A DNA stretch of 64,000 nucleotides, taken from NCBI GenBank assembly GCA_965228735.1, contig OZ245838.1, positions 5,088,001 to 5,152,000 on the forward strand. The letters run 5' to 3'. Position 1 is the first letter of the stretch; each line of letters begins with the position of its first letter. Below the pieces are notes generated by a model that was given only the letters and a program-made list of their open reading frames with translations, ran no database searches and was not told the DNA's origin. The DNA comes from Planctomycetota bacterium. Lineage in GTDB: Bacteria; Planctomycetota; UBA1135; UBA2386. Positions 1 to 64,000 of the stretch are shown here, piece after piece. Both the position numbers and the translations under genes were made by a program.

Positions 1-201
1 TTTCTCAGCGTGTTCAACCTCCTGCAGTTCGACAACGAGTCGAACAACATCGGCTGGCAGACCCGGCTGCGCTGGATCTACACGCCGGGCTGCGACTTCT
101 TCGCCGTCGTCGGCAGCAGCTGGGGACGGGAGGACGACGGCTCGTTCGTGCCGGCCGAACAGGCCCTCAACCTCAAGATCCAGCACCTGTTGCGGTTCTA
201 G
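1..201 (+). CDS. 3' end of a putative outer-membrane protein (DUF5916-like), 5'-truncated by the window
   Basis: Frame open from base 1 to TAG 199-201; alternating beta-strand pattern (IGWQTRLRWIYTPG) and terminal Phe (HLLRF). Confidence 0.6.
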   Translation, partial: FLSVFNLLQFDNESNNIGWQTRLRWIYTPGCDFFAVVGSSWGREDDGSFVPAEQALNLKIQHLLRF

Positions 202-386
202 GAACGAGCGTCGGCCGTCGTTCTGGCGTTGCCCCCGGTCGTAGCGGGACTACGAGTCCCCTGGCGGAATCCTGAGCGTTGTCCCGCGTCGCGACCGCGG
301 CCGCGGGGATCGCACCGGGACCGCCACGATCCGGTAGAATAGAATCGCCTCTCTGCGCCACCCCGCAAACCCCGAGAGCTGCCCGA

Positions 387-1445
387 ATGCGACTGCACCT
401 GACCCCGTTCTTCCTCCTCGCCGCGATGGCGTCGGCCCAGACACTCGTCACCGCGCCGACTTCGCCCGCCGGCAACGTCGACCGTCCGTTCGCCGGTGGC
501 GTCGGTCGCTACCAGCAGTGGTACTCCGCGTTCTCGCTCAAGGGACCGACCGGCTACACCACGCCCGTGCGCCTCGAGCAGGTCGAGTTCTTCGCTGGCT
601 CGATCCAGTCGTCCAACGCGAACATGATCGACATGGAGGTGATGATCGGGCACGGCAAATCGTTCGGCCTGCAGGGTCTGTTCGGCAGCAACTTCGACGA
701 CCCGCCGGTGACCGTGCTGCCGCGTCAGAACGTCCAGCTCGCCGCCGGCGCGCCCGGCGCGGTCGTGATGACGGTGCCGTTCGCGACCGAGTTCACGTGG
801 GACTTCACGCGGCCGATCGTGATCGAGGTCCGGATCCACGGCAACAGCAACGGCAATCAGCCGTTCCAGTACAACAACCGCGGCACCCTGTCGGGTTTCG
901 GGCAGGCGGCGCGGCTCTACGCGGCTGGCAACCCGAGCGCGACGAGCGGCACCGTGCAGTCCAACATCGGCTTGGTGACGCGCTTCTCCGGCCGCGATGG
1001 CATCGTGCTGCAGTACGGCGCGGGCTGTCCGGGCGAGGGCTTCTTCGTGCCCCAGTACGACGTGGGCAATCTGCCGTGGCCCGGCATCCAGTGGAGTCAT
1101 CAGCTGACGAACGCATCGTCGCAGCGCTTCGCGATCTGGATGATCGGTGACAACCGCAACACGTTCGGCACCGTGACGCTGCCCGTCGATGTCGGCAGCC
1201 TGATCGGCTTCTCGCCGAACGGCTGTCTCTTGCACCAGAACGCGGTCGCGACGGTCTGGGCCAATACGGTCGGCGGCGGTCCGGGTTCGGGCGCCGCGAC
1301 GGTCACCGTCAGTCTGCCGCCCGTCGGCACCTACATCGGCGCGTCGCTGTTCACGCAGTTCTTCGTGCTCGATCCCAACGCGCCGAGCGGCCTCATGGCA
1401 TCGTCGAACGCCAACTGGTCGATCGTCGCCCCGGTCGGCGGCTGA
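387..1445 (+). CDS. Secreted hypothetical protein with Gly/Cys-containing C-terminal domain
   Basis: ATG 387, signal peptide MRLHLTPFFLLAAMASA|Q; GC3-rich codons; C-terminal YGAGCPG...GCLL...FTQFFVLDP...SSNA. Confidence 0.8.
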   Translation: MRLHLTPFFLLAAMASAQTLVTAPTSPAGNVDRPFAGGVGRYQQWYSAFSLKGPTGYTTPVRLEQVEFFAGSIQSSNANMIDMEVMIGHGKSFGLQGLFGSNFDDPPVTVLPRQNVQLAAGAPGAVVMTVPFATEFTWDFTRPIVIEVRIHGNSNGNQPFQYNNRGTLSGFGQAARLYAAGNPSATSGTVQSNIGLVTRFSGRDGIVLQYGAGCPGEGFFVPQYDVGNLPWPGIQWSHQLTNASSQRFAIWMIGDNRNTFGTVTLPVDVGSLIGFSPNGCLLHQNAVATVWANTVGGGPGSGAATVTVSLPPVGTYIGASLFTQFFVLDPNAPSGLMASSNANWSIVAPVGG

Positions 1446-1456
1446 CACCGGCCCGA

Positions 1457-1475
1457 GGGTGGCGGTACCGAACCC
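1457..1475. repeat. Left half of a REP-like palindrome interrupted by the intron
   Basis: GGGTGGCGG (1457-1465) is the perfect reverse complement of CCGCCACCC (3477-3485) in the 3' exon. Confidence 0.75.
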
Positions 1476-3467
1476 TTGCGCCAGGCGAAGCCTGGACGGG
1501 AGAAATCATGACCTGACAGGAATGAGAACCCCGTATTGGAGTCCCGCGGGTGACGAAACCCGCCCGGCGAAGGCTAGCCACCAGCCGGAAGCGAGTCTTG
1601 CGTGGCGACCGGGTAACCGCCGCTGCGAAGCGTAGACAGCGAGGATGTGGGCGGCGCGACTGAGCCCCGAAAGTACCGACAGCGAGAGAGCCGACGTGGT
1701 GGGTTCATCGGAAGGCAACATGGAAGGGCCGCAACCGGCTTGGCCCGGAAGTCTCTCCGGGGTCCTGAGAACGACCGCACGCATCCATCGGACTCCCCAG
1801 GAACCTGGGATCCCCTCGATTGGTCCGATCGTCAACTCCGGCTGGGGCCCGGAAACCAACTCTCCAGGGCCGCGACGTCGTGTCCGCGTCGGTGCCGTCA
1901 AGGAATCCGGACACACGGCCGGTACCGCCGAGCGAAGGAAACGAAGCGACGCGGGACGCCAACGAGGGAGTCGGAGTGCGTCATAGTACCAAAGAGTCCG
2001 GGGAACCCGCCCCACGGGGACCCGGCGGAGGGAAGGGCGTCACCGGCGACAAGGAACCGCTGGACGGACCGACCACGGAGACGACGGGCTCCGAGCAGGT
2101 CTCCACGAAACTCCGGCGGGTAGCGGAGCTGGCGAGGCAGCGACCAGACCTGGTCCTGACCACACTGGCACACCACATGGACATCGCGCTTCTGCGGGAG
2201 GCGTATCGCCGCACGCAGAAGTCCAAAGCTCCTGGTGTCGACGGCGTCACGGCTCGCGACTACGAGCAGGATCTCGAGGGCAACCTCGCGGACCTGCACG
2301 AACGCGCGAAGTCAGGGCGCTATCGCGCACCACCGGTCCGGCGCGTGCACATCCCGAAAGGGAAGGGTGGCACGCGTCCAATCGGAGTGCCGACGCTGGA
2401 GGACAAGGTCTTGCAGCGGGCGGTGACGCAAGTGATGGAGGCGGTATATGAGCAGGACTTCTTGGACTGCTCGCACGGCTTCCGTCCCGGTCGCTCGCCG
2501 CACACGGCACTGGAATCGCTTTGGAAGCATGCGATGTCGATGGGTGGCGGCTGGCTGTTGGAAGTCGACATCCAAGGTTTCTTCGACAACCTGGAGCCGA
2601 CCCATCTGCGAGCGATCCTCGACCAGCGGGTGCGCGACGGAGTGTTCCGTCGACTGATCGACAAGTGGCTGAAGGCGGGGGTGCAGGAGGACGGTGCGCT
2701 GCATCGCTCTCGCAAAGGCACCCCACAAGGAGGCGTGATTTCGCCGCTGCTGGCGAACATCTATTTGCACGCAGTGCTGGACCGTTGGTTTGTCGAGGAA
2801 GTCAAGCCGAGGCTTGCCGGTCGCGCGGAGTTGGTCCGCTATGCGGACGACTTCGTGATCCTGTTTGCCGTCGAAGCCGATGCACGTGCGATGTCGTCGA
2901 TCCTGGCCCAAAGGCTCGGGCGCTTCGGCCTCACACTGCATCCGGACAAGACCCGGTTAGTCCGCTTCCAACCGCCCGAAGACGGCGCGGCGGGGAGCGG
3001 CACTTTCGACTTCCTGGGCTTCACCCATCACTGGTCACGCTCCCGGCGCGGCCGATGGACCGTGCAGCGGCGCACCACACGACACGTCGTGACCCGTACC
3101 CTGACTGGGCTACGGGATTGGTGCCGTCGCAATCGGCACGACAAGGTCCGCGTCCAGTACTCCACCCTGTGCTCGAAGCTACGGGGGCACTACCTCTACT
3201 TCGGCGTGACCGGCAACTCTGCTGCGTTACGTCGCGTATGGTACGAGGCCCGTCGCATCTGGCATCGGTGGCTGAGCCGGCGCTCGCGGGCGGCCTACAT
3301 GTCGTGGGCCCGCTTCGAGCAACTGCTGCGTGCATACCCGCTTCCTCCGCCCCGGCTGACCCGGTCGGTCTACGCAGCGAGCCCTTGTCGCTGACGAGCC
3401 GGATGCGTTAGCCGCGCACGTCCGGATCTGTGGGAGCCCTGGGGGGAGACCCCCAGGGCCACCCGGC
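1476..3467 (+). mobile_element. Group II intron (IIB-like RNA, endonuclease-less IEP, probably bacterial class E)
   Basis: 5' TTGCG at 1476; EBS1 GGGTTC (1701-1706) complements exon GAACCC (1470-1475); EBS2 GTACCG (1673-1678) complements CGGTAC (1463-1468); domain V GAGCCGGATGCG...CGCACGTCCGGATC from 3396; domain VI hairpin with bulged A 3461; RT ORF inside. Confidence 0.92.
2177..3394 (+). CDS. ltrA: Group II intron reverse transcriptase/maturase (start uncertain; RT-like sequence extends up to about 2072)
   Basis: KAPGVDG, RRVHIPK, RPIGVP, SHGFRPGRS, DIQGFFD, GTPQGGVISPLLANIYL, RYADDF, FDFLGFTH; maturase X domain (LRGHYLYFG); no C-terminal HNH domain. Confidence 0.95.
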   Translation: MDIALLREAYRRTQKSKAPGVDGVTARDYEQDLEGNLADLHERAKSGRYRAPPVRRVHIPKGKGGTRPIGVPTLEDKVLQRAVTQVMEAVYEQDFLDCSHGFRPGRSPHTALESLWKHAMSMGGGWLLEVDIQGFFDNLEPTHLRAILDQRVRDGVFRRLIDKWLKAGVQEDGALHRSRKGTPQGGVISPLLANIYLHAVLDRWFVEEVKPRLAGRAELVRYADDFVILFAVEADARAMSSILAQRLGRFGLTLHPDKTRLVRFQPPEDGAAGSGTFDFLGFTHHWSRSRRGRWTVQRRTTRHVVTRTLTGLRDWCRRNRHDKVRVQYSTLCSKLRGHYLYFGVTGNSAALRRVWYEARRIWHRWLSRRSRAAYMSWARFEQLLRAYPLPPPRLTRSVYAASPCR

Positions 3468-3570
3468 GCTTCGAATCCGCCACCCCTGCACCGCCGTAAG
3501 CAGCCGACGAAAGAACGGGTTAGGGGAGTCCGTGCGCGGCGGATGCGAACCCGTTTCGGTACCGCCAGCC
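3468..3570. repeat. Right half of the interrupted palindrome plus a second, inverted copy (3538-3570)
   Basis: GGCGGATGCGAACCCGTTTCGGTACCGCCAGCC resembles the reverse complement of the rejoined site GGGTGGCGGTACCGAACCCGCTTCGAATCCGCCACCC. Confidence 0.7.
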
Positions 3571-3634
3571 ATCGCGGTGGGGCGTCGGCGGCTCGGGTAG
3601 ATTTGCCGATCCGTCGGAATCCTGGAGGCTTTCT

Positions 3635-3674
3635 CAACTACCGGAGTAGTTGTCGCCGAACTACCGTGGTAGTT
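3635..3674. promoter_or_regulatory. Two palindromic operators, probably bound by the adjacent BlaI-family repressor
   Basis: CAACTAC-CGGA-GTAGTTG (3635-3652) and AACTAC-CGTG-GTAGTT (3659-3674) just upstream of the BlaI-like gene; TAC...GTA core as in BlaI/CopY sites. Confidence 0.7.
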
Positions 3675-3708
3675 GGTGACCGCCGGCTACCCCGGATCGA
3701 GTGCCCCC

Positions 3709-4131
3709 ATGACGACGAACGGACCCCGCAATCTCGGCGAGCTGCAGCTGGCCATCCTCCACGCGCTCTGGGACCGCGACGAGGCGGCCGTTGCCGAAGT
3801 GCATGCCGCGCTGAAAGATCGCGGCCTCGCCGTGACGACGATCGCGACCATGCTCCGCAAGATGGAGCAGAAGGGGCTCGTGACGCATCGCGAGAACGGG
3901 CGGCAGTTCCTCTATCGCGCCGAGGTCCAGCCCGACCTCGTGCAGCGCAACATGGTCGGCGATCTCGTGTCGCGCCTGTTCGACGGTGATCCGCTCGAGC
4001 TCGTGAACCACCTGATCAAGGCCGGCGACATCGAGCTCGACGAACTCGAAGAGCTGCGCCAGCGCGTCACCGACGCCGAGCAGGGCGATGAAAGCCTCGA
4101 GCAGGACGGGCGCAAGGAGGGGCGGTCGTGA
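3709..4131 (+). CDS. BlaI/MecI/CopY family transcriptional repressor
   Basis: LGELQLAILHALW...TTIATMLRKMEQKGLV...GRQFLYRA...LVSRLFDG winged-helix pattern. Confidence 0.92.
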   Translation: MTTNGPRNLGELQLAILHALWDRDEAAVAEVHAALKDRGLAVTTIATMLRKMEQKGLVTHRENGRQFLYRAEVQPDLVQRNMVGDLVSRLFDGDPLELVNHLIKAGDIELDELEELRQRVTDAEQGDESLEQDGRKEGRS

Positions 4132-5708
4132 TCGCGTCGTTCGATGACGGCGCGACGACGGTGGCGGCCAACTGGCTGCTGACGTTCGCGATCCACTCGA
4201 CGTGCATACTCGGCCTCGCGCTCGCCCTGAGCCACGCGCTGCGCGATCGCTGGATCGCGCTGCAAGAACGGTTGCTCCGACTCTCGCTCTGGGCGGCAGT
4301 CGCCAGCACGACGCTGCAGCTCACGTGCGCGCCGACTGCGTTGCCGCTGTCGTTGACGAGCAACAACGAGAACGTCGTCGCGGTCGCGCCGGCGGGCACG
4401 GTGCTCGGGATCGGAGCGGATGTCGGATTCGACGGCGACGCGGGCTACGCGGGCCACGCGGACCACGCGGGCGGGCCGATCACGCTGCAACCGCTCGCGC
4501 CGATGCCGCACGACGCGAAGGTTGCCACCGACGCGGGCGGCGCGTTCCGGTTCGCCGAGCTGTCGAACTGGCCGCTGACGACCTGGCTCACGGTGCTCGC
4601 GGCCATCTTCGGCGGCGCGGGCGCGCTCTGGCTGCTGCGCACGCACCATCGGCTGCGCGCGATCCTGCGCCGGCGTGAGCCCGAGACCGACGGCCGCACC
4701 CTCGCGGCGGCGGCGAGTGCGGCCGGCGCGATCGGCCTGCGGCAGTCACCGCACGTCAGTCGCAGCGACGAGATCCTCACGCCGATCGCGTTCGGTCTGC
4801 TGCGGCCGGAGATCTGCCTGCCGCGGCGCGCGAGCGCGCTGCCGGACGACGAACTGCGCGCGATGCTCGCCCACGAGATCGCCCACCTCGAGCGGCGGGA
4901 TCCCGTCTGGATGTGGTTCGCGGCCGGCTTGCAGGCGGCGTTCCCGTGGCAGCTCCTGACCGTGTTCGTGCGGCGGCGCTGGAGCCACCTCGTCGAACTG
5001 CGCTGCGATGCGGTCGCGGCGGCACAAACGAGCCCGACGGTCGTCGCGCGTTGTCTGCTCGACGTCGCCGAATGGCTGCGCCCGGCCAAACCGATCGCGC
5101 CGCTGGCGCTCGGCATGGCGGCGCGACCGTCCGCGCTGCGGCGGCGCGTCGACGCGGCCCTGCGACGCGGCGCCGCGGGTCGACTCGGCCGCGGCTGGTC
5201 GATCGGGCTCTCCGGCCTGTCGCTGTCCGCGCTCACGTTCGTCGCTCCGGGCGTCCAGTCGGCGCCGGCCGCCAACGGCGACGGGGTCGCGGACTTCCGC
5301 TTCTTCGGTGTGCCGGTCGAGAGCGGTGCCGACCGCGACGCTGGCAGCAGCGACGCTGGAGTTCGCGGCACTGGAGATCGCGCGCCGGGCGCCGGTGACG
5401 AAGCCGAAGCGATCGCGGCCGGCGACGCGATGAGCGACTCGTTCCCGGGTCGTGATCCCGAGCCCCGGAACGCGCCGGCCCCCGGCGAGGTCGAGCTGAT
5501 GATCGCGGCAGCGATGAGTCAGCTCGAGACCGAGCACCACATGCTGGAGCACGAGCTCCAGCGTCTGCGCACCCGGGCGGCCGCCGCGCCGCCCGAACGG
5601 CGCCAGCTCGTCGCCCCGCTCATCGCGGAGATCGAGCAGCGCCTCCTGATCGTCGACCGGTCGTGCGAACGCATACGCGAACTCCTCGACCGCCGTGCGG
5701 GCCGGTGA
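4128..5708 (+). CDS. M56 family (BlaR1/MecR1-like) membrane metallopeptidase
   Basis: GTGA overlap with repressor; TM helices; PIAFGLLRPEICLP, LAHEIAHLERRD, ELRCD; C-terminal coiled coil. Confidence 0.9.
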   Translation: MIASFDDGATTVAANWLLTFAIHSTCILGLALALSHALRDRWIALQERLLRLSLWAAVASTTLQLTCAPTALPLSLTSNNENVVAVAPAGTVLGIGADVGFDGDAGYAGHADHAGGPITLQPLAPMPHDAKVATDAGGAFRFAELSNWPLTTWLTVLAAIFGGAGALWLLRTHHRLRAILRRREPETDGRTLAAAASAAGAIGLRQSPHVSRSDEILTPIAFGLLRPEICLPRRASALPDDELRAMLAHEIAHLERRDPVWMWFAAGLQAAFPWQLLTVFVRRRWSHLVELRCDAVAAAQTSPTVVARCLLDVAEWLRPAKPIAPLALGMAARPSALRRRVDAALRRGAAGRLGRGWSIGLSGLSLSALTFVAPGVQSAPAANGDGVADFRFFGVPVESGADRDAGSSDAGVRGTGDRAPGAGDEAEAIAAGDAMSDSFPGRDPEPRNAPAPGEVELMIAAAMSQLETEHHMLEHELQRLRTRAAAAPPERRQLVAPLIAEIEQRLLIVDRSCERIRELLDRRAGR

Positions 5709-5782
5709 CGGCTGTCGCCGCCCGACCCATCCCTCCCGAACAACGAGACCGAACCACCACTCCCTACACCCGAGGTGAACCA

Positions 5783-7669
<1,887 letters not shown>

Positions 7670-7693
7670 GCCGATCGGCGGCCGCCTCGGCCG

Positions 7694-8707
7694 CTACTTC
7701 GGCGTGACCGCGGCGGCTTCGTTCGTCGTGACGTCGCGCCCGAACGGGTCGTCCTCGCCGCGCCGCACGCGCTGCAGGACGGCCTTCGCGAACACGTTGC
7801 GCGGGTTGCGTTCCGCCGCCCGCTCGAGCCACTCGATGGCCGCGACGCGCTTCTTGGCCAGGTAGTTGGCCATGGCCGCGAAGATCGCCGGCCGCTCGTC
7901 GGTCGGTCGCTGATCCGCGACGTACTGGAAGTGCTCCAGCGCGCCGTCGATGTCCTGACCCAGGAAGCGCGGCGCCATGAGCTTGCGCACGCCGAGCACG
8001 AGGTGCAGCTGCGGATCGCGCGCATCACGTTCGCCGGCGCGGCCGATCGCAGCGAGGATGTCGCCGTTGTACTTGAGCGCGCTCGCGAGTCCCGTGATGC
8101 GCTGACTCAGCAATTCGGCCTGAACGCGGTGGTGGGCCGATGAATCGTCACCGAGCTCGGCAGCGCGTTCGAGTGCCTCCTGGGCCCGGTCGAGGTCCGC
8201 GAGGATCGGCTCCGGCAGGTCGGTGTAGACCGGGCGGCCGGGCCGCATGCCGCGACGGCAGCCGCGCTCGATGACTCGCTGCAGCAGCGTGCAGGCCAGG
8301 AAGTGCCACGAGGCGGCGTCCTTCGGTGTGGCCGCGACGCGCGCTTCGAGCTGCTGGACGAGCGCGCTGATCGTCGTGGCGGAGTAGCTGCGGCGGGCGG
8401 TATCGAACGTCGCGTCGAGCTCGGACCGGGCCGTGCTCGAGCTGGCGCCCGCCGGATTGCCGTTCTGGGTCGCGCCATCCGCGGCCGCGGGAATCGGGTT
8501 CGAACCGCCATCGGCCGTCGGCGTCGTTCCCGCGTCGGTCGCTCCGGTTGGCGCGGTCGCGCTGCCCGGATCGACTGCGGTACCCATGGCTGGCACGCGC
8601 GCTTTCGGCACGGCGATGTCCGGCTCGCCGCCCGTCAGCATGCTGTAGGCCGTCGCGCCGATGGCGGCGACGCAGCCGATGGACAACAGGGTGATGGCGC
8701 GGCTCAT
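7694..8707 (-). CDS. Membrane-anchored TPR-like hypothetical protein
   Basis: N-terminal TM segment, Pro/Ala/Thr linker, helical TPR-like repeats (AIEWLERAAERNPRN); start overlaps glcF stop. Confidence 0.7.
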   Translation of the reverse strand: MSRAITLLSIGCVAAIGATAYSMLTGGEPDIAVPKARVPAMGTAVDPGSATAPTGATDAGTTPTADGGSNPIPAAADGATQNGNPAGASSSTARSELDATFDTARRSYSATTISALVQQLEARVAATPKDAASWHFLACTLLQRVIERGCRRGMRPGRPVYTDLPEPILADLDRAQEALERAAELGDDSSAHHRVQAELLSQRITGLASALKYNGDILAAIGRAGERDARDPQLHLVLGVRKLMAPRFLGQDIDGALEHFQYVADQRPTDERPAIFAAMANYLAKKRVAAIEWLERAAERNPRNVFAKAVLQRVRRGEDDPFGRDVTTNEAAAVTPK

Positions 8708-9963
8708 GGGTGGTCGGTGGCGTTTTCCGGCAGCAGCAGTTCGACGAGATGCCGGACGCGCCCTGAGTGGCCGGTCGCCCTGGCGTGACTGTCGAGCTGC
8801 ATCATGCAACCCGGATTGGCCGTGACGATGAGGTCGGGGCGCGCCCTCTCGATCGATTCGATCTTGCGCCGACCTATTTCCGCGGCGAGGTCACTTTGCA
8901 GCAGATTGTAGATCCCGGCCGAGCCGCAGCAGTCCTCGGGCTTGTCGTGGTCGACCACCCGCAACCCCGGCACCGCGGCGAGCAGCTCGCGCGGCGCCGA
9001 CCGCACCCCCTGGCCGTGGCACAGGTGGCACGGGTCGTCGTAGACCACCGCGACGTCCCGCTCGGCGGGCGTCGCCGACAGCCCCTCGGCCGCGAGGAAC
9101 TCACTGATGTCACGGCACTTGGCCGCGAAGCGCTCGCCGTCGGTCGTGCCGAGCAGGTGGCCGTACTCCTTCATCGCGCAGCCGCACCCGGCCGAGTTGT
9201 TGATCACGATGTCCGCGTCCGCAAACGCCTTCACATTCGCCGCCGCGAGCTGGCTCGCGAGGTCCTTGTAACCGGCGTGCACGAGCAGCGCGCCGCAGCA
9301 GCCTTGCGACTCTGGCACGTCGACGTCGAAGCCGTTCAGCAGCAGGAGCCGCAGCGTTGCGCGGTTGACGTCGCCGAACATCTGCTCCATCACGCAGCCG
9401 GTGAAGAGCGCGACCCGCACGCCGCGGCGGGTCACGCCGGCTGGCGGCGTGTGCAGGCCCGTCGGCAGCGGGCGGCGGCTCGCTGCGGGCGGGACGGGCG
9501 GCGCGAGCCGGTCGACCGCCCGGGGCAGCAGGCGCAGGGCCGCACCGATGCGGCGGAGCCCGAGCATCTCGCTGAGGCGCAGAACGCGAAACAGCAGCCG
9601 CAGGCGGCCCTGGCGTGCGACGACGCGCCACAGCAGCGTGCGCGTGAGCCACGCGACGAAGCCCCGCTGCGGCGCCTTCTCCTGCAGTTGCGATCGCACG
9701 TCCTCGAGGATCTCGCCGTAGCGCACACCGGACGGACACGCGGTCTCGCACGCGCGGCAGTCGAGGCAGCGGTCGAGGAACGGGCGGATCGCGTTCGGAT
9801 CCTCGACGCGGCCCTCGGCCAACGCGCGCATCAGGTAGATCCGCCCGCGCGGCGAGTCGGCCTCGACCCCGAGCACCTGGTGCGTCGGACACGCGGGCAG
9901 GCAGAGGCCGCAGTGGACGCAGTCGAGCGTCCGGGCGTAGGGTCTGTCAGCGGAGTCGGCCAT
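8704..9963 (-). CDS. glcF: Glycolate oxidase iron-sulfur subunit
   Basis: CVHCGLCLPACP and CLDCRACETACP 4Fe-4S motifs; two CCG domains (GCCGAL, DCCGSAGIYN); TANPGC. Confidence 0.9.
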   Translation of the reverse strand: MADSADRPYARTLDCVHCGLCLPACPTHQVLGVEADSPRGRIYLMRALAEGRVEDPNAIRPFLDRCLDCRACETACPSGVRYGEILEDVRSQLQEKAPQRGFVAWLTRTLLWRVVARQGRLRLLFRVLRLSEMLGLRRIGAALRLLPRAVDRLAPPVPPAASRRPLPTGLHTPPAGVTRRGVRVALFTGCVMEQMFGDVNRATLRLLLLNGFDVDVPESQGCCGALLVHAGYKDLASQLAAANVKAFADADIVINNSAGCGCAMKEYGHLLGTTDGERFAAKCRDISEFLAAEGLSATPAERDVAVVYDDPCHLCHGQGVRSAPRELLAAVPGLRVVDHDKPEDCCGSAGIYNLLQSDLAAEIGRRKIESIERARPDLIVTANPGCMMQLDSHARATGHSGRVRHLVELLLPENATDHP

Positions 9964-11053
9964 CGGGATCGAGCGCGCGTGTGAGTTGTGCCTCGAGCCG
10001 GGCCGCACCGGGGTCGGCCGGAGTGCCGCGGCCCAGCCGCTCCGGCGCGCCCGCGACGATGCAAGCATGGGCGCCGCGGCTCGGCAAGTCGGCGATCACG
10101 GCGTCGGTTGCCGCTGGATTCGGCAGGCGCATCTCGAAGCGGCCGCCGCCGTGCAGCACGAGCACCGGTTTGCGGCCGCCTGGCGCTGCCACGGTGGTCG
10201 CGTGCGCGAGCAGGTCTTTGACCCGACTCGGGCGGACGATGCCGGCGAGAATCTCGCCCCTATTCTCGGACGAAACACTGTTGTCGGCTGAATTCGTGTC
10301 GCCCGCAGGAACGAACGGGAAGGTTGCTCCACTGCGGCCCTCGGGCAGGTCGAGCTTCTGCCGCACCTCGGTGACGAACGACGGCCGACCGGTGAACCGG
10401 CTGATGACCTCGCAGCCGCCGGTCTCGTCGTGCACGAAGTGCAGCGCCGTCGGCGGGGCGGCGAGTGCGCGCAGCTCCTGGAAGCGGGCGAGCGCCCGGG
10501 TCGGGTCCGGCATCGACTCCGAGAACCACAGTGATTCCGGCGGCCGCGGCTTGAGCCGCAGATGCAGTCGCGTCACGGCGAACAGGCGGCCCGCGCTGCC
10601 GACGAACAGTCGGTGCAGATCGAAGCCCGCAACGCTCTTGGTCACGCGCGCGCCGGAACGGAACTCGGTGCCGTCGCTGAGGACGCCCTCGATGCCGAGC
10701 ACGAGCGAGCGTGGTTGCGGGCCGCCGACCGTAACGGCGCCGATCGGGTCGGCCGCGAACAGACCGCCGACCGTGCCGCTGCCGACCCAGGCGCACGGCA
10801 GCTCGAGGTCGTGGCGCCCGACCGCGGCCTCGAGCTCCGCGAGCCCGACGCCGGGCTCGACCGTGCACGTCTGATCGCCGGCGTCGACGCGTTCGATCGC
10901 AGCCATTTCGCCGAACGCGAGCCGCGTCGCGTCGGCCGCGGGCGGCAGCCGGTGTTGGCGGGAGCCGCCGCCGACGAGCCGAACGGCCCCGGTCGTCGCG
11001 CGCAGCGCGTCGACGACTTCGCTGGCGGCCGCGGGCGTGAGTTGCGAACTCAC
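9947..11053 (-). CDS. glcE: FAD-binding oxidoreductase, GlcE-like
   Basis: GTVGG, SGARVTKSVAGFDLHRLFVGSAGRL; lies between glcD and glcF with overlapping ends. Confidence 0.8.
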   Translation of the reverse strand: MSSQLTPAAASEVVDALRATTGAVRLVGGGSRQHRLPPAADATRLAFGEMAAIERVDAGDQTCTVEPGVGLAELEAAVGRHDLELPCAWVGSGTVGGLFAADPIGAVTVGGPQPRSLVLGIEGVLSDGTEFRSGARVTKSVAGFDLHRLFVGSAGRLFAVTRLHLRLKPRPPESLWFSESMPDPTRALARFQELRALAAPPTALHFVHDETGGCEVISRFTGRPSFVTEVRQKLDLPEGRSGATFPFVPAGDTNSADNSVSSENRGEILAGIVRPSRVKDLLAHATTVAAPGGRKPVLVLHGGGRFEMRLPNPAATDAVIADLPSRGAHACIVAGAPERLGRGTPADPGAARLEAQLTRALDPDGRLR

Positions 11054-12504
11054 CTGCGGTCCTCCTCGTCGAGCACGCGCGCGACCATCTGCGGCCACTT
11101 CGCCGGTTCGGCGCACGCCGCACGCAGCGGGATCGCCTTGCCGGGGTTGCACCGACCCTCGGGGTCGAACACGTCCCGGACGCGGCCCATCACCTCGAGG
11201 TCCGTCGGTCGGAACATCAGGCCGACGTAATCGATCTTCTCCGTCCCGACGCCGTGCTCGCCCGTGATGGAGCCCCCGAGTTCGACGCACAGTTCGAGAA
11301 TCTCCTTGCCCGCGGCGACGACGCGTTCGACCTGGTCCTTGTCCCTGCCGTCGAAGCTGATGTTGGGGTGCAGGTTGCCGTCGCCCGCGTGAAACACGTT
11401 GGTGAGCACCACGCCGTGGCGCTGCGCGATCCGTTCGATGCCGGCGAGCGCCGGTTCGAGCTGCGTGCGCGGCACGACGCCGTCGAGCACGTAGAGGTCG
11501 GTGTTGAGTCGCCCCATCGCGCCGAACGCGCCCTTGCGCCCCTTCCACAGGCGCTTCCGCTCCCCGGGGTCCGAGGCTTCCTCGAGGCGCAGCGCACCGT
11601 TCTGCCGCGCGAGTTCCGCGACCTCCCTGGCCTCTTCCGTGACGACCGTGGTCGGGCCGTCGATCTCCACGAGCAACACGGCCGCGGCGTCCTCGGGATA
11701 ACCCGCGCGATAGACCGACGCTTCGACGGCTTGAATCGTCTTCCGGTCGAGGATCTCGAGCGCCGCAGGCACGAGGCCGGCCGCGACGATCTCGCTCACC
11801 GTGCGGCACGCGGCTGCCATCGAGTCGAACGACGCGAGCAGCGTGCGCAGGTCTTCCGGGTTGCGGCACAGCCGCACGGTGATCTCGGTCGCGATGCCGA
11901 ACGTGCCCTCGCTGCCGCAGAACACGCCGAGGAGGTCGAGGCCGTGCGGCGCACGCGGACCGGCCGCGTCGCCGAGGCGCGCGATCGTGCCGTCGGGCAA
12001 CACGACGACTGCGCCGAGCACGTGGTCCGTCGTCATGCCGTACTTGAAGCAGTGCGGGCCACCGCTGTTCTCCGCGAGATTGCCGCCGATCGTGCAGACG
12101 GACTGACTGCTCGGATCGGGCGCGTAATGCAGCGCGTGCTCGTGCACGTGGGTCGAGAGGTCGAGGTTCACGACGCCAGGCTGCACGACGGCGTAGAGGT
12201 CGGCGGTCGAGACTTCCAACACCGAACGCATGCGCGAACAGTCGATGACGACGGCGTCCGCGGTCGCGGTCGGGCCGCCGGAGAGGCACGTTCCGGCCCC
12301 GCGCGGCACGAATGGGACCTGCTCGGCATGCAGCAGCTGCAGGACGGCCGCCACTTCGGCGGTCGTCTCGGGCAGGACCACGGCCCGCGGCCGGCTCCGG
12401 TGCACGGTGAAGCCGTCACACTCCCATGCCAACAGGGCATCGGGACTGTGCAGCACGCGCTCGGCGGAGAGGCGCGCTGCGAGGGCCGCTTCGAGGGCTT
12501 TCAT
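11050..12504 (-). CDS. glcD: FAD-linked oxidase, glycolate oxidase subunit GlcD
   Basis: PRGAGTCLSGG, YAPDPSS, TIGGNLAENSGG, GSEGTFG, FHAGDGNLHP, ITGEHGVG, NPGK. Confidence 0.9.
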   Translation of the reverse strand: MKALEAALAARLSAERVLHSPDALLAWECDGFTVHRSRPRAVVLPETTAEVAAVLQLLHAEQVPFVPRGAGTCLSGGPTATADAVVIDCSRMRSVLEVSTADLYAVVQPGVVNLDLSTHVHEHALHYAPDPSSQSVCTIGGNLAENSGGPHCFKYGMTTDHVLGAVVVLPDGTIARLGDAAGPRAPHGLDLLGVFCGSEGTFGIATEITVRLCRNPEDLRTLLASFDSMAAACRTVSEIVAAGLVPAALEILDRKTIQAVEASVYRAGYPEDAAAVLLVEIDGPTTVVTEEAREVAELARQNGALRLEEASDPGERKRLWKGRKGAFGAMGRLNTDLYVLDGVVPRTQLEPALAGIERIAQRHGVVLTNVFHAGDGNLHPNISFDGRDKDQVERVVAAGKEILELCVELGGSITGEHGVGTEKIDYVGLMFRPTDLEVMGRVRDVFDPEGRCNPGKAIPLRAACAEPAKWPQMVARVLDEEDRR

Positions 12505-12560
12505 CGGCGGGGATGCTAAAGCACGGACCCAGCGGATTCCGATGTCGCGAATACCGACGA

Positions 12561-13631
12561 ATGGAGATCTTGCGCGTCAAGAAGATCGTCGTCGCGTGCT
12601 TTCTCGAGGCCGTGCGGATGACGCTCGACCATCTGGGGCGGCATCGCATGGCGATGGCGGAGGAATGTCCTCCGGAGCTGCCGCAGCTGTACGGCGACTT
12701 TCGTCGGTTGCGCGACTACCTGCAGCGGTGCGCCGGCGCGTTCCAGGACCTCATCGAGCTCGACATGAACGACGACGACCTGCGGCTCCTCGTCGCCGCG
12801 TCGCAGCGCTACGTCGAGGCCGCGGACGCCCGGTTGCAAGGTGCGCTCGACAACGGCGCGCGGTCGCCGGATCCGAAGGAACGCGAGTTCTTGCGCAAGA
12901 AGCAGCAGCTCGTCGCCGACTGGGCCGTCGAGCTCGCGATCAAGCCGCTGTCCGATCTGCCGTTGCCCGCCGTCGCCACCGTTCTCGGCGAGGGCGGCCG
13001 TGCGTTGCGCTTGCGCCTGCAGAAGAAGCTGTTCTCGACGTCCGAGTCGAGCGTGATGCCGGGCGAGATGGTGAACGAGTTCACGGCCATCGAAGGGCGC
13101 CCGGCGCCCGCGCCGGAGCCCCTCGAGCCGGTGCCCGATCTGGCCGCGGCCGAGCCGACGCCGGCCGTCGCCGAAGACGGACTTCTGCTCGACCCGCTCG
13201 CGCTGCATGACCCGCGCCTCCGGGCGCTGACGGGCATGAATCTGCGCAGCCTCGAGACCGCGCTCGCGGCGGAGGATTATCGCGTCGCTTCGTTGATGCT
13301 CTGCGTCGTGCTCGAAACCGCCGTGTTCGACTACGCGTTGCGGCACGGCGACGAGTTGACCCTCGAGGGCGACATCGACAGCTGGGAGGCGCGCGCGATC
13401 CTGAATCAGATCCTCGGTGCGCTCGCGACCCCGAACGTGCGCCTCGCGGCCGACAGCCTGCTCGCTTCGCGGGCGCTGCTCGACCCGTCACGCCAGCTGA
13501 TCGCGCCGATCGTCGTGACCAAGGCGTCCGTCGAGCGCGATCGCCAGTTCCTGCGGTCGATGCTGCAGCGGCTCGGCTTCCTGGCGCAGCCGGAAGAGGC
13601 GGAGCCCGAGCCCGAGCCCGTCATCGGCTGA
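12561..13631 (+). CDS. Hypothetical protein (start 12561 or 12618); possible degenerate HEPN-like C-terminal domain
   Basis: Long ORF with strong coding bias, divergent from glcD. Confidence 0.7.
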   Translation: MEILRVKKIVVACFLEAVRMTLDHLGRHRMAMAEECPPELPQLYGDFRRLRDYLQRCAGAFQDLIELDMNDDDLRLLVAASQRYVEAADARLQGALDNGARSPDPKEREFLRKKQQLVADWAVELAIKPLSDLPLPAVATVLGEGGRALRLRLQKKLFSTSESSVMPGEMVNEFTAIEGRPAPAPEPLEPVPDLAAAEPTPAVAEDGLLLDPLALHDPRLRALTGMNLRSLETALAAEDYRVASLMLCVVLETAVFDYALRHGDELTLEGDIDSWEARAILNQILGALATPNVRLAADSLLASRALLDPSRQLIAPIVVTKASVERDRQFLRSMLQRLGFLAQPEEAEPEPEPVIG

Positions 13632-13720
13632 GCTGGGACGCTCGGCGCCGCTTGCCGGCCTCTTGTGCCGCGCTGGTCTTCTTGTGCTTCGCTGGAGCGT
13701 GACGTATGCCTGCGTTCGCC

Positions 13721-14434
13721 GTGCGATTGTTCGCCATCAGTGACCTGCACCTCAGCCTCGGCGTCGACAAGCCGATGGACATCTTCGGCCCGCAATGGGT
13801 CGATCACGCCAATCGCATGCGCGAGGCCTGGGACGGCATGGTCGGCGCCGACGACTGGGTGCTCGTCGGCGGCGACACCTCGTGGGGACTGAACCTCGAG
13901 CAGGCGCTGCCCGACCTGCAGTGGCTCGGCGAACGTCCGGGCCAGAAGGTGCTCATCAAGGGCAACCACTGCACCTGGTGGCAGTCGCGCAAGAAGGTCG
14001 AGAAGGTGATCGACCCGTCGATCCACCTGCTGCAGAACAATGCCGTGCAGCTCAGCGACGGCACCGTCGTCGTCGGCTCCCGCCTCTGGGATCCGCCCGA
14101 CGTCCCGTGGGCGCAGCAGGAGGCGGCCAAGGTCTTCCCGCGTGAGCTCGGACGTCTCGAGCTCTCGGTCAAGGACGGCAAGAAGCTCGGCGGCTGCGTC
14201 GAGGGCGGAAAGCGCACGATCGCGCTCGTGCACTACCCGCCGCGCTTCAGCGACGGCCGCGAGACGGACGCCGTCGCGATCCTCAAGGACGCGCACGTGG
14301 AGCTGTGCGTCTACGGCCACCTGCACGGCAAGGACCACAAGTTCGGCTTCCAGGGCGAGGCCGACGGCATCCGCTACTACCTCGCGTCGGTCGACGCGAT
14401 CGACTTCCGGCCGATCGAACTGCCGACGGGCTAG
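13721..14434 (+). CDS. Calcineurin-like metallophosphoesterase
   Basis: SDLH, GDTSW, KGNH, VHYPP, YGHLH motifs. Confidence 0.9.
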   Translation: MRLFAISDLHLSLGVDKPMDIFGPQWVDHANRMREAWDGMVGADDWVLVGGDTSWGLNLEQALPDLQWLGERPGQKVLIKGNHCTWWQSRKKVEKVIDPSIHLLQNNAVQLSDGTVVVGSRLWDPPDVPWAQQEAAKVFPRELGRLELSVKDGKKLGGCVEGGKRTIALVHYPPRFSDGRETDAVAILKDAHVELCVYGHLHGKDHKFGFQGEADGIRYYLASVDAIDFRPIELPTG

Positions 14435-14435
14435 C

Positions 14436-15032
14436 TCAGACGTCGACGTTGGCCGCGACGCGGCGGTGCACCGCGGTCAGCGTGCCGCCGAGGTCGACCT
14501 CGACGAGGTACCGGCGGCCGAGTCGATCCGTGACGTGACAACGCCAGCCCTCTTCGGCGTCGGGGCCGGAGACGATGAGCGCGGTCGTGACCGTGCTGCC
14601 CGCCTGCAGCGCGGCGGTCAGGATCGGTTTCGGGACCTGGCCGATCGGGACCGAATGGGCGCGTTCGAGGACGTCGCCGTCGGGCGCGATGAGCGCGGTG
14701 CGGGTGTGCTCGATCGCCTCGTGCACGTAGCGCTTCTCGATGCGGAAGCCAAAGCCGCGCGGGCCCCATTCGCGGCCCTGGAACGTGACGTCGCCCTGCG
14801 GCACGACGGCGCTGATCGCGGCGCGCACGGGTGCCGGGATCGCCCCCGGTCCGACGGCGACGGCCGCTTGCACGATGCTGCTGCCGGACAGGACGAGGCG
14901 CGCGGGCACGTCCTCGGGCGCTTCGGCAAGGTGGCCCGCGATGCGGTCGGGGAGCGCCGGGGCGCTCGCGCAGCCGCTCGCCAGGGTGGCCGCCAGGGCG
15001 GCGGCGAAACAGGCAGGAACGGGCCGCGTCAT
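14436..15032 (-). CDS. Hypothetical lipoprotein (possible PepSY-like duplicated fold)
   Basis: Lipobox LASGC; two related segments (AIPAPVRAAI / QVPKPILTAA). Confidence 0.6.
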   Translation of the reverse strand: MTRPVPACFAAALAATLASGCASAPALPDRIAGHLAEAPEDVPARLVLSGSSIVQAAVAVGPGAIPAPVRAAISAVVPQGDVTFQGREWGPRGFGFRIEKRYVHEAIEHTRTALIAPDGDVLERAHSVPIGQVPKPILTAALQAGSTVTTALIVSGPDAEEGWRCHVTDRLGRRYLVEVDLGGTLTAVHRRVAANVDV

Positions 15033-15133
15033 GCCGCCAATCTCCCGCCTCGGCAGACGAGTGCAAGGAGGAAGTCGCCCGGCGATCGATCCGTCCTTGA
15101 TCCGTTCTGGCCGCGGCCGAGACTCGATGGGCC

Positions 15134-15757
15134 ATGATTCAGCAACCCTTCGCAACGCTCGTCGAGCGGCTCGCGGCCCGCACGCCAACACCCGGTGGTG
15201 GCGCGGCGGCAGCCATGGCCGGCTGCCTCGGCACGTCGCTCTTCCTCATGGTCGTGCGGTTCTCGCAGGGCAAGCCCGCAAATGCCGATCACGAGGCCGA
15301 CCTCGCTGCTGCCGAGTCGAAGCTCGCGGGTTATCTCGAGCGGCTCCAGCCGATGGCGGATCGCGATGCGAAGGCATTCGGGCTCGTGAGCGCGGCGTAC
15401 GGGATGGCGAAGGCGACCGATGAGGACAAGGCGTTGCGCAAGAAGGCGATCCAGGAGGCGCTCGTCGGGGCGATGGTCGTGCCGGACGAGGCGTTGTGCA
15501 TGGTGCGCGATGTCTTCGTCGTGATGGCCAGCGTGTCGGATTGCGTCGGCAAGGCGATCGCCAGTGACATGGCGTCCGGCGCGGCGCTGCTGTCGGCGTC
15601 GGCCGAGGGCGCGTTCCTCAACGTGCGCATCAACGCATCGTTCCTCGAGAACCGCGAGCTCGCGGACTCGACGATGGAACGCGCGCAGTCGGTGCGGCTC
15701 GAGATCGAACGCCACCGCGAGCAGCTCGCGTCGAAGGTGGAGGCGCTGCTCGCATGA
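15134..15757 (+). CDS. Formiminotetrahydrofolate cyclodeaminase/cyclohydrolase family protein
   Basis: LAARTPTPGGGAAAA, DRDAKAF, ASD, GAFLNVRIN. Confidence 0.88.
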   Translation: MIQQPFATLVERLAARTPTPGGGAAAAMAGCLGTSLFLMVVRFSQGKPANADHEADLAAAESKLAGYLERLQPMADRDAKAFGLVSAAYGMAKATDEDKALRKKAIQEALVGAMVVPDEALCMVRDVFVVMASVSDCVGKAIASDMASGAALLSASAEGAFLNVRINASFLENRELADSTMERAQSVRLEIERHREQLASKVEALLA

Positions 15758-17298
15758 CGGCCACGCGTCCGCCGCTCGTCCTCGCGATCCTCGACGGCTT
15801 CGGCAACGCGGCGCCCGGCCCCGGGAACGCGATCACGGCCGCCGAGCCACGGGTGTGGCAGGAGCTGTGCCAGAAGTGGCCGACCACGGCGCTCGAGGCG
15901 AGCGGCGAGGACGTCGGCCTGCCCTGCGGCCTCATGGGCAACTCCGAGGTCGGCCACCTCAACATCGGCGCGGGGCGCGTCGTCTACCAGGAGATCTCGC
16001 GCATCGACCGCGAGATCGCCGAGGGGCGTTTCGCGCGCAACGCCGCGCTGCTGTCGGCCGTCGAACACGCCCGGCGCGGCGACACGACGTTGCACCTGTT
16101 CGGGCTCGTCTCCGACGGCGGTGTGCACAGCAGCGACAGGCACCTCGACGCGCTGCTCGAGCTCTGCAAGGCCGAAGGGCTGAGCGGTGATCGCGTCGTG
16201 CTGCACGCGTTCCTCGACGGTCGCGACACGCCGCCGCGCTCGGCGAGGGGCTACGTCGAGCAGGTCGAGGCGCGGATGGGTGAGCTCGGTGTCGGGCGGA
16301 TCGGCACCGTGATCGGGCGCTACTACGCGATGGATCGCGACAAGCGCTGGGATCGCGTGCAGAAGGCCTACGACGCGCTCACGCTCGGTGAGGGGCAGCT
16401 CGCGGCGACCGCGCAGGCGGCGGTGCAGGCGTCGTACGATGTCGACAAGGGCGACGAGTTCGTGCTGCCGACGGTGATCGGTTCGCGCGACGCCGGCCGG
16501 GTGCGCGCGGGCGATGCGATCCTGTTCTTCAACTTCCGCACCGACCGCGCGCGGCAGTTGACCGAGGCGTTCGTCAGCCACGAGTTCGACGGCTTCCCGC
16601 GCGCGACGCTCCCGCAGGTGCACTTCGTCACGATGACGCGCTACCGCGAGGACTTTCCGTGCGCGGTCGCGTATCCGCCGCAGAACCTCAACGGCATCCT
16701 GCCGCAGGTCGTCAGCGAGGCGGGGCTGACCCAGCTGCGCATCGCGGAGACGGAGAAGTACGCGCACGTGACGTTCTTCTTCTCCGGCGGCGACGAGCGT
16801 GAGTTGCCGGGCGAACGGCGCCTGCTCGTGCCGAGCCCCAAGGTCGCGACCTACGACCTGCAGCCGCAGATGTCGGCCGTCGAGGTCACGGATGCGTTGC
16901 TCGGTGAGCTCGGCGGCGATCGCCGGCCCGACGTGACGATCCTCAACTTCGCGAACGCCGACATGGTCGGGCACACCGGCGAGATCCCGGCCGCGATCGA
17001 GGCGATCCGCACGATCGACCGGTGCCTCGGCCGCATCGTCCCCGCCGTGACGGACCTCGGCGGCACGATCGCGATCACCGCTGACCACGGCAACGTGGAG
17101 ATGATGCAGGACCCGGAGACGGGCGGGATCCACACGGCGCACACGACCAACCCGGTGCCGTTCGTCGTCTGCGGTGCGGCCGCCGCGGGCAAGCGGCTGC
17201 AGGACGGCGGCCGACTTTGTGACATTGCCACGACTTTGCTGCCGATCCTCGGTCTGCAGCCGGCGAAGGGCATGGAAGGGGTAAACCTGCTCACATGA
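15754..17298 (+). CDS. gpmI: 2,3-bisphosphoglycerate-independent phosphoglycerate mutase
   Basis: ILDGFG, MGNSEVGH, SDGGVHS, DGRDT, GRYYAMDRD, AETEKYAHVTFF, DMVGH, TADHGN. Confidence 0.97.
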   Translation: MTATRPPLVLAILDGFGNAAPGPGNAITAAEPRVWQELCQKWPTTALEASGEDVGLPCGLMGNSEVGHLNIGAGRVVYQEISRIDREIAEGRFARNAALLSAVEHARRGDTTLHLFGLVSDGGVHSSDRHLDALLELCKAEGLSGDRVVLHAFLDGRDTPPRSARGYVEQVEARMGELGVGRIGTVIGRYYAMDRDKRWDRVQKAYDALTLGEGQLAATAQAAVQASYDVDKGDEFVLPTVIGSRDAGRVRAGDAILFFNFRTDRARQLTEAFVSHEFDGFPRATLPQVHFVTMTRYREDFPCAVAYPPQNLNGILPQVVSEAGLTQLRIAETEKYAHVTFFFSGGDERELPGERRLLVPSPKVATYDLQPQMSAVEVTDALLGELGGDRRPDVTILNFANADMVGHTGEIPAAIEAIRTIDRCLGRIVPAVTDLGGTIAITADHGNVEMMQDPETGGIHTAHTTNPVPFVVCGAAAAGKRLQDGGRLCDIATTLLPILGLQPAKGMEGVNLLT

Positions 17299-18668
17299 GA
17301 TCGACCGCCGCATTGCTGTTGCCCGTTCTCTGCGTGAGCCCGTTCTGCGTCGGTGCCGCACCCGCGCAGACCGCGAACGCCCGCGATGCCATTCAGGCGC
17401 GGGTCGCCAGGATGCTCGCCGACGTCGACGCCGCGCGGATCGAGGCGACCGTGCGCAAGCTCTGCAGCTTCGGGTCGCGGCATCCGCTGTCCGCGACCGA
17501 CAGCGCGACGACGGGCACGGGCGCGGCACGCCGCTGGCTGCGGGCGCAGTACGAGGAGATCGTCACGACGGCGAACGGTCGGCTGGCGGTCGATCTGCAA
17601 GAGGTGACGGTGCCGTGCCGGCGGCGCGGGATGCCCGAGGAGATCACGCTCGTGAACGTGATCGCGACGCTCCGCGGCACGACGGATCCCGAACGGGTCT
17701 ATGTCGTGGGCGGGCACTACGACTCGCGCAACAGCACCGGCAGCGATGGCGAAGGTCGGGCGCCGGGTGCGGTCGACGACGCGTCCGGCACGGCGGTCGC
17801 GCTCGAGGCGTGCCGCGTGATGGCGCGGCACGAGTTCGCGGCGACGGTCGTGTTCGTGGCCTACGACGGCGAGGAGCAGGGGCTGCTCGGCAGCAAGGCG
17901 CACGCGGCGGCGCTGGCCGAAGCCGGCACCAAGGTCGATGGCATGATCACGTGCGACATCGTCGGCAACACGACCGGGATGGACGGCAAGACCTACGACC
18001 GCTACGTGCGTTGCTTCAGCTACGCGCCGACCGGGAACGACAGCTTCGGCCGCAGCATGGCGCGCGCGTGCAGCTTCGCGCAGCGGCGGCACGTCGGCGA
18101 CGAGCTGGCCGTCAAACTGATCTACCGCGGCGACCGCTACGGGCGCGGCGGCGACCACCGACCGTTCTTCGACCAGGGCTTTCCGGCCGTTCGCATGACG
18201 GAGCCGCGCGAGGACTTCTCGCGGCAGCACCAGGACATCACGATGCGGGACGGCAAGGAGTACGGCGACCTGCCCGACTACGCGGACTTCGGCTACACGG
18301 CGCGGGTGACCAAGGTCGTCGTCGCCACGCTGGCCGAGCTCGCCTCGGCGCCACCGCCGCCGCTCGTGCGCGGCGCCCGCCTGCGGCGCGATGCGTACGA
18401 CACCGAGGTGTTCTTCGTGCCGCCCGCGGGCGTCACGGACTTCGAGTTCGTGTGGCGCGAGACGACGGCGGCGGACTGGACGCACGTCGTCCCGCGGGAC
18501 GACATCACGATGGGCGAGGGGCGCGGCACGGTGAGCGCGCGACTGCCGGACGTCTGCCTCGACGACGTCGTCGTCGGCGTGCGCTCCGTCGGCGCGGACG
18601 GCAGTCGCAGTCGCGTCGCGACGCCGCCGGAGCCCGACCGCTTCAACAACCGCAGAGGTGGCCGTTGA
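17295..18668 (+). CDS. M28 family secreted metallopeptidase
   Basis: Signal peptide; GGHYDSR, GAVDDASG, GEEQGLLGS, RGGDHRPF. Confidence 0.9.
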   Translation: MRSTAALLLPVLCVSPFCVGAAPAQTANARDAIQARVARMLADVDAARIEATVRKLCSFGSRHPLSATDSATTGTGAARRWLRAQYEEIVTTANGRLAVDLQEVTVPCRRRGMPEEITLVNVIATLRGTTDPERVYVVGGHYDSRNSTGSDGEGRAPGAVDDASGTAVALEACRVMARHEFAATVVFVAYDGEEQGLLGSKAHAAALAEAGTKVDGMITCDIVGNTTGMDGKTYDRYVRCFSYAPTGNDSFGRSMARACSFAQRRHVGDELAVKLIYRGDRYGRGGDHRPFFDQGFPAVRMTEPREDFSRQHQDITMRDGKEYGDLPDYADFGYTARVTKVVVATLAELASAPPPPLVRGARLRRDAYDTEVFFVPPAGVTDFEFVWRETTAADWTHVVPRDDITMGEGRGTVSARLPDVCLDDVVVGVRSVGADGSRSRVATPPEPDRFNNRRGGR

Positions 18669-21331
18669 GTTCCCGGTTTGCGTGGGTCGCGCTCGCGACC
18701 GTTCTCGTGCTCGCCGGCTGCGAAGGCAGCGGCTCGGACATCGGCCCGCGCCTGGCGCCGCTGCCGGAGGCCAGCAGCAAGGTCAGCGTCCTGAGCGACG
18801 GCAACGCGGGCGTCTGCGGCGCGCGCGTGACGATCCTCGGTGCCGGCATCGAAGCGATCACGGGGCGCAACGGCCGCGCCGAGCTGTTCGCGAGCCCCGC
18901 GGGGGATCGCCTCGTGCGCGTCGACGGTTCCGCCGCGGCGGCGCAGGACGGCGATCGACTCGGCACCCTGACCGTCGCGCTGCCGTTGCCGGGCGGCGAC
19001 GTGCCGCGCGCGTTCTTCCTGCCGGATACGAACGCGGGCGGCGCGTCGACGGTCGCGGTCGGCACGCAGGGCACGACGACCAACGTCCTCGCGCCCGCGA
19101 GCATCGGCGGGCAGCTCGTGATCCAGTCGGGCAGCAGCGTCGGGATCACCGGCACGGCCGCGAACGTGACCGTTCGGACCGGCGCGCTCGCGCCGCAGCA
19201 TCTGCCCGGGCAGCTGCCGGCCGGCATCTTGTTCGGTGCGGGTATCTACATCGACCCGCTCGATCTGACGATCACGCCGGGTGCGGATCTGACGCTCGAC
19301 TACGACCTCGGGGCGTCGGGCACCGTGACGTTGTATCGCCTCGACGATGCGACGGGCACGTGGCTCACGATCGGCACGGGAACGGTCGGATCCGGCAGCA
19401 TCACGGCGGCCGGTGCGGTCACCATGGGCGGGCTCTACGCGTTCGGCGCCCCGGTCACGACGGGCACGGTGACGGGGCGCGTCGTCGATGCGGCGAGCAC
19501 GCCGGCGATCAGCGTGTTCAACGCGCTCGTCAACGTCGACGGTCGCTGGGGCACGACGGACGGCAACGGCGAGTTCAGCGTCGCGGGCGTGCCCGCGTTC
19601 GTCGGCGACAACACGACGGCGCGGAGCGCGACCATCGAGCTGTTCGCCGGCGGCACGTGGCTGCCCGCCGTCGCCACGGCCAGCGTGACGATGAACGGCG
19701 CGGGGGAGGCCGATGCCGGCGAGATCGTGTTCGACACGCTGCGGGCCGGCAATATCCGCGTGCAGCAGGTCAAGCGCGCGCGCGCCGAACGGTTCCGCTT
19801 GCAGCGCGTGAGTTCGCTCGACGGCGGGGTCACGCGCGCGACGCTCTCCGACGCGAACGGTCAGGCGATCATCGAGGACGTGCCGGCGCGCTGGTTCGGT
19901 TTCCAGGACGCGTTCGCGAAGGACCGGACGTTCTCGTTCTACTCGCAGGCGACGGGCTTCAACGCGGCGGGTCGTCGCTGGCTCGATATCTTCCAGTTCT
20001 ACGACGAGTTCACGTGGTTCGCCGGGTCGCGCAGCTCGCGCGTCATCATCAGTGACGCGGTCGGCACCGGGCCCGTCTTCGACGCGTCGCTCGTGCGGGG
20101 CAGCATGGCGGGCGAGGGCTTCGCCGGCTTCTCCCGCGAGACGGGGTTGCTGTTCTCGGAGCGCGCGTTCGATGGTCGCGCGACCGCGGTCGTGCGGACC
20201 GCGCGGGAAGGTGTCACCGTCGTTCATGCGCTGTCGATCGTGCGGCCCGACGGCGAGAAGCTCGAGATGCCGCTGCGCCAGGCCTACCGCACGTCGCTCG
20301 GTCGCTTCGATCGGCACGGCCTCGTCGCCGGCACGATCACCGGCGCCAACGGCAGTGCGACGCACGAACTCAGGACCACGCGGCGGTTGCGACTGCGGGA
20401 GTGGTGGGAGGAGGTCGTCGACGGCTTCACGATCCCGTCCGCGCTGCCCGTCGATGTCGATCCAGCAACGACCCACGGTGCATTCCAGGTCGGTATGGAC
20501 AAGGTCGGCGGCAACATCGTGACCGCAGAGCTCGACACGTCGAGCGGACGGCGACTCGACAAACTCGCGGTCGCGACCGGTGTCGCAGCTCAGGAAGGGA
20601 CGGTCACGACACTCGACGTGCCGCTCGATCACGTGGCGAACGTCACGTACACGGCCGCGGGCGCGCTCGCCGCGCTCGAACCGACGCTTGCCGGCGGATT
20701 CGCGGTCGACCTGGCGTTGAGCGATCGCGACGGGTTCGCCGTCGATGTCACGCGGGCGCTCACGGGCAACCACACCGTCAGCGGCAACGACCTCGCGCTG
20801 ACGCTGCCTGCGCTCTCGGGCGGGCTCGCGAACTGGCGCTGGAGCGCCCTCGCGAAGACGAGCGGGACGGTAGCGGGCAACCCGGCGACGCAGGCCGCGT
20901 TCGTGCGGTTCGACAACAACGGGTCCATCGGCGCTCCGACCGTGCTGCCGCTGCCGACGCTGACCGTCGACGGCACGCCGACGACGGATTCGGTCATGAC
21001 GTCGTTCGTGCTGCCGGCCAACACGTTCTACGGCGTGCTGAGCTTGAAGGCGCAGTCGGGCAGCGACGAACTGCTGCTCTGGGACGTCTACCTGCCGCCG
21101 GACGTCACGAGCTTCGAGTTCGTCCGGCTGCCCGATCAGGCCGCGACGCCGCTCGTGCCCGGCCGCGGCTACACGCTCACGCTGACGGCCTACGGCTCGT
21201 CGGGCAACGGCGGCGTCATCGCGCAGTCCGACAACACGTATCGGATCGTGACGACATACCTGCAGTCGATCAGTGCGACCGAGTGGGGGGTGGATGCGTT
21301 CAGCTCCGTGCAGGTCACGTTCTCGCTCTGA
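18665..21331 (+). CDS. Large beta-rich lipoprotein with carboxypeptidase-regulatory/Ig-like domains
   Basis: TTG start overlapping upstream stop; lipobox LAGC; GTVTGRVVD...TDGNGEFSV motifs. Confidence 0.75.
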   Translation: MSSRFAWVALATVLVLAGCEGSGSDIGPRLAPLPEASSKVSVLSDGNAGVCGARVTILGAGIEAITGRNGRAELFASPAGDRLVRVDGSAAAAQDGDRLGTLTVALPLPGGDVPRAFFLPDTNAGGASTVAVGTQGTTTNVLAPASIGGQLVIQSGSSVGITGTAANVTVRTGALAPQHLPGQLPAGILFGAGIYIDPLDLTITPGADLTLDYDLGASGTVTLYRLDDATGTWLTIGTGTVGSGSITAAGAVTMGGLYAFGAPVTTGTVTGRVVDAASTPAISVFNALVNVDGRWGTTDGNGEFSVAGVPAFVGDNTTARSATIELFAGGTWLPAVATASVTMNGAGEADAGEIVFDTLRAGNIRVQQVKRARAERFRLQRVSSLDGGVTRATLSDANGQAIIEDVPARWFGFQDAFAKDRTFSFYSQATGFNAAGRRWLDIFQFYDEFTWFAGSRSSRVIISDAVGTGPVFDASLVRGSMAGEGFAGFSRETGLLFSERAFDGRATAVVRTAREGVTVVHALSIVRPDGEKLEMPLRQAYRTSLGRFDRHGLVAGTITGANGSATHELRTTRRLRLREWWEEVVDGFTIPSALPVDVDPATTHGAFQVGMDKVGGNIVTAELDTSSGRRLDKLAVATGVAAQEGTVTTLDVPLDHVANVTYTAAGALAALEPTLAGGFAVDLALSDRDGFAVDVTRALTGNHTVSGNDLALTLPALSGGLANWRWSALAKTSGTVAGNPATQAAFVRFDNNGSIGAPTVLPLPTLTVDGTPTTDSVMTSFVLPANTFYGVLSLKAQSGSDELLLWDVYLPPDVTSFEFVRLPDQAATPLVPGRGYTLTLTAYGSSGNGGVIAQSDNTYRIVTTYLQSISATEWGVDAFSSVQVTFSL

Positions 21332-21365
21332 AGCCGGCCGGGCTGGTGTCGCCGCTGCGCGCACC

Positions 21366-22631
21366 ATGCTGGCGGTCGCGTTGCTGACGCTCGGCGGCTG
21401 CTTCGCGCCGCCGCCGCCGCCGTCGCGCGAGGAGGTGCTCGCCTCGGTGCGCTTCTGGCTCGCCGATGGCCGGCTCGAACAGGCGGACGAGGCGACGCAG
21501 CGGCTGCGACAGATCCGCCGCGACGACTTCGAAGCCGAGTACTGGAGTTCGGTCGTCGCCGAACTGCGCTGGCAGGACGATCTCGCCGTGCGGCACCAAC
21601 TCGCCGCGATCCGGTGGGCGCGCGCCGCCGGTGTGGCGCCCGACGTCGATCGGGCGCTGCGCGGCCGGCTCGGTGACCTGCTGTTCCAGGCCGGTCGGTT
21701 CGGGGAGTCCGCCGAGCCGCTCAAGGTCGGCGCGGTCGGGCCGGATGCCGAACGTCGCGCCGCGTTCGCCGCGATCACGGGTGCGCTGCCGTTCACCAGG
21801 CAGGTTGCGGGGCCGCTGCTGACGGAGCAGCCGCTGCTCGAGAGTCCGTTCCCCGAGTTCGTCTGTCGGGCCGGCAACCTGCAGCGGCCGTTCGCGATCG
21901 ATACCGGCACGTCGATGACGACGCTGTCGCGTTCGTTCGCCAAGGAGCTCGGCGTCCGCAGTCTGCGCTCCGGTGGCCGCGCGGAGGACAGCGCCGGGCG
22001 CGCGATCGAGATTCAGGTCGGTGTCCTGCCGCGCTTCGCGGTCGGCGACGTGCAGCTCGGCGACGTGCCTGTGCTCGTCGTCGACGACGCGGCGCTCATG
22101 CTGCGGGATCTGCACGGCGGTCCGGACCGGATCCCGCGCGGCGTGCTCGGCCTCGATCAGCTCGGTGCGTTCCGGCTCACGGTCGACCCCGAACGCGACA
22201 GCGTGACGCTCGAACTGCCGCGCGGGTTGCCCGTGCTCGAATCCGTGCAATGCGTGCGAGCTGACGGCCGCTGCCTGCTGCCGGTGACGATCGAGGGGGC
22301 TCGGCTGTGGTTCGTCTTCGACACCGGCGCGAGTCACTCGAGCCTGACGGAGGCGGGCGCGGCCGCGCTGCCACGCGGTCGGCGCGCAACCCCGTCGTTC
22401 CGCCGCGTCCGCACGGTCGGCGGCTCGCTCGTCGCCGTGCGCGAAGTTCGCGGTCTCGTGCTGCGCGTCTCGGACGCGCGGTTCCGCGGCGTTACGCTGC
22501 CGATCGTGCCACGCGGCCCCGAAGGCTCCTTCCCGGTGCACGGGGTGCTCGGCATGGATCTCGTGAGCCGCTGCCGCGTCACCTTCGATCGCGGTCGGGC
22601 TCGCGTCCTAGCGCTCGCCGAATCCCGATGA
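21366..22631 (+). CDS. Lipoprotein with two retropepsin-like aspartyl protease domains
   Basis: Lipobox LGGC; FAIDTGTS...GVLGLD and FVFDTGAS...GVLGMD; helical N-terminus. Confidence 0.85.
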   Translation: MLAVALLTLGGCFAPPPPPSREEVLASVRFWLADGRLEQADEATQRLRQIRRDDFEAEYWSSVVAELRWQDDLAVRHQLAAIRWARAAGVAPDVDRALRGRLGDLLFQAGRFGESAEPLKVGAVGPDAERRAAFAAITGALPFTRQVAGPLLTEQPLLESPFPEFVCRAGNLQRPFAIDTGTSMTTLSRSFAKELGVRSLRSGGRAEDSAGRAIEIQVGVLPRFAVGDVQLGDVPVLVVDDAALMLRDLHGGPDRIPRGVLGLDQLGAFRLTVDPERDSVTLELPRGLPVLESVQCVRADGRCLLPVTIEGARLWFVFDTGASHSSLTEAGAAALPRGRRATPSFRRVRTVGGSLVAVREVRGLVLRVSDARFRGVTLPIVPRGPEGSFPVHGVLGMDLVSRCRVTFDRGRARVLALAESR

Positions 22632-23596
22632 CGATCGACGCCACTCCGCCGCTCGACGAACTCCATGAGCCGATCGGCCGGCTCGGCGAGGACGGTACGA
22701 TCGAGCCGTGCAACCGCGCGATGCGCACGTTGCTCGTCGACCTCGGCGCCGCGCGGCTCGAGGACCTGCCGGCGCGGACGCGCACGGCCTGCGGTATCCG
22801 GGTCGTCGAGCACGACGGCGAGCGTTGGGTCCTCGCGCGCGATGTCGAAGCGGGGACCGAGAGGCTCGCGGCCGCGCGGGTGCGCAATCTGGGCTGCCTC
22901 GTCGGCGACATCGTGCACGATCTCGCCAACGTGCTGCACGGCGGGGTCGCGCTGTCGAGCTCGTTGAGCAGCTACGCGCGCGATGACGCCGAGCGCCTCG
23001 TGCTCGAACAGGTCCTCGACGCGGCCCAGAACGGCACCCGCGTCGCCGGCACGCTCGCCAAGCTGCTCGAGACCGGGCCGCGCGAGTGGCGCAACGTGCC
23101 GGCGGCCGAACTGCTGAACGACGCAGCGTCCGTCGTGCAGAAGCACGCGATGAACCAGGGCATCGAGCTCGACGTCGTCGCCGACTGCAACGCGGTCGTT
23201 CGCGGTCCGGATGCCGAGCTCGTGCAGGCCGTGCTCGCGATGATCTGGTTCGCCATACGAGCCGGTGGCTCGCGGGTCCAGGCGAGCGTCCGGTCCCTGG
23301 TGACGAACGAGATCCCGGCGGAACTCGGAGCCGGCCGCGCGTTCGCGCGTTTCCGCTTCGTGGCCGGACCGCTCGATGTGGCCACGGTTGCGGCGCAGGC
23401 GGAGCGGCTGCTCACCGTTCGAGATGCGCTTCGCGGAGCGGCCGACGACCCCGAGTCGAGGAGCTTCTCCTTGCTCGTGACGCAGCTCGTCGTGCTGCGG
23501 CTCGGTGGCCTGGTGCGGGTGGCAAGCGCCGCGGAGGTCGGCGTCGACGAGCTCGCGCTCGACCTCGTGCTGCCGACGGTTCGCGCCCGCGAGTGA
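22628..23596 (+). CDS. Degenerate histidine-kinase-like protein
   Basis: H-box GDIVHDLANVL present; N and G boxes not recognisable. Confidence 0.65.
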   Translation: MTIDATPPLDELHEPIGRLGEDGTIEPCNRAMRTLLVDLGAARLEDLPARTRTACGIRVVEHDGERWVLARDVEAGTERLAAARVRNLGCLVGDIVHDLANVLHGGVALSSSLSSYARDDAERLVLEQVLDAAQNGTRVAGTLAKLLETGPREWRNVPAAELLNDAASVVQKHAMNQGIELDVVADCNAVVRGPDAELVQAVLAMIWFAIRAGGSRVQASVRSLVTNEIPAELGAGRAFARFRFVAGPLDVATVAAQAERLLTVRDALRGAADDPESRSFSLLVTQLVVLRLGGLVRVASAAEVGVDELALDLVLPTVRARE

Positions 23597-23600
23597 CCGG

Positions 23601-25637
23601 TCAGTCGCCGCCGATCACGAACGGTTCGGTCGCCTCTGCGCTCTCGATGCCACGCATGAGACGCTGCTCACGGTCGTGGTCGAAATCGTAGCCGCCGAAA
23701 CGGATCTCCTGATACGTGCGGAAGGCGTCCGCGACCGCCGGTTCGAGCCGTTGCCGCGCCGAGAGGACTGCCGCGAACTGTTCGAGCGTCTGGCCACGCT
23801 GGCGCAGGTGGCCGCGGTGACCGAGCACTCGCAGGATCCGAACGAGCAATCGGCGCGCGGTTCGCAGCGAGCGCGGCACGACGATCGGCGCTTCGGTCGG
23901 TCGGCCAGCCGGCCACATCGTCGCGGCTATCGCCAGCACGATGACGAGGATCAGGAACCACGGTTGCAGCACGAACTCGAGCAGCCCGGCCCAGAACGAC
24001 CAGGTGCTCGACTCGGCCCCACCGCCGAAGCCGTCGTCCTCGGCGACCGGCGCGAGCTCCGAGGGCATGCGTTGGCCGCGTTCTTCGGGCGGCGTCGGGT
24101 CGAACACGACGTAGCCACGGTCCCGCACGAGGATCTCCACCCACGCGTGCGCGTGCTGCGAGCCGTAGCTGCGGGCTTCGGGGTCGCGCCGGTCCGGGTC
24201 GCCGCCGTAGAGCCCGACGCCGATGCGGCACGGAATGCCGCGCAGCCGCAGCATCAGCGCGGCGGCGGTCGCGAAGTGCATGCAGTAGCCGCGCTTGTCC
24301 CCGTCGTGGAACAGGAAGTTGTCGATCGTGTTGACGTAGGGCCCGATCGGCTCGATGCGGTCGTAGCGGCAGCGGGCGCCGAGTCCGGCTGCGATGGTGC
24401 TCGCGACCTGGTGCACGTTACTGCCATAGGCGCCCCAGTCGTCCATGAGCTGTTCGTAGCGCGTATGCACCAGCGTTTCGGGCAGCTCGAGCAGGCCGAG
24501 TTCACGGCCGAGCCGCTGGTCGATGGTCACGTTGCGCAGCGAACCGAGATGCGTCTGGTAGGAGACGAAGTAGTCGGTCTGCTCGGCGAACTGGCGCTGG
24601 CGCAGCCAGAGCCGCCGGCGATCGATCTGCAGTTCGGGGACGCCGCGGAGCTCGACCGCGTGCGGCGGCACGAACACGAAGTTGCGAGCGCCCTGGAACC
24701 GTTCGATCTCGAGGCCGAGCACCGGGCCGCCCGGGTCGGCGTCCTGGATCAGGTGGTCGGTGCCGCCGGTCGGGGGTGCGGTGTCGACGCGGCCGATGAG
24801 CCACCGTTCCATCTCGGGCACGGCGAAGAAGCCCGAGCGCAGGTAGAGGTCGGTCGGCACCGGGCTGCGATCGTCCGTCCGCACGACGACGAGTTCCTCG
24901 CCGGCCAGATCCGCGAGCACACCGCCGCCGCCGAGGTCGAACGAGTCGTCGAGCCCCGTCTGCGTCTGCCCCTGCGGCTGCGCGGGTGCGCTGGCCGTCG
25001 GCGTGTCATCCGACTGCACGGGCGACGGCACCCAGGCCAACGTCCGGTCGATCGCGAACGCGACGAACAGGCACGGCAACGCGACGGCGAGTCCCGCCAT
25101 CACCACGGGCTGGACCGGCAGGCGCAGCGACGCGGCCGGCCGGTGCCCGAGGGTCGCGGCGCGGGCCGCGAGGTGGGTCTCGAGCCGCAGCGACAGGCAC
25201 GCCGCGACGCCGTAGGCCGCGAGGAGGAGCGGGTTCGCGCCACCGAGGATCACCCCGACGAGCAACACGCAGAAGCTCAGGAACAGGCCGAGTGCGGCGT
25301 CGGAGTCGCGGCGCCGAACGATCACGAACGACAAGGGCGGCAGGATCGTGCACGCGAGCACCGCCGGCCGTGACAGCGAGCCCGCGTACTCGAGCGCGAG
25401 CGCGAACGCGACGATCTGCGCGAGCGAGGCGGCGATCGTCCGCAGCCAAGGCCGGTGCGAGCGGCGCCGCAGGCTGCCGAACAGCGCGGCCGGCAGCGTC
25501 CACGCGAGCAGCCAGCCGGCCGGCAGCTGATCGTGCGGCAGGTTGCCGATCGCGAGGCCGCCACAGAGCAACAGCGCGATGCCGGCAGCGCGGTCGGCGC
25601 GCCGGGCGGTGCGGTGAGGTCGGTCGAACAACGTCAT
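23601..25637 (-). CDS. Transglutaminase-like membrane protein (TgpA/DUF3488 type)
   Basis: N-terminal TMs; GYCMHFATA, HAHAWVE, FDPTP catalytic triad. Confidence 0.9.
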   Translation of the reverse strand: MTLFDRPHRTARRADRAAGIALLLCGGLAIGNLPHDQLPAGWLLAWTLPAALFGSLRRRSHRPWLRTIAASLAQIVAFALALEYAGSLSRPAVLACTILPPLSFVIVRRRDSDAALGLFLSFCVLLVGVILGGANPLLLAAYGVAACLSLRLETHLAARAATLGHRPAASLRLPVQPVVMAGLAVALPCLFVAFAIDRTLAWVPSPVQSDDTPTASAPAQPQGQTQTGLDDSFDLGGGGVLADLAGEELVVVRTDDRSPVPTDLYLRSGFFAVPEMERWLIGRVDTAPPTGGTDHLIQDADPGGPVLGLEIERFQGARNFVFVPPHAVELRGVPELQIDRRRLWLRQRQFAEQTDYFVSYQTHLGSLRNVTIDQRLGRELGLLELPETLVHTRYEQLMDDWGAYGSNVHQVASTIAAGLGARCRYDRIEPIGPYVNTIDNFLFHDGDKRGYCMHFATAAALMLRLRGIPCRIGVGLYGGDPDRRDPEARSYGSQHAHAWVEILVRDRGYVVFDPTPPEERGQRMPSELAPVAEDDGFGGGAESSTWSFWAGLLEFVLQPWFLILVIVLAIAATMWPAGRPTEAPIVVPRSLRTARRLLVRILRVLGHRGHLRQRGQTLEQFAAVLSARQRLEPAVADAFRTYQEIRFGGYDFDHDREQRLMRGIESAEATEPFVIGGD

Positions 25638-26704
25638 TCGGGACCTCCGACGACGCGCACGGCGGCGGGCAGGACCTGGTGGTCCTTGTCCGCGAGGTAG
25701 GAGCCGGCGGGGATCCAGTAGCAGTGTTCGTAGCCGCGCAGGTCGTCGAGCAGGCGCGGCGGCAGCGGTTGGTGCTCCACCGGGCCGGCCTCCGACAGCA
25801 GCGTCATGAGCGCGCGCTCGCGCGCCGGGCTCTGGACGAGCGTGCGGGTCGGTTCGTCGTCGATCACCGCGACGTCGACCTCCGCGCCGCGGCCGCGCAG
25901 CGTCGTGACGAGGGTCGCGCACGCCCCGAGGCTCCACTCGAAGCGGCGGCCGCCGCCGTCGATGCGGCGACCCGGCGGCCGCCGCATGTCGAGGACGATG
26001 CCGACCGTGCGCGGCATGCGACCGCGCGATACCCGGCGCACGAGGGTGCCGAGCGCCGCGCTGCGCAGCGCGTGCACGGCGCGCGCGTCCTCGTCCGCCT
26101 GGTGCTCGCGCAGCGAGTGGAACTCCGGGCCGGGCAGCACGGAACGATCGCGCGGCGCGGCCTCGCGTTCGGCGACCGTCGACAGCACCTCGGCGGACAG
26201 CCGCACGCGCGCGGGCTCGGTGATGAGGTCGGCCGGCACGGCGATCACGGCCTGCGCGCGGAACAGTCCGAGCGGCCAGCCCGAAGCGAGGGTGAGCACG
26301 CGTTCGACGATGTGACTGCGCCGGTTGCTGCGCGCGCGGTAGGTCAGTCGCTGGGGCTCGAATGGGCGCAGAACGCTGACGAGCTGCGGCGGTTCGGTGC
26401 GCATCGTGCGCGGCTCGTGGATCAGGCACTCGCGCAGCGGCCAGCGGCCCTGGTGGGTGAGCATCACGTTCTCGGTGAACGGCGCGCCAGCGATCGTGCG
26501 CCGGGGTCCGATGCGGACCTCGGTCTCGTGCATGCGGCGCTGCTTGGCCACGAAGTCGACGAGCAGCGGCGCCGCGAGCAGCGCCGCCGCGATCCGCGCG
26601 TTGGGGTCCTCGCCGAGCCAGGCCGCAGCGCCTGCGAGGCCGGCCAGCCACGCGAGCACCTTGCCGCGCATCGTGAGCTCGATCGTGCTGTGCGTCGACG
26701 CCAT
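25634..26704 (-). CDS. DUF58 domain protein
   Basis: WPLGLF, PEFHSLREH...DARAVH...SA; between MoxR and transglutaminase genes. Confidence 0.85.
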   Translation of the reverse strand: MASTHSTIELTMRGKVLAWLAGLAGAAAWLGEDPNARIAAALLAAPLLVDFVAKQRRMHETEVRIGPRRTIAGAPFTENVMLTHQGRWPLRECLIHEPRTMRTEPPQLVSVLRPFEPQRLTYRARSNRRSHIVERVLTLASGWPLGLFRAQAVIAVPADLITEPARVRLSAEVLSTVAEREAAPRDRSVLPGPEFHSLREHQADEDARAVHALRSAALGTLVRRVSRGRMPRTVGIVLDMRRPPGRRIDGGGRRFEWSLGACATLVTTLRGRGAEVDVAVIDDEPTRTLVQSPARERALMTLLSEAGPVEHQPLPPRLLDDLRGYEHCYWIPAGSYLADKDHQVLPAAVRVVGGPE

Positions 26705-27615
26705 CAGTCGGGCAGCGGCGTCTCGGCAAGGACTTCGTGGAGCAGCGCGTCGGTTTCGCCGCCGCTCTGCGTGGTGATCCGGTGCGCCCACGCCGGCACG
26801 ATGAGCGCGCGCACGTCGTCGGGCACGACGAAGTCGCGACCGTGCAGGTAGGCACGCGCGCGGCAGGCGCGATGCAGCGCCTGGGCGCCGCGGGTGCTGA
26901 CGCCGAGCACGGCGTCGCCGGCCGAACGCGTGCGCTGCGCGAGCTCGACCATGAACGCCGTGAGCTCGCGGTCGCAGCGCACCTCGAGCACCTGCTTGCG
27001 CCCGGCGCGCACGTCGTCCGCCGACGCGACCGAAGCGAGCCCGTCGACGATCTCGTGGCCGTCCTCGCGCGCGACGACGTCGATCTCGTTCTCGGTGTCG
27101 GGATAGCCGAGCTGGATGCGCAGCAGGAAGCGGTCGAGCTGGTTCTCCGGCAGGGGATAGGTGCCGGCCGAAGTCAGCGGGTTCTGCGTCGCGATCACGA
27201 GGAACGGATCGGGCAGCTGGTGGGTCTCGCGATCGACCGTGACGCGCCCTTCGGCCATGCACTCGAGCAGTGCGGACTGCGTGCGCGGCGGCGTGCGGTT
27301 GAGTTCGTCGGCGAGCAGCACCGACGCGAAGATCGGGCCTTGCCGGAACGTCAGCTCACCCGTCTTGGGGTGGTAGATCTGCGCGCCGACGATGTCCGCC
27401 GGCAGCAGGTCGGCCGTGCACTGGATCCGCTGGAACGGCAGATCGAGGGCCTGCGCGATCGAGCGCGCGAGCAGCGTCTTGCCGACGCCCGGGTGGTCCT
27501 CGATGAGCAGGTGGCCGCCCGCGAACAGCGTGATCAACGCGTGCTCGATGGCCTCCTGCTTGCCCCTCAGCCCTTGGCCGATCCGGTCGGCGAGCCTATT
27601 CGCGAGTTCTGTCAT
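26704..27615 (-). CDS. moxR: MoxR family AAA+ ATPase
   Basis: HLLIEDHPGVGKT, DLLPAD, LADELNR, QSALLE, ATQNP, QLDRF. Confidence 0.95.
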   Translation of the reverse strand: MTELANRLADRIGQGLRGKQEAIEHALITLFAGGHLLIEDHPGVGKTLLARSIAQALDLPFQRIQCTADLLPADIVGAQIYHPKTGELTFRQGPIFASVLLADELNRTPPRTQSALLECMAEGRVTVDRETHQLPDPFLVIATQNPLTSAGTYPLPENQLDRFLLRIQLGYPDTENEIDVVAREDGHEIVDGLASVASADDVRAGRKQVLEVRCDRELTAFMVELAQRTRSAGDAVLGVSTRGAQALHRACRARAYLHGRDFVVPDDVRALIVPAWAHRITTQSGGETDALLHEVLAETPLPD

Positions 27616-27891
27616 CCTGCCTCGGCAAGCATACGGTCTGCGGCCCGTTCGGGCAGTGTCCCGGAGTGGGTCTGGAGTCGTGCGAGCGCTCCGGCCACGG
27701 GCCCGTCGGGACGATACCGTCGCCGGGATCGGCACGGCGGAGAGAATCCCGACGGTGGCCCGAAGCGAGCCGCTGGTCAATCGTTGCGAAACACCCGGCC
27801 GTGTCTTGCGCTGAGTGGATCGCCTCTGGACAACGGCTGGACCGGCGAACGGTTCAGCCGCTGTCACCCGAACTTCGAAGGAAGGCTCCGT

Positions 27892-28503
27892 ATGAGAACG
27901 TCCAGTATCGTCCGATCGTCCCTGATCCTCCTGCTCGCGTTCGGCGCGGCGTGTCGCGGCACGATCGATCGCCGTGTCGACCCCGACATGGCCGACCCCG
28001 TGGGCGGGGCGAATCTCCGCAGTCAGGACATCCGGTCCATGGCCGATGCGATGGCGCGCGACATCAAGGCGTTCGGTGTCCTCAAGAACGCGCCGCAGGG
28101 TGAGAGCGTCCGGTTCTTCACGACCGGCCTCGTCAACGAGTCGTCGGATCCGATCAATTCGACGATCATCACGACCAAGCTGCGGACCAACCTGTTCAAC
28201 GCGTTCGGCGGCCAGGTCGAGATCCTCGATCGCAGCCCGGAAGCGCTCGAGCTGATCAAGAGCGAGCGCGCGGCGAAGCGTTCCGGCGCCGTCGAGGGCA
28301 ACCCGAGCAAGCAGGGCAACGTCCTCGGCGCCGACTACGTGCTCAAGGGCCGCATCCAGGACCGCGTGCTGCAATCCAGCGACCGCAAGTCGGCCTACTA
28401 CCTCGTGACCTTCGAGCTCACCGATCTCGAGACGTCGCGCCTCATGTGGACCGGCGACTACGAAGCCAAGTTCGACTCCGAGAAGTCGGTGATCGCGCGG
28501 TAG
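27892..28503 (+). CDS. LpoB/CsgG-like lipoprotein (penicillin-binding protein activator family)
   Basis: Lipobox-like GAAC; DIRSMADAM, GADYVLKGRI, YYLVTFELTDLETSRLMW. Confidence 0.7.
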   Translation: MRTSSIVRSSLILLLAFGAACRGTIDRRVDPDMADPVGGANLRSQDIRSMADAMARDIKAFGVLKNAPQGESVRFFTTGLVNESSDPINSTIITTKLRTNLFNAFGGQVEILDRSPEALELIKSERAAKRSGAVEGNPSKQGNVLGADYVLKGRIQDRVLQSSDRKSAYYLVTFELTDLETSRLMWTGDYEAKFDSEKSVIAR

Positions 28504-28507
28504 AGCC

Positions 28508-29713
28508 ATGCGGCGCGGGTTCCTCTCGATGGCCGGCTGTGCGCTGCTCGGCGCCTGCTCGGTCGGCATGCCCGACGTGCCGCTCCGGCGGTTCGTCGCC
28601 GGCGATATCGAGAGCGTGCGCACCGTGCTCGAGGGCGAGCTGCAGAACGGCTACCCCGAGAACGAGGCCCTCGTGCGCAACATCCTCGGGCAGTGCGAGC
28701 TGCTGCTCGGCGACCTCGACGCGGCATTCCGCCACTTCGGGACCGCGGGTCGCATCATGGGCAACTGGTCGACGAGCGGCGGCGAGGAGTTCGCCGCGAT
28801 CGTCGGCAGCGAGGGCAGCAAGAACTACCGCGGCGATCCCTACGAGAAGGGGATGAACGCGTTCTATCTGGCCCTCACCTACCTGTGGCGCGGCGAGTCG
28901 GACAACGCGCGCGCGGCGCTCAAGCGCGGCATCCTCGCGGACGCCGAAGTGGCCGATGAGAAGTATCAGGCCGACAACCCGCTGCTGTTCTGGATGGCCG
29001 GTCGCATGAGTCTGCTCATGGGCCTCGAGGACGACGCCACGGGCTTCTTCGACGAGGCGCGAACGGCCGACGAGTTCGCAGCGCAGCACGGTTCGCGCAG
29101 CGACACGCAGGACGAGGTGATCGGCGCGCCGGAGAGCGGCAACGTCGTGCTCCTGTTCGAGTGCGGACTCGGCCCCGAGAAGATCGCGGCGGGCAGGATG
29201 GGCGAGCTCGCGCGGTTTCGTTCCGTCTACCACCCGGCGCAGCGCGCGCGCGTGACGCTCGACGGCGAAGAGCTCGGCACCTCCGTCGTGCTCTGCGACC
29301 TCGACTATCAGGCGACGACGCTCGGCGGCACCGCGATGGAGGGCATCCGCAAGGGCAAGGCCGTCTTCAAGACGGGCGCGCTCGTCAGCGGCGCGACGCT
29401 GCTGCGCGCGAGCTCCCGGATGCGGGGCGACAAGGCCCGCACCGCGGCGATCGTCGGCGGTGGGCTGCTCGCGCTGTCGTTCCTGACGCGCAGCGAGGCG
29501 GACACGCGGCACTGGCCGACGCTGCCCGGCTCCGTCCAGGTCCTGTGCGCCGACATCGAGCCCGGCGCGCACGACCTCGTCATCGATTTCCTCGACGGCT
29601 CCGGCCGCGCGCTGCCGGACCTCCAGCAGCGCTTCGCGATCGACGTCCCGACGGACGGCGAGAGCTGGTTCCTGTTCCGTTCGTTGCCCGGCCTCGACCG
29701 GATCGCCTCCTGA
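28508..29713 (+). CDS. TPR-like lipoprotein (COG3014-like)
   Basis: Lipobox LGAC; YRGDPYEK...YLALTY; ADTRHWPTLP. Confidence 0.75.
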   Translation: MRRGFLSMAGCALLGACSVGMPDVPLRRFVAGDIESVRTVLEGELQNGYPENEALVRNILGQCELLLGDLDAAFRHFGTAGRIMGNWSTSGGEEFAAIVGSEGSKNYRGDPYEKGMNAFYLALTYLWRGESDNARAALKRGILADAEVADEKYQADNPLLFWMAGRMSLLMGLEDDATGFFDEARTADEFAAQHGSRSDTQDEVIGAPESGNVVLLFECGLGPEKIAAGRMGELARFRSVYHPAQRARVTLDGEELGTSVVLCDLDYQATTLGGTAMEGIRKGKAVFKTGALVSGATLLRASSRMRGDKARTAAIVGGGLLALSFLTRSEADTRHWPTLPGSVQVLCADIEPGAHDLVIDFLDGSGRALPDLQQRFAIDVPTDGESWFLFRSLPGLDRIAS

Positions 29714-29722
29714 GACAACCCT

Positions 29723-30127
29723 ATGAAGAACCGACTCGCATCGACCCTGTCCCTCGGCCTGCTGCTCGGGCTGTCCGCCTGCGCCGCGCGGCCGTACCCG
29801 GCCTACGCGATCGAGAACGACGCCGAGGCGGTATCCAACGTCGTCGTCAGCGACGGCTCGCTGCAGGACGTCGTGCGCATCGGGCGCGACCTCGTCGAGC
29901 GCAAGAACGACGGCCTGAAGGTCATCGTGCCGGTGCGCAACATCGACAGCGAGGGCATCGAGGTGCTCGCGCAGATCAGCTTCCTCGACGTCGACCGCCG
30001 CCCCGTCGGTGACACGTCCAACCGCCGCGTCGTGCTCATCGGTGCGGGGAGCACGGTCGACATGGAGTGGTTCTCGCTGCGCGAGGAAGCGGCGGACTAC
30101 ACGTTGCGGTTGTCGTGGAACAAGTGA
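29723..30127 (+). CDS. YcfL/DUF1425-like lipoprotein
   Basis: Lipobox LSAC; small beta-sandwich pattern; context with LpoB-like and COG3014-like genes. Confidence 0.65.
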   Translation: MKNRLASTLSLGLLLGLSACAARPYPAYAIENDAEAVSNVVVSDGSLQDVVRIGRDLVERKNDGLKVIVPVRNIDSEGIEVLAQISFLDVDRRPVGDTSNRRVVLIGAGSTVDMEWFSLREEAADYTLRLSWNK

Positions 30128-30134
30128 GGCGATC

Positions 30135-30662
30135 ATGGTGACGACGAAGACGACGTTCCTGTTGCTGGGTCTCGTGCTGCCGTTCGCGGCGTGCGTGGGA
30201 CCGTCGTATGCCGAGCGCGGGGATCCCGTCCCGCCGGCCGCGCCGCAGAAGGTGCGCGTCGAGCGTGGCTCCGACCTGCCACCGGCGAACGAGGCCGCGA
30301 CCGAGGCGTGGCTCACGGACCAGATCGAGAAGGCGCCGAAGGTCGAGGAGCCCGAGCGGCCGGAGTTGCCGCCGCTGCGGGATCCGTTCGATGGCCCCGA
30401 TTCCCGGGATCGCTGGGACGAGTTCGGCTACGAGGCCGACTACGGGCCGTATCGCGACCACTACTACCGGCCGGTCTACGGGCGCACGGGCTACTACGAT
30501 CCCTACGGTTACTACGGCCGCCCCTACCGCCGGTCGACGTTCCCGATCAACACCGCGATCGGCGCGGGCGTCGGCGCGATCATTGGCCACCAGCAGGGCC
30601 GGCGCGGCCGCGGCGCGCTGATCGGCGGCGGCATCGGCTTGCTGTTCGACTCGCTGCGCTGA
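30135..30662 (+). CDS. Lipoprotein with C-terminal glycine zipper
   Basis: Lipobox FAAC; Tyr/Arg-rich segment; AIGAGVGAIIG...GALIGGGIG. Confidence 0.75.
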   Translation: MVTTKTTFLLLGLVLPFAACVGPSYAERGDPVPPAAPQKVRVERGSDLPPANEAATEAWLTDQIEKAPKVEEPERPELPPLRDPFDGPDSRDRWDEFGYEADYGPYRDHYYRPVYGRTGYYDPYGYYGRPYRRSTFPINTAIGAGVGAIIGHQQGRRGRGALIGGGIGLLFDSLR

Positions 30663-30713
30663 CCGTTCCGCGGTCGAGTTGGTTCCAGGAAGACCCCCTG
30701 CTAGCCTGCGGCG

Positions 30714-31958
30714 GTGAGCAATCCGACCGTCGCCAACTTCGCCGTCCGCGGGCATCTGATCGACTCCGGCCTGCTGTCGGACGCGCTCGAGGCCGTGCAG
30801 GCCGCGGGCGCCACGTATCGCATCGTGCGTCTCGAGATCGGCACCGCGCGCGCCGACGAGAGCGAGCTCGAGCTCGAGGTCACGGCGCCGGACGGCCGCG
30901 TGTTCGAGCGCGCGTGTGACGATCTGATGTCACTGGGTCTGAGCGAGACCGCGACGCAGGACGCCGTGCTCCAGGAGGTCGAGAAGGACGGCGTGGCGCC
31001 ACAAGGCTTCTACTCGACGACCAACATCGCCACCGAGGTGCGGATGAAAGGGTCGTGGGTGGCGGTCGCCGATCAGCGCATGGATGCGACCGTGGTCGTC
31101 GACGAAGCGGCCAGGACGGCGCGCTGCGTCAAGCTGCGCGACCTCGTCACCGGGCAGCGCGTCGTGGCCGGTCACGCTGGCGTGCGCCTGACGCCGCAGA
31201 CGTCGCGCAAGCTGCAGGAGAACAAGTTCGGGTTCATGCAGAGCGAGGCGAGCTCCGAACGGCGCCTGCCCGCGCAGGTCGCCGAGGTCGTCGAGGCCTG
31301 GCGCCGCGTGCAGCAGGAGGGTCGCAAGGTCATTCTCGTCGCGGGCCCGGTCGTCGTGCACGTCGGCGCCGCCCCAGTGCTCGCCGCGATCCTGCGCGCG
31401 GGGCTCGTCGACGGCCTGCTGAGCGGCAACGCGCTCGCCGTCCACGACATCGAGGCGGCCTATTTCGGCACGAGCCTCGGCATCGACCTCGAGACGGGCG
31501 CGCCGGCCGTGCACGGTCACATGCATCACATGCGCGCGATCAACCGCATCCGGCGCGAGGGCAGCATCGCCAACGCGGTGCAGAACGGTGAGCTCACGAC
31601 GGGCGTCATGCACGCCGCCGTCGAGGCCGAGGTGCCGTTCTGCCTCGCGGGGTCGATCCGCGACGACGGGCCGTTGCCCGACACCGAGATGGACCTGATC
31701 AAGGCGCAGGCCGAATACGCGAAGATCGTCGAGAACGCGGGCCTCGTCGTGATCCTGAGCACGATGCTGCACGGCATCGGCACGGGGAACATGATCCCGG
31801 CCGACGTGATGACGGTGTGCGTCGACATCCACCCGGCGGTCGTGAGCAAGCTCAGCGATCGCGGCTCGGCGCAGAGCAAGGGCATCGTGACGGATGTCGG
31901 CGCGTTCCTGCTCGAGGTCAGCAGGCAGCTCGGCGTCGAGGTGCCCGAGCGGAAGTAG
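30714..31958 (+). CDS. LOR/SDH bifunctional-enzyme conserved-domain protein (TIGR00300 type, putative ornithine cyclodeaminase)
   Basis: GHLIDSG, DGVAPQGFYSTTN, QRMD, GNALAVHDIE, LAGSIRDDGPLP, TMLHGIGTGN, KLSDRGS. Confidence 0.9.
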   Translation: MSNPTVANFAVRGHLIDSGLLSDALEAVQAAGATYRIVRLEIGTARADESELELEVTAPDGRVFERACDDLMSLGLSETATQDAVLQEVEKDGVAPQGFYSTTNIATEVRMKGSWVAVADQRMDATVVVDEAARTARCVKLRDLVTGQRVVAGHAGVRLTPQTSRKLQENKFGFMQSEASSERRLPAQVAEVVEAWRRVQQEGRKVILVAGPVVVHVGAAPVLAAILRAGLVDGLLSGNALAVHDIEAAYFGTSLGIDLETGAPAVHGHMHHMRAINRIRREGSIANAVQNGELTTGVMHAAVEAEVPFCLAGSIRDDGPLPDTEMDLIKAQAEYAKIVENAGLVVILSTMLHGIGTGNMIPADVMTVCVDIHPAVVSKLSDRGSAQSKGIVTDVGAFLLEVSRQLGVEVPERK

Positions 31959-32033
31959 CTCACCGAGAACGGTTTGAGATAGTCCAGGCGGGGCTCGAGT
32001 CGGGCCCGGGTGGTGGTCGATAGGCCCCATACC

Positions 32034-33191
32034 ATGGGACTCAGGACCGCCCTCGCCATTGCCGCTGCCTTTGCCGCCGCGGCTGCCGCCGCTTCGACCA
32101 CGTTGCCGGCCCAAGACCCCGGGCGTGATCCTGCTGGCCGCTCGCGGCCCGATCCCGCGGCGCTCCGCCGCTTGCTGCCGCAGTCGAACATCGTGCTCGC
32201 GGACGCGACGGATCCCGTGCCGCTGCGCGCGTTCGGGCTCGGCGATGGTGGTCTGAAGAACGCGCGCGTCACCGGTGCGCTGCGCTGGGCCGACGGTGGC
32301 TGTGTGACACCGGCGGGCATCCGCATCGAGTGCCTGCGCGCGGGCGTGAAGCTCACGTTTCCGACCGGCCGCGAGCTGCTGTTCGCGCCCGACGGCGCGT
32401 TGCATCTGCGCGACGGCACCGCGGGCGGCCCGTTCCCCAAGGGCGTCGAGCTGCGGCTCGGCGACGGCACGAGCGTGCGCGTGAAGCTGTCGCAGGCGCA
32501 GCGCATTCGCGTTCGCGACGTCGTCGTAGAGCACGGCCGGCGCGCGCTGCGGCCGTACCGCAAGGGCAAGCTCGTGCGCGAGATCGCGCGCCCCGGGTTC
32601 TGGGGCGGCCCGCGCGTATGTTGCTGCGGCGACGGCGGCGAACTCTACCGCGCGATCGCGCTCGGCCCGCTCGTGACCCTCGATCGCGTGCTCGTGCCGC
32701 AGGACCGGCTCGAGGACGCGCCGTCCGAACGCCTCGTCGTGCTCACGCGACCGCTGCTCGACGCGCTGTCGGAGCTGACGCGCCGGCACCGCACGCCCGA
32801 GCCCGACGTGAAGCGCGCCGTCGCCGCCGTGAACGCGACGGTGCAGCGTGGCCAGCACATCTTCCCGTCGGGGAAGAAGCTGCGGCGGGCCGAACACGAC
32901 AACCTCCGGTGGCTGCTGCGCGGCGGCTTCGAGCTCGAGCTCGCGCTCGACGGCCCGCGCGCGCCGCGACTCGCCCTGTTCGCCGGCCGTTCGATCCGCC
33001 CGATGGTCGAATGGTCGCTCGGCATCAACTCCGCGGTGTTCCTCAACAACCCGCGCAGCGACCAGCCCGGGGCCTCCCGCTGGCGCGGCAACGGCGTCGC
33101 GCTGCCGCGGACGGTGCTCGACCTGCAGCCCCGCGACGTGCTCTTCGAACGCCAGCTCGCCCTGGCGCTGATTCGCCGCCTGCGCGACTGA
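32034..33191 (+). CDS. Secreted hypothetical protein
   Basis: Ala-rich signal peptide ending LPA|Q; coding-like codon usage. Confidence 0.65.
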   Translation: MGLRTALAIAAAFAAAAAAASTTLPAQDPGRDPAGRSRPDPAALRRLLPQSNIVLADATDPVPLRAFGLGDGGLKNARVTGALRWADGGCVTPAGIRIECLRAGVKLTFPTGRELLFAPDGALHLRDGTAGGPFPKGVELRLGDGTSVRVKLSQAQRIRVRDVVVEHGRRALRPYRKGKLVREIARPGFWGGPRVCCCGDGGELYRAIALGPLVTLDRVLVPQDRLEDAPSERLVVLTRPLLDALSELTRRHRTPEPDVKRAVAAVNATVQRGQHIFPSGKKLRRAEHDNLRWLLRGGFELELALDGPRAPRLALFAGRSIRPMVEWSLGINSAVFLNNPRSDQPGASRWRGNGVALPRTVLDLQPRDVLFERQLALALIRRLRD

Positions 33192-33206
33192 GGCTGCGAA
33201 GGAGCT

Positions 33207-34652
33207 TCAGAGCAGGCTCGGCACCAGGACGGTCGCCGCGATCGTCACGAGTGCCACCGAGACCAGGTTGAACACGATGCCGGCGCGAGCCATCTGTGGA
33301 ATCGTCACGTAGCCGGACGCGAAGACGATCGCGTTGGGCGGTGTCGCGACCGGCAGCATGAATGCCATGGAAACCGCGAGTGCCGCGGTCGCCATCAGCT
33401 GGAGCGGTTCGATTCCGAGCCCGGCGGCGGCGCCCGCCATGATCGGCATCGCCATCGTCGCCGTGGCAACGTTGCTCGTGACCTCGGTGAGGAAGACGAA
33501 CAGCAGCGCGATCGCGCCGAAGATCAGCCACGTCGGCAGCGCGTCGAACGTCGCGACGGCGCCGCCGATCCACTGCGCGAGTCCGGTCTCCGACATCGCG
33601 CGCGCCAGCGAGAGTCCGCCGCCGAACAACACCAGGATGCCCCACGGCACCTTGTTCGCGGTCGGCCAGTCCAGTGCGAATCGCCCGGCCTTCCAGCTCG
33701 TCGGGGTCACGAAGAGCAGCAGCGCGGCGCCCATCGCGATCGTCGAGTCCTTGACCCACGGCGCGAACGTCTGGATGCCGGGGATCGTCACGCCACCGAT
33801 CGCCTTGGGCGCCCGCAGGATCCAGGCCAGCGCCGTGAGGACGAAGACCACGGCGACGACGACCTCCTGGGCCGACATCGGGCCGAGATCGCGACGTTCG
33901 CGCTCGAGCAGCGCGGCGGCGTCCCCGCGGAGCTTTCCCGGGGGATACAGCCAGCGCGTCAGCAGCAGCCACCCGAGCGGCAGGAAGACGAGGGCGACGG
34001 GAACACCGACCATCATCCAGTCGACGAAACCGATCGACCGCCCGAGGATCTCACCCACCGCGGCCGCGAGCACGGCGTTCGGTGGCGTGCCGATGAGCGT
34101 CGTGACGCCGCCGATGGTCGAGGCGTAGGCGATGCCCAGCATCATGCACACACCGAACTCGAATCGGCCGTGCTGATCCTGGGGTTGGAACAACAGCGCG
34201 ATCGCCATCGCGATCGGGTACATCATCGCCGTCGTTGCGGTGTTGGAGATCCACATCGACAGGAATGCGCTGGCGATCATGAACCCGAGCACGAGTCGCG
34301 TCGGCTGGGTTCCGACGGCACCCACGATCGCGAGCGCGATGCGGCGATGCAGTCCGCTGTGTTCCATCGCGACCGCGATCAGGAACCCGCCCAGCGACAG
34401 GAACACGATGTCGTTGGCGTAGGGCGCGGCCGCGTCCGGCATCGGCAGGATGCCGAGCGTCGGCAGGAGCACGAGCGGCAGCCATGCCGTCGCGCTGATC
34501 GGGATCGCCTCCGTCGTCCAGAAGATCGCCATGAGCGCCACGACGGCCGCGGTGCGCCAACCCGCCGGCGTCAGGCCTTCGGGCCCGGGTGCGAGCAGGA
34601 TCACGGCAAACGTGAGGACGCCACCGAGGAGTCCGATGCGCGCTTTGGTCAC
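33207..34652 (-). CDS. DASS/SLC13 family sodium-coupled anion symporter
   Basis: Many TMs; SMWISNTAT, TLIGTPPN, TEVTSNVA, FMLPVATPPNA. Confidence 0.93.
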   Translation of the reverse strand: MTKARIGLLGGVLTFAVILLAPGPEGLTPAGWRTAAVVALMAIFWTTEAIPISATAWLPLVLLPTLGILPMPDAAAPYANDIVFLSLGGFLIAVAMEHSGLHRRIALAIVGAVGTQPTRLVLGFMIASAFLSMWISNTATTAMMYPIAMAIALLFQPQDQHGRFEFGVCMMLGIAYASTIGGVTTLIGTPPNAVLAAAVGEILGRSIGFVDWMMVGVPVALVFLPLGWLLLTRWLYPPGKLRGDAAALLERERRDLGPMSAQEVVVAVVFVLTALAWILRAPKAIGGVTIPGIQTFAPWVKDSTIAMGAALLLFVTPTSWKAGRFALDWPTANKVPWGILVLFGGGLSLARAMSETGLAQWIGGAVATFDALPTWLIFGAIALLFVFLTEVTSNVATATMAMPIMAGAAAGLGIEPLQLMATAALAVSMAFMLPVATPPNAIVFASGYVTIPQMARAGIVFNLVSVALVTIAATVLVPSLL

Positions 34653-34709
34653 GGCGTGACGATGACGCATCCGGCCGCGGGAATCCACGACGCCGGTCCT
34701 CGCGTGCGC

Positions 34710-35077
34710 CTACAGCCGTTCGAGGTCATCTGGCGCGATCGTCCGTTCGTCCTCGACGGCCCCGGTGTTGCGGGTCTGCCGGGTTCGAACATGAGCACGT
34801 TCGCGGTCTCGGTGATCGCGACCGGCTTGTGTTCGACGCCGCGCGGCACGATCAGTAGTTCGCCGGGGCCCAGCTCGACGACCCGGTCGCGCAGGTGGAT
34901 TTCGATGCGGCCGTCCACGACGAGGAACAGCTCGTCCTCGTCGTCGTGGTGATGCCACACGAACTCGCCTGCGAACCTGGCGAGCTTGACGAGCTGGCCG
35001 TTGAGCTCGCCCACGACCTTCGGCGTCCAGGTCTCGTCGAACGAGGCGAACGCCTGCCGCAGGTTGACCTTCTGCAT
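34710..35077 (-). pseudogene. Cupin domain protein with a 1-nt frameshift near 34780 (or a sequencing error)
   Basis: GEFVWHHH...DELF...VPRGVEH...LMFEP in one frame; the expected tail TRNTGAVEDERT...LERL* in another frame. Confidence 0.8.
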
Positions 35078-35112
35078 GGCATCCGAGCTTAGCCCGGATG
35101 CCGGTCGCGATG

Positions 35113-36099
35113 TCACTTGCTGCGACGGCGCATCACCGCGGCCTTGGCCTGCGGCGAACGATGCTCGGCGAGCGCCGCGGCAACGCCCGCGTCCTTGCCC
35201 ATGATCTTGTCGAGGCGCAGCAGCAGCGCGAGCGCGGCCTCGGTGTTGGTCGCACCGATCGCGCGCAGCACGGCCGCGCGGTCCGCGTCGTTGCGCAGGT
35301 TGGGCAGGCGGCGCTCGAGCACCGTGGACGCTTCCTCGCCGTGCAGCACGCGGGCGATGCGGCCGACGCAGCGCGCGTAGCGCGGGTCGGACACGGGGCC
35401 GAGCGATACGGCGAGCGTGTCGACGAGGCCTTCGAGCTGCTGCTCGGCGCACAGCTGCGCGAGCGCGATCTTGTAGTCGATGTCGGCCGTTTCGCCGGTC
35501 GTGCGACCGAGGATCTGGCTCCACCGTGTGGCCGCGATGGCCTGCCGCAGGTGCGGCCGTTCGGCCAGCAGGTGCGCGGCTTCGGTGCGCACGCTCGCGT
35601 CACCACGAACGGCGATCGTCGCGAGTTCGTCGGCGGTCCTGGCAGCAGACGCGCCGGCCTTGCCGCGCGCGATCACCGCGGCGAACCCGACGATCGGGCT
35701 GTTCTCCGGCTTGCCGAGCACGAGCGGGTTGCTGTCGCTGTGGCCGACCATCTTGTAGTACGGCCCCGCGCTCGCCGGCAGACCGAGGCGTTCGGCCGTG
35801 ACGCTCGCGCTCTTCAGGCAGTAGAGCCGCGATTGCCGCGGGCTCGGCCGTTGGTGCAGGCTGAGCTTGGGCCAGTCGATCACCGTGACGGCCGCGTTGC
35901 CGTTGCTGCCGAACACGTCCTGGATGATCTGCACGCGGTGCAGCGCGACGTGCTCGTTGTGCGGCTTCTTGCCGACCTGGCGCGCGACGGCGACGAGGTC
36001 CGCGGAGTTGATGCCGTTGCGCAAGCCCTGCGCGGCGAGCTCGCTCGCACCCAGGGCCACGGCCGTGGCGAAGAGAGTTCCTTGGATCGAGTGACGCAT
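35113..36099 (-). CDS. Secreted hypothetical protein with HEAT-like repeats
   Basis: Signal peptide; VRTEAAHLLA, RAAVLRAIG helical repeats. Confidence 0.65.
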   Translation of the reverse strand: MRHSIQGTLFATAVALGASELAAQGLRNGINSADLVAVARQVGKKPHNEHVALHRVQIIQDVFGSNGNAAVTVIDWPKLSLHQRPSPRQSRLYCLKSASVTAERLGLPASAGPYYKMVGHSDSNPLVLGKPENSPIVGFAAVIARGKAGASAARTADELATIAVRGDASVRTEAAHLLAERPHLRQAIAATRWSQILGRTTGETADIDYKIALAQLCAEQQLEGLVDTLAVSLGPVSDPRYARCVGRIARVLHGEEASTVLERRLPNLRNDADRAAVLRAIGATNTEAALALLLRLDKIMGKDAGVAAALAEHRSPQAKAAVMRRRSK

Positions 36100-36100
36100 A

Positions 36101-37945
36101 TCAGTTGCCGTAGAAGACCTGCTCACGCAGGTACGCGAGGTTGAGGGAATTGAACGTCGACGAGCTGTTGACCGTCGAGCTGTAGGTCAGCGATGGACTC
36201 ATGACGTTGGTCGCGCCCGCCGGGAAGAGGCTCGTGTTGCGGATGTGGCCGTCCGCGGAGCCGGGAAAGCTGGTGGAGTCGTTGCCGTAGAGGCCCGTCG
36301 GCATCGCGCCGTTCTCGACGAGCCCCATGGAGTGGCCGGCCTCGTGCGCGAGGACGACGGCCGTGAAGCGCGCGAAGTCCTGGATCGCGGCGTTGATGAG
36401 CGTCGCGCGGCCGTCGCTCAGGGTGCCGTCGATCCGGTTGCCATCGAGCGTGTCGCTGCCGATCGGCGCGTTGCCGCGGGTGGGAGCGAACGTGTCGTAC
36501 GTCGTGCGGAATGCGGACGCGCCCGGCTGGTTGAGCCCGGAAGCGACCATCGTGTGCAGGAAGATGCCGAGCCGCGTGCTGCCCTGGAACGTCGTCAGCG
36601 TGTTGTCGTCCTGGGTCGTGTTGGACGGGTCGAAGATCGCGATTCCGAGGATGCCCGAGTTGCCCGTCGAATCCGCCGAGCCGCAGATGCTGATCAGCGA
36701 GTAGCCGAACGACGAGTACGGCACGCTCGAGCCGCTGATCGTGCCCGCCGGTTGGGCGAGCGTGAACGAGATGTTGGCGCCGGCGAACAGCGTCGCGAGG
36801 TCGCTGAGCAGCGCCGTCTTGTAGGCGTCGATCACCGCGTCCGTGATGTTGCCGGTGAACGGCGGGGTCTGGGCCACCGGGGAGGCGGTGATGAGGCCGA
36901 GCACGCGCAGGATCTCGATGAAGTCCGCCGTGCCGCTCGCGCCGGCGTTGACGGCGACGGTGACGGTGCCGCCCGACTCGGTGTCCGTGTAGGACTCGAT
37001 GTCGCGGTCGAAGTCGAGATACCAGACCTGGCTCGGGTTGGAGTTGGTCTCGAACGGCCGCAGGTTGTCATTGAAGTCGCGCGCCTGCGCGGTGAACGAC
37101 GCCGGGGTCGATGCGAGTCCGGACGTGTCGATGACCGTGCAGGACAGCGTGAACGCGGTCGCCGGGAACACCACGGTGCTCGGCACCGTGAAGCTCGCCG
37201 TCGTCGCGTTGCTGCTCGCGAGCGTGAGCTGCGATGTGAGGTTGGTGCCCGCCGAGGCGGAGCCGCCGGTCGTCGTCACCACGACGTCCGTCGTGATGAC
37301 CGTGGCGCTCGCGTCGACGCCCGTGTTGTCGGCGAACGTCAGATCGATCGTCCAGCCGCTGCGCGGGACCTGCAACGTGCCGCCAGCGGTGCCCGTGCCG
37401 TTGAGCTCGCCGTCGACGGCCGCGATGGTCACGTTCGACAGCGTCGGCGCCGCGCCGTCGCTCGTGCCGATCGTCACAGGAGTCGACGCCGTGCCGAGCT
37501 GACCCGTCGTGTTCTCGATCGCATCGTTGTCGGCCGACAGCGTGATCGTCGTCGTGCCGATCGTGAACGTGACGCCGGTGCCGAGTTCGATCTGCAGCCC
37601 GCGCGCGCTCACGACCGTGACGTTCGAGAACGCGCCGAGGGAGCCGCTGCTGGACAGCGTGAAGTCGGCGTCACCCAGCGACGCGCCAGAACGCAGCTGG
37701 ATGTCGGCCGAGAACGTGAGCAGCAGGGTGTCGCCGACCTGCGGCGACGAGTTGCCGCTCGTGTAGGCTGCCGCGACGATCGTCGGTCCGGCGGCGGCAG
37801 GCCCGCCGCCACCGCCGCCGCTGCTGCAGCCGGGCGCGAAGACGAAGAGCGGGAGCAGCGCGGCGGCGATGGCAAAGGTGAGCGCATGCCGCCGTCGGTT
37901 CCGGGGCGGAAAGACCTGCGGTGATGGGGGGTTCGTTCCGATCAT
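36101..37945 (-). CDS. Lipoprotein with Ig-like domains and a C-terminal zincin metalloprotease-like domain
   Basis: Lipobox APGC plus poly-Gly; Thr/Ser-rich beta domains; HEAGHSMGL and NVMSP Met-turn-like motif; start approximate. Confidence 0.78.
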   Translation of the reverse strand: MIGTNPPSPQVFPPRNRRRHALTFAIAAALLPLFVFAPGCSSGGGGGGPAAAGPTIVAAAYTSGNSSPQVGDTLLLTFSADIQLRSGASLGDADFTLSSSGSLGAFSNVTVVSARGLQIELGTGVTFTIGTTTITLSADNDAIENTTGQLGTASTPVTIGTSDGAAPTLSNVTIAAVDGELNGTGTAGGTLQVPRSGWTIDLTFADNTGVDASATVITTDVVVTTTGGSASAGTNLTSQLTLASSNATTASFTVPSTVVFPATAFTLSCTVIDTSGLASTPASFTAQARDFNDNLRPFETNSNPSQVWYLDFDRDIESYTDTESGGTVTVAVNAGASGTADFIEILRVLGLITASPVAQTPPFTGNITDAVIDAYKTALLSDLATLFAGANISFTLAQPAGTISGSSVPYSSFGYSLISICGSADSTGNSGILGIAIFDPSNTTQDDNTLTTFQGSTRLGIFLHTMVASGLNQPGASAFRTTYDTFAPTRGNAPIGSDTLDGNRIDGTLSDGRATLINAAIQDFARFTAVVLAHEAGHSMGLVENGAMPTGLYGNDSTSFPGSADGHIRNTSLFPAGATNVMSPSLTYSSTVNSSSTFNSLNLAYLREQVFYGN

Positions 37946-37954
37946 CAGTAGACC

Positions 37955-38677
37955 ATGGCTAAGGGGGGGATCTTCTCGGCGCTGCGCTATCTCGGCCGGA
38001 CGCCGGCGCGTCGTGCAGCGCACGCCGACGGCCGACCGTTGCGGCGACCGATCGGCAGCTGGTCCGACGAGGTCCGGACCGTGGCTCGACAGCGCCGCGG
38101 CCGACGCCGCCAGCCGCTCTGGCCCAGGGTGCTCGGTTGGGTGTTGGTGAGCATGGCTTTGACGGTCGCCGTCACGGCTGAGTATCCGATGGTGCGGGCG
38201 ACTCGTGGACCTATATCGGACGCCGGCCCCGGTTGCCTGTTGGCCATCGGGTCGGTCACGGCGGTCGCGCCCGAGGGGCCGGTCGACGCGGTGCCGGAGC
38301 AGTTCACGTGGTGGACCGACAGCGCCGCGGCGCCGTTCACGTTGGTGGTCTACGATGCGAGCTTCCGGGAGGTCGGCCGCCAGTCGGGCATCCGTGGATG
38401 TTCGGTTCAGCCGGCCGCCGAGCTCGTTTCCGAACTCGAACGCGGCGGCGTGTTCTACTGGGCTGTCGAGTATCGCGTGGCCGCACCGGCGGGCGCCGAG
38501 CCGCGCCCCATGGTGGAATCCACGGTCGCATCGGAGCGTCCGCCGGCGACCGATCCGGGGGCCGAGGTGGATGCGGCCGCAACCGGCCGGAACGGCACGC
38601 AGGGCGCGTTCTCGGCAGATCCGGGTCGGTCCGGACGCGTGCTCCGGAGCGCCGTCACGGAAGTGCGAATTCCCTGA
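37955..38677 (+). CDS. Hypothetical membrane-anchored protein (start uncertain)
   Basis: TM segment then PEGPV..P.QFTW...FTLVVYD...GGVFYWAVE, an FN3-like pattern. Confidence 0.5.
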   Translation: MAKGGIFSALRYLGRTPARRAAHADGRPLRRPIGSWSDEVRTVARQRRGRRRQPLWPRVLGWVLVSMALTVAVTAEYPMVRATRGPISDAGPGCLLAIGSVTAVAPEGPVDAVPEQFTWWTDSAAAPFTLVVYDASFREVGRQSGIRGCSVQPAAELVSELERGGVFYWAVEYRVAAPAGAEPRPMVESTVASERPPATDPGAEVDAAATGRNGTQGAFSADPGRSGRVLRSAVTEVRIP

Positions 38678-38801
38678 CGGAAAGCCCCGATAGCACCGCT
38701 CAGTCGCAGTCCGGATCGCTCGTAACTCAACTTAGCGGAAGGGGATACCGAAGAGTTGGGCGCGGGGACTCGCCCTCGCAGACAGCAACTGGGATTTGCG
38801 G

Positions 38802-39731
38802 ATGATGAAGCTAGCGGTAGGAGAAGTACTCCAAGGCTACCGGATCACCCGTTTCCTGGGCCGCGGCGGCTTCGCTTCGGTCTACCTCGCACAGAACGAG
38901 GAGTCGGGAAACAAGGTGGCTATCAAGGTCGGGGCGTCAACCGGGGGTGGCCGTCAGGTGACCCGTCTCCTCGAGGTCACCTCCCGGCGCACGCCGGACG
39001 GCATCAGCCCGGACGAACTGCCGGCCGAAGCCGTGTTCATCGAGGCGCAGGGCGTGCGCATCGACCTGTTCGACGAACAGGAGATCCGCGCCATGCTGCA
39101 GTCGGAGGGCGACCTGCTCGCCAACAGCGACAGCGACAACATGGTCAAGCTGATCGATCGGATCTCGGTCGACGGTGAGTCCGTGCTCGTGCTCGACTAC
39201 GTCCGCGGCAAGACGCTGCGCGAGAAGATCCGCAGCCTCGAGGGCATCCACCTCAACTGGTTCCTCGCGGTCGTGCGCGCGCTCATCGGGATGCGCGATT
39301 CCGGCACGCTCGAATACCACGGCGACCTCAAGCCGGAGAACGTGATCGTCAAGCCGAGCGGCAAGGTCGTCATGCTCGACCCGGCGATGCGCATCAGCGA
39401 GCGCCGCATCGTCACGACGACGCCGCACTACAACCCGCTACTGCTCACCGAGAGCAAGGCGGATGTGATGGCGATCGGGATCATGATCTACGAGATCCTG
39501 ACCGGCACGCTGCCGTTCGACGAAGTGCCGTGGGAGTTCGCCGGGCACCAGAGCGGCGGCGAGACGCAGCGCCTGTCGCTGAGCTTCTTCTTCAGCTACA
39601 GCCCGCCGCACGTCCTCAACCCGAAGACGCCCGAGGATCTCGAGAAGATCATCTACCGGTGCATCACGGTGAAGGACTACGGGCTCGACGAGCTGCGCGA
39701 CGACCTCGAAGCGTTCATCGCGAAGGTCTGA
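38802..39731 (+). CDS. Atypical Hanks-type Ser/Thr protein kinase
   Basis: LGRGGFASVY, VAIK, HGDLKPEN, ADVMAIG..YEILTG..PF; DFG replaced by DPA. Confidence 0.88.
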   Translation: MMKLAVGEVLQGYRITRFLGRGGFASVYLAQNEESGNKVAIKVGASTGGGRQVTRLLEVTSRRTPDGISPDELPAEAVFIEAQGVRIDLFDEQEIRAMLQSEGDLLANSDSDNMVKLIDRISVDGESVLVLDYVRGKTLREKIRSLEGIHLNWFLAVVRALIGMRDSGTLEYHGDLKPENVIVKPSGKVVMLDPAMRISERRIVTTTPHYNPLLLTESKADVMAIGIMIYEILTGTLPFDEVPWEFAGHQSGGETQRLSLSFFFSYSPPHVLNPKTPEDLEKIIYRCITVKDYGLDELRDDLEAFIAKV

Positions 39732-39757
39732 GGGCGCGGCTGCGGCTGCGGCTGCGG

Positions 39758-39940
39758 CTATTTCACGACCGGCACGGTCAACCGGTCCGACCCTTCGAAC
39801 TGGGTGCCATCGAGCATCCAGTCCTGGAAGTAGAACGTCACCGGGTCGACCCACGACGGGATCGGGCAGCTGCAGACCACGTTGTTGCCGATCCCAAGCT
39901 GAGGCGGCCGAGGTAGCCGTTGATGTCGTCGACGAGGGCA
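39758..39940 (-). pseudogene. Frameshifted C-terminal remnant of a secreted-protein gene
   Basis: ALVDDINGYLGRLSLG, then after a shift IGNNVVCSCPIPSWVDPVTFYFQDWMLDGTQFEGSDRLTVPVVK*; GC3-rich codons; no proper start. Confidence 0.45.
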
Positions 39941-39965
39941 TCGCGGCTTCTCGCCGGGACGCCCG

Positions 39966-40997
39966 CTATCGCTTGCCCCGGTCCTTCGCGGCCTTCCGCA
40001 GTTCCGCCAGCTTCCTGCGCTCGACCTCGAGCTGGGCCCGGATCTTCGCCATCGCGGCCTCGAGTTCGGCGATCTTCGCCTGCGTCACCGTCTGCGCCAT
40101 CGCCAGCGCCTCGGCCTCCTCCGCCGCGATCGCGGCCTTCGCCTCGGCGGTCGGTTCGGCAACGGGTGGCTCGACGACGATCGGTCCGGCGACGATGACA
40201 GGTGGCACGACGGGCGGCGCGGCGACCGGTTCGGCCACCTGCGTCGCATACGTCGTGTGCGCCGCGGCCCGGCTCGCCCAGTGCAGCTCGCCCGCGGGGT
40301 CGCGCAGGCCGACCGCGTCGATCTCGTTCCAGCCCTTCACCTTCTCGCACGCGAACGTGAGCTTCACGCGCTCGGCGACGAATCCGAGCGGCACGTCGAC
40401 CTTCAGCACGCGGCCGGTCATGCGCAGTGGTCCCGGGTTCGCGTTGTGCCACAACTCGACCTCCTCGCCGTTCGGCCGAAAGATCGACACCGCCACGATC
40501 GCGCCCGGATTGAAGTTCTCGTGCACCTCGATCGCGGCGATGCGCACGGGCCTCTCGTATTCGAGCAGCAGCCACTCGCCCTCGTCGTTCTCGCCGAGCG
40601 TCGCGTAGGCCGAACGGTGATCACCGTGGCCCGGAGTGTCGGGCTTGCCGCACGCGGCCTCGGGCCCCCACGGCCGGTTCGGCTTCGCGTAGTCGGGACC
40701 GTCGCGGAACACGAACCAGTACGGCGCCTGCCAGACCCAGTGCCCGGCCGGGATGTCGCGCTCGTCGCCACACTTGCCAACAGTCGCGCGAAAGCCACAT
40801 TCCTGGCGTTCGGGCAACGGCCGCTTGGCCGGCCGGAACTGCCGCAGCAACATGCCGTAGCGGCCGTCGGCCCGCGCCTTCCGCCCGACCTCGAACAGGT
40901 CCGTCACCTGCGTCTGCGCGCTCGCCACGGCGGCGAACGAGGCGACGACGGCGAGCGTGACGAGAGCGAACGGCTGGCGACGCGGCAACGCGATCAT
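39966..40997 (-). CDS. Secreted protein with a discoidin/galactose-binding-like domain and C-terminal coiled coil
   Basis: Signal peptide; WGPEAACGKPD, EWLLLEY, ENFNPGAI, GWNEIDAVGL; start 40997 or 41024. Confidence 0.7.
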   Translation of the reverse strand: MIALPRRQPFALVTLAVVASFAAVASAQTQVTDLFEVGRKARADGRYGMLLRQFRPAKRPLPERQECGFRATVGKCGDERDIPAGHWVWQAPYWFVFRDGPDYAKPNRPWGPEAACGKPDTPGHGDHRSAYATLGENDEGEWLLLEYERPVRIAAIEVHENFNPGAIVAVSIFRPNGEEVELWHNANPGPLRMTGRVLKVDVPLGFVAERVKLTFACEKVKGWNEIDAVGLRDPAGELHWASRAAAHTTYATQVAEPVAAPPVVPPVIVAGPIVVEPPVAEPTAEAKAAIAAEEAEALAMAQTVTQAKIAELEAAMAKIRAQLEVERRKLAELRKAAKDRGKR

Positions 40998-41144
40998 GAC
41001 GGCTCCTGCGGGGTTGGGTCGCATGGTAGCGGGTGCGCTACCGGTCGTCAGAACGGGCACCCGGGGGGTCGGGTTCCCGGATTCCCCTCGATCCCGCCCG
41101 AATTCACTGCAGCCGAATCCAGCGAGCCGCGCAGGGATCGGCCG

Positions 41145-41747
41145 TCAGATCACGAACGGCTGGTCCCCGCACTCGGGCGAGTAGTACTTGATCCGCATCG
41201 GCGACACCTTGCCCGTGGCCTGGTCGAACACGTTCACCTCGTCGAGGTCGCGCCCGTAGATGTGCAGCGAGATCGACTGCCCCTCGCCCGTGTTGCCGAT
41301 GCGGTGGATCTCCTCGTGGGGCGGCAGCAGATACGCGACCGAGCCCTTGCCGACGTCCGAGCCGCGGCCCTCCTCGAGTTCGGCGTAGCCGGGGCGGGAG
41401 CCGTCGTCGAGCCGCTCGTAGCCGACCTCCTCGAGGGAGCCCTCGAGGATGCCCATGACGCCCCAGCACGAGTGGTCGTGGACCGGGGTCATCTGGCCCG
41501 GCATCCAGACCAGCGACAGCACGATGAAGCGGTTCTTGGGGTCCCGGTGCAGCAGGTGCCGGTTGTAGGCGTCGGGGCTGCCCACGCGGTGGCGCTCGGC
41601 GAGCCAGCGATCGTCGGCGCACAGCTGCTTCGTGGCCTTGCTGACCTCCCGGATGATGACCCGGTCGGACGGCCGCCGGTCGAGGATGCCCTCGACGGCG
41701 TGAATGTAGTCCTGGAGGCCGAAGCGGGGGGTCGAAGCTGTGGACAT
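41145..41747 (-). CDS. Cysteine dioxygenase family protein
   Basis: YNRHLL, WMPGQMTPVHDH, EIHRI, SISLHIYG. Confidence 0.9.
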   Translation of the reverse strand: MSTASTPRFGLQDYIHAVEGILDRRPSDRVIIREVSKATKQLCADDRWLAERHRVGSPDAYNRHLLHRDPKNRFIVLSLVWMPGQMTPVHDHSCWGVMGILEGSLEEVGYERLDDGSRPGYAELEEGRGSDVGKGSVAYLLPPHEEIHRIGNTGEGQSISLHIYGRDLDEVNVFDQATGKVSPMRIKYYSPECGDQPFVI

Positions 41748-41812
41748 GCGGAAAATCGTCGGGAAGATGGGGGCCGCGCGGCCGTCCATGACCGGCCGCA
41801 CCCGCTGGAATT

Positions 41813-43159
41813 ATGCACAAGCACCGTAGTTTCCAAACTGGCCATCCCAAGGCGCGGCTGCCGAGGGTCGGGGCTCTTCTCGTGGGCGCTCTGCTGTCGG
41901 GTTGCTCCACGATGTCACTCGTGGAGGAGAGCCAATGGAACGCCGATCGCGGCCAGCACTACCGCGCGTTCCAGCTGATCGACGACGAGCGGCAGGCTCG
42001 GCTCGAGCAGGCCGGCCCGGTCGATCCCGAGTTCGAGCGGCTGTGGCAGGACCGCCGGCGCGTGTATTTGCTCGAGATGGCCCGGCGTTACATCTTCCTC
42101 GAGTACGAGCGCGAGGCGCTGCGGATGCTCGGGGCCCTCGAGGCGGTGCAGCCGGACAACCCGGAGATCCCGCTCCTGCGCGAGCGGGCGATCTACAAGC
42201 TGGCAGAGCGCGAGGCGGAGAAGGGCCGGGTCTTCCTCAGCAAGCAGATGCTGACCGAGGCGATCGCCCACTTCCTCGAGGCGGAACGCATCCTGCCGAC
42301 CCTGGCCGCGGCGCACGAGGGGCAGGCTGCCGTTCGCGAGCAGGTCGACAAGCTCACGGCGCGCGCACAGCAGCAGTTCCTCGAGGCGCTGCGCAAGATG
42401 CCGCAGTTCCGCTACGCCGAGGTCAACTGGCACTCGTCCAACGCGGTGCTCAACGACCCGGATCGGGAGGACGCCGAGGCGTTGCGCGCCCGCGCGCAAC
42501 GGGAGCTCGCGCTCGCGGCGGTCGAACGCGGCGAGGCCAACGAGCGCAGCGGCGAGTTCGGCGCGGCGCTGATGGAATACCGGCTCGCCAAGGTGCGGAT
42601 GGAAGAACTGCCCGAAGAGGCGCAGATGGGCGAGCTGGCGCGCATCGACGTGCACATCGCCGACGTCGAGCGCGAGCTCGGAGCGCAGAAGCTCGCGGAC
42701 ACGGCGCAGATGCGGATGCGGCAGAAGCGCTACGACGACGCGCGCGCGGACCTCGAGAAGGCGTTCGAGATGTCGGTGCTGCTGCGGGCCGAGATCAGCG
42801 AGCTGATGATCCAGAACCGCGAGATGCGCGGGCTCGACGACTATCAGAATGCGCGTGACCTCGAGATCCAGGGCAAGAAGGCGGAGGCCGCGGCCGCGTT
42901 CCGAGCGCTGGCCGCGACCTTCCCCGACGGCCTCGAGGACGAGCAGGTGCGGGCCGAGGTGCTGCAGTCCGACATCGACGCGTGCAAGACGGAGCTCGCG
43001 GCCGCCCGGGCCGCCGAGGCCAAGGGCGAGCTCAGCGAGGCGATCGAGCACTACCGCGCGGCCCAGCGCTTCTACGAGCGCCTGGCCGATGCCGAGGCCA
43101 AGATCGCAGAACTCGAGGGCAAGCTGGCCGAAGAGGCCGTCAAGAACGGCGGCAGCTGA
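41813..43159 (+). CDS. TPR-repeat lipoprotein
   Basis: Lipobox LSGC; all-helical TPR-like repeats. Confidence 0.75.
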   Translation: MHKHRSFQTGHPKARLPRVGALLVGALLSGCSTMSLVEESQWNADRGQHYRAFQLIDDERQARLEQAGPVDPEFERLWQDRRRVYLLEMARRYIFLEYEREALRMLGALEAVQPDNPEIPLLRERAIYKLAEREAEKGRVFLSKQMLTEAIAHFLEAERILPTLAAAHEGQAAVREQVDKLTARAQQQFLEALRKMPQFRYAEVNWHSSNAVLNDPDREDAEALRARAQRELALAAVERGEANERSGEFGAALMEYRLAKVRMEELPEEAQMGELARIDVHIADVERELGAQKLADTAQMRMRQKRYDDARADLEKAFEMSVLLRAEISELMIQNREMRGLDDYQNARDLEIQGKKAEAAAAFRALAATFPDGLEDEQVRAEVLQSDIDACKTELAAARAAEAKGELSEAIEHYRAAQRFYERLADAEAKIAELEGKLAEEAVKNGGS

Positions 43160-43206
43160 ACGCGCCGTAGCGGCCGTCGGCTGCCATAATGAGCGGCGTG
43201 CGCGCG

Positions 43207-45102
43207 ATGTCGCTGGCAAGCCGGTTCATGCTGACCCTCGTGGTCTCGGCCGTGCTGCCGTTGCTGCTGTATGGCTGGTTCTCGCTGCGCGGGATGCGGG
43301 AGCAGATCGACGAACAGGTCGTGCGCGTGTTCTTGCCGCAGCTCGCGGCCGACTATGCGCAGAAGATCGAGGCGCACCTCGACCGCATGGACCAGTCGTG
43401 CGCGCTCGTGCGGGAGATCGCTCGGCGGGCGCTCGTGTCGGACGCCGAACTCGCGGCGTTCTCGCGGCAGATCGAGTTCGTGCCGGACCTGTTGGAGAAC
43501 CAGGTCGATCTGCTCATGGTCGCCGACGCCGATGGCAGAGTCGTCTACTGGGAGGACGGCTACCGGCTCGATCCCTACGTCGGCGAGCGGCGGGCAGCGC
43601 TGATCCCGGAGTCGGTCGCCGACACGGATTGGTTCCAGCGCGCGCGCGAGCTCGGCGGCAAGGTGCATGTCGAGTGGGGGCGGTCACCGTACCTGTACCG
43701 CGGACTCGGCTACCGCTCGATGGATCCGGCGAGCTACCACCTCGGGCTGGCACTCGACGTGCCGCAGGTCGGTGGTGAGTCGGGATCGTCGTCGGGCGTG
43801 CTGTTCGCGCTGCTGCGCTGGGCCGAGGTGCAGCGCGAGCTCGACGAGGCGCGCACGGTCCTGACCAAGACCGCGGGCCTGCCGTCGGCCGCCGTGCTGC
43901 TCGTCGGGCAGAACGGCATCGTGCGCGGCCACACGGATCGTTCCCGCTACGGCCTGCCGCTCGAACCCGGCGAGCTCGCGGCGACGATCTGCTGCGCGAC
44001 CGAGCAGGGGCGGTCGTCGTTCGTCGACGCGGCCGGAACGCCGTGGCGCGTCGGGTTCGCGCCGGCCGGCACGGGCGACGAACGTTCGTTCGTCGTCGGC
44101 GTCGTCGTGCCCGAGGCCGAGCTGTTCGCCGAGTCATCGCGCTTCGAGCAGGTGCTGCTCATGGCGATCGCGGTGACGATCGCCGTGCTGGTCTTCTGGT
44201 CGCTCGTCGCGTCGCGCGCGATCGTTGCGCCGGTGCGCGCGCTGCTCGGCGCGACCCGACGCATCGCGCGCGGCGACCTCGAGGTCTCGGTGCCGGCGCG
44301 CGGTGGGCCGGAGCTCGGCGAGCTCGCGATGGCGTTCAATCAGATGGCCGGCGAGCTCGCGGAGGGGCGTGAGATCCTCGCGGCCGCCGAACGCGACCAG
44401 GCCTGGGCCGAGATGGCGCGGCAGGTCGCGCACGAGATCAAGAACCCGCTGCAGCCGATGCGCCTCGCGGCGCAGATGCTGCAGCGCGCGCGGAAGGACG
44501 GCGACGCTCGCGCCGAGCAGATCGCCGAACGCCTCGCCAAGACCGTGATCGAGCAGACGGGTGAGCTCGATCGCATCGCGGGCGAGTTCCGCGCGTTCGG
44601 CGGGGTGCCGCAGGCGGCGCTCAGTCCGGTCCGGCTCGACGACTGGCTCGGCGAGCTGCGGTCGCGTTGCGCCGGCCTGTTCGCGGGCCGCGAACTCGAG
44701 CTCGAACTGCAGACCGGAGCCGGCGACGCCGAGGTCGCGCTCGAGAGCAACGCGATGGCCCGCGTGTTCGTGAACCTGCTGCAGAACGCGATCGAGGCCG
44801 CGCCGAGCGGCGTGTGCGCGGAGATCCGATCGAGCGCGGGCGACGAGGACGAGGTCGCCGTGCACGTGATCGACAACGGTCCGGGCGTGCCCGCCGAGGT
44901 GCGCGGACGGCTGTTCGACCCCTACTTCACGACCAAGTCGTCGGGGACCGGACTCGGGCTCGCGATCTGCCGCCGGCTCGTGGAGTCGCAGGGCGGCAGC
45001 ATCCGGCTCGTGACGTCGCGGCCGGGGCACACGGAATTCGAGATCCGGCTGCCGCGGCTCGGCGAAGAGCGGGTTGCGGGCCGGAACGGTGCGGCGGACT
45101 GA
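43207..45102 (+). CDS. HAMP-domain sensor histidine kinase (NtrY-like)
   Basis: Two TMs, periplasmic region, HAMP; WAEMARQVAHEIKNPL, NLLQNA, DNGPG, FTTK, GTGLGL. Confidence 0.93.
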   Translation: MSLASRFMLTLVVSAVLPLLLYGWFSLRGMREQIDEQVVRVFLPQLAADYAQKIEAHLDRMDQSCALVREIARRALVSDAELAAFSRQIEFVPDLLENQVDLLMVADADGRVVYWEDGYRLDPYVGERRAALIPESVADTDWFQRARELGGKVHVEWGRSPYLYRGLGYRSMDPASYHLGLALDVPQVGGESGSSSGVLFALLRWAEVQRELDEARTVLTKTAGLPSAAVLLVGQNGIVRGHTDRSRYGLPLEPGELAATICCATEQGRSSFVDAAGTPWRVGFAPAGTGDERSFVVGVVVPEAELFAESSRFEQVLLMAIAVTIAVLVFWSLVASRAIVAPVRALLGATRRIARGDLEVSVPARGGPELGELAMAFNQMAGELAEGREILAAAERDQAWAEMARQVAHEIKNPLQPMRLAAQMLQRARKDGDARAEQIAERLAKTVIEQTGELDRIAGEFRAFGGVPQAALSPVRLDDWLGELRSRCAGLFAGRELELELQTGAGDAEVALESNAMARVFVNLLQNAIEAAPSGVCAEIRSSAGDEDEVAVHVIDNGPGVPAEVRGRLFDPYFTTKSSGTGLGLAICRRLVESQGGSIRLVTSRPGHTEFEIRLPRLGEERVAGRNGAAD

Positions 45103-45204
45103 GTCCGAGCGGGCTCGACGGCGGAGTGGCGCGGAGATTCCCGCGACAGATAACCCCTGCCGCGGGCCACTTCGGTCCGCCCGGCCCGCCCCAAGGCCAA
45201 GTCC

Positions 45205-48200
45205 ATGCGAAACCGACTCTCCGCCGTTGTCGTCATCGGCGCCGTGCTGCTGACGGCGTTCTTCGTCTGGTGGTCCACGAGCGGTGATCCGGAATCCTCG
45301 TTGGTGCCGGACCCGGGCGATCCGACGGCGAACTCCGACGCGGGCCTCGCGCAGGGTGATCTCGCGGGTAACAGCGGTGTCGCGACCGGCGGCGTCAGCA
45401 CGGCTCCGGCGCGCGAGGACGCGACGATCCGCGGCCCCGAGACCGGCGTGCGCGGCATCGTGCTCGACGCCAAGACCGCGCGCCCGCTCGGCGGCGTCGA
45501 GGTGATCGCCATCAAGGATCAGCCGTCCATCGAGCCGCTCATCGCGCGCTTCCGCGGGCTGTTCCAGGACGGGATGTTCGTCGAGACGCGCGCGCCGCGC
45601 CGCGAGCTCGGTCGCACGATCAGCAACCCGGACGGCACGTTCGAGATCAAGGGGCTGACCGCGGGCACGGTGTTCCTCGACGGCCGCAGCGACGGCTGGT
45701 TCGTGCGCACGCCGGGGCAGGCGCGGCTCGCGACCGGCGAGATCAAGGACGGGATCGAGCTGCGCGCGTCGCCCGCCGGCCGCGTTCGTGGCGTCGTACT
45801 CGGACCCGACGGCGCCCCCGCGGTCGGCGCGGCAGTGAGTCTGCGGCCCGGAGTGAACGCGTTCCTCGGTCAGATGACCGAACGCCAGTACCGCTGGCTC
45901 GAGACCGTGACCGACGAGAACGGTCGCTTCGACCTGCCCGGCGTGCCGCAGGGTCGCGGCTACACGGCGACCGCGGCGGCGCCGCAGCTCGCGCTCGAGG
46001 AAGAGCACGGCGTCGACGTGCGGCCCGGCCAGGTGACCGAGCTCACGCTGCGCTGTCATCAAGGTGCGACGATCCTCGGGCGGGTCATCGACGAGGACGA
46101 CGCCCCGGTCGCCGGCGCCGCAGTTGCGCTCGTCTACCTCGATATCAGCCGCATGCTGCTGTCGGCCGACGGTCGTTCGGAACCGCTGCAGTCCGACGAG
46201 GACGGCTACTTCCGGATCGAGAGCGTCGCGGCCGGGCGGGTCGCGTTCGTCGCGGTCGCCGAGGGCTCGGCGCCGAGCAACATCGCGGAGCTCGCGGTCG
46301 TCGACGGCGGCGTCTACCCGGACATCGTGTTGCAGACCGGCGTTGGCGCGGTCGTGCGCGGTCGCGTCGTCGACGATCAGCAGCAGCCCGTCGAGGGCGC
46401 CGAGGTCGTGGTGCGTCCGTTCGAGCGGTCCAACGACCCGCAGTTCATCAAGATGATGCTCAAGATCCGCAAGCTCGCGGCGACGACGGCGGCCGACGGG
46501 TCGTTCGAGGTCGCGGGCATGACGGGCGAAGCGATGATGATCCAGGCGAGCAAGCCCGGCTACACGACGGCGATCAAGACCGGCGTGAAGCTCGATGCCG
46601 AGGACATCGTCGTCGAGGTCCAGCGCGGCGCGACGATTCGCGGCGTCGTGACGAGCGGCGGCGAGCCCGTGAAGCGCTTCCGGGTGGACACGCGGACGCG
46701 GGACATCCCGAAGGAGGAGCAGGATGGCGAGGCTGCGGAGGCGTCGGGTCGGCGCGAGCGCAACCGCGATCGGCGGCGCGGCCCGCCGTGGGCACGCGGC
46801 ATGCGCGAGCGCACGCGGCAGCTGCCCGAGGGTCAGCAGATGGGTGACCGCGGCATGGACGGCAACTGGCGCGAGATCAGCGCCGAGGACGGCACGTTCG
46901 AGCTCACGGGCATCCCGCCGGGCCGGATCCGCGTGCGCGTTCGGGCCGAGGGCTTCGTCAACGCCGAGTCGCAGACCGTCGACCTGCAGCCGGGCGGCAG
47001 CAGCGACGTGCTCGCGTTCGAGATCGCGGCTGGGCAGACCGTGACCGGGCGGGTGATCGACGGCGCGACGGGGCGGCCCGTGAGCGACGCGCAGGTGACG
47101 GCGTATCGACAGCGCGGCGATGACGACGACGGCGGCCGCGGGCGCGGCATGTTCCGCGCCAACATCGACCGCGAGGACTTCGACTTCCTGGGGCTCGCGG
47201 CCGGGCGCAGTCAGCGCACCGCGATGTCGGACAGCACGGGTGCGTTCGAGGTCACGGCGATCGAGCCGGGGCAGTACCGCTTCACGGCGCGGCACCCGGA
47301 CCTCGCGAAGTCGTCGACGACGGACGTCGAGGTCGTCGCCGATCGCGCGACCGCGCCCGTCGAGATCGTGCTCGATGCCGGCGGCGGCGTCGAAGGCACG
47401 GTGACGGGGGTCGGCATGCGGCCGCTGCCGGACGCGCTCATGGTCGCGTTCAGCATCCAGGCCGGCACGATGCGCAGCAGCACGAGTGACGACGTCGGCT
47501 ACTACCGCATCGACGGTCTGCCGCCGGGGCAATACATCGTCTTCAAGTCGCGCATGGACGAGCGGGCCGACAACATCGGCCTCGAGCTCATGAGCAACAT
47601 GCGGCTCAAGACGGTGACGGTGCGCCAGGGGAAGATGTCACGGCTGGACGTCCACGACGTCGGCGAGGACGGCGTGCGCGTCTACGGCGTGGTGCGCGAG
47701 AACGGCGTGCCCGTGCCTCGTGCGCTCGTGACGCTGCTCGGCAGCGATCGCGATGGTCTGCTCGGCATGGGCGTGCGCGCCAACGCGGCGGGCATGGACG
47801 GGCGCTTCGAGCTCGAGGGCATCAAGCCCGGCGACTACGTGATGCAGGTCAGCCGTTTCCAGGGCCAGCCCGTGCAGACGACGTTCGAGATGGAGGTGCC
47901 CGACGACGTGCGCGACCTCCGGTTCGACATCGAGCTGCCGACGAGCACGATCACGGGGCGCGTGATCGACACGCGCGGCAACCCGGTCGAGAACTTCCCC
48001 GTGACGCTCGGGAGCGACGAAGGCGCGCTCGCGAGCGCCGGCGGCCTCATCGGTGTGATCGCGGAGAACGGGCTGAGTCAGGGTCGGACGGACGACAACG
48101 GCGAGTTCGAGCTGCGATCCGTGGCGTCCGGCACGTATCGCCTGACCGCGGGCCGGCGTGGTGGGCCGGGTGGCGGTCGACGTGGTCGGCGTTCGAACGA

Positions 48201-48957
48201 TGGCGAGAACGGCAGCAACGACGGCGAGCGCGAGCTCGTGCACGGTGAGGCCAGCCTCGGCGGCGTCCAGGTCGATGGCGTGACGCCCGTCCAGGGCATC
48301 GTCATCACGGTGCCGATCGCGGGGCGCATCACGGGCATCGTCGTCGACGGCGCGGGCCAGCCCGTCGCGGGCGCGGAGATCGCCTACAAGAACACGAGCG
48401 AGCCGCGGCGTCGCAAGAAGACCAACCCGATGCTCGACCTATTCGGCGCGGCGCGTCCGATCACGACCGACAAGGAGGGGCGCTTCACGATCGAGGCGCT
48501 CAACCCGGGCGACTACGAGCTGCGGGCCGAGAAGGGCGACGCGGTCGAGGCCGCGCGCGAGTCGGACATCCGCGTCGATCAGGACGCCACCGTCGAGGTC
48601 ACGCTCGCGCTCGTGCGCGGCGCGACGCTGCGGGTGCGCGCGCGCAATGCGAGCAAGGACCAGATCCCGATCGCGCACGTCTCGCTGCTCGACGGGCGCG
48701 GCAAACCCGTCGTGAACCGCGTGTCGACGCTGTCGGTCCTGCGCCGGCTGATGAACAGCCAGGACGAGGTCGACGACTCCGGTTGGTACTCGTTCGGCAG
48801 CGTGCCGCCCGACACCTACACGATCGTCGTCGCCGAGCCCGGCAAGCCGGAGCTGCGCATCACGCGCACGATCGCGGACGGCGAGACCGTCGAGTGGGAC
48901 ATCGACGTCGCGGCCGAGCTCGAGGCCCAGGGCCGGAGCAACGGCGGCAAGAAGTAG
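45205..48957 (+). CDS. Large protein with multiple carboxypeptidase-regulatory-like repeats
   Basis: N-terminal TM; many repeats of GRVxD...PVxGAxV...TDxxGxFxxxG(L/I)PPG. Confidence 0.88.
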   Translation: MRNRLSAVVVIGAVLLTAFFVWWSTSGDPESSLVPDPGDPTANSDAGLAQGDLAGNSGVATGGVSTAPAREDATIRGPETGVRGIVLDAKTARPLGGVEVIAIKDQPSIEPLIARFRGLFQDGMFVETRAPRRELGRTISNPDGTFEIKGLTAGTVFLDGRSDGWFVRTPGQARLATGEIKDGIELRASPAGRVRGVVLGPDGAPAVGAAVSLRPGVNAFLGQMTERQYRWLETVTDENGRFDLPGVPQGRGYTATAAAPQLALEEEHGVDVRPGQVTELTLRCHQGATILGRVIDEDDAPVAGAAVALVYLDISRMLLSADGRSEPLQSDEDGYFRIESVAAGRVAFVAVAEGSAPSNIAELAVVDGGVYPDIVLQTGVGAVVRGRVVDDQQQPVEGAEVVVRPFERSNDPQFIKMMLKIRKLAATTAADGSFEVAGMTGEAMMIQASKPGYTTAIKTGVKLDAEDIVVEVQRGATIRGVVTSGGEPVKRFRVDTRTRDIPKEEQDGEAAEASGRRERNRDRRRGPPWARGMRERTRQLPEGQQMGDRGMDGNWREISAEDGTFELTGIPPGRIRVRVRAEGFVNAESQTVDLQPGGSSDVLAFEIAAGQTVTGRVIDGATGRPVSDAQVTAYRQRGDDDDGGRGRGMFRANIDREDFDFLGLAAGRSQRTAMSDSTGAFEVTAIEPGQYRFTARHPDLAKSSTTDVEVVADRATAPVEIVLDAGGGVEGTVTGVGMRPLPDALMVAFSIQAGTMRSSTSDDVGYYRIDGLPPGQYIVFKSRMDERADNIGLELMSNMRLKTVTVRQGKMSRLDVHDVGEDGVRVYGVVRENGVPVPRALVTLLGSDRDGLLGMGVRANAAGMDGRFELEGIKPGDYVMQVSRFQGQPVQTTFEMEVPDDVRDLRFDIELPTSTITGRVIDTRGNPVENFPVTLGSDEGALASAGGLIGVIAENGLSQGRTDDNGEFELRSVASGTYRLTAGRRGGPGGGRRGRRSNDGENGSNDGERELVHGEASLGGVQVDGVTPVQGIVITVPIAGRITGIVVDGAGQPVAGAEIAYKNTSEPRRRKKTNPMLDLFGAARPITTDKEGRFTIEALNPGDYELRAEKGDAVEAARESDIRVDQDATVEVTLALVRGATLRVRARNASKDQIPIAHVSLLDGRGKPVVNRVSTLSVLRRLMNSQDEVDDSGWYSFGSVPPDTYTIVVAEPGKPELRITRTIADGETVEWDIDVAAELEAQGRSNGGKK

Positions 48958-48962
48958 CCGCG

Positions 48963-49166
48963 TCAGCGCGGCGGCGGATCCGCGGCGTCGGCCGGCCGCT
49001 TCGGCAGGTCGACGCGGCACGCGGTCTTGCTCGGCACGAACATCGCGACGACCAGGCCGATGACGACGGCGGGGATGATCGCGTTCTCGAGTGCGGTGAA
49101 CTGCTGCACCGCGAAGCCGGCGATGCCGGCGAGGATCACGACCGTGATCCGGCGAGGGCTCGACAG
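48963..49166 (-). CDS. Small two-TM membrane protein absent from the ORF track
   Basis: Manual translation (M)SSPRRITVVILAGIAGFAVQQFTALENAIIPAVVIGLVVAMFVPSKTACRVDLPKRPADAADPPPR*; CTG start at 49166 or GTG at 49139. Confidence 0.6.
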   Translation of the reverse strand: MSSPRRITVVILAGIAGFAVQQFTALENAIIPAVVIGLVVAMFVPSKTACRVDLPKRPADAADPPPR

Positions 49167-49223
49167 GGCTCAGAGCATGGTAAGGAAGTCGTTTGTGGCG
49201 TCCGCGGTTTCAAGAGTCCGGTT

Positions 49224-50282
49224 TCATGGGGCGGGGGGCACGGTCGTCTGGTGCAGGACCTCGAGCAACTCGAAATCCGGTGTGCAGCCGCCGAGTCGAA
49301 ACGTCTCCTTCGGCGGCAGCACGCACGCGCCATCCGTCGTGAGCCGGTGCACTTCGGCGCCGCGCTGCAGCGTGCCCTCGCCGCGCAGCACGAACCAGAA
49401 GCGGCGGTGGTCGTTGTGCTGCACCTCCGCGCTCGTGTCGGGATCGGCGACGCGCACGACGCGCACGCCGATTGCGCCGCCCGACGCGGTGGCGATGCCC
49501 GTGGCGCGCATGTCGAAGCCGGCAGCGACCCACGGCTTGAGCACGGCCCGGCCGCCTTGGTGGCGCGCGAACCGCTGCCCGTCGAACTCGCGTTCGCGGG
49601 CAATGCGTTCGTTCGGCAGGGTGAGCTCGTGATCGAGCCGGGTCTCGTGCTCGGCGGGCGAGCTGACCTCGATCACCTCGAGCCCGGCCGACGACTCGAG
49701 CACGCGATGCCGGATGCGCGGCGGCTGCAGCACGCAGTCGCCGGCCTGCAGCACGAACGGGTCGCCCTGGTCCTCGTAGACGAGCCGAACCCAGCCCGTG
49801 CGGCAGTAGATGATCTGCGCGTCGACCTCGTGGTAGTGCACGTCGTCCGCGACCGGACCGGCGCGTTCGACGCGAATGCGTGACGCGATGAGGCGGCCGT
49901 CCTGCCGCCCGACGATCAGGTCCTGGTACCTCATGCCGGCCCGGCCGTCGTGCCACTCCGCGTCGCCGCCCTGGCGCACGACGAACGTCGCGGGCTGGAA
50001 CGTCGGACCGCGGTGCGCGGGCTCGGCGACGAACTCGAGCACGGTGCCGTTCGGTGCCGTCGCCTCGTGGTGCTCGGCTGCCGGGATGCGCAGATGGCCG
50101 CCGCCGTCCTGCGCACTCGCCTCGAGACAGATTGCGAGGTCGTGGCCGAAGAGCCGTGCTCGCCGCGGCGCGTCGGCGGGGCCGATCGAGTCGAGTCGGA
50201 AGCCCATGTCACGGAAGAAGTCGACGCAGTCCGCGAGCTTGCGGCAGAACAGAACGACTTCGGCGCGATCCGGTGGGCGCAT
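49224..50282 (-). CDS. Glyoxalase-like plus cupin domain protein
   Basis: FFRDMGFRLDSIGPADAP; GRAGMRYQDLI; VHYH, LQPPRIRHRVLE. Confidence 0.8.
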   Translation of the reverse strand: MRPPDRAEVVLFCRKLADCVDFFRDMGFRLDSIGPADAPRRARLFGHDLAICLEASAQDGGGHLRIPAAEHHEATAPNGTVLEFVAEPAHRGPTFQPATFVVRQGGDAEWHDGRAGMRYQDLIVGRQDGRLIASRIRVERAGPVADDVHYHEVDAQIIYCRTGWVRLVYEDQGDPFVLQAGDCVLQPPRIRHRVLESSAGLEVIEVSSPAEHETRLDHELTLPNERIAREREFDGQRFARHQGGRAVLKPWVAAGFDMRATGIATASGGAIGVRVVRVADPDTSAEVQHNDHRRFWFVLRGEGTLQRGAEVHRLTTDGACVLPPKETFRLGGCTPDFELLEVLHQTTVPPAP

Positions 50283-50328
50283 CGGCGCGCCTACTAGACT
50301 GCAAGCTCCCACTCCGCACAATCCCTGC

Positions 50329-52413
50329 ATGCCCTCGCTTCGCCGTCTGGCCTTCGCCTGTCTCAGTCTGCTGCTCTTCGCCTTGCCGGCCCGGGCGACG
50401 TGGTCGATCGTCATCGTCGATGTCGCAACCGGCGAGGTCGCGATCGGCATCGCGACCTGCCTCACCGGCTTCGATCTGCGGCCGACGACGGTGGTCGTCG
50501 TGCCGGGCTTCGGCGTCGCCGCGGCGCAGTCGTTCGTCGGCCCGCTGAACCTGCGCGAGCTGATTCGCGACGAGATCCTCGCGGGCACGCCGGCCAGCCA
50601 GATCATCGCCCAACTCGCGGCCGCCGATCCGAGTCACCAGTCGCGCCAGTACGGCGTCGCCGCGGTCGTCGGCGGCACCGCGACGTTCACGGGCACTGGC
50701 GCCGGCGGGTTCGCCGGTGGCCTCACGGGCCAGAGCGGCAACCTGATCTACGCGATCCAGGGGAACGTGATCACCGGCCTGCCCGTGGTCACGCAGGCCG
50801 AGCAGGCGATCATCAACACGCCGGGCACGATGGGCGACAAGCTCATGGCCGCCATGCAGGCCGCCCGCGCGATGGGTGGCGACGGTCGTTGCTCGTGCCT
50901 CACGGGCGGCCCGACGTCGTGCGGTTCGCCGCCGGCGAACTTCACCAAGTCGTCGCACATCGGCCTGATGATCCTGAGCCGACCGAGTGACATCGACGCG
51001 CTGTGCTCGCCGGCGCTCGGCTGCGGCGCCGGTGACTACTGGATGGACCTCAACGTCAGAAATCAACAGGCGAACGATCCGGACCCGGTCGTGCAGCTGC
51101 AGACGATGTACAACACGTGGAAGGCGCAACAGGTCGGGCGGCCCGATCACTTCCAGTCGTCGGTGACGCTGAGCGGCACGACGATCCGCGCCAACGGCGT
51201 CGACGAGGTCACCGGCACCGTCTGGCTGCGCGACGCGCAGGGCAACCCGCTCGGCAACACGCTGCCCGTGACCGTCGGCCTCAGCGTGCGCAGCACGGTC
51301 TCCAACGTCGAGTTCGGCCCCGTGGTCCCGCTCGCGAACGGCAGCTACGAGTTCACGATGCGCGGCGATCTCGCGGTCGGCGAAGCGATCCTCGATGTCG
51401 CGGTCGACGACGGTCTCGGCCGTGTCGGCATCGCACCGCAGCCCGTCGTGGACGTGCTCGACGCGTTCGGCTCCTGCGGCGTGGGCGCGATCAGCGACGG
51501 CCAGGGCGGCGTGATCGATGCGCTCGAGATCGGCGGCAGCGGCGGCGGGGCCGCGCGCTTCGTCGAGATCGGGCGTGACCAGCCGTTCCTGCTCACGCTC
51601 GAGCCGCCGGTCGGCGCGCCGATGACGGCGCCGGTCGGGGCGTTCGCGCTCTGGGCCCACCTCGGCCTGCCGACGCCGGGCGCCGAGCTGTTCCTCGGTT
51701 CGGGCAGCGGTTCGCTCTGCTTCCGGCCGCTGCCGTTCTCGAACGCGCCCACGATCCTGCTCGCGGATTCGATCCTCGCCAGCGGCTTCTATCCCGCGAC
51801 GCGGGCGCCGTGGACGCTCGGCTTCCCCGGCATCCCGGCACTCCTCGATGTCACGTTGCAGGCGGTGATGGCCGTCGATCCGCAGGGCACCATCGCCGCG
51901 ACCAACGCGCTCATGCTGCGCACGACGCCGCTGACGCCGCCGCAGATCCTCGGCATCACGCCGGCCGCGGCGCTCGGCGGCACGCCGGTGCAGATCAACG
52001 GCAACAACTTCCAGAACGGCATCGAGCTGCGCGTCGGCGGGCAGCCAACGGCGATCAACGCGCGCACGCCGACGACGATCGACTTCGTCATGCCGACCGG
52101 GCTCGGCTGCGACACGACGGTCGCGCTCAACAACGTCGGCACAGCGCCGGTCTCGCGGACCTACAACGGTACGCCGTCGATCTCGTTCTTGCCGTTCTCG
52201 AGCGGACCCGCCGCGGGTGGCAGCTTCTTCGCGATCACGGGGCAGAACCTCGGCGGTGCGACCGCGACGATCGGCGGCAACCCGGTCGTCGTGACCAGCC
52301 AGACGACCACGTCGATCGTCGGCACGACGCCGCCCGGCACGCCCGGCCCGGCGACGGTGCTCGTCGTCAACCCGCTCGGGTGCCAGGACACGGCGATCTA
52401 CACCTACCAGTAG
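50329..52413 (+). CDS. DUF1028 (Ntn-hydrolase-like) secreted protein with Ig-like and IPT/TIG domains
   Basis: Signal peptide then TWSIV, RQYG, IQGN, GGDGR; two C-terminal IPT/TIG repeats. Confidence 0.85.
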   Translation: MPSLRRLAFACLSLLLFALPARATWSIVIVDVATGEVAIGIATCLTGFDLRPTTVVVVPGFGVAAAQSFVGPLNLRELIRDEILAGTPASQIIAQLAAADPSHQSRQYGVAAVVGGTATFTGTGAGGFAGGLTGQSGNLIYAIQGNVITGLPVVTQAEQAIINTPGTMGDKLMAAMQAARAMGGDGRCSCLTGGPTSCGSPPANFTKSSHIGLMILSRPSDIDALCSPALGCGAGDYWMDLNVRNQQANDPDPVVQLQTMYNTWKAQQVGRPDHFQSSVTLSGTTIRANGVDEVTGTVWLRDAQGNPLGNTLPVTVGLSVRSTVSNVEFGPVVPLANGSYEFTMRGDLAVGEAILDVAVDDGLGRVGIAPQPVVDVLDAFGSCGVGAISDGQGGVIDALEIGGSGGGAARFVEIGRDQPFLLTLEPPVGAPMTAPVGAFALWAHLGLPTPGAELFLGSGSGSLCFRPLPFSNAPTILLADSILASGFYPATRAPWTLGFPGIPALLDVTLQAVMAVDPQGTIAATNALMLRTTPLTPPQILGITPAAALGGTPVQINGNNFQNGIELRVGGQPTAINARTPTTIDFVMPTGLGCDTTVALNNVGTAPVSRTYNGTPSISFLPFSSGPAAGGSFFAITGQNLGGATATIGGNPVVVTSQTTTSIVGTTPPGTPGPATVLVVNPLGCQDTAIYTYQ

Positions 52414-52435
52414 CGCGTCGCCGCCCGGAACACGG

Positions 52436-54463
52436 TCACGCTTCGGCGAGCCAGCGCTGCGGTCGCCGTTCGTCGGGCGGCAGATCGCGGTCCACGCGCG
52501 CGAAGCCGCGCGGTCCGGCATCGTGGACGATGTGGGCGACGGCGCTGCGTTCGAGTCCGAACGCGTCGCCGACGAGTCGGTCGATCGCCGTCAACGCCCG
52601 GCCGCGCGCTCGGCGGTCGTGCAGAGGAGCGCTGCTCTCTCGAGCATCGCAGCACCAGCCCTCGCGCTCGGCTCGCTGCCAGAGCGCCCGATGCCACGGC
52701 AGGATCGCACACAGCTGCAGCGCGAGTCGGGCGAGCTCGCGCGTCGTGGCGATCGACAGACGCGGGAAGCGGCAGTCGGTCAGGACGAAGCCATTGAGGT
52801 TGGTGCCGGTCAGTCGCCGGCGCAGCGCCCAGTCGAACGGCAGCGACCCGAGAACGGCGGCGCCCGCGGCGAGGTGCAGCAACGGCGTATCGGTCACTGT
52901 CCTCTCGGTGAGCACGCCGAGGGAGTTGCCGCACGGCACGTCGGGCAGCAGGCACGCGGCGGCCGTGCGTTCGTTGGTCGCGTTGGACAGCGCGCGCAGC
53001 GCGATCCGGGCCGGCCCGCGCTCTCCGGCCCCGGCCCGAAAGGCCGCCGCGTCGACGAGGTAGAGCGGCCGCAGATCGTTGCACTCGCGCGGCGGTTGCC
53101 AGCGCGTCTTGTGACCCGTGCCGCCGGCGTGCGCGCCGGTGTTGGGATGCAGGTCGAACAGCATCGCGCCCTGGTAGAGCGGCAGCAGCTCGGAGTTCTG
53201 TTGGTCCTGCGGGCGCTCCGGTCGGCGCCACACGCCGTCGCGGTCGTCGCGCCGGTAGCCCTGCTCCTCGGCGATCGTCCGCTGCACGAACCGGTCGCGG
53301 TCCGACGTCATGTTGAAGTCGCCCTGCCGCCACTCGAACGCGCCGCCGGGTCCCGTCAACGGCATGCTGCGATCCTGCATGCGCGCGAGGAGCTCGAGGT
53401 CCGTCACGTGTTCGCATTCCACGAACGTCGCGTGCCGCGGGCTGAGCCCTTGGAGTCGCGTGCGCGGATAGCGCACGCTGGCAGGTGACCGCGCGGCCCA
53501 GTCCGCCGGATCCGTGCGACCGAACGCGCAGCGTACCGCGGTCGTGTGACCGCCGCGTCGGCCGATCACCACCGCAAACCGATAGCGGCTGTCGATCGCG
53601 AACAGGCGCCGGCGGTTCTCGAAGCCGAACAGCCATTCCCACTCGCACTCGTCGAGCAGCAGCTGTCGCAGCGGCGCGGCGTCGCGGTCGAACCAGAGGC
53701 TCGCGGGAACGATGAGTCCGAAGCGGCCGCCTGGGCGCAGCAGCTGGTGCGCGCGTTCGACGAACAGCCGATAGGTGAACAGCTTGCCGTTGCCCTGGTG
53801 CGCGAATCGCGCACGCAGCCTGGCGACGTGATCACGCGAGTACGAGTCCGCCTGCAGCGTCTCCCACGGCGGGTTGGTGAGCACCGCGTCGAACGGGTTG
53901 CCGTCGAGATCGAGCAGGCCGTCGCCGCGGCGGACGTTGGCCGCGATGGTGCGGGGATCGAGGGCGTCCCGATCCGCGCCGAGCTCGATCGCGGTCTCGT
54001 GGACGGCGAGCGCCGCCAGCGCGGCGGCGGTGCTGTCGACGTCGACGCCGTGCAGCGTCGTTGCCGCGCGCCCGGGGTCGGCGCCGTTCTGCACGAGCCA
54101 GCGCAACGCCGCGACGAGGAACGTGCCGCCGCCCGCCGCAGGGTCGCAGATGCGCAGCCCGGGATCCTGGACGCGGTCGACGAGCGGAGCGAGCGCTCGG
54201 TCGACGGTGGGCGTCGCGAGTGCCGGCGGCGTGTACCAGGTGCCGCGGCGCTTGCGCTGCTCACTCGCGAGGAGCTCGGGGTAGCGCGCGGCGAGCGTCG
54301 TGAAGTCGGCGTCGAGCAGGCCCGTCGTCGCGCCGTCGCCGAGTTCCATCCCGAGATCCTCCGCGCCGTCGATCGGCAGCAGCTGTTCTGCGAGGCATGC
54401 CGACAACCGCGCAGCGGCGAGGCGGCGGATGAACGTTCGGGCCGCGGTCCAGCGTTCGCTCAT
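52436..54463 (-). CDS. N6-adenine DNA methyltransferase (Eco57I/type IIG-like MTase plus target-recognition region)
   Basis: GTWYTP, DPAAGGGTF, GVDVD, FDAVLTNPPW, LFVER, FENRRRLF, NATNERT. Confidence 0.88.
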   Translation of the reverse strand: MSERWTAARTFIRRLAAARLSACLAEQLLPIDGAEDLGMELGDGATTGLLDADFTTLAARYPELLASEQRKRRGTWYTPPALATPTVDRALAPLVDRVQDPGLRICDPAAGGGTFLVAALRWLVQNGADPGRAATTLHGVDVDSTAAALAALAVHETAIELGADRDALDPRTIAANVRRGDGLLDLDGNPFDAVLTNPPWETLQADSYSRDHVARLRARFAHQGNGKLFTYRLFVERAHQLLRPGGRFGLIVPASLWFDRDAAPLRQLLLDECEWEWLFGFENRRRLFAIDSRYRFAVVIGRRGGHTTAVRCAFGRTDPADWAARSPASVRYPRTRLQGLSPRHATFVECEHVTDLELLARMQDRSMPLTGPGGAFEWRQGDFNMTSDRDRFVQRTIAEEQGYRRDDRDGVWRRPERPQDQQNSELLPLYQGAMLFDLHPNTGAHAGGTGHKTRWQPPRECNDLRPLYLVDAAAFRAGAGERGPARIALRALSNATNERTAAACLLPDVPCGNSLGVLTERTVTDTPLLHLAAGAAVLGSLPFDWALRRRLTGTNLNGFVLTDCRFPRLSIATTRELARLALQLCAILPWHRALWQRAEREGWCCDARESSAPLHDRRARGRALTAIDRLVGDAFGLERSAVAHIVHDAGPRGFARVDRDLPPDERRPQRWLAEA

Positions 54464-55665
54464 CCGAGGATCGCGGGGAAGCCCGCCGCTGCGAGCGTCG
54501 CGAGGATGCGTTCGACATGGGCGGCGCCGCGGGTCTCCATGACGACGACGAGTTCGGCCTCCCGCGCACCGCCCTTGGAGAACACCCGCTCGTGCTGGAT
54601 GTCGACGATGTCCGCGCCCTGCGCGCCGATCATCTCGCTGATCTTCGCGAGCGTGCCGGGGACGTCCTTCATCGGGATGCGGAGCCGCGCGACCTTGCCG
54701 TCCTTCTGCAGCGACCGCAGCAGCACGGTCGACAGCAACCGGCGGTCGATGTTGCCGCCGCAGATCACGACGCCGACGGTGCGGCCTGCGAACGCCTCGC
54801 GATGGCGACACACCGCCGCGAAGCCGGCCGCGCCCGCGCCTTCCGCCACGATCTTGCCGTGCGTCACGAGTGCCTGGATCGCGTCCTCGATGTCGCTCTC
54901 GGACACGAGCAGGATGTCGTCGACGTGTTCTCCGATGATCGCGCTCGTGAGCTTGCCCGGTGTCTTCACCGCGATGCCATCGGCGAGCGAGTGGGTGCGC
55001 AGCGGCATCGGTTCGTTGCGCAGGTGCGCGACCATCGCCGGGCACAGTTCGCTCTGCACGCCGATCACACGCACGTCGGGGCGCTCGGACTTGGTCCACA
55101 GCGCGATGCCGCCGATGAGCCCGCCGCCGCCGATCGGCACGACGATCGTGTCGAGGTCGGGGCAGTCCGCGAGCAGCTCGATCGCGACCGTGCCCTGCCC
55201 CGCGATGATGTCCGGGTCGTCGTAGGGATGGACGAACTCGAGATTGCGTTCCTTGGCCAGCGACCGGGCGATCTCGGAGCACTCGCTGACGGACTCGCCC
55301 TCGAGCACGACCTCGGCACCGTGCCCTTCGGTGCGCTCGACCTTGGCGAACGGGGTCGTGACCGGCATCACGATCGTCGCGGGCAGCCCGAGGCGCTGCG
55401 CGTGGTAGGCGACGCCCTGGGCGTGATTCCCGGCTGACGCGGCGATCACGCCGGCCGGCGGCGTGGCGCTCTCGGCGAGCCGCTGCAGCTTGAGGCACGA
55501 ACCGCGGTCCTTGAACGAGCCCGTGAACTGCATGTTCTCGAGCTTGAGCGCGAGCTGCGTGCCGGCGTGACCGTCGAGCCGGGGCGACCGGATGGTCGGC
55601 GTGCGGACCACGTGGTCCCTGATCGCGTCGGCGGCGATGCGGATGTCGTTCGCTGTGACTGCCAT
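54460..55665 (-). CDS. ilvA: Threonine ammonia-lyase with ACT domain
   Basis: KLENMQFTGSFKDRG, ASAGNHAQG, GQGT, PIGGGGL, CGGNID; C-terminal ACT (DVPGTL). Confidence 0.9.
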   Translation of the reverse strand: MAVTANDIRIAADAIRDHVVRTPTIRSPRLDGHAGTQLALKLENMQFTGSFKDRGSCLKLQRLAESATPPAGVIAASAGNHAQGVAYHAQRLGLPATIVMPVTTPFAKVERTEGHGAEVVLEGESVSECSEIARSLAKERNLEFVHPYDDPDIIAGQGTVAIELLADCPDLDTIVVPIGGGGLIGGIALWTKSERPDVRVIGVQSELCPAMVAHLRNEPMPLRTHSLADGIAVKTPGKLTSAIIGEHVDDILLVSESDIEDAIQALVTHGKIVAEGAGAAGFAAVCRHREAFAGRTVGVVICGGNIDRRLLSTVLLRSLQKDGKVARLRIPMKDVPGTLAKISEMIGAQGADIVDIQHERVFSKGGAREAELVVVMETRGAAHVERILATLAAAGFPAILG

Positions 55666-55728
55666 GCTTGCTGGCCCCCGACGCCTACGGGCTGGGACCG
55701 CCAGAGCGTATCGCGCATGATGGCCGCA

Positions 55729-56016
55729 ATGGAGCAGTTGCTGTGGGCTCTCGTCCTGCTCGTCAACGTCGCCGCCGTGGTCGCCTTCGGCTTCGACAAG
55801 CTGCAGAGCAAACGTCAGAAGGCGCGCCGGATCCCCGAGCGCGTCCTGCTCTGGCTCATGTTCTTCGGCGGCCTGCTCGGCGGGTGGTTCGCGATGAGCT
55901 TCTTCCGCCACAAGACCATCAAGCGTTCGTTCCGCGTGAAAGCGGTGCTCGTGACGCTGCTCAGTCCGGTCTGGCTGCTCGTCTACTGGTGGTTCAAGGG
56001 CGGCGGCGAGGCCTGA
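55729..56016 (+). CDS. DUF1294 small membrane protein
   Basis: FGFDK...RRIPERVL...GG..GG..AM..FRHKTIK. Confidence 0.9.
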   Translation: MEQLLWALVLLVNVAAVVAFGFDKLQSKRQKARRIPERVLLWLMFFGGLLGGWFAMSFFRHKTIKRSFRVKAVLVTLLSPVWLLVYWWFKGGGEA

Positions 56017-56059
56017 GCCTCGCGGCCTGAACCGGCGGCGATCCGGCCCTACGGCGGAC

Positions 56060-57235
56060 CTACAGCTTGAGTTCGACGCCGGCGCGCGCGCGGGCATCGA
56101 ACAGCACCGCCTCCTGCCGTGCCCGTCGCATCACGATCTCGATCGACGGGATCGCGTCGTCGGTGAACAGCGCGAACACGTGCTGGTTGAACCCGCGCCG
56201 TTGGATGATGTGCCAGCCGTACTGGCTCTCGACGACGTCACTGATCTCGCCGTCCTTCAGCGCCCACGCCGCGCGGCAGAGCGATGCCGGCAGGCGATCG
56301 TCGAAGCGGCGGACGCCGTTGAGCTCGCCGCCGCGCCGGGCCGTCCGCGTGTCGTCGGAGAAGCGCCGTGCGAGGTCCGCGAAGTTCGACCCGTCGGGGC
56401 GCAGCCGCAGCTTGAGGTCGGCGAGCTTCTCGTTCGCGCGGCCGCGGGCCTCGTCGATCAGCAGCAGCCCCGTGCCCGCATCGCGGTGCTGCACGAGGAT
56501 GTGCGAGATGTCGACCATCCCGCCGAAGTAGCGCGCGTTCTCGTTGAAGAAGTTGCGCAGCTGCAGCCGGTTGTATTCACCCGGTTCGAAGTAGTCGAGC
56601 CAGCCCTGCACCTCGATCGCGAGGCCGTTGTGCAGCTGGTAGCGCGTCAGCAGCTGGTTGACCGTGTCCTGTGACAACTCGGTGCCGTCACCGCTGCGCT
56701 GGGCCGCGTAGTTCTTCAGCCAGGCTTCGAAGCTCGTCTTGAGCTGCGCGCTGATCGCCGCATCCAGCTCCTTCTCGTCGATCTTCGAGTCGGCCTGCTC
56801 GGCGACGAAGCGGAACGCGCGGATGTCGGCGTAGTGTCGCACCCACGGCGCCAGCAGATCCGAGCGCAGGTAACCGTGGATCGTCGGCAGCTTCGGCTTC
56901 TTGTCGAGCGCTGCGCGCAGCCCGGGGTGGTGGCGCTCGTCGATGTGATCGATGAGCTCGCCGAGCGTGACCGGCACGCCGCCGACGACGGCGACGGCGC
57001 GACCGCGGTCCTCGGGATAGCGCAGCAGCACGAAGTCGGTGCCCTTCGGCTGCTTGTCCTGCTTGGACGGTTTGTTGGCCTGCGAGGCCATGTCCTGGTC
57101 GGCGCCGAACGGCGCCGGTTTCTTGCCCGCCGGCACGATCGCGGGCTCCTGGGCGGGCAGCACAGGACCGGCGGCGGCGAACGTCGCGCCCACGAACAGG
57201 CTCGCCAGCGAGAGCATCGGGATCGGCTTCGGCAT
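56060..57235 (-). CDS. PpiC/parvulin-type peptidyl-prolyl isomerase
   Basis: Signal peptide; SHILV, FADLARRFSDD, GGELN, GEISDVVESQYGWHII. Confidence 0.9.
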   Translation of the reverse strand: MPKPIPMLSLASLFVGATFAAAGPVLPAQEPAIVPAGKKPAPFGADQDMASQANKPSKQDKQPKGTDFVLLRYPEDRGRAVAVVGGVPVTLGELIDHIDERHHPGLRAALDKKPKLPTIHGYLRSDLLAPWVRHYADIRAFRFVAEQADSKIDEKELDAAISAQLKTSFEAWLKNYAAQRSGDGTELSQDTVNQLLTRYQLHNGLAIEVQGWLDYFEPGEYNRLQLRNFFNENARYFGGMVDISHILVQHRDAGTGLLLIDEARGRANEKLADLKLRLRPDGSNFADLARRFSDDTRTARRGGELNGVRRFDDRLPASLCRAAWALKDGEISDVVESQYGWHIIQRRGFNQHVFALFTDDAIPSIEIVMRRARQEAVLFDARARAGVELKL

Positions 57236-57313
57236 GGTGGTCCTATAGCATCGCCGCTGCCGAACGTTTCCTTGAACCGACAGCGGGCCACAAGTTCGAT
57301 GTCGAGACCCCGC

Positions 57314-58501
57314 ATGTCGCGCCAAAACTCCCGCAATCGCCTGATCGAGGGCCTGAGAGCGCGCTTTCAGCGAGAGTTCGGCGCGGCCGACCCGCGGGTG
57401 TTCTTCGCTCCGGGCCGGATCAACCTGCTGGGCGCGCACCTCGACTACAGCGGCGGCGACGTGCTGCCCATGGGCATCGATCGCGGCCTCTATTGTGCCG
57501 CCAAGCTTCGCTCCGACGGGCAGTTGCGGCTGCGGAGCCTCGATTTGGACGAGGCCGTCGACGTCCACGAGGACGACCTCGGGCGGCACCGGACGCCCGC
57601 GCACGGTTGGGCGGGCTATCCGCTGGGCGTGTGGCAGGGCTTCCGGCAGCGGACCGGCGTGCAGGGTGGGATGGACATCGTCTTCGCCGGCGACCTGCCG
57701 ATGGCCTCGGGGCTGTCCTCGTCCGCTGCGATCGAAGTCGCGACCGGCCTCGCGCTGGACGCGCTGCACGGCACCGGCCTGTCGCGCCAGGACCTCGCGA
57801 CGATCGCGCACGCGGCCGAGACCGGCTTCGTCGGCGTGCGCTGCGGCATCATGGATCAGTTCGCCTCGGCGCTGGCCCGGCCTGGCCACGTGCTGCTGCT
57901 GCACTGCGCGGGACCGACGTATCAGCACGTGCCGTTCGACGGCGAGGCCTGCGAGGTGCTCGTCATGGACAGCAAGAAGCCGCGCGAACTCGCCAAATCG
58001 GGGTTCAACGAGCGCGTCGCCGAGTGCGCCTCCGCGCTCGAGATCCTGCGCACGCACGTGCGCGACCTGCCGTACCTCGCGGCCTGCACCGTCGAGGACC
58101 TGCTCGCCGCGGAGAACGTGCTCAGCGACGTGCTGTTCCGCCGCGCGCGTCACGTCGTCACCGAGATGCAGCGCATGGCCCGCGGCGCCGACGCGCTGCG
58201 CCAGCACGACTACGAGTGCCTCGGGCAGCAGACGAGCGACAGTCACCTGTCGGTCGCGACGGACTACGCGGTCAGTTGTGACGAACTGGACGAACTCTGC
58301 GACGCCGCGACGTCTCACGGCGCAGTGTTCGGCGCGCGCCTCACCGGCGCCGGGTTCGGCGGCTGCGCGATCGCGTTGCTGCAGGCCGGGGCAGCCGCAG
58401 ACGTGCAGGCGCGCGTGACCGAACGCTACGAAGCGCGGTTCGGCGTCACCCCGGGGTTCGACGTGCTCCGCATCGGCACGGGCCCGACCGAGATCGAGTG
58501 A
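57314..58501 (+). CDS. galK: Galactokinase
   Basis: APGRINLLGAHLDY, PMASGLSSSAA, CGIMDQ, GARLTGAGFGGC. Confidence 0.92.
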   Translation: MSRQNSRNRLIEGLRARFQREFGAADPRVFFAPGRINLLGAHLDYSGGDVLPMGIDRGLYCAAKLRSDGQLRLRSLDLDEAVDVHEDDLGRHRTPAHGWAGYPLGVWQGFRQRTGVQGGMDIVFAGDLPMASGLSSSAAIEVATGLALDALHGTGLSRQDLATIAHAAETGFVGVRCGIMDQFASALARPGHVLLLHCAGPTYQHVPFDGEACEVLVMDSKKPRELAKSGFNERVAECASALEILRTHVRDLPYLAACTVEDLLAAENVLSDVLFRRARHVVTEMQRMARGADALRQHDYECLGQQTSDSHLSVATDYAVSCDELDELCDAATSHGAVFGARLTGAGFGGCAIALLQAGAAADVQARVTERYEARFGVTPGFDVLRIGTGPTEIE

Positions 58502-58517
58502 ACCAGGTACCCAACCG

Positions 58518-59678
58518 CTACAGATACCGCGTCCAGGCGTGCCGGAAGCGGCGTTTGTACCAGTCGTAGCCGAGGCACAGCGGCCAGCACGCCGCGACGA
58601 CGTAGAGCGTCCCGAGCAACGACGTCCCCCATGAGCCTTCGCCGCGGGCCGGCAGCGCACCGCGGTTCATCAGCACGGCGATCATCGGCAGGTGCAGCAG
58701 GTAGTAGAACATCGGCACCCGGCCGAGCACGCCGAGCGGGTTCGCCGTCGGGATCTTCGCGAGCAGCGTTTCGCACTTCAGCAGCAGCGCGAGGATGAGG
58801 AACGCGAGGCCGAGCTCCATGCCGAGGAACGTGAGGCTCGGCGGATACTTGCTGCAGTGCAGCCATTCGACGAGCGCCCACGAGTGGCGCGGCAGGTCCT
58901 GGTTGCCGAACTCGTTGCCGGCGCGCAACGCGAGGAAGACGACGAGCGCGATCACGCCGAAGAGCGCGACCCGCTTCGGCGTCAGTCGATCCGCGGCGAG
59001 CAAGCGACCGAGCACGACGCCGAGCAGCATGACCGGCAGCCACGTGAGCAACGGATAGAAGCAGAGCACGGTGGGCAGGCCGGCGGGTGGTAGCTCCCAC
59101 CACCAGAGTCCTCCCGTCAGGCAGACCGTCTCGAGCAGGCTGCCCTGCTGTCCGAACACCGCGGGCGGCGTGAGCTCCGACCACAGCACGAGCGCCGCCG
59201 CGGCGCCGAGAACGACACCGGTCGGCAGTCGCCGAAAGAGCGGCATGAGCATGATGCTGCCGCCGATCGCCCAGAGCACGAGCGGGAACACGGGCGTCAG
59301 GCTCCACGGTTCCATGTCTTCGGCGTAACGCCAGCAGAGCGACAGCAGCGTGAGGTCGAGGAACGCGATGAGGGCGCCGCGCGCGATCAGATGCCGGTCC
59401 GTCGCGAGATGGGACGCGCCGCGCGCCTTCGCGTTCTGCGACGACAGCGCGATGCTCACCCCCGCGAGCATCACGAACGTCGGCGCACACAGGTGCGTGA
59501 GCCAGCGCACGAGGAAGTCCGGCTCGGACGCGACGGCGCCCGCGCCCGGAAACATCGCGCCGTCGCCCTGCGCGTGGTCCGGGTTGGTCGCCTGATCCAC
59601 GTGGTCGATCGCCATGAGGACCATGACGAGGCCGCGGAGCCAGTCGACCGCGACGAGGCGTGGGGCGGAAGCGGTCAT
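58518..59678 (-). CDS. DUF1624/HGSNAT-like membrane protein
   Basis: VDWLRGLVMVLMAIDH, RWLTHLCAP, KYPPSL, GRVPMFYYLLH. Confidence 0.88.
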   Translation of the reverse strand: MTASAPRLVAVDWLRGLVMVLMAIDHVDQATNPDHAQGDGAMFPGAGAVASEPDFLVRWLTHLCAPTFVMLAGVSIALSSQNAKARGASHLATDRHLIARGALIAFLDLTLLSLCWRYAEDMEPWSLTPVFPLVLWAIGGSIMLMPLFRRLPTGVVLGAAAALVLWSELTPPAVFGQQGSLLETVCLTGGLWWWELPPAGLPTVLCFYPLLTWLPVMLLGVVLGRLLAADRLTPKRVALFGVIALVVFLALRAGNEFGNQDLPRHSWALVEWLHCSKYPPSLTFLGMELGLAFLILALLLKCETLLAKIPTANPLGVLGRVPMFYYLLHLPMIAVLMNRGALPARGEGSWGTSLLGTLYVVAACWPLCLGYDWYKRRFRHAWTRYL

Positions 59679-59702
59679 GGCAGTAGGATCAGACGTCGCA
59701 CG

Positions 59703-60695
59703 ATGCGCGGCCTCTACATCGATCAGGGAAAGTTGACGCTGCGGGACGATCTGCCCGAGCCCGAGGCCCGGGCAGGCTGGTCGCGGGTGGCGGTCACGCG
59801 GGCGGGCATCTGCGCCACGGATCAGGCGTTGCTCGCGGGCTACATGGGGTTTGCGGGCGTGCCGGGGCACGAGTTCGTCGGCGTCGCGCTCGACGGCCCG
59901 TTCGCCGGCAAGCGGGTGGTCGGTGAGATCAACGCGGGCTGCGGCCGGTGCGCGCTCTGCCGCGCCGGGGACAGCCGGCATTGCAAGGACCGGACGGTGC
60001 TCGGGATCGCGGGTCTCGGCGGGGCGTTCGCCGAACGAATCGCGCTGCCGAACGCAAACCTGCTCGCCGTGCCGGACGGGGTGTCGGATGACGCGGCCAC
60101 GTTCACGGAGCCGCTCGCGGCGGCGCTCCACATTCGCGAGGACGTCGCGTGGACGACGCATCGGCGAGTGCTCGTGGTCGGCGACGGGAAGCTCGGTTTG
60201 CTTTGTGCCGCGGCGCTCGCATCCGGTGGCCATGACGTCACGCTCGTCGGGCGATCGCCGCGACGGGTCGGGCGGGCTGCGCTGCTCGGGCCGCCGTTCC
60301 AGTTCGTTTCGGGTTGGTTCGAGAACGACGCGAGCGCCCGGCAGGCCGCTGAGGAGGTCGACCCGTTCGACGTCGCGGTGGAGGCGTCGGGCAGCCCGGA
60401 TGTCCTCTCGCGGTTGCTGCCGTTCGTGCGGCCGCAGGGCGTCATCGTGCTCAAGACGACGACGGAGCGCGGTGCGCCGATCGATCTGAGTCCGCTCGTC
60501 GTCAACGAGCTTCGTCTGATCGGCTCGCGATGTGGGCGTTTCGAACCCGCGTTGTCCGCACTGTCGTGCGAGCGGATCGCGGTCGAGGCGCTGATCAGTG
60601 CGCGCTATCCATTGACCGAGGCGGCCGCGGCGTTCGAGCACGCGGGCCGCCGCGGGACTCTCAAGGTGCTGCTCGACATCGGGGAGAGCCCGTAG
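59703..60695 (+). CDS. Zinc-binding alcohol dehydrogenase (MDR family)
   Basis: GICATD, GHEFVG, CGRCALC..C, GDGKLG, GSRCG. Confidence 0.92.
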   Translation: MRGLYIDQGKLTLRDDLPEPEARAGWSRVAVTRAGICATDQALLAGYMGFAGVPGHEFVGVALDGPFAGKRVVGEINAGCGRCALCRAGDSRHCKDRTVLGIAGLGGAFAERIALPNANLLAVPDGVSDDAATFTEPLAAALHIREDVAWTTHRRVLVVGDGKLGLLCAAALASGGHDVTLVGRSPRRVGRAALLGPPFQFVSGWFENDASARQAAEEVDPFDVAVEASGSPDVLSRLLPFVRPQGVIVLKTTTERGAPIDLSPLVVNELRLIGSRCGRFEPALSALSCERIAVEALISARYPLTEAAAAFEHAGRRGTLKVLLDIGESP

Positions 60696-60822
60696 GCCGA
60701 GCCGGCCGTCGATCGCCGAACGCACCCGGACCGATTGCACCACGTTCGCATCGGCCTGACGTGCGGCATCGAAACAACCCAGGGGACTGGTCCACGTCGC
60801 GTGCTCGGCCGACAATCCCCGC

Positions 60823-62157
60823 ATGCCAGCGATCCGCCGCCTCGCCCTCGACCGCCGCACGTTCCTGCGCGGCTCGGCCACTGCTATGGCGTTGCCCTGG
60901 CTCGACGCGATGCGCCCCGCGTTGTCGCCGACGCCGGCGCAGCCGCGCCGCGCGCTGTTCATCTTCTCGCCCAACGGCGTCGACATGCCGCGTTGGCGGG
61001 TCGATGGCGAGGGCCCGAGCGCGGAGCTGAACGAAACGCTCGCGGCGCTGCGGCCGATGCAGGATCGCCTGACGGTGCTGACGCGGCTCGCGATCGACGG
61101 TGGGTTCTCCCACGGCGACGGCCCCGGCGATCACGCGCGCGCAGCCGGCTCGTTCCTCACGTGTGCGCATCCCAAGAAGACGGCGGGCGCGGACATCCAC
61201 ACGGGGGTGTCGGTCGATCAGTGGATCGCGGAGCACGTCGGCGGCGAGACCGTGCTGCCGTCGCTCGAGCTCGGCATGTCGCGCGGCCGCAGTGCCGGCA
61301 GCTGCGACTCGGGCTACTCGTGCGCCTACAGCTCGAACGTGAGCTGGCGCACGCCCACGACGCCGGTCACGAAAGAGACCGACCCGCGCGCGGTGTTCGG
61401 CCGGCTGTTCGGCGACCCCGCAATCGCGACCTCGCAGGCCGCGGCGCGCGTGCAGCGGGCCCGCGATCGGTCCGTGCTCGACCTCGTCCTCGCGGACGCG
61501 AAGTCGCTGCAGCGTGAGCTCGGTCGGCAGGACCGCGCGAAACTGGACGCCTACCTGCAAGCCGTTCGCGAGTTCGAGGTGCGGCTCGGCAAGCTCGACG
61601 ACGAGCAGCCCGAGGTCGACCTGCCCGACGGGCTCATGAGCGAGGACCGCACGTATCAACATCGCCTCGGGCTCATGTACGAGATCATCGCGCTCGCGTT
61701 CGCGAGTGACTCGACGCGGGTCTGCTCGTTCATGCTCGGCAATGCCGGCAGCAACCTGAGCTATCGATTCCTCGACGTGCCCGAAGGCCATCACAACCTG
61801 AGTCATCACGGCAAGGACGCGCACAAGCGCAAGCAGATCGCGCGCATCGATCGCTTCCAGCTCGAGCGTTTCACGGCGTTCCTGCAGCGGCTCGCGAGCG
61901 AAACGAGCGGCGACGGCGATCTGCTCTCGCAGTCGCTCGTCGTCTGGGGCTCGGGTATCGGCGACGGCAACCGCCACAACCACGACGATCTGCCCGTCAT
62001 CCTCGCGGGCGAGGGCGGTGGCGCCGCGAAGGGCCGCCGGCACGCCGCGTTCCCGCGCCGCACGCCGATGGCCAATCTGTATCTGTCGATCGCGCGCGCG
62101 ATGGGGCGCACGGACGAGTCGTTTGCGGACAGCACTGGTCCGTTGCCGCTGGCGTAG
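60823..62157 (+). CDS. DUF1552 domain protein
   Basis: Tat-like RRTFLRG...LPWLDAM; PNG, SVDQ, CDSGYSCAY, HHNLSHH, DGNRH..LPVILAG. Confidence 0.92.
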   Translation: MPAIRRLALDRRTFLRGSATAMALPWLDAMRPALSPTPAQPRRALFIFSPNGVDMPRWRVDGEGPSAELNETLAALRPMQDRLTVLTRLAIDGGFSHGDGPGDHARAAGSFLTCAHPKKTAGADIHTGVSVDQWIAEHVGGETVLPSLELGMSRGRSAGSCDSGYSCAYSSNVSWRTPTTPVTKETDPRAVFGRLFGDPAIATSQAAARVQRARDRSVLDLVLADAKSLQRELGRQDRAKLDAYLQAVREFEVRLGKLDDEQPEVDLPDGLMSEDRTYQHRLGLMYEIIALAFASDSTRVCSFMLGNAGSNLSYRFLDVPEGHHNLSHHGKDAHKRKQIARIDRFQLERFTAFLQRLASETSGDGDLLSQSLVVWGSGIGDGNRHNHDDLPVILAGEGGGAAKGRRHAAFPRRTPMANLYLSIARAMGRTDESFADSTGPLPLA

Positions 62158-62270
62158 AGGCGGCGCGTTGGCCTGTCTCGAAGGGAGCGACCGTCGCGGG
62201 CCGTCGGTGACCGCCGATCCGCGTTAGAATCGGCGTCCCGTTCCACCCGTCGACCCTCGAGAACCGAACG

Positions 62271-64000
62271 ATGACCCGCCTCCACTCCGCCGTGTTCACC
62301 GCGGCCCTGTTCGTCCCGCTCGCCGGCGCCTTCGCGCAGGGTGCGGCCACTGATGCGAGCACCACCCCGCGCGACACCCTGCGCGTCTTGCTCGTCGGCC
62401 ACGATCCCGCGAGTCCCAAGGTGCCGTTCCGGCAGCTCGCGAAGGAGCGCACGTTTCGCCTCTACCGCGAGCGCACCGCCGCGTTCGAGGCGCTGCTGCG
62501 CTACCACTTCGAGAACGTGGAGGTGGTCTACGGCGAGGACTACGTGCCGGCGATGTCCGAGACCGCCGATGTCACGATCTTCGACTGCCGACCGAAGGCG
62601 TTGAAAGAGGTCGTGCGCGAACCGAAGTATCGGCCCGCGGAGTACCTGCCGAGCGACTTCGATTCGCCCGCGATCCTCATCGCGGAGAACTCGCCGTGGA
62701 TCGGCGAGCCCGTCGGCAGCAAGTTCGACTGGCTTTGAATGTGTCTCGATGCCCACGCGCACGGGATGCGCGTCGACCACGAGATCTTCAAGACCCCGCA
62801 CGCCGTCGATCTGACCATCGAGGATCGGCCGACGCCGGCGGCCTACGGGCGGTATCACATGGGCGCGACGATGCCGATGTGGCGGGTGCAGACCGAGGGT
62901 TACCTCGAACGCAACGACATGCTCGTCGGCGTCGTGTCGAGCGACTCCGGCTTCCTCGACTCGCCCGACACCGAGTGGATCTCGGGCGGGGTGAACACCA
63001 AGCGACCCAAGGCGGTGGCGCTCGGGCGCCACGGCAACTTCTTCCACTGGGGTTTCGCCGCGTCGCCGACCTACATGACGGCCGAGGCCAAGCTCGTGTT
63101 CGTCAACGCGATCCACTACATCAGCAAGTTCGACGGCCAGGCGCCGATCGCGCGGCGCGAGCCCGGCGCGTCGACCCGTAACCGGATCGAGGACGCGCTC
63201 GCACGGATCTCGGAGAAGGGCTACGCCCGCGAGCTCGAGCAGCACCGCTACTTCGTCGAGCGCATCAAGGAACGCAACGCCGACATCCAGGCGCGGCTCG
63301 ATCGCGGCGAGGACGTCTCCGACACGGAGAAGCGCGTCCTGCAGAGTCGGGTGCCCGGGAAGCCCGGGCGCTTCGCCCCCGTGAAGCGCTACGTCGACGA
63401 CGAGGCGTGGTCCGAGATCCAGGACGACGAGGCCGCGATCCGACGCTACTTCGCGGAGCGGTTGCCGTTCATGCACAACGTGGGCCGCTACCAGCTCGGC
63501 GTCGACGAAGAACTGCGTGACTTCGGCGTCGGCAACGCGGACATCGCCCTGCTCGACCGCGCGGTCGCGGCGCTGCAGAGCGGCGAACGCGCCGACCTCG
63601 CGCGCAAGCTGCTCGAGCGCTACACCGACGAACGGTTCGAGACGGCGGGTGAGTGGGCTGCGTGGCTCGGTGCGAATCGCGAGCGGCTCTTCTTCACCGA
63701 GGTCGGCGGCTACAAGTGGCTCGTCGATACGACGGCGCCGCGATCGGCGAAGCCGTCGCGACAGGTGCGGGCGAGCGCGGCGCGCAAGATCGTCCTGGCC
63801 GACCGCGGCGATGCTGCGTCCGCGCCGACGAAGCTCGAACCGACTGGCGCCGACCCCGTCGTCGGCGCGGCGACGGTGCGCACGAAACAGGACGGCAAGC
63901 AGGAGGTCGTGCTGCGCGTCGCGATCCTCGACGGCTGGCACGGCTACCGCGACGTCCCCGACGGTTCGCCATACGTGCCGATGACCGTCGCGCTCGACCT
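62271..64000 (+). CDS. Putative exported selenoprotein (UxC motif) with a C-terminal DsbD-N-like domain; 3'-truncated by the window
   Basis: Signal peptide; in-frame TGA 62736-62738 in KFDWL-U-MCLDAHAH; frame stays open about 420 codons to the window end; SECIS-like hairpin follows. Confidence 0.8.
62744..62784 (+). promoter_or_regulatory. Candidate bacterial SECIS element
   Basis: Lower stem TCTCG/CGAGA, upper stem ACGCGCA/TGCGCGT, apical loop CGGGA starting 23 nt after TGA. Confidence 0.65.

Follow-up and report, generated by a model that had tools for sequence, protein, structure and literature searches.

The window analysed here, a stretch of 64,000 nucleotides from the genome of a Planctomycetota bacterium (contig OZ245838.1, positions 5,088,001 to 5,152,000), contains a group II intron inside a small palindrome just downstream of a gene. 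How does an intron come to lie at such a site, and what in the palindrome does it recognize? A sequence-only reading had proposed an endonuclease-less IIB-type intron that uses a dispersed extragenic repeat as a multi-copy target. The analysis reported below makes it very probable that the intron, which lacks an endonuclease and is likely of class E, occurs as ten near-identical copies, each at the same base of a REP-like palindrome, a site likely reached by EBS1/EBS2/EBS3 pairing with single-stranded DNA at the replication fork.

Intron boundaries, copies and structural parts

The intron occupies positions 1476 to 3467 of the window on the + strand (1992 nt), beginning with TTGCG and ending with CCCGGC. 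These boundaries were set by ten copies found in the genome (7.19 Mb, one contig), in which identity begins and ends exactly at 1476 and 3467. The copies are 99.95-100% identical; eight are intact and at most one base apart, and two are broken by multi-copy insertion sequences. All ten are flanked by the same 5' and 3' half-palindromes and have the same insertion base. Also, the 15-mer of the palindrome singled out in the sequence-only reading occurs 78 times in the genome (37 + 41), and no intron copy was found in unrelated sequence.

The domain I-IV ribozyme motif was recovered at 1555-1773 (Rfam RF02005, 123.5 bits; cut-off 49), and the domain V/VI portion of the intron had no match in Rfam. 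The fold of 3390-3467 yields both remaining domains (z = -3.95): domain V at 3396-3429, with an AGC triad, a CG bulge and a 5-nt loop, and domain VI at 3430-3467, in which A3461, at -7, is the presumed branch point. The intron termini are UUGCG...GC, as against the group II consensus GUGYG...AY, and the same variant ends occur in many of 32 full-length related loci.

Upstream on the same strand, a host gene at 387-1445 encodes a secreted-type protein without a Pfam family. The stem of the hairpin starts 11 nt past its stop codon (1443-1445), so that read-through from this gene could transcribe the intron. The 5' exon (1457-1475, + strand) is the 5' half of the origin-proximal arm of a repeat, with a 9-bp stem arm at 1457-1465 and the 32-bp repeat unit starting at 1460; the 3' exon (3468-3485, + strand) is the 3' half of the same arm. 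Once rejoined, the 37-mer folds into a 9-bp stem, a 3x3 internal loop, a 4-bp stem and a 5-nt terminal loop (-13.4 kcal/mol, DNA parameters), and the insertion point falls in the terminal loop. Together with the ten-copy boundaries, this fold bears out the earlier description of an intron splitting a hairpin with 9-bp arms after a stop codon.

Reverse transcriptase and intron class

The reverse transcriptase (RT)/maturase ORF lies at 2075-3394 on the + strand, in a frame that is open from 1820; its start is uncertain and likely a non-AUG codon near 2072-2077. Its product scored 344.8 bits against TIGR04416 (cut-off 300). RVT_1 is the sole Pfam domain in the intron ORF, which stops about 105 residues past the RT without an HNH-like tail, as expected of the endonuclease-less intron proposed earlier. 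At one codon of the ORF, ACC is found where ATG stands in most relatives.

An RT phylogeny, suggested in the sequence-only reading as a means to assign the class, grouped the protein with the RT of the disrupted intron of pRmeGR4b (SH-aLRT 99, 44.5% identity), which is of class E according to the available part of PMC5894124. This single class E reference was identified indirectly, as the sole disrupted group II RT annotated in 200 of the 226 kb of pRmeGR4b. The remaining references, taken from supplementary tables within the available part of PMC3552965, were three of class D and one g1, one g2 and two g3 varieties of the former class F. All of them fell in clades apart from the intron RT, which thus groups with neither class D nor varieties g1-g3. 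Within the grouping, the intron RT belongs to a sister sub-clade with proteins of Bradyrhizobium, Planctomycetota, Myxococcota and Acidobacteriota. These were quick trees without bootstrap and without class C, g4 or core F references; judged by them and by one reference presumed to be class E, the intron is likely class-E-like. It shares with the class E introns S.me.I4 and Cl.be.I2 the RT grouping, the absence of an endonuclease and the 5-nt domain V loop, a loop described for IIE/IIF introns (PMC3753933, available part).

The target repeat family

With introns removed in silico, 133 units with at most 6 mismatches to the rejoined 32-mer were found in the genome, 122 of them with at most 3. 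They form 72 loci, namely 59 inverted pairs, 12 singles and one triple. All loci but one (71/72) are clear of genes as called by a codon-usage ORF caller of our own, and 37 lie between convergent genes. The target is thus dispersed, extragenic and multi-copy, as had been proposed, and is interrupted at the same base by all ten introns. Paired units number 119/133, and 106/119 of these have a 51-bp spacer of variable sequence. At the locus in the window the spacer measures 52 bp (3484-3535) and is followed by a second inverted arm on the - strand (3536-3567), which is degenerate, with 5 mismatches and a non-pairing IBS1. The second arm, EBS3 and the strand bias described below are additions to the sequence-only reading. 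A preference of the intron for paired over single repeats was considered and dropped, as 119/133 units are paired anyway.

This organization is that of REPINs (PMC3116915, available part). As in the REPIN/RAYT system of Pseudomonas fluorescens SBW25 described there, the repeats are extragenic inverted doublets with a fixed-length, variable spacer, and a single-copy Y1 transposase, here a RAYT-like one, is flanked by repeats. Unlike SBW25 REPINs, however, the repeat lacks a GTAG/GTGG tetranucleotide at the hairpin foot, where the bases ahead of the stem vary, and the core common to the sister repeats starts with GTAC; the repeat is therefore termed REP-like and not a canonical GTAG REP.

A sister repeat family of ~190 units that shares the core occurs in the same genome. 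The target repeat itself was not found as a family in 40 relatives or in 338 other genomes of the order, the latter yielding five single hits. Nine metagenome hits were 99.9-100% identical to the studied genome, none of them independent of it.

Exon recognition

EBS1 (GGGTTC, 1701-1706, + strand) pairs at 6/6 positions with IBS1 (1470-1475, exon positions -6 to -1), and EBS2 (GTACCG, 1673-1678) pairs at 6/6 positions with IBS2 (1463-1468, -13 to -8). In addition, C1765 is placed as EBS3 and pairs with the G at +1 (G3468, IBS3), and the delta position 5' of EBS1 is U1700, the same base being found in those relatives whose loop was read.

In order to separate these pairings from chance matches, covariation was evaluated in related introns. 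From 82 loci (77 plus five), 32 had both intron ends and reduce to 27 different domain I sequences. The intron column most complementary beyond chance was then sought for every exon position. Exon positions -1 to -6 picked out the EBS1 columns 1701-1706 in register (67-96% Watson-Crick), -9 to -12 picked out the EBS2 columns 1674-1677 (52-79%), and +1 picked out C1765 (93%, 0.64 over expectation). For -8 and -13 no single EBS2 column was picked out in the 27 introns. The covariation of EBS1, EBS2 and EBS3 with the exons indicates that the pairings are real and that recognition is of the IIB type, not IIC, with an invariant U 5' of EBS1. Both 6/6 matches to the palindrome noted from the sequence alone are therefore above chance. 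Two occupied arms deviate, at tolerated places only, namely by a G-T wobble at -1 and at -7, a position that takes no part in the pairing.

Most of the 32 full-length relatives reside in unrelated sequence, with retuned EBS motifs. Three were chosen by eye for their repetitive flanks; within their own genomes, two of the targets have 150 and 14 matches and the third is unique. Repeat use hence recurs in the intron lineage, as seen in two of three relatives picked by eye. A clade-wide REP specialism was set aside, as one of the three has a unique target.

Strand orientation and occupancy of the arms

Replication direction was assigned from cumulative GC skew, according to which replication starts at about 4.57 Mb and ends at about 1.25 Mb. 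The sense strand of the intron is on the lagging-strand template in 9/10 copies (p = 0.02 against 50:50). As the repeats form inverted pairs, each paired locus offers one arm in this favoured direction; 67 of the 133 arms are in the favoured and 66 in the disfavoured orientation. Full pairing, wobble allowed, is found in 26/67 favoured arms as against 58/66 other arms (p = 3e-9), and relative to this 26:58 split of pairing-competent arms the orientation of the introns departs further from expectation (p = 0.0002).

Occupancy follows both properties. Introns fill 9/26 arms that are favoured and competent, compared with 0/41 that are favoured and non-pairing (Fisher p = 7e-5), 1/58 in the other orientation that are competent (p = 7e-5 against 9/26) and 0/8 that are neither, so that none of the 49 non-pairing arms is occupied. 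Usable arms, both competent and favoured, thus number 26 of 133, with 9 filled. The 133 targets in two orientations constitute a natural experiment.

RmInt1 and RmInt2 of Sinorhizobium meliloti (class D, IIB3) resemble the intron in these respects, as they have EBS1, EBS2 and EBS3, lack an endonuclease, show a lagging-template bias and use a multi-copy, non-essential target; the bias and the use of inverted repeats are reported in the available parts of PMC5894124 and PMC4615759. By analogy with them, the intron would be transcribed by read-through from the upstream gene and spliced, would then reverse splice into the lagging-strand template, and could use the nascent lagging strand as primer. 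RmInt2 uses both inverted repeats of ISRm17, so that one target is always on the favoured strand (same sources), and is for this reason the closest precedent. The two systems differ in RT class, the intron RT being 31-39% identical to three class D proteins that fall in a separate clade. Also, the target of RmInt1/RmInt2 is an insertion sequence, whereas here it is a 32-bp extragenic palindrome within paired elements of about 115 bp.

According to the occupancy counts, one change at -12 or -11 of IBS2 (1464 and 1465) would block homing. In the available part of PMC3753933, however, EBS2-IBS2 pairing is dispensable for in vitro self-splicing of one class E and one class F intron, and in that of PMC4615759 RmInt2 homes with -11 unpaired, so that the occupancy counts are the sole basis for a block by one mismatch. 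RmInt1 homing, in turn, selects for EBS2 pairing (PMC4075523, available part). Cl.be.I2, in which EBS2 is dispensable for splicing in vitro, differs in this from the studied intron, where IBS2 tracks occupancy; the counts suggest a role of EBS2 in DNA homing, even though class E self-splicing in vitro can do without it.

Could the intron instead read the shape of the hairpin, as a class C intron does, with the EBS2 match incidental? A stable hairpin does follow the stop codon, and intergenic hairpins after genes are where IIC and IIC-attC introns are found. Also, arms changed at -12/-11 have weaker hairpins (mean -4.5 kcal/mol, as against -7.6 without the change), so that occupancy alone cannot separate pairing from shape. 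Against this, EBS1 and EBS2 of 6 bp covary with the exons across the lineage, many relatives lie at sites that on inspection by eye have no such hairpin, and the RT groups with the class E reference (in a tree without a class C reference). IIC introns, which have an EBS1 of 3-4 bp but no EBS2, enter a stem-loop or the sequence just past it (PMC7923331, available part), whereas the studied intron has a full EBS1 plus EBS2 and is inserted in the terminal loop, not past the stem. Class C membership was rejected on the full EBS1 and the presence of EBS2, and recognition by shape is very unlikely. With recognition by pairing, the hairpin would need to be melted by the intron, as the paired bases make up the 5' strands of the two stems.

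Asymmetric variation within IBS2

The scarcity of competent arms in the favoured orientation originates from two adjacent positions. Changes at -12 or -11 were found in 37/67 favoured arms and in 5/66 other arms; -12 deviates in 17/67 versus 3/66 (p = 0.001) and -11 in 20/67 versus 2/66 (p = 3e-5), and none of the remaining columns of the 32-bp unit shows an orientation bias at p<0.05. Among the 59 pairs, the change affects the favoured arm alone in 27, the other arm alone in 0 and both in 4. No favoured arm carries both changes (0/67 with 5.1 expected, p = 0.0008). The bias is present in both replichores and between convergent genes (23/37 versus 6/34), and persists when the repeat search is anchored 3' of -12/-11.

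Three other causes were discarded. Transcription was rejected because the bias remains at loci flanked by convergent genes and because the leading strand carries only 54% of called genes. Arm-to-arm conversion would act symmetrically, whether it removed changes or copied them, and other polymorphic columns are unbiased. A GGTACC restriction or methylation site is palindromic and by this reasoning would produce no strand bias.

One reading, which is credible but held here with less than even confidence, is that the intron itself drives the asymmetry, either because perfect favoured arms were invaded and purged, or because the attack favours arms that have lost the ability to pair, so that immune arms build up on one strand only. 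Both biased columns fall inside IBS2, the direction of the bias agrees with that of the intron, the paired loci are changed in the favoured arm alone or in both arms but never in the other arm alone, doubly changed arms are missing, and both replichores and convergent-gene loci are affected. Repeats that are not targets behave differently: the sister repeat in the same genome shows no bias (3/87 versus 6/104, p = 0.51), nor does a related repeat in a relative, G069, in which the RT was not found (45 units in 400 kb; -12, 1/24 versus 5/21; -11, 0/24 versus 0/21). As the windows in G069 were chosen by way of hits with an obligatory G at -11, and orientation was taken from local skew, they make for a weaker control. 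Other features run counter to this reading. Changes are confined to 2 of about 12 IBS positions, with -1, which is free to vary in sister repeats, showing one non-pairing change in 67 arms; transitions prevail elsewhere in the repeat, unlike in the spectrum of these changes (C19:T9:A9; p = 0.0007); and changed arms are no commoner in older elements (12/20 young versus 19/39 old). What may have occurred, as a tentative account, is target-site escape, in which a REP-homing intron drove one-letter immunity into more than half of the vulnerable-strand arms and left the mirror arms intact. If so, the repeats of a bacterium preserve the traces of an arms race with an RNA-guided invader, and the asymmetry is evidence that extragenic insertions carry a cost and that targets escape.

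A strand-specific mutation hot spot at two G residues beside the internal loop, unrelated to either intron or transposase, is unlikely. Such a hot spot would fit the single-stranded state of the lagging-strand template and the proneness of GG steps to oxidation. However, independent hits predict about 5 double changes where 0 were seen, a second GG in this stem (-15/-14) shows changes in just 2/67 arms, and changes do not rise with the age of the element.

A RAYT-like transposase and the spread of the repeats

The asymmetry could also be a footprint of the spread of the repeats, a reading that is plausible but again falls somewhat short of probable. A RAYT would insert repeat pairs on the lagging-strand template, with the outer six bases of the origin-proximal arm derived from the target; -12/-11 would then be random host bases, and the intron would merely take those arms that happen to match. 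In agreement with this, the variation ends at -11|-10, six bases into the unit. The change spectrum is compatible with how often such hexamers occur in the genome (chi-square p = 0.32 and 0.22) and does not vary with the age of the element. Empty orthologous sites, sought at two loci in the two same-genus genomes as a test of this reading, lay beside gene ends too diverged (~80% identity) to be read. Excised Pseudomonas REPINs leave about 6 bp of one end (PMC3116915, available part), and the lagging-strand template is targeted by IS608-type Y1 transposases (PMC6006769, available part).

A candidate enzyme is present. A single RAYT-like Y1 gene was located at G000:6715991-6717016 (G000 being the studied genome), flanked by four units of the sister family and one half unit of the target family. 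Its protein scored 26.8 bits against Y1_Tnp (cut-off 23) and 49 bits against NF047646, below the RAYT cut-off of 80; a search of the whole genome with the Y1_Tnp profile gave no match, and the gene surfaced only with the protein of a relative as query. It differs from the SBW25 RAYT in this sub-threshold score and in being flanked mainly by a sister family. Homologues occur in 4/5 relatives tested, including all three that are rich in related repeats, where related repeats flank them; a repeat adjoins the homologue at 4/7 loci in the relatives. The related repeat beside one of these homologues (L211) has A at -11, and the -11 base is therefore not fixed across families.

Three observations weigh against an origin by insertion. 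At -16 to -13 the two arms show the same conservation, which would oblige every target to carry a strict tetramer at a distance of two bases from the junction. Double mismatches abound in the genome yet are missing from the arms. The sister repeat that flanks the RAYT-like gene has no orientation bias of a robust kind, the lowest p over its 45 columns being 0.0024. If escape from the intron is the wrong account, the pattern would likely be the footprint of RAYT insertion of REPINs, with the lagging-strand template as substrate and a target-derived hexamer, and would provide a concrete strand and target rule for REPIN movement.

Relation to other repeat-associated elements

Precise, repeated insertion into REP palindromes is known for IS1397, IS621, ISPpu10 and ISPa11, which are DNA transposases, unlike the present group II intron (PMC1525189, available part). 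The same source describes a Pseudomonas putida group II intron with 2/9 copies associated with REPs, as against 10/10 for the studied intron. REP-like doublets thus join the known landing sites of EBS2-using group II introns. No strand-biased target variation is reported for RmInt1/RmInt2 in the available parts of PMC4615759 and PMC5894124. A literature search, thin for subscription journals, recovered nothing on REP homing by EBS2-using introns or on strand-biased target variation, and the available parts of PMC12584367 and 10.64898/2026.09.22.753630 likewise hold nothing on such homing or on target asymmetry.

Occupancy in other sequencing runs

Alleles of the repeat loci were also sought among contigs from other sequencing runs. 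In run X6, one contig follows the reference up to 1475 and then continues into 8 letters of the 3' exon, while a second passes from 10 letters of the 5' exon into the reference at 3467. Both junctions run as the empty allele looked for since the sequence-only reading would, but their overhangs (8 and 10 letters) are under the 31-letter rule applied to bridging.

In run X16, the flank of G000:2980570, an arm that is empty in the studied genome, is followed on one contig by about 600 nt of intron. Loose ends pointed to further occupied arms at 3766862 (X7), 670005 and 5556088 (X6) and 1637743 (X2). Arm matches were made by eye, 670005 and 5556088 being read from a two-contig consensus with 29/30 letters fitting and 1637743 from a two-contig consensus with 30/30; in the X7 and X2 cases the sequence is presumed to continue into the intron. 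Each of the five further arms is competent to pair; four have the favoured orientation and one, 1637743 (X2), the disfavoured one. One more occupied site in X6 found no place in the studied genome.

Taken with the near-identity of the copies, the differing occupancy between runs suggests that the intron has been mobile recently. Both observations also bear on whether a single entry was followed by passive spread, with the intron carried along as the repeat element was duplicated. Two occupied loci do have the same spacer and the same partner arm. The remaining eight, however, differ in spacers and flanks while their introns are at most one base apart, and occupancy at shared elements differs between runs. 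Passive spread is largely refuted by the differing spacers and is extremely improbable.

In each of the four runs the contigs of the intron have greater depth than those of the flanks, the difference being least in X6, with depth read as depth and not as copy number. One copy in the studied genome, and probably one in run X2, is in the disfavoured orientation.

Start of the RT reading frame and its relatives

At the beginning of the RT/maturase reading frame of the intron (window 2060-2086), an ACC triplet occupies the place where most relatives carry ATG; it is followed by an ACG codon, and the ribosome-binding motif that precedes the frame is weakened. In the alignment of relatives, an ATG lies near the start in 29 of the 38 anchored rows, and in five relatives the conserved start position is occupied by ACG. 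On the basis of these two counts, non-AUG starts may be used across the intron lineage to limit expression of the RT.

Related introns occur in other genomes. In G035 (L002:1-720 and 2903-3100), the intron has a RAYT-like gene on one side and a pair of inverted repeats on the other, and is immediately preceded by a terminator-like hairpin. In G341 (locus L073) and G340 (locus L058), the introns reside within short tandem, non-palindromic intergenic repeats (150 and 14 matches), laid out as inverted clusters. In one deltaproteobacterial genome, a related intron is present in five or more near-identical copies (L057, L088, L094, L105 and L110), at similar and apparently coding sites, with three of the copies sharing one contig.

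Intron copies and repeats in the host genome

On the contig that holds the window (G000:C1), only two repeat elements have the same spacer sequence, 1603914-1606020 and 6838625-6840731, and both contain the intron; their outer flanks differ. This arrangement fits gene conversion between the intron copies, which would have extended through the spacer. Two other intron copies (G000:C1:339710-344444 and 6550593-6553893) are split by insertion sequences that occur in multiple copies; two of these insertions belong to a 1.3-kb type and the third to a 1.4-kb type, presumably IS3-like and IS256-like elements. Loose contig ends from other sequencing runs place the 1.3-kb type at a further position in the intron.

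A RAYT-like Y1 transposase gene, flanked by repeats (G000:C1:6715991-6717016; L118:592-1620), was not returned by a Pfam search of the whole genome; its product bears a sigma70-r4-like helix-turn-helix at the C-terminal end. A second repeat family comprises about 190 units distributed genome-wide (for example, G000:C1:760886-760977 and 5800419-5800499). Its units often form long, perfect hairpins, flanked on the outside by copies of a gene end duplicated in inverted orientation. Some units are joined to 5' halves of the REP-like palindromes targeted by the intron.

Other RT genes and neighboring genes

The same genome encodes a single-copy RT related to unclassified intron RTs (G000:C1:7172428-7173567), where our own pattern search found no domain V, and another RT, of 636 aa, which looks unlike an intron protein (G000:C1:4719960-4721870). 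Immediately downstream of the repeat element in the window, a BlaI-like repressor and a BlaR1/M56 peptidase form a gene pair (window 3709-5708). Window 5663-7669 is occupied by a long ORF in which poly-Asp and His-rich tracts recur.

Follow-up and report, generated by a model that had tools for sequence, protein, structure and literature searches.

In Escherichia coli, the N-terminal domain of DsbD (DsbD-N, or DsbD-alpha) passes electrons between dithiol proteins. In Neisseria, DsbD feeds PilB (TlpA-MsrA-MsrB), which is a periplasmic repair relay. Class I glutamine amidotransferases have a catalytic Cys at a nucleophile elbow together with a His-x-Glu motif. The gene described here lies at the end of a 64,000-nucleotide stretch of Planctomycetota DNA (the window) and shares features with each of these systems. 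Its DsbD-N domain is similar to DsbD-alpha (PF11412; 1l6p, 1jpe) and to the N-terminal domain of ScsB (6c29) in being Ig-like with a cysteine pair near its end, but in this gene it is joined to a soluble ThuA/GATase-like domain, without a transmembrane or thioredoxin domain, and within the family it is found at either end of the protein or as a separate gene. As in the PilB-type relays, a catalytic redox domain outside the cytoplasm would have the dithiol domain that recharges it tethered to it or encoded alongside. However, the catalytic domain is unrelated to Msr, and the tethered domain is DsbD-N itself.

Among the selenoproteins in Table 1 of PMC13188914 and in passages of PMC12013277, the nearest entries are the PyrG-related GATase selenoprotein (GxUxG), TsoB, and two UxC families. 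As described there, these entries have in common with our gene a UGA aligned with Cys, a downstream bSECIS, and a redox-type motif, and the PyrG-related protein also belongs to the same broad fold class, but the motif context and domain order of our gene are unlike each of them. No NCBIfam match was found to the GATase selenoprotein (NF004836, GxUxG) or to TsoB (NF045694, UxxxxU); the motif here is U-x-C. A preliminary description of this DNA had placed the protein outside the classical selenoprotein families, and our searches agreed. The read-through protein matched 0 families of NCBIfam 20.0 at E 0.1, and the family is not among the 119 families in Table 1 of the 2026 catalogue (PMC13188914). 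The main text of PMC13326102 (BSepDB, 111 families), compared as text and not as sequences, does not mention DsbD or Planctomyc-, and the passages of PMC12013277, PMC13745706, and PMC10434189 contain no description of the family. A literature search, with most subscription journals outside its reach, also returned none. The sequence comparisons give good support to a new family that uses a known kind of recoding and whose catalytic fold is unusual and function predicted.

The gene and its reading frame

The preliminary description had reported a 155-aa ORF that ends at a TGA, the same frame continuing in GC3-rich codons to base 64000, and an N-terminal signal peptide. All of this was borne out. 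Translation from 62271 on the plus strand gave 155 codons, the TGA at 62736-62738, and then an open frame to the end of the window at 64000. In the source genome (G000, contig C1), the read-through frame closes at a TAG at the window-equivalent position 64229, which is 229 bases beyond the window. The predicted selenoprotein gene (62271-64000 and on to the TAG at 64229; G000:C1:5150271-5152229, +) encodes 652 residues, and homologues align over residues 1-646. Before and after the TGA alike, GC3 is 0.84-0.98 in each full block of 50 codons, and the junction reads DWL-*-M-C-L. A signal peptide was predicted by eye at residues 1-22 (62271-62336, +), where a short basic start, a hydrophobic stretch, and A-F-A resemble a Sec-type signal, and similar hydrophobic leaders are seen at the start of the selenocysteine (Sec) and Cys forms among the homologues. 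It is true, as was claimed, that no Shine-Dalgarno sequence precedes ATG157, but this does not discriminate between readings since the true start has no obvious one either.

The TGA is not an assembly error, because contigs from three of four runs cover the whole stretch and are unchanged at the TGA, with no TGC or TGT in its place. Two of them may be the source of this DNA, and the third (X9) is from a slightly different strain, with seven listed positions that differ elsewhere.

The upstream gene (window 60823-62157, +) encodes a DUF1552 protein (PF07586), and an FG-GAP repeat gene forms the other flank of the predicted selenoprotein gene, opposite the DUF1552 gene. An antisense open frame of 730 codons (window 61806-63998, -) is most likely a shadow of GC-rich coding.

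Relatives and the TGA column

Homologues that are single ORFs with Cys at the TGA, mostly in Bacteroidota, had been named in the preliminary description, which also expected gene callers to split the Sec forms. Both expectations held. The TGA column is spanned by 127 of 261 database proteins, all 127 of which have Cys there, and the other 134 begin downstream of the column (51 at +1, 34 at +10, and 21 at +12). Because gene callers cut the gene in two, protein searches cannot see the Sec forms. The column was read in 134 domain copies from 132 loci and was TGA in 81, Cys in 52, and Ser in 1; Trp, which had been named as evidence against selenocysteine, was never found. These 134 copies include duplicates (some genomes were fetched twice), and the distinct Sec copies number 71. 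In our gene, this column is the predicted selenocysteine 156 (62736-62738, +). Two places later is Cys158 (62742-62744, +), the second residue of the U-x-C motif, and Cys occupies that position in 259 of 259 sequences with U or C at 156.

From the GTDB genomes scanned, 63 loci were obtained, with TGA in 11 Planctomycetota records and 1 Bacteroidales record and TGC or TGT in 51. At E 1e-10, matches were found in 97 of 301 genomes of the organism's class, some through DsbD-N only, and nearly all of the matches listed that span the core domain contain one TGA. In a sample of the phylum, 83 of 401 matched, mostly through DsbD-N alone, and the core domain with one TGA is present, as we read the table, in about 26. 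Cys forms were found in named, cultured Bacteroidota (Pedobacter, Sphingobacterium, Pinibacter, and Phocaeicola). A tblastn search of G000 for paralogues gave none, only a weak DsbD-N match.

Sec and Cys forms interleave in the tree, and a pair of copies from one Bacteroidales locus (L069) falls inside a Cys clade, suggesting more than one Sec/Cys switch in the family. The direction and donor of a switch cannot be taken from this tree because it was made with FastTree and midpoint-rooted, without a clade test.

Two variants of the motif were seen. In the L113 homologue, S-H-T replaces U-x-C so that both residues are lost, and the loop-encoding A-H-G-L-R stretch is kept. A U-I-C subfamily (L108-L112, L114-L118, and L124-L127) has DsbD-N N-terminal to the core in 13 of 14 members, at or near the cut-off.

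Selenocysteine machinery and the SECIS-type hairpin

The machinery for selenocysteine, which the preliminary description had proposed to look for, is present: G000 encodes selA, selB, tRNA-Sec (selC), and a selD with its own in-frame TGA. A search of 50 source genomes of the 63 loci detected selA in 10 of 12 TGA-form genomes vs 2 of 38 Cys-form genomes, a tally of related genomes that are not independent samples. The two TGA-form genomes in which selA was not found are both draft assemblies. The sole Bacteroidales record with TGA (L069) is also the sole Bacteroidota-type genome of the 50 with selA.

A bacterial SECIS-type hairpin was located at 62755-62773 (+), with a 7-bp stem, a 5-nt loop, and GG from loop position 2. 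Its loop is 23 nt after the TGA and its energy is -9.8 kcal/mol, which is within the published consensus as given in section 5 of PMC13188914. For this gene alone, the hairpin had a z of -1.75, 12 of 200 shuffles folded as well, and 35% of synonymous recodings gave an equal hairpin. By our own rule, a hairpin of -5 kcal/mol or lower was present in 27 of 35 TGA forms compared to 1 of 50 Cys forms, and at -7.5 kcal/mol the counts were 22 and 0; 4 of the 35 TGA forms have no hairpin by this rule. When 52 TGA forms were compared, 87.7% of cells were paired vs 68.5% in shuffles and 22-45% in slid controls, a score that is favoured because the structure was derived from the same sequences. Covariation was seen in 61 cells changed on both sides, with four of the seven pairs changing on both sides. 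Of 53 TGA forms, 48 have GG in the loop, compared to 10 of 50 Cys forms. The hairpin of L069 has the same geometry with an unrelated sequence, 17 nt after the TGA. The predicted SECIS is modest in the single gene and clear across the family.

Fold of the core domain

An AlphaFold2 model built from 124 alignment rows (pLDDT 91, pTM 0.88) places a core domain at residues 35-289 (62373-63137, +), followed by a helical region to about residue 486, a disordered linker, and DsbD-N. DsbD-N may lie against the body of the protein, as the high pTM hints. The predicted fold of the core, which is the U-x-C domain, is ThuA/class I amidotransferase-like and not a thioredoxin fold. The closest chains by VIA were the ThuA-like 1t0b (Z 13.3, rmsd 3.7, 202 aligned) and 4jqs (Z 13.1, rmsd 4.3, 203 aligned), and class I amidotransferase domains (HisH, GMP synthase glutaminase) scored Z of about 11; the fold matches had Z 11-13 and identity of 8-13%. 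Foldseek matched the core with GMP synthase glutaminase domains at E of about 1e-4. By sequence, the core had no Pfam or NCBIfam match at E 0.1. The Pfam search at that threshold found no PF06283 (ThuA) or GATase match, and ThuA-like chains nonetheless top the fold search. The Atlas gave a weak ThuA lead (score 0.82), and its clusters for a Cys form were only hypothetical or DsbD-domain proteins.

Unlike the ThuA-like and class I amidotransferase proteins whose fold it shares, the core has its U-x-C on a predicted beta-strand (156-159) that is not followed by a helix, and the predicted secondary structure shows no conserved elbow Cys and no conserved His-x-Glu. For this reason, it was not filed as an amidotransferase. 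Since residues 156 and 158 are on one strand, their side chains probably share one face. The only conserved Cys/Sec positions in the alignment are 156, 158, 633, and 638. Five residues are invariant (R68, E235, W260, N279, and D412) and four are near-invariant (K151, H170, K244, and R253), which suggests a putative substrate site; H170 is present in 98% of the alignment and H164 in 67%. The helical middle region (residues ~300-486; 63168-63728, +) is conserved, and D412 and W465 are invariant within it.

The DsbD-N domain and genomic context

The C-terminal DsbD-N-like domain of the preliminary description was recovered as DsbD_N (PF11412) over residues 534-647 (E 2.7e-12). It was the only Pfam match of the read-through protein at E 0.1, and neither a transmembrane domain (PF02683) nor a thioredoxin-like gamma domain was found at this threshold. 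The first part of the domain is in the window (63870-64000, +), and the C633-x4-C638 pair is past the window end. C633 and C638 are invariant where DsbD-N is present (93 of 124 rows). DsbD-N appears dispensable in cis because the other 31 aligned members do not have the pair. The domain is C-terminal in our gene, N-terminal in 13 of 20 distant loci fetched, and a separate upstream adjacent gene in L068 (by Pfam) and L072 (its close homologue). A PDB sequence search matched only DsbD-N and ScsB, and the PDB titles among the fold matches include disulfide-linked complexes of DsbD-N with thioredoxin folds. Database names such as 'protein-disulfide reductase DsbD domain-containing protein' reflect the DsbD-N domain only. 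Fusions to TlpA/AhpC-TSA domains at either end were found in database proteins P0127, P0149, P0168, and P0243. In another member (L015:4001-6900), a fused TlpA-like domain has a second in-frame TGA in its U-x-x-C site (U-P-P-C), and this member is predicted to be a double selenoprotein.

In Bacteroidota, SusC/SusD and TlpA-like genes precede the Cys forms. A SusD-like gene was upstream on the same strand in 41 of 50 Bacteroidota-type loci and a same-strand WCxxC ORF was found in 24 of 50; Pfam confirmed representatives of the SusD-like and the WCxxC (TlpA-like) neighbours. ORF clustering over 93 loci gave no neighbourhood common to the Planctomycetota copies; it brought out only a BNR-repeat gene in four loci and, in L022, an adjacent FG-GAP gene. 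The single membrane DsbD of G000 (L164, minus strand, ~4263914-4264540) has two DsbD-N-like domains, and its gamma domain has an in-frame TGA at the first position of U-x-x-C.

The L069 Bacteroidales locus contains SusC, SusD, and two tandem copies of the family gene (3941-5419 and 5896-7260), which have C-U-x-C and lack DsbD-N. A full DsbD gene faces the two copies.

Proposed mechanism and alternatives

We favour, with a probability of roughly 0.6, one gene that would encode an exported U-x-C reductase on a ThuA/amidotransferase-like domain, recharged by its attached DsbD-N. The in-frame TGA is almost certainly decoded as selenocysteine, as the preliminary description proposed; the pairing of TGA with Cys, the Sec machinery, and the SECIS-type hairpin all point to insertion by SelB. 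The Sec translocon would very probably then export the protein to the periplasm or the surface. Once there, Sec156 would attack an oxidised substrate, and Cys158, on the same strand face, would resolve to a Se-S bond, which is a likely course. With somewhat less confidence, C633/C638 of DsbD-N would re-reduce the U-x-C, fed by a thioredoxin-fold donor that could be the gamma domain (U-x-x-C) of the membrane DsbD of G000 or a TlpA-like protein. The weakest step is the substrate. It might be a peptide or protein with disulfide bonds, brought in by the neighbouring SusC/SusD importer in the case of Bacteroidota, but this is a guess from the SusC/SusD context and is on the unlikely side. The SusC/SusD link is borrowed from the Cys forms, since the Planctomycetota copies have no common neighbourhood.

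Another possible explanation is that the same selenoprotein uses DsbD-N differently, as a soluble stand-in for DsbD-alpha that serves outside thioredoxin-fold, TlpA-like partners, with the U-x-C recharged directly by TlpA proteins. DsbD-N reacts with thioredoxin-fold partners, of which the U-x-C domain is not one, and the titles of solved complexes agree with this. TlpA-like neighbours and fusions are also frequent, and members without DsbD-N exist. However, DsbD-N is tied to the core in three arrangements, which include Planctomycetota copies without a TlpA neighbour, and we consider this explanation improbable. U156 and C158 could instead bind or detoxify a soft metal such as copper or mercury in the envelope, with no disulfide turnover. 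Two S/Se ligands two residues apart on one strand, with a His nearby (H164 or H170), would suit such a role, and DsbD-N also resembles the N-terminal domain of ScsB, a protein linked to copper stress. Yet H162 and H164 vary in the Cys forms, the SECIS contains the codon for H164, and the neighbours are thiol-redox genes with no recurring metal transporter cluster among them, all of which makes metal binding quite improbable.

Readings without selenocysteine were rejected. Two translationally coupled genes, a 155-aa protein ending at the TGA and a 496-aa protein from the next ATG, would explain why an ATG directly follows the TGA here and why many such C-terminal products are in databases. In many Sec forms, however, the codon after the TGA is CTC, ATC, ATT, ACG, ACC, or AAC, and the modelled break would be inside a strand of one folded domain, leaving the second piece with no signal peptide. 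The stop at the column is also always TGA, never TAA or TAG, and exactly on the invariant Cys. A nonsense mutation needs only a single change from TGT or TGC to TGA, and an assembly error or a genome-wide reassignment of TGA to Trp, Gly, or Cys was considered with it; against these, contigs from three studies agree and the same TGA is present in 71 distinct copies from several clades. TGA is the commonest stop codon in G000, closing 2006 of 3005 long coding-like frames; TGG encodes each of the 11 Trp residues of the gene; and among the 67 tRNAs called in the genome the only one with a TCA anticodon is tRNA-Sec. Each of these two groups of explanations is extremely improbable, and a split gene or an error taken together is scarcely less so.

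If the favoured reading of an exported, DsbD-N-recharged reductase is correct, the bacterial selenoproteome gains a widespread family whose predicted redox centre is on a fold that is not known here to carry out thiol chemistry and in which DsbD-alpha serves as an independent module. Because Sec and Cys forms exist side by side, a direct test of selenium's benefit outside the cytoplasm is possible, and the Cys forms of cultured Bacteroidota offer a way to study what thioredoxin-like genes do in SusC/SusD loci. A wider proposal, which we put forward tentatively and hold to be possible though short of probable, is that the gene is the founding member of a large exported selenoenzyme family that has a non-thioredoxin catalytic fold, a private DsbD-alpha recharger, and several Cys/Sec switches. 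This family would be part of an unrecognised selenium redox network in the Planctomycetota envelope (Sec-DsbD, Sec-TlpA, and a U-C FG-GAP protein), and the Bacteroidota Cys version would reduce disulfide-bonded SusC/SusD cargo.

Other candidate selenoproteins

A rough read-through scan of G000, in which 62 of 355 passed and a good share of these are implausible, gave many more candidates that are mostly exported and thioredoxin-like. They include four TlpA-like proteins with U-x-x-C and peroxiredoxin-like, deiodinase-like, and AhpD-like proteins. A candidate of VPGUxxT type 2 was above the NCBIfam cut-off, and several thioredoxin-like candidates are without an NCBIfam family. The candidates on G000:C1 are at 848558, 6546711, 3714212, 3976156, 2539130, 6693895, 1424409, 3235945, 3484699, 6929513, 5497385, 2546238, 4375233, 4985410, 3485980, 5361969, 5285933, and 3014005. 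A small exported protein (L159, G000:C1:2372 and 2123, -), with no NCBIfam match for the part scanned, has two in-frame TGAs in similar G-x-G-U contexts and a hairpin after each TGA.

Exported FG-GAP repeat proteins have U-C in Planctomycetota and C-C in Bacteroidota. No NCBIfam selenoprotein model was found for the U-C proteins, and a literature search on selenoproteins and FG-GAP together gave only unrelated papers; they are a candidate second uncatalogued selenoprotein family. G000 has three of them, at G000:C1:3065085 (+), 5872224 (-), and 406817 (-) (L154, L156, and L157). In L022, a U-C FG-GAP gene (1731-2981) directly follows the family gene, and in L057, L058, L062, and L065 a C-C FG-GAP gene is directly before a Cys-form family gene.
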